From an uncultured Deinococcales bacterium (GTDB taxonomy: Bacteria; Deinococcota; Deinococci; Deinococcales; JAAFIG01): 13,418 nt of DNA. This document shows, one piece after another, positions 1 through 13,418 of this stretch. The stretch covers positions 1-13,418 of the forward strand of contig CAXTKV010000006.1 of NCBI GenBank assembly GCA_964244895.1. The letters run 5' to 3'. The translations under genes and the position numbers were made by a program. The notes beneath the pieces were generated by a model. The model saw only the letters and a list, made by a program, of their open reading frames with translations, did not search any database and was not told the DNA's origin. Every line of letters starts with the position of its first letter. The first letter of the stretch is position 1.

Positions 1-72
1 GTGCGGGTTACGGTTTTCGATAGCACCGTCACGCTCGAGATTCCGCGCGCCTCACCGGAGAAACCTCGATGA
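1..72 (+). CDS. 3' end of an upstream gene (partial; ...VRVTVFDSTVTLEIPRASPEKPR*)
   Basis: Frame 1 is open from the window edge to TGA at 70-72, which overlaps the next ATG (69-71) as ATGA, the usual translational-coupling arrangement. Too short to assign a product. Confidence 0.6.
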   Translation: MRVTVFDSTVTLEIPRASPEKPR

Positions 73-2819
73 ACCACACCGACCCAGCCACCGTGCAATC
101 CGATGAAACGCGTGCCCGCGTCGATGCCGCGCTCGGGTCTGGAACGCCGGAGGCTGTCTGGCCAACATCCGCCGCCGATGTCGCACAAGCGTTGGAGCGA
201 TCCCTCGCAACCGACGCGCAAGCGAAACGCCCCCAGAAAACACCGTCCAGCGCGCACGTCGATATTCGCGTCCCGGACGGTGTCACCGAGAAGGTTCCCC
301 CGAGCCGAACGCCTTCGGTCGCCCCCGGACGCCCGATCCTCGACGCGCTCACAGGCCTGCGGTTGTTCCTGGCGCTGAACATCATGAACTATCATTTCGG
401 TCTCGAGCAGTTCAAGGGCGCCCCAGCTTTCATCCGCAACATCGCCGATGCCGGGCACGTCGGCGTGAACCTGTTCTTCGTCATGACCGGGTTCATCCTC
501 AGTTACGTCTACCTGGATGCGAAAGGCGCGAGGCCGCTGAACGCCCGGCGCTTCTGGATCGCGCGCTTCTCGAGGCTCTATCCAGTTTACCTGCTCGGGT
601 TGCTGTTGTGGTTGCCGTTCTTGCCGCAAAAAATTGCCGATGAGAAACTCACCGGCTTCACCATCTTCGGCGTTCTGCTGAGCGTGCCATCGCTGACGCA
701 GGCGTGGTTTCCGGGTGCGGCCTGCCAGTGGAACTGTCCGGGATGGAGCGCCAGCACGGACGCCTTTTTTTACCTCGTCTTTCCACTGGTCGCGGCGTTC
801 CTTTACCCCCGGATTCGCTTCGACGGGCCGTGGAAGATCCTCGCCTGGGTCGGCGGTCTGTGGCTCGCCTCGCTCGTTCCACCGGCGCTTTACATGTTCG
901 CCGAGGCCACCGGCGAGTTCGTCGGCGGGTATCACTTCTGGCTGGCGGCGCTCAAGTACCATCCGCTCGCTCGCACGCCGGAATTTCTGATCGGCGTGGT
1001 GCTGGGCAAATATTTCTTGACGCTGCTCGAGCGCGGCCCGATCTCGGAGCGCTGGGGACGGGCGGGAACGGTCGCGGTGGGCGCGGTATTTTTGGTGCTC
1101 AGTGTCAGCCCCATCGTGCCGTACCCGTTGTTGCACAACGGTCTGCTCTTGCCGCTGTTCGCCGTGATCGTGCTCGGGCTCGCCTCGGGTCGCGGCGCGT
1201 TGACGCGTTTCCTGTCGATTCCACGCTTCGTTCGTCTGGGCGAGGCCAGTTACTGCCTGTACATCCTGCACAACCCGGTCTGGGAAGCGCTCTACCGCAG
1301 CCTGACGGCGCTTGGCATGAACACGGACGATGGGCACGCGTTCTGGTTTTACGCGCTCTACGCGGTGGTCGCCGTCGGATTGTCCTCCGTCGCGTTTCAC
1401 AGCTTCGAGGTTCCGATGCGCGAGCTGTTGCGCGCGAAGTTCGACCCGACATCCGGCGCTCGGGCGGCTTCAGGGATCAGGCCACCGCGGGTCTGGCCGA
1501 CCTCGTTGCCGACCTCCTGGCGGGGCTGGCCGTGGGGAACGTTGATTTCTGGTGCGGCCCTGGTCGTGGGGCTGCTCAACCTCGCGCTTTACGGGCACGC
1601 CTTTCCGGCCCAGCGCCTCGGGATGCCGAGTCCGCCCGCCGTAACCGCATCCATCGAACCGCAAGTCGTGCAGCTGATTGACCCGAGAAAACTCGAGGGC
1701 GGGTTGGGCGCTGCGGGCTGGCGCGCGCTTTCGGGCGAGTGGAAGCTCGAGGGTGGTGCGCTGACGCAAAAAACCAGAGCCGGCTTCGATCACCTGGCGT
1801 ACTCCACGACCAGCTTGACGCCGCCTTACACGCTTCGCGCGCAGTTCCGCGCCCCGGACGGCGGCGGGGCTGGTTTATCCTTTAACGCTCCCGATCCCGG
1901 CACGCGCAACGGAGCGCAGGTCGTGCGCTACAGCGACGACGGTAAGGGGTTGCTGTGGGGCCAATTCGATGCGCGCGGCGAGTACGTCAATCAAGGCTCT
2001 GCCAGCTTGAAACCCGAGCAAGCCAACCTGCCGAACTCGCTCCACGCGCTCGAGATCGAAGCCGAGCAGGATGCCTACACGATTCGTCTCGACGGGGCGG
2101 TGATCGCCAGCGACGTGCCGCTCATCTCGGAATCCGGGCACGCCGGATTGCAAAGTTCCGTGGGGACGGTGGCCTTCGACGCGCTCGAGGTGAGAACCGG
2201 GAACTCGAGCGTCGCGTCGAAGGCGCGAGCGGTAACGCCGAGCCCGAGCGCGCCTCAGACCGCAGTCTCGACCGACCCGCCGCCCGCCATCAAGGCATCG
2301 TTCACGGCGACGTTCGAGCGCCAACCGCTCGACGCCGGTTGGATCGCGGTGGGCGGAGACTGGGCGCTCGAGGGCAGCACCTACGTCCAGCGCCGCGCGG
2401 AGGGCTACGATCAGGGTCTTTTTTACAATCAGACTTTCGGTGCGCCGTACGTGTTGCACGTGCGCCTGAGGCACACGAGCGGCAGCGGCGGCGGCGCGTT
2501 CTTCAACGCCGCTCAAGCGGGTTCAAAAAATGCCTCGGAGATGGTGCGCTTCACCGACGATGGGCACGCGGTCGCGTGGGGCTCCTACGATGCCAACGGC
2601 GCGTTTGCCGGGCAGGGTTCCGCGCCCGTCCCGGTTCCCGGTCAGGCCGCCCACGATCTCGAGATCAACGTCTCCCAGAGCGCCTTCACCCTCAAACTGG
2701 ACGACCGGATTCTCGCCAAAGACGTGGCTTTTCAGGCCCGGAACGGGTACATCGGGCTTCAGACTTCGATGAGCGCCGTGGCCTTCGAAGCCGTCGAGGT
2801 CAAGCCGGAGGCCAAGTGA
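69..2819 (+). CDS. Acyltransferase-3 (OafA/YrhL-like) membrane O-acyltransferase fused to two C-terminal ConA/LamG-like (DUF1080-like) beta-sandwich domains, 916 aa
   Basis: AT3 motifs LDALTGLR, GVNLFFVMTGFIL, FWIARFSRLYPVY, GWSASTDAFFYLVFP, LGEASYCLYILH and FEVPMR, with about 10 hydrophobic helices and one further TM. Two related ~155-aa all-beta repeats at about 1716-2192 and 2337-2801. GGAG at 57-60 and the ATGA overlap support the start. Confidence 0.88.
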   Translation: MNHTDPATVQSDETRARVDAALGSGTPEAVWPTSAADVAQALERSLATDAQAKRPQKTPSSAHVDIRVPDGVTEKVPPSRTPSVAPGRPILDALTGLRLFLALNIMNYHFGLEQFKGAPAFIRNIADAGHVGVNLFFVMTGFILSYVYLDAKGARPLNARRFWIARFSRLYPVYLLGLLLWLPFLPQKIADEKLTGFTIFGVLLSVPSLTQAWFPGAACQWNCPGWSASTDAFFYLVFPLVAAFLYPRIRFDGPWKILAWVGGLWLASLVPPALYMFAEATGEFVGGYHFWLAALKYHPLARTPEFLIGVVLGKYFLTLLERGPISERWGRAGTVAVGAVFLVLSVSPIVPYPLLHNGLLLPLFAVIVLGLASGRGALTRFLSIPRFVRLGEASYCLYILHNPVWEALYRSLTALGMNTDDGHAFWFYALYAVVAVGLSSVAFHSFEVPMRELLRAKFDPTSGARAASGIRPPRVWPTSLPTSWRGWPWGTLISGAALVVGLLNLALYGHAFPAQRLGMPSPPAVTASIEPQVVQLIDPRKLEGGLGAAGWRALSGEWKLEGGALTQKTRAGFDHLAYSTTSLTPPYTLRAQFRAPDGGGAGLSFNAPDPGTRNGAQVVRYSDDGKGLLWGQFDARGEYVNQGSASLKPEQANLPNSLHALEIEAEQDAYTIRLDGAVIASDVPLISESGHAGLQSSVGTVAFDALEVRTGNSSVASKARAVTPSPSAPQTAVSTDPPPAIKASFTATFERQPLDAGWIAVGGDWALEGSTYVQRRAEGYDQGLFYNQTFGAPYVLHVRLRHTSGSGGGAFFNAAQAGSKNASEMVRFTDDGHAVAWGSYDANGAFAGQGSAPVPVPGQAAHDLEINVSQSAFTLKLDDRILAKDVAFQARNGYIGLQTSMSAVAFEAVEVKPEAK
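239..284. repeat. 46-bp dispersed imperfect palindrome, copy 1 (inside the acyltransferase CDS)
   Basis: AACACCGTCCAGCGCGC-ACGTCGATATTC-GCGTCCCGGACGGTGTC; aligns without gaps to copies at 4515, 6781 and 13228. Confidence 0.85.
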
Positions 2820-4411
2820 GCGACCCGCGCCGCGAACCGATCTCGAACCAGAAACTCGTCGTCTGGATCGCGCTCCTGGCGCTGGGTGCGGTGCTCGCCT
2901 ACGGGCTGTCCAGGATCGTGATTGACCTTTTCGCGCGCGCACAGCGGGCCGAACGGCTCGAGTCGGCGCTCCACCTGGTCGAGCCGCGCGAGGCGCGACC
3001 GGGGACGCTGACCTGGTTGCCGGACGCGCTCGGCGGGTCGCGCCCGATGGAGCGCTTCACCCGCGAGGGCATCGCCAGCGATTACCTGCTGGCCCTCGAG
3101 GAACTGTCGTTCGCGCGCTTGACCAAGGACGGCTCCGGTTTGCGCTCGCACTTTCAGGAGGGCGCCCTCGAGGACGCGCTGGCCGCCTCGCTCGGGCCGC
3201 GCGCGCACGTCGTCAGCTGGGATCACCACCTGAAACTTCACTTCTACGCGCCGGATGCCGCGACGATCTCTTTTACCGACACGCACTGGTACGCGCAGGC
3301 CCTGGACGGCGATCCTGGGTCGGCGCGCATCGCGCGGCGCGAGATGGATGTCGTGATGCAGCTCGACGATGGCGATTGGCGAGTTCACCACTGGCGCGTG
3401 AACCGCGACGAAGAACTCGAGGCTCCGGTGAAACCGGACGAACGTTTGGCGGCGAAGCTCGCCGCCTTGCGCGGGGTGAACTACGTCGGGCGCAGCGCGC
3501 CGTTCGGTGGGTTCTGGCCGGGCTTCGAGACCTCCGAAGTCCGCTCAGATTTCAGGTTGGCGGCCTCGCTTCGGCTGAACGCGGTGCGGATCTTCATCCC
3601 GTACCCGACGCCGGAGGTCGCGTTCGAGCATCTTTCTCAGCTCCTTCAGATCGCGCGCGCGGAGCGACTCGGCGTGATCGTGACGCTTCTGGACGGCTTC
3701 ACCACCTATCGGCTCGAGGATCTGCCCGGCGCGATGGGCAGTTTAGAGCGGCTCTCGAGGGCGCTGCGCGACCCGGCGGTGATCGCCGTGGACATCAAGA
3801 ACGAAGCCGAGCGCGACGCGCCGAAGGCCGGATGGAACCGCATACGCCCGTTCCTGAACTTCGTGGCGATTTGGGTGCGCTCCCGGACGGGCAAGCCCGT
3901 CACGGCGGGCCTGAGCGACCCCGATCCCGAACTCGCGCGAAGTCTGGACTTCGTGACGATCCATCACTATGGGCTGCTCTCGGCGCTCACAAGCAGGCTC
4001 GAGCGCGCTGGAAAGACCGGCAAGCCCGTGCTGCTCGAAGAGTTCGGCTTTCACACGCAAGCCTCCAAATTGCCCGATCCGCACACGGAACTCGAGCAAG
4101 CGCAGTTCTACGCGGACGCCCTCAGGTTGCTCGGGCCTGCGCGGGTCGGTTTTTTCGCGTGGACGCTCCACGATTTTCCGTCCGGGCTGATGCCGGGTGC
4201 AGCCGAGGTCGAACGCCACCTGGGATTGGTGCGGCCCGATGGCAGCTTCAAGCCCGCCGCCCGCGTGCTGTTGGGCGAACCGCCAGAGCCGATCCCGTGG
4301 TGGGACAAACTGGCCAAACTCCAAGCGCTGCTCGGACTCTGGCCGGTGGGGCTGATCGCGGTGGTCATCTTCAGTCTGGTGTTCCGACGCCGGTATCGGG
4401 CGCGGGTTTGA
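2816..4411 (+). CDS. Membrane-anchored glycoside hydrolase, clan GH-A (GH5/GH2-like TIM barrel), with N-terminal TM plus extra domain and a C-terminal TM, 531 aa
   Basis: Likely start is GTG 2816, overlapping the upstream TGA (GTGA), with GGAGG at 2807-2811; the ORF track start at 1955 is shadow overlap. Motifs RGVNY, LNAVRIF, DIKNEA (acid/base E330), DFVTIHHY, PVLLEEFG (nucleophile E409), FAWTLHDF, HLGL. Hydrophobic segments at both ends, the last followed by RRRYRAR. Confidence 0.85.
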   Translation: MSDPRREPISNQKLVVWIALLALGAVLAYGLSRIVIDLFARAQRAERLESALHLVEPREARPGTLTWLPDALGGSRPMERFTREGIASDYLLALEELSFARLTKDGSGLRSHFQEGALEDALAASLGPRAHVVSWDHHLKLHFYAPDAATISFTDTHWYAQALDGDPGSARIARREMDVVMQLDDGDWRVHHWRVNRDEELEAPVKPDERLAAKLAALRGVNYVGRSAPFGGFWPGFETSEVRSDFRLAASLRLNAVRIFIPYPTPEVAFEHLSQLLQIARAERLGVIVTLLDGFTTYRLEDLPGAMGSLERLSRALRDPAVIAVDIKNEAERDAPKAGWNRIRPFLNFVAIWVRSRTGKPVTAGLSDPDPELARSLDFVTIHHYGLLSALTSRLERAGKTGKPVLLEEFGFHTQASKLPDPHTELEQAQFYADALRLLGPARVGFFAWTLHDFPSGLMPGAAEVERHLGLVRPDGSFKPAARVLLGEPPEPIPWWDKLAKLQALLGLWPVGLIAVVIFSLVFRRRYRARV

Positions 4412-4514
4412 GGGAACAGGCTGATCCAAGCCCAGTGCATCCCGCGAACTTCGCATGGCTTTCCATCCTCGAGACCATCCATCGCGTCTGGAAATGTTTT
4501 CAGCATGTACGACG

Positions 4515-4560
4515 AACACCGTCCAGCACGCTAAATCATCCGTGTGTGCTGGACGGTACT
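4515..4560. repeat. 46-bp dispersed palindrome, copy 2 (intergenic, between convergent genes)
   Basis: AACACCGTCCAGCACGC-TAAATCATCCGT-GTGTGCTGGACGGTACT; perfect 12-bp stem 4518-4529/4546-4557. Confidence 0.88.
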
Positions 4561-4695
4561 TTGATGCAGTGCTGATCGGAGCCATCCCTTCAACCGTGGT
4601 GCGTTCTGCACTCAGAGGCGCTGACTGGGATTCCAGAGTCCAGTCAAAAGATATTCGATCTCGTGCCAAAGTCTTCGAAGCTGAATCTCGAGGGG

Positions 4696-4720
4696 AGGGC
4701 AGGTCGCGGGCCTGCCCTAC
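4696..4720 (-). repeat. GTAG-type REP-like hairpin (may also serve as a terminator)
   Basis: Minus strand reads GTAGGGCAGGCCCGCGACCTGCCCT: a GTAG tetranucleotide followed by a GC-rich palindrome, the architecture of GTAG-family REPs. Only one copy in the window. Confidence 0.45.
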
Positions 4721-4802
4721 ATCAGACGGTTTTGTGCGTCTAGAACCTGTCCTTCGCCCGGTCGAGCAACAGGTTTCCCGATTCGCAAGAGGTGAACTGC
4801 CA

Positions 4803-5882
4803 TCAGACGTATTGCTCGAGTTCGGGAGTGGATTTCATGCGCTCGACCAGACGTTTGATGTCCTGCGTGCGATCCTTGCGGGCCACCAGCGTGACGTTGC
4901 CATCGCGCACGATTACCACGTCTTCCAAGCCGATGGTCACGATCAGGTCTTCGCCCGTGGTCGTGTACAGAATCGCTCCGGAAGTGTCCAGACCCAGGTG
5001 CCGACCGACGGTCGCGTTTTGTGCCGTGCCCTGAATCAGTCGCGCCAGGGCATTCCAGTCGCCCAGGTCATCCCATCCGAACTCGCTCGGGATGACCTGG
5101 ACTTTGGCTGAACGTTCCATGATGGCGCGGTCGAGCGGCAGTTTGGGTACGCGCTCGAAGGCCGCTTGGAGGGTTTCAGCGGAACCAGCCTGCGCAGGCT
5201 CGAGGGCTTCCAGGTACTCGGGAGCGTATTGCTCGAATTCTGCGATCAGGCGACCCACCCGGAACACGAACATGCCCGCGTTCCACAGGAATTGACCCGA
5301 GGTCAGGAAGCGCTCAGCGGTCTCGTGGTCGGGCTTCTCGACGAAACGGCTGGCGCGGTAGAGCGAGTGCGCTTCGAAGGTGCGGAGTCGCTGTGCCGTT
5401 TCGATATAGCCGTATCCGGTGGCGGGATAGGTCGGTGTGATGCCGAGCGTCACGATTCCGTCCTCGCTTCTGGCCGCGTCGATGGCGGCACTCACCGTGT
5501 TCACAAACCCGAGCGGGTCACCGATGTGATGATCGGATGGGAAAATTCCCACGATCGCGTCTGGCCCGTGGCATTCCTGGATTCGGAGTGCGGCCAGCAG
5601 TACCGCAGGGGCGGTATCGCGCGCCATTGGTTCAATCACGAGGTTGTCTTTCGGCAGATCGGGAAGGTGATCGAGGATCAAGTCCCGGTGGGCTGATCCA
5701 GCCACGATGTACAGCGACTCGAGGCCATCGCACAGCGGCATCAACCGATCCGCCGTGGCCTGAATCAAGCTGCGGCTCGTACCGTTGAGCCTCAGAAATT
5801 GTTTGGGTTTCGAACGGCGCGAAAGCGGCCAGAAGCGCTCACCGCTACCGCCTGCCAGGATCACCGGGATGAACTGCGTCAT
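4803..5882 (-). CDS. manC: Mannose-1-phosphate guanylyltransferase (monofunctional, no cupin PMI domain), 359 aa
   Basis: VILAGGSGERFWPLSR..PKQFL, EPMARDTAPA, FPSDH, GITPTYPATGYGYI, FVEKPD, WNAGMF, WDDLGDW; strong RBS upstream. Confidence 0.95.
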   Translation of the reverse strand: MTQFIPVILAGGSGERFWPLSRRSKPKQFLRLNGTSRSLIQATADRLMPLCDGLESLYIVAGSAHRDLILDHLPDLPKDNLVIEPMARDTAPAVLLAALRIQECHGPDAIVGIFPSDHHIGDPLGFVNTVSAAIDAARSEDGIVTLGITPTYPATGYGYIETAQRLRTFEAHSLYRASRFVEKPDHETAERFLTSGQFLWNAGMFVFRVGRLIAEFEQYAPEYLEALEPAQAGSAETLQAAFERVPKLPLDRAIMERSAKVQVIPSEFGWDDLGDWNALARLIQGTAQNATVGRHLGLDTSGAILYTTTGEDLIVTIGLEDVVIVRDGNVTLVARKDRTQDIKRLVERMKSTPELEQYV

Positions 5883-5888
5883 ACGTCT

Positions 5889-5897
5889 TACCTCCTC
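5889..5897 (-). promoter_or_regulatory. Shine-Dalgarno sequence of manC
   Basis: Minus strand TAAGAGGAGGTAAGACGTATG: AGGAGGT 7 nt before the ATG. Confidence 0.75.
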
Positions 5898-6056
5898 TTA
5901 TGTATCGGACTTCGGTCTGTGCAAGAACGCCGCAGGCCGCGTTGAAAGCCTCCAAGACGGTCTGTCACCGAGTTGGAAACCGCCGAACCAGAGTGCAGCC
6001 GAACCACCGAATAATGTGTTAGCGTCCCTTGAACGTTGCACAAGGAGAAGGATTGG

Positions 6057-6662
6057 ATGATTTACCGTCTCGGTACTCAAGGGCGTCGAATCGCTGAAAC
6101 CCTGCGCCACCAGATCCTTTCGGGCGAACTGACGCTCGGGGACAAACTGCCTTCCCACGAGGTGCTCGCCGAGGATTTCGGTGTGGCTCCCATGACCGTG
6201 CGTCACGCCCTGGCGTTCCTCGAAAGCGAAGGCTGGGTCTCGCGCGAGCAGGGAAGAGGAACCTTCGTCAGGGCCGCCTCTCGAGGGCGGGTGCTGCTCG
6301 TGGATGACGATCCCGAGGGCCTCGGGTTGCTCGAGCGCCTGGTGAGTTCGATGGGGTTCGCGGTGAGCGTCGCCGATGGCCCCAAGCGCGGCCTGGAATT
6401 GCTTTTGAGCCACGAAGGGTTCGGATTGGTGCTGAGCGATGTCAGGATGCCGACGGCTGCCGATGGCATCGAGTTCATTCGCGATGTTCGTCGCCGTTGG
6501 CCATCCGTCCCGCTGGCCGCGCTGACGGGTTTCCCCGACGATCTCGCCACGTTGCACGGCTCCCAGGATTGCCCCATCTTGATTCTGGCCAAACCTGTCT
6601 ACCCCTCGCATCTCGAGAGCGCCCTGGAGTTCGCGTTCGGTCGAAGGAAGCTCCACGGCTGA
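6057..6662 (+). CDS. Regulator with N-terminal GntR winged-HTH and C-terminal receiver (REC) domain, 201 aa
   Basis: GntR: ILSGELTLGDKLPSHEVLAEDFGVAPMTVRHALAFLESEGWVSREQGRGTFV. REC: VLLVDDD, LVLSDVRMP (phosphoacceptor D), ALTG, LAKP. ATG 6057 preceded by AAGGAGAAGG. Confidence 0.9.
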   Translation: MIYRLGTQGRRIAETLRHQILSGELTLGDKLPSHEVLAEDFGVAPMTVRHALAFLESEGWVSREQGRGTFVRAASRGRVLLVDDDPEGLGLLERLVSSMGFAVSVADGPKRGLELLLSHEGFGLVLSDVRMPTAADGIEFIRDVRRRWPSVPLAALTGFPDDLATLHGSQDCPILILAKPVYPSHLESALEFAFGRRKLHG

Positions 6663-6694
6663 GCTCCCAATCCGGGACGTTGCGCAGTTGGTCA

Positions 6695-6736
6695 CCTCAG
6701 CCAAAATCGCGTGTTCGGCAACCTGAGGCTCTTTTT
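6695..6736 (+). terminator. Possible intrinsic terminator after the GntR-REC gene
   Basis: CCTCAG(CC)...(GG)CAAC-CTGAGG bulged stem followed by CTCTTTTT; the loop is large, so support is weak. Confidence 0.3.
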
Positions 6737-6780
6737 CAGCGAACATTTTTTCTTTGATCACCATGCGATTTCTTTCTGAA

Positions 6781-6826
6781 AACACCGTCCAGGACGCAAA
6801 TTAACGCTTGTGTCCCAGACGGTGTT
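6781..6826. repeat. 46-bp dispersed palindrome, copy 3 (intergenic, 15 bp after the lipoprotein stop; may double as its terminator)
   Basis: AACACCGTCCAGGACGC-AAATTAACGCTT-GTGTCCCAGACGGTGTT; 34/46 identical to copy 2 without gaps. The minus-strand RNA folds with G-U pairs and ends GGUGUUUUC. Confidence 0.88.
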
Positions 6827-6841
6827 CCATCCATATGCGCC

Positions 6842-9118
6842 TCAGTGCGGCGGGAAGAGCTTGCCCGAATCCCGGTAACCTGAGAGGTCGCGGTACCAGT
6901 CTTGAAAACTGGCTCCCTGGCTGGTCGCCCAGGGCTCGAACTTGAGATAGGCGTCTCGAATGTTCAGCCCGACGCTGACCGATCCACCCGGCTGATCCAG
7001 CACTTCTTCGACGTAGGTGTACTTCGTGGGTAAATTCATCGCCCAGGGTCGCCCGTTCGTATCGATGTAGTAGCGTCCGGTGCTGGGATTGGACGTGTCC
7101 TGATCGGTACCGAAGAGTGAGGTGTTGGCGAGCGCAGTCGGTTTCATGTTGGGCAAGTGAATTTCCGTGCCGCGCCCCCAGGCGGCTCCGTTCGCGATCA
7201 GGAACGGGTTGAACGGTGCGGTTCCAGCAGCGCCCATGGCGACGGGTTGCGCGAGCTTGATCGTGACTTTGACCTTGCCGGGGGTGCGGTACGGTTCGTC
7301 CGGCACGACGTTCGCGTAATACGGGCGACCGGGAAGCGAGGCAGAAAGCACGTCGTAACCATCGTCGAACACGATCACCACGGCCTTGCCCTGTCCCGCC
7401 TCGAGCCCGCTCGAGAGTCGGTTCGAGGTGTAACGAATCGGTGGCGCGCCGTTCTGGCTCTGGCCATCTTTTTCCCAGGCGTAGCTGACGCTCGAGACCT
7501 GCGCGGGCGTCAGGTTCGTCTCGAAGCCGAAGCCGCTGTGGTAACCGCCACCGAGCGCCCTCAGCACGAACTCGGCTTGAATCTCGACGACCTGATTGCT
7601 GGCGTTGGCGACCTGCGTGACGTTGTAATCGACTGCCGTGTCGTTGAAGTCGTAATCGCCGAGCTTCGGCCAGAGGTCCTCGAACACCAGCGAGCCGTAG
7701 TCGCCCTTGGCGGGCGCGTACGAGTTGAACGCCTTGGTGGGATCGTTCGGGTACGCGTCGAAGGTGTCGTTGACGCCATCTCCGTCGGCGTCCTGGGCTT
7801 GCGGCGTATCGAGATCCTTGATATCGGCGGTGCGGGTCGCGTCCGGATTTTGGGGGTCGCGCGTGATGATGCCGGTGGTCTGGATGGCCGTGTTGGGTGT
7901 GGCGTTCACCAGCAGGACGGTGTCGTTGAAGTCCTCGTCTCCGCCGCGGAAACGCAGCGTATCCTCCAGGCCCAGCACCAGCCCGTTCGTCCCCGCGTTG
8001 CGCAACAGCACGGTCTGCGCGCTCTTGGCCACGGTCATGCCCTGAGACTTGTAGGTCTGGTAGTTCAGGACGGGATCGGAAAACACCGTCTGTTCCGGCG
8101 TGCGCTCCTGAACGCCCGTGGCGCTGCCGCGCCAGCCGTTGGCGACCAGAAACCAGCCGATGCCCGTACCCGCCGGAAAGGTGTTGCTCCACTGCCCGTT
8201 CGAGGTGTCGAGATACTTCAGTTGCACGCGATTTCCCGAGGCCATTCCGCCGCCCGAACCAATGTACGAGGCGTTCGGGTAGGCGATCACGGTGCGGTTC
8301 AGGATCTCACTGACGCTCTTGGGTGGGTTGGCGGCGTTAAACGTGTAGTAGCCGATCGAGTTCAGGTAGCCCGCGCCCTCGTGGATGAAGGTCAGCGTCA
8401 CCTCGGCTGGGTCTTTCAGCACCAGGTTGCTCGAGGCATCCTGGGCGATGTACTGGCTGCGGCTGGGGCTGTTGGGTACGGAGGCTCGCTCCGGCACGCT
8501 GGCGTTGATCGATTGCAGCAAGGCCGGGGTGACTTCGCTCGAGTTGCTCAGGCGGTTGGTCGGTACGCCCTGGCTATCCCACGAACCCGTGCCGTTCAGA
8601 TACTGATAGCTGTACGCGACCGATTGGGTTCGGATTGCGGTCGCAGAAGCCCGTCGGTTTTGTGGCACCATGACCTGCAAGGTGCTGATGTTCGTTCCGT
8701 TCAGGTTGAGCTTCGCTTGTCCGTTTTTGATGTCCACCTTGATCGGTTCGCTGATCACGCCGATGTAATCGACCCTCACGCCGACCGCTTTCAGGTCGGC
8801 GGGCAACGTCAGTTGGGTGCGGAACGTTCCAGTGGCATCGGTCATGCCGCCTTGGACTTGGGTGTTCTCGTCGACGGTGCCGTCGGCGGCGAAACCCTGA
8901 AAGACGCTGATCGGGGCGCGCGGGGCGGCTTCTCCCAGGGCACTGACGGAAACCTCGAGCTGAACCTTCTGGGTCGTCCCAAAGTTGAAGCCCCCCTGGT
9001 CGACTGGTGGGTCGATGTTGGGGGTTTGGGTCGTACAAGCCATCAGGGCGGCTCCGCATATCAATGGAAGCGCTCGGAAGAAACGGTTTAATATCTGCTG
9101 GCGGACTATATTTTTCAT
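6842..9118 (-). CDS. LruC-domain lipoprotein (DUF4114 plus DUF4842-like), 758 aa
   Basis: Basic N-region and lipobox LMA-C28; TFIHEGAGYLNSIGYY; GLEDTLRFRGGDEDFNDTV; Asp-rich DADGDGVNDTFDAYPNDP; FEDLWPKLGDYDFND; FNPFLI, EIHLPNMKPT, PWAMNLP, AYLKFEPWA. GAGGTG upstream. Confidence 0.85.
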   Translation of the reverse strand: MKNIVRQQILNRFFRALPLICGAALMACTTQTPNIDPPVDQGGFNFGTTQKVQLEVSVSALGEAAPRAPISVFQGFAADGTVDENTQVQGGMTDATGTFRTQLTLPADLKAVGVRVDYIGVISEPIKVDIKNGQAKLNLNGTNISTLQVMVPQNRRASATAIRTQSVAYSYQYLNGTGSWDSQGVPTNRLSNSSEVTPALLQSINASVPERASVPNSPSRSQYIAQDASSNLVLKDPAEVTLTFIHEGAGYLNSIGYYTFNAANPPKSVSEILNRTVIAYPNASYIGSGGGMASGNRVQLKYLDTSNGQWSNTFPAGTGIGWFLVANGWRGSATGVQERTPEQTVFSDPVLNYQTYKSQGMTVAKSAQTVLLRNAGTNGLVLGLEDTLRFRGGDEDFNDTVLLVNATPNTAIQTTGIITRDPQNPDATRTADIKDLDTPQAQDADGDGVNDTFDAYPNDPTKAFNSYAPAKGDYGSLVFEDLWPKLGDYDFNDTAVDYNVTQVANASNQVVEIQAEFVLRALGGGYHSGFGFETNLTPAQVSSVSYAWEKDGQSQNGAPPIRYTSNRLSSGLEAGQGKAVVIVFDDGYDVLSASLPGRPYYANVVPDEPYRTPGKVKVTIKLAQPVAMGAAGTAPFNPFLIANGAAWGRGTEIHLPNMKPTALANTSLFGTDQDTSNPSTGRYYIDTNGRPWAMNLPTKYTYVEEVLDQPGGSVSVGLNIRDAYLKFEPWATSQGASFQDWYRDLSGYRDSGKLFPPH

Positions 9119-9491
9119 GACACCTCGTGGGGGTAAATTTCAGCTCCGCAAGGAATGTGGCCTGTACGTTTGGCGATCAAACCCCGTCAGAACTGCGCTG
9201 GCTGCTTCGCGTGAGCGATTCGCGGATGGGTCGTCTCTGAGAAAGATTTGGAATCTCTTTGATCTGGTGCGCTCGTGAAGCGCGACAGAACGTAGCTTTA
9301 TCTGATCTGGGTTCCGATCGCGCTACTGCTTCGATCCTCGCTTTCCGGATGCAATAGCAACCGGACGCGAGATCGAGAAACGATTCAGCGTGTGCCGGTC
9401 GCGCCACTGGCTCCCCTTCATCCCATGGCGCCCGCATCGGGTATGAAGGATCTGCACCTCTATTTCAAAATGCTAGCAGAATAATGGACTC

Positions 9492-10799
9492 GTGCCTGGT
9501 CATTCTCACCGCGTCACCACCCACTCAACACCGATGGGTTCAGGAGTGGTCGCTTCAAGTCTCAAAACTATCGCGCCGCTGTGTGCGCTCTTCCTGGTTT
9601 TGTTCGGACTCAACTTCGGGCTGCACGCGCGCGTCGCACCTCCGACGCTCGAGCGCTTGACGCTTCCGTACTGGAACACCTTTGAGCGAACGAGCTTCGA
9701 TTGGATTCCACTTCAAAACGCGTGGCGCGTCGAAGGCGGCTGGCTGCGTCCGACGGGTGCCACGACTTCGAGCGCTCAATCGAGTCGGGCCGTCACGCCT
9801 GGAATTTCGTACCGTCTGATGGTGATGGCGCACCTGGAAGTTGATTCCACGGTCAGCGCGCTCTTCGGCGGGCAGGCGCGCGGTCAACTGGTGCGCACGC
9901 ATCGCGTCAGGCTGGTACGTCACGAACGCTCCAGCGTGGTGCAGTGCGGATATTTTGACCAGGAGGGGCGATTTCAGCTTCAGGATGAAGTCGCCCTTCC
10001 GAGTTCCAGTCGCGATACACGGCTCGAAATCGAGGTCGGTACGGCGGTGTACGCCATCCGAGTCGATGGGCGACGCGTGCTCGAGTCGCAGCCGTTGAAG
10101 TTCGCGGGCGGTTTCCCTGGACTCGAGGCGAGCGGGGGTTCCGCCATCGGTGAGATTCTGATCCGGCCCGGCCTGAGGTACGACCCGAATGAGGCCGTCA
10201 CTGCGTCCGCAGCGAACGCTTCGCTGCCTAAAATCTCGACTGATACCCTCGAGGGCTCGGGTTGGCAGGTACTTTCCGGCGCTTGGTCGCTCGGCCCGAG
10301 CGGGCTGATGCAGGCCGATAACCGCGATTTCGACCGCGTCGTTTTGTACAAAGCCCAGCCCTTCACCCTCGGGACGATTCGCGTGTCCTTCCGTCAGACT
10401 CGAGGCGCTGGCGCTGGCATTTTATTTGCCGCGCCCGATCTTGCGACTGGAGTGCAAGGAGCGCAGCTGGTGCGTTACAGCGATGATGGACGCATCATTT
10501 TCTGGGGCACCTTCGATCCGCAAGGACGCTTCATTGGGCGCGGCAATCGGACGGTTCTTGCACCCGGTGTACGCGCGCACACGCTCGAAGTGGTCGTCGA
10601 CAGCGGTGCGTACGCGATCAAGCTCGATGGCGTTGAACTCGTGCGAGGCGTGTCGCTCGAACGATCCAGCGGTTACATCGGCCTGAGCACCTCCAAGAGC
10701 GCCGCCGCATTTACCCGCGTTACGGTGACGTCCCTCGAAGCTGGAAAGCTGAACAAGGAACGCGACATCGTCCGAACTGGACAAAACCCGACCCGCTGA
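9492..10799 (+). CDS. Membrane-anchored or secreted protein with two ConA/LamG-like (DUF1080-like) beta-sandwich domains; start uncertain (GTG 9492 or ATG 9534)
   Basis: N-terminal hydrophobic helix IAPLCALFLVLFGLNFGL. Domains at about 9699-10168 (diverged) and 10260-10730 (GAQLVRYSDDG..FWGTFD..G, GYIGLSTS) are homologous to the acyltransferase C-terminal repeats. Confidence 0.8.
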   Translation: MPGHSHRVTTHSTPMGSGVVASSLKTIAPLCALFLVLFGLNFGLHARVAPPTLERLTLPYWNTFERTSFDWIPLQNAWRVEGGWLRPTGATTSSAQSSRAVTPGISYRLMVMAHLEVDSTVSALFGGQARGQLVRTHRVRLVRHERSSVVQCGYFDQEGRFQLQDEVALPSSSRDTRLEIEVGTAVYAIRVDGRRVLESQPLKFAGGFPGLEASGGSAIGEILIRPGLRYDPNEAVTASAANASLPKISTDTLEGSGWQVLSGAWSLGPSGLMQADNRDFDRVVLYKAQPFTLGTIRVSFRQTRGAGAGILFAAPDLATGVQGAQLVRYSDDGRIIFWGTFDPQGRFIGRGNRTVLAPGVRAHTLEVVVDSGAYAIKLDGVELVRGVSLERSSGYIGLSTSKSAAAFTRVTVTSLEAGKLNKERDIVRTGQNPTR

Positions 10800-10805
10800 G
10801 GCCTC

Positions 10806-12059
10806 ATGACGATACAGAGCGAACCCCAACCGCTGATCGATGTTGAACACCTGCCGGAAGTCGCACCGATGGCCGGAACGATTCCGGTCGTTGCGCCTAG
10901 GCGAGCCTGGTGGCTGGATGTGGCGCTGATTTTTTTGGTCAATCGTCTCTGCCTGTGGCTGATCGCGTTCATCGCCCAGGTCGCTTTACCGGTGCAGACG
11001 GGCGCGGGGTTTTACCACGCTGCGCCCGGCAACTTGTGGTTGGACGGTTGGGCGCGGTGGGACAGCGGCTTCTACCTGGAGATCGCGAGCGGTGGCTACA
11101 GGCTCACATTCGGGGAACCCTCGAGCGTCGCTTTTTTTCCTCTCTATCCAATTTTCGTGAACCTCGTTTCGCGAATCACCAACAATGCCCTGATCGCCGG
11201 TATTTTGGTCAGTCATGCGGCGCTTCTGGGCGCGCTCTTGGTGCTGTACAAACTGACCCTTCTCGAGTTTGGCCACAGCACTGCGCGCCGAGCGGTGTAC
11301 TACATTCTGATCTTCCCGACAGCCTTCTTCTTCAGCGCCGTCTACACGGAAAGCCTGTACCTGCTGTTGACCGTCGGTTGCGCCTATTGCGCCAGGAGAC
11401 GCTGGTGGGCTTGGGCCGGCGTGTTGGGTTGCCTGGCGAGCGCCACCCGTATTGTCGGCATCAGTCTGGTCGCGCTCGTCGCACTCGAGTGGCTCCGCGA
11501 CAACGGTTTCAGGTTCCGCACGGCGCACCGTCTCGAAGCCTGGCGGAATCTCTGGTCGGGTTTCAGCAGGCGCGGCTACCAGCTCGTCTGGCTTCTCGCG
11601 ATCCCTTTGGGTCTCGTCAGTCAGATGGTCTTTCTCGGGCGCGCCTTCGGGGATCCGATCGCTTTCTGGACGACCCAGGCGACCTTTGGCCGGACGGGTT
11701 TCAACCCGCTCGTCGCGCTCATACGCGATCTTGAACCGGTGTTCCGATATTCGAGCGGGCGCCTGCCCTGGAACGTCCCCATCGACCTCGCAGCCTTGGT
11801 ACTCGTGCTCGCCTCGAGCGTCTGGATCGGCTCGAAGCTGGGCAGCAGCTACGCGGTCTACGCGCTGATCGGCGTTTTCGTGCCGCTGGCGGGTGGGACG
11901 GGCAGCCTCGCCCGGTACGTGGTAGTGCTGTTTCCAGTCTTCATGGTGCTGGCGCACGCGGGACGAAAACCGATGATCGATGGCGCGATCAGAACCATCT
12001 GGCCGATCGGTCTGGGCCTCCTGACGGCGCTGTTTGTTTGTTGGGTGTTCGTCGGCTGA
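10806..12059 (+). CDS. GT-C membrane mannosyltransferase, PIG-V/Mannosyl_trans2-like, 417 aa
   Basis: WARWDSGFYLEIASGGY, VAFFPLYP, FPTAFFFSAVYTESLYLLL, SATRIVG, SLARYVVVLFP; polytopic. GAGG RBS overlaps the upstream stop, 6-bp gap. Confidence 0.87.
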   Translation: MTIQSEPQPLIDVEHLPEVAPMAGTIPVVAPRRAWWLDVALIFLVNRLCLWLIAFIAQVALPVQTGAGFYHAAPGNLWLDGWARWDSGFYLEIASGGYRLTFGEPSSVAFFPLYPIFVNLVSRITNNALIAGILVSHAALLGALLVLYKLTLLEFGHSTARRAVYYILIFPTAFFFSAVYTESLYLLLTVGCAYCARRRWWAWAGVLGCLASATRIVGISLVALVALEWLRDNGFRFRTAHRLEAWRNLWSGFSRRGYQLVWLLAIPLGLVSQMVFLGRAFGDPIAFWTTQATFGRTGFNPLVALIRDLEPVFRYSSGRLPWNVPIDLAALVLVLASSVWIGSKLGSSYAVYALIGVFVPLAGGTGSLARYVVVLFPVFMVLAHAGRKPMIDGAIRTIWPIGLGLLTALFVCWVFVG

Positions 12060-12183
12060 ATAGAGCCCCGCGATCAGGCTGACTCAGGTGTCGGCCCGTC
12101 GGTAAAGAAACGCTTCCTGTATTTGAGACAATGGGGTTTACGCGAGGCGTATTCACTGAACGCGCCCCGAAACTCACAAAAAC

Positions 12184-13359
12184 TCAATCCTCCAGGTGAA
12201 CCCTCGTCAGATTTGCTTCCGCGACCAAGTGAACGATGAAGCAGGTTCCCCCGAATGGCGCGGACTCGATCCGTATCGTTCCGGCGTTGCGTTCGAGAAT
12301 TCGTCGAACGATCTCGAGCCCCAGCCCCGTGTTCGAGCGCTTTGGGTCGAGGGTGAATCCGCGCTCGAACACCAGTTCGTGGTGCTGTGCGGCGATGCCC
12401 GGCCCGTTGTCGCAGACCCGCAGCGCGATGCGCTCACCGATCTGCTCGCACTCGATAGTGACTTTCGGGGCTGACGCCTCGCGTCCAGCAAACCGGACGG
12501 CATTGCCGAGAAGATTCAGCATGACTCGGTAAAGTTCCAGGTGCGCACATCGAACCGAAGGCCAGCTTTCCGGCAGCGTGATCTCCACGCCTCGCGTTCG
12601 CATTTCAGGCTCGAGATCCTCGATGGCGCACTGAACCGCAGCGCCGAGATCGCTCCAGGCTCGCTCGGGCGGCGACCGATCTGAAGTTTGAGCATTCAGA
12701 GTGGCCCGAATCAGATCGCTCATCCGGTGCACGCCGCTCGAGATGCGCTCGAGCGCCCAGCGCGAATCACCTCGCTGACCCACGGCGGCGGCTACGGCGA
12801 TATTGTTCAGTACAACCCGCAGGTCGTGCGCGATAGTGTCTGCGGCGTCCTCGGCCCGCTTGCGTTCGTCGATGTCCGTCTGCGTTCCGATCCAGTCGGT
12901 GATCTCGGCGCTCATCGATACGGGCTCAGCGTGAATGGCGAACCATCGATACGGCCCATCGCTACCGCGTACTCGAAGCTCCAGATCGAGGGTTGCAGAC
13001 CTCCTCGTGGCGAACCACCAAGCGGCCTCGAAGCGCGCTCGGTCGCCGGGGTGAATGGCGCAAAGGACACCGCCTTCCAGCGCGTCGGCGCGATTCCAGC
13101 CCGTGTATCGGTACCAGGATCGGTTGAAGAAATGGGCGCGACCATCGCTTGGCGAGACCAACCAGACGTGATGAGGGAGCGCGTCCAAATACGATTGAGC
13201 CGCGCGCTCGAGCGGTTGATCTCGAGCGATACCGTCCGGTACGCAAATCCTTCCTTGCGTCTGGGACGGTGTTTTTGTTCCTGGGGTGGAAACGGACGCA
13301 TCCTTGAGAACGCCCGAGGGTGAGCGAAGGAGCCCCGTCGGGGAATCTGAAACGGTCAC
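12184..13359 (-). CDS. Cytoplasmic PAS/PAC sensor histidine kinase, 391 aa
   Basis: PAS_3-like FFNRSWYRYTG..IHPGDR..YRWF..WIGTQTDIDERK; H-box IAHDLR; N-box NLLGNAVRF; G1 DNGPGI; F FERGFT; G2 GLGLEIV; no TM. GAGG 7 nt before GTG 13359. Confidence 0.9.
   Translation of the reverse strand: MTVSDSPTGLLRSPSGVLKDASVSTPGTKTPSQTQGRICVPDGIARDQPLERAAQSYLDALPHHVWLVSPSDGRAHFFNRSWYRYTGWNRADALEGGVLCAIHPGDRARFEAAWWFATRRSATLDLELRVRGSDGPYRWFAIHAEPVSMSAEITDWIGTQTDIDERKRAEDAADTIAHDLRVVLNNIAVAAAVGQRGDSRWALERISSGVHRMSDLIRATLNAQTSDRSPPERAWSDLGAAVQCAIEDLEPEMRTRGVEITLPESWPSVRCAHLELYRVMLNLLGNAVRFAGREASAPKVTIECEQIGERIALRVCDNGPGIAAQHHELVFERGFTLDPKRSNTGLGLEIVRRILERNAGTIRIESAPFGGTCFIVHLVAEANLTRVHLED
13228..13273. repeat. 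46-bp dispersed palindrome, copy 4 (inside the histidine kinase CDS)
   Basis: GATACCGTCCGGTACGC-AAATCCTTCCTT-GCGTCTGGGACGGTGTT; same length and arm sequence as the other three copies. Confidence 0.85.
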
Positions 13360-13418
13360 GGTTTAGCCTCACGGTTTCAGATGGTCAGAAGGCTTCGACG
13401 GCGCGGGTCGAAGTTGAT

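Follow-up and report, generated by a model that had tools for sequence, protein, structure and literature searches.

Paired 21-bp dyads dispersed in a Deinococcales genome as putative sites for a DNA-bending protein

Four copies of a 46-bp element and their surroundings

The stretch of DNA considered here (the window) spans the first 13,418 nucleotides of contig CAXTKV010000006.1 from an uncultured Deinococcales bacterium (assembly GCA_964244895.1, 91% complete; genome size 5.12 Mb), for which gene calls were produced with our own script. Among its genes lie four copies of a 46-bp element, to which no strand is assigned. Copy 1 (239..284) is situated in frame within the N-terminal leader of an acyltransferase ORF (69-2819), and the peptide that it encodes is retained in the corresponding position by homologs of 90% and 75% identity; at 75% protein identity the arms of the element are kept while the spacer and flanks are altered. 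Copy 2 (4515..4560) is found in a convergent gap between ORFs ending at 4411 (+) and 4803 (-), and copy 3 (6781..6826) in another convergent gap, 15 bp beyond the stop codon of a minus-strand DUF4114/DUF4842 gene. Copy 4 (13228..13273) is located 5′ of a PAS histidine kinase ORF or within its 5′ extension, the start codon being uncertain. Copies 1, 3 and 4 are covered, with few gaps, by contigs that are about 93% similar; none covers copy 2.

The coordinates and the eight half-sites listed in an earlier note on this DNA are borne out by the sequence, as are the invariance of ACCGTC (8/8 half-sites), the presence of ACRC in 7/8 and the exchange of C13 for G13 between copies. Likewise, none of the boundaries tried shows a target-site duplication of 2-9 bp, and none of the eight window proteins scanned is a transposase or recombinase. 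The note was also right to propose a double-stranded DNA site for a dimeric protein, but not in treating each 17-bp arm as a half-site: each arm is a whole dyad site, and the element therefore consists of two sites rather than two half-sites. The basic unit, exemplified by 239..259 (+), is a 21-bp pseudo-palindrome with the core CGTS-NNN-SACG, CG steps at positions 6/7 and 15/16, and higher conservation in its outer than in its inner half. The units of copy 1 are centred at 249 and 274, 25 bp apart, and those of copies 2, 3 and 4 at 4525 and 4550, 6791 and 6816, and 13238 and 13263, respectively. The 12-bp centre of copy 1 (256..267, no strand) is AT-rich and represents the joined inner flanks of both units; in the 46-bp class as a whole this centre is 69% AT, versus 39% in the flanks. 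Including its A/T-rich flanks, a unit extends over roughly 33 bp.

Abundance, pairing and distribution

The genome-wide scan suggested in the earlier note yields 606 matches to ACCGTC-N28-GACGGT, many more than chance would give, and none to the reversed pattern, with most other spacings giving 0-7. A spacer of one constant length, as seen in the window, does not hold for the genome, since further peaks occur at N29 (80), N38 (322), N39 (122) and N3 (251). These additional peaks indicate that the unit is the 21-bp dyad, pairing at centre spacings of 25/26 or 35/36 bp; intermediate 30/31-bp forms are rare. Counted individually, the 21-bp sites number about 4,000-4,100. Coding DNA holds just 16 of 722 copies. 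A pair is present in 443 of 559 convergent and 314 of 622 divergent gaps, copies are crowded within 20 bp of stop codons (194/377 versus 58), and plasmid and island contigs contain few. About one cluster is found per intergenic gap, whatever the gap length, a pattern that may also arise through recombinational loss of neighbouring repeats rather than selection.

Almost all copies are distinct (719/722), with no shared flanks and no target duplication. The hexamer CTCGAG was considered as a target duplication and rejected: it stands on both flanks less often than expected (7 versus 15.6), and its excess is family-wide, which that of the element is not. There is no strand bias in the repeat family (orientation 205 versus 195) and no replication-strand bias with GC3-skew as proxy. 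G-U and A-C combinations are equally frequent in the pairs (311 each) and U-tracts show no bias; together with the lack of orientation bias, this points to a DNA rather than an RNA element. Arms match each other perfectly in 105 of 710 members of the 46-bp class (33 by chance) and seldom in the 56-bp class (7/320 versus 2.8). Long-range covariation is restricted to mirror positions, and with regard to a hairpin of the whole element, covarying arms are found in the 46-bp class alone and positions 18-20 pair less than by chance. The centre of the pair is its least conserved part. Arm matching and crowding at stop codons are also typical of REPs.

Among 363 genomes searched, the source genome is essentially the only one with the paired form, and the core pair pattern, found 457 times there, is absent from five other genomes. 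Data from G327 contribute to none of the conclusions. A sample of about 250 kb from eight genomes of relatives showed no analogous families of other sequence, and a metagenome scan for sister strains yielded nothing above 54% identity. Viral contigs gave no paired matches and 68 single-unit matches, many from one repeated virus and judged to be near chance level. Relaxed single-unit patterns produced excess noise in GC-rich genomes. A collection scan gave at least three loci, the plasmid collection contained no match for a cassette-flanking site, and no protein common to the unit-bearing mobile elements was found. The element has no match in Rfam, and no description of the motif was encountered in the literature searched.

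Placement at origins, CRISPR leaders and tRNA ends

Placement at replication origins was assessed with a profile built from the source genome, scored over 52 positions; 30 origins were fetched, of which 24 could be anchored. In 17 of the 24 the best position precedes the last DnaA box by 19 or 20 bp, and in one by 18 bp, although 9 of these 18 in-place matches score below 5 bits; the unit is absent from six anchored origins, three of them from genus g13. The oriC of the source genome carries a 20-bit unit at the same place. Since the genomes compared are kin, such counts over genomes overstate independence. In Escherichia coli, IHF occupies 30-35 bp between boxes R1 and R5M (PMC10325909), and the 17 origins with a unit at 19-20 bp have it in the equivalent interval, which runs from the DUE-proximal DnaA box to its neighbour. 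HU at the origins of E. coli and Thermotoga maritima takes a similar interspace position, and Yoshida et al. count that of Thermus thermophilus among origins that may have an HU region. The E. coli and T. maritima proteins are described as lacking sequence specificity, whereas here conserved bases mark the site.

In CRISPR leaders a unit centred 23-24 bp from the first repeat is among the two best sites in 16 of 23, with five core bases invariant in all 16, and a second unit is found at 116-118 bp in 12 of 23; the proximal site is missing in seven. The IHF site of the E. coli type I-E leader spans -9 to -35 (PMC5224486), a centring about 22 bp from the leader-repeat junction that the 16 leaders reproduce, and multiple IHF sites are reported for I-C and I-F leaders, as far as 100-200 bp upstream (bioRxiv 2023.05.26.542337).

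Across the order Deinococcales, and among Deinococcus-Thermus relatives, the 21-bp site is located where IHF stands in the oriC and CRISPR leaders of E. coli. IHF also serves in plasmid origins and beside att sites, and the unit has similar settings: it is found between iterons and an AT-rich tract beside RepA genes at four plasmid loci (L233, L354, L357 and L377), weakly (9.9 bits) in the same setting on the plasmid contig C15 of the source genome, and, in other genomes, adjoining att repeats and integrase genes. Integrase neighbourhoods revealed no special arrangement. At tRNA ends, a unit occurs at 5 of 30 unselected loci versus 0 of 30 reversed-pattern controls, and just beyond the 3′ end in 14 of 66 tRNA calls. 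The extent of the unit resembles that of E. coli IHF sites (30-35 bp), but the IHF consensus WATCAAnnnnTTR is not present, the unit being a GC-rich dyad. Moreover, IHF is almost confined to proteobacteria, the putative binder here is probably a homodimer, and the source genome has thousands of phased pairs. IHF is mostly absent outside proteobacteria, and the unit supplies a motif and exact positions for candidate bending sites at origins, leaders and att sites in a group that includes T. thermophilus and Deinococcus radiodurans.

Candidate binding protein and competing explanations

The element is very probably an architectural double-stranded DNA site, and the unit is likely a recognition site for a host DNA-bending protein, most probably a sequence-selective HU. 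HU-family proteins kink DNA at two points separated by 9 bp, and the stretch covered by T. maritima HU measures 35.5 bp for a lone protein and 26.8 bp where proteins are packed into arrays and share flanks (PMC2475624). The CG steps of the unit are likewise 9 bp apart and its two pair spacings correspond to these published site sizes, a fit that is geometric only but makes a sequence-directed HU a likely binder. An HU/IHF-family gene is present in 80 of 81 genomes and is mostly single-copy in families f4 and f5, which also carry the motif, in keeping with a homodimer on a dyad. The arm tip reads GV[K/R]PGT at 29 of 30 loci and in all three source-genome paralogs, on C103, C117 and C10, against GRNPKT in IHF; the valine is shared with T. 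maritima HU, so that this residue alone is no mark of specificity. HU genes have a unit upstream only mildly more often than shuffled sequences do (8/29 at 10 bits or more versus 5%). D. radiodurans HU reportedly binds loosely (PMC8999374), and Thermotoga profunda HU is described as assisting CRISPR integration, with EMSA giving no leader preference (PMC13769266). Named by position and geometry only, HU is somewhat better than an even bet as the binder.

One homodimer would bind each unit, kinking the DNA at the two CG steps, with the A/T-rich flanks, some 13 bp away from the unit centre, wrapped around the protein. At 25/26 bp two dimers would share a flank, and at 35/36 bp they would abut. 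These spacings equal 2.4-2.5 and 3.3-3.4 helical turns, so the bends should point in roughly opposite directions and give a zig-zag path. The pair may have been multiplied long ago in the source lineage, possibly via a copying element, and then retained between transcription units as a bent joint, occupied by protein, which could compact the chromosome or buffer adjacent genes; that host selection retained the amplified pairs falls a little short of an even chance. More tentatively still, Deinococcales HU might be a sequence-directed, homodimeric equivalent of IHF, with about 2,500 HU joints, mostly oppositely phased pairs at one per transcription-unit gap, forming a sequence-encoded chromatin whose two-state code is the spacing, 25 or 35 bp. 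For the explanation as a whole, namely paired 21-bp dyads at IHF positions as a bending-protein site, probably for HU, amplified in this genome, we estimate a probability of about 0.6. With its two classes of spacing and natural variants numbering roughly 4,000, the genome would provide a ready profile of binding and cooperativity. If selection has kept the pairs, a housekeeping architectural site has turned into a genome-wide organiser, and REP-like repeats have a route by which to arise or be domesticated.

The identity of the binder is a matter on which the placement evidence is mute, and the site could serve another dimeric host protein, such as an uncharacterised helix-turn-helix bender in the role of IHF or Fis. 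HU is generally described as sequence non-specific, and a helix-turn-helix dimer would also fit half-sites lying some 5 bp to each side of the centre. This alternative is nonetheless unlikely, as the 9-bp CG spacing, the extent and A/T-rich flanks of the unit favour an HU/IHF fold, both spacings match T. maritima HU site sizes, and no other candidate emerged in the analyses made, short of a proteome screen. Somewhat more doubtful is that the pairs are selfish REPIN- or MITE-like hairpin doublets, copied by an HUH transposase, with ends that are or have captured the host site, and now mostly neutral. Inverted doublets of imperfect palindromes at discrete spacings with unique spacers are indeed traits of REPINs such as those of Pseudomonas fluorescens SBW25 (PMC3337134), and the expansion in a single lineage, the intergenic and stop-proximal location, the arm matching and the scarcity on plasmid and island contigs agree with such an origin. 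In genome G202 the unit (43 matches) forms part of a repeat whose copies have the same spacer and, at a distance of 36 bp, a second, weak unit, which indicates that such a pair can spread by copying. However, a RAYT is flanked by its own repeat, and the sole RAYT-like (Y1 transposase type) gene detected by tblastn, at C12:40664-41188, is accompanied by repeats of the GTAGGGG type and lies more than 1.4 kb from any unit; no transposase linked to the family was found, and Pfam searches of the genome gave no reverse transcriptase, although with assembly completeness of 91% a second one could be missing. The distinctness of the copies, the mirror-only covariation and the near lack of arm matching in the 56-bp class also speak against it, the A/T-rich centre pairs poorly, and copying leaves unexplained the conserved single-copy role at oriC and leaders order-wide and the conservation of copy 1 in place. 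The REP/MITE option of the earlier note is tenable as a history of spread. DDE-type MITEs differ in having target-site duplications and near-identical copies. CGTC-tagged REPs (Di Nocera et al. 2013, with Deinococcus unmentioned in the main text) are similarly intergenic, near stop codons and devoid of a dedicated transposase, but the element has CGTC inside the paired arm at both ends rather than as an unpaired terminus, and lacks both their CCA tail and their stem of 8-9 bp with a loop of 4-5 nt.

RNA hairpins that terminate or stabilise transcripts would account for the enrichment after stop codons, in convergent gaps and past tRNA 3′ ends, and fully palindromic single units do show some U-tract bias (20/76 versus 5/76); a minority of units probably double as terminators. 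As an explanation of the pairs this is very improbable: they have none of the strand-specific features of an intrinsic terminator (G-U preference, orientation bias, U-tract), half of the divergent gaps contain one, and after several tRNAs (L167, L215, L217 and L223) the unit precedes a separate terminator hairpin. The earlier view that the element is no simple terminator is upheld by this lack of asymmetry, by the helical-step spacing and by the fixed placement in oriC and leaders. Least probable of all is a role in DNA uptake or as an att-like site for a recombinase. Units adjoin att repeats elsewhere and the source genome has 11 tyrosine-recombinase matches, yet the pair centre is variable, 30/31-bp intermediates are rare, Pfam searches of the genome found no resolvase or IS110, and uptake sequences, unlike the element, are not scarce in coding DNA. 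Among the three options raised in the earlier note, nucleoid organiser fits best, and an att-like site is at odds with the variable centre and thousands of copies.

The E. coli BIME-1/RIB elements are likewise dispersed repeats at gene ends carrying a bending-protein site. In those, REPs flank one IHF site, whereas the element described here is itself composed of putative bending sites.

Anatomy and genomic placement of the repeat

The 46-bp palindromic repeat is a genuine family, and its four copies in the window were confirmed at the positions first recorded for them (239-284, 4515-4560, 6781-6826 and 13228-13273). The source genome (5.12 Mb in 328 contigs, 62.7% GC, 91% complete) holds the pattern ACCGTC-N28-GACGGT, whose genome-wide count the earlier note had proposed, 606 times, and the reversed pattern not once. 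The note's constant spacer length did not hold, as there are further peaks at N29 (80), N38 (322), N39 (122) and N3 (251), other spacings being mostly found 0-7 times. Nor are the arms half-sites, since the N3 peak makes every arm a complete dyad, AACACCGTC-NNN-GACGGTGTT, referred to here as the unit, with higher conservation in its outer than in its inner half. Conservation reaches about 16 bp either side of the unit centre, and a pyrimidine-purine hexamer closes both sides.

A profile search recovered 4,098 unit sites of at least 16 bits, and in the profile control 4,598 matches in the genome stood against 18 in the reversed genome. The 2,565 unit clusters comprise 1,050 singles, 1,497 pairs and 18 triples, in which neighbouring units lie mainly 25 (728), 26 (97), 35 (432) or 36 bp (154) apart, with minor classes at 24, 30/31, 34 and 41 bp. 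The main spacings correspond to 2.4-2.5 and 3.3-3.4 helical turns (at 10.5 bp per turn), and spacings of whole turns are rare. A weak partner, with the same spacing peaks as in pairs, accompanies 602 of 1,023 single units examined.

By the analysis's own gene calls (4,612 genes), 683 of the 722 46-bp copies fall between genes, 16 within them and 23 at contig edges. Of the gaps of at least 60 bp, elements occupy 443 of the 559 convergent, 1,303 of the 2,066 tandem and 314 of the 622 divergent ones, and 194 of 377 copies lie within 20 bp of a stop codon (58 expected). The number of elements per gap is about one regardless of gap length (mean 0.97, variance 0.17 in convergent gaps of 150-200 bp). 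Three contigs are nearly devoid of elements: C5; C15, which encodes a RepA homolog; and C50, with genes for defence and from mobile elements. About 30 genes have paired elements in frame in low-complexity linkers or supplying stop codons (for example, C25:8754-8799 and C274:3659-3704), and several units are interspersed among the densely arrayed tRNA genes, over 20 in number, of C151:8015-11705.

DNA or RNA, mobility and age

Among paired elements, G-U and A-C mismatches on the transcribed strand are equally frequent (311 vs 311), orientation is random (205 vs 195), and no U-tract bias was found beside them; some bias is seen solely at full-palindrome single units (20/76 vs 5/76). In the 46-bp class, arm-to-arm matching exceeds the chance level (105 of 710 vs 33) and is located at positions 1-3 and 10-13, sparing 14-17, and there is hardly any in the 56-bp class of paired elements; long-range covariation falls at mirror positions. 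We read this matching and covariation as local arm-to-arm correction, and selection for a hairpin stands as another possible source of the matching.

Nearly all 46-bp copies are distinct in sequence (719 of 722), and no target-site duplication was found for them, as noted earlier for the window. The unit pair has the shape of a REPIN as outlined in PMC3337134, but is without a matching RAYT. A RAYT-like HUH gene of the source genome (C12:40664-41188), found by tblastn and missed by Pfam, bears another repeat, of GTAGGGG type, at its start and inside the gene. A dispersed family of about 140 bp of GTAGGGG type is also present (for example, C45:12825-12960). That the element fails the CGTC-REP layout, as first suggested, was upheld against the description in PMC3733652. 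Mosaic small repeats are described for D. radiodurans (PMC1978522).

Copy 1, in frame in the leader of an acyltransferase gene, is old: homologs at 90% and 75% identity (compared as proteins only) preserve the residues that the arms encode, in position as well as in length, and differ in spacer and flanks. Contigs of about 93% similarity run across copies 1, 3 and 4 with few gaps.

Replication origins, CRISPR leaders and the candidate binding protein

In the oriC of the source genome, a single unit separates the cluster of DnaA boxes from the final box ahead of the AT-rich tract. Across 24 origins that could be anchored (30 fetched), taking the best of 52 positions in each, the unit lies 19 or 20 bp before the last DnaA box in 17, 18 bp before it in one and elsewhere in six; many of the scores are low. 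Among 23 CRISPR leaders (usable leaders from 22 of 30 cas2 loci, and L361; the junction of L446 is uncertain), a unit among the two best sites lies 23-24 bp from the first repeat in 16, with five core bases invariant, and is absent there in seven. A second unit is found 116-118 bp from the first repeat in 12 of the 23.

In E. coli, IHF sites are described in the oriC interval between R1 and R5M (PMC10325909) and in the type I-E leader from -9 to -35 (PMC5224486), and additional upstream IHF sites are described for I-C and I-F leaders (bioRxiv 2023.05.26.542337). Because the unit occupies the positions of E. coli IHF in both settings, it marks the slots of IHF in a group whose members are reported to lack this protein; IHF, as PMC13769266 describes it, is nearly restricted to proteobacteria. 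Taking the family for ordinary REP-like repeats leaves these origin and leader sites unexplained. By placement the unit would act as an IHF site does, yet it departs from the IHF consensus. No description of its motif was found in the literature searched, a scope outside which a 2021 leader-motif survey falls.

The best candidate for the binder is HU, as predicted from several features. HU-family dimers are described as kinking DNA in two places separated by 9 bp, and T. maritima HU as occupying 35.5 bp when single and 26.8 bp when arrayed with its flanks sandwiched (PMC2475624); the conserved CG steps of the unit are 9 bp apart and the unit spacings 25/26 and 35/36 bp. HU/IHF genes occur in 80 of 81 genomes, mostly singly in families f4 and f5, and number three in the source genome, whose HU is closest to that of T. 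thermophilus (5EKA); the T. thermophilus origin is one of those that Yoshida et al. list as having a potential HU region. Named homologs, and this HU as well, place the source organism in the Deinococcales. The arm tip GV[K/R]PGT is common to the HU/IHF proteins of the source genome and its relatives. Against HU speak the loose DNA binding described for D. radiodurans HU (PMC8999374), the account of T. profunda HU in PMC13769266 as having no leader preference, and the mildness of unit enrichment upstream of HU genes (8 of 29 at 10 bits or more vs 5% in shuffles).

Other genomes and accompanying repeats

The paired pattern has 960 matches in the source genome and at most one in each of 362 others, one of these directly after a tRNA-Lys end. 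Single units lie at tRNA 3′ ends in 5 of 30 unselected loci vs 0 of 30 reversed-pattern loci (28 of them coding), and in 19 of 90 loci of a set enlarged by 60 hand-picked ones, mostly without a recurring coding match. Units are also found between iterons and an AT-rich tract beside RepA genes (L233, L354, L357 and L377), near transposase genes and within primase-integrase elements, in their repeat-rich stretches. In a defence-island context, a site of about 100 bp with a unit at each end lies on both sides of a conserved gene without Pfam family (L234:1880-1990 and 2860-2985; L241:3000-3130; L355), and is possibly a cassette recombination site. One genome of family f5 (G202) has 43 unit matches, which belong to a copied repeat where a weak second unit lies at a distance of 36 bp. 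This dispersed repeat (L176-L205; about 40 copies on the unit pair, flanked by degenerate 6-7-mer tandem repeats) is an independent, smaller expansion of the unit. A genome of another genus, otherwise without the element, has one complete 46-bp copy (L001:1659-1704), which may stem from transfer or from a binning error.

A second small mobile family in the source genome consists of 36-42 bp modules with covarying stems that insert precisely into the outer half of the 46-bp element, without clear duplication, and also occur in tandem and nested within one another (for example, C29:31944-32059, C91:9540-9657 and C174:2207-2324). Their 111 pattern matches, a few of which are probably false, form 77 arrays, with 59 touching an element, and the family resembles cyanobacterial SDR elements as these are described. 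CTCGAG is the commonest hexamer of the genome (21,883 copies) and has a density of about 4.6-6.8 per kb in all of 18 genomes of family f1. It is a highly iterated palindrome like HIP1, but outside cyanobacteria, and adjoins 15% of element ends vs 0.6% background. A further dispersed family of about 130 bp has some 10 near-identical copies (for example, C3:2632-2758 and C201:3661-3791). The window also holds a c-di-GMP-II-GAG riboswitch (RF03169) at 9384-9470 on the minus strand (47.9 bits, above the gathering score), upstream of a DUF4114/DUF4842 gene.
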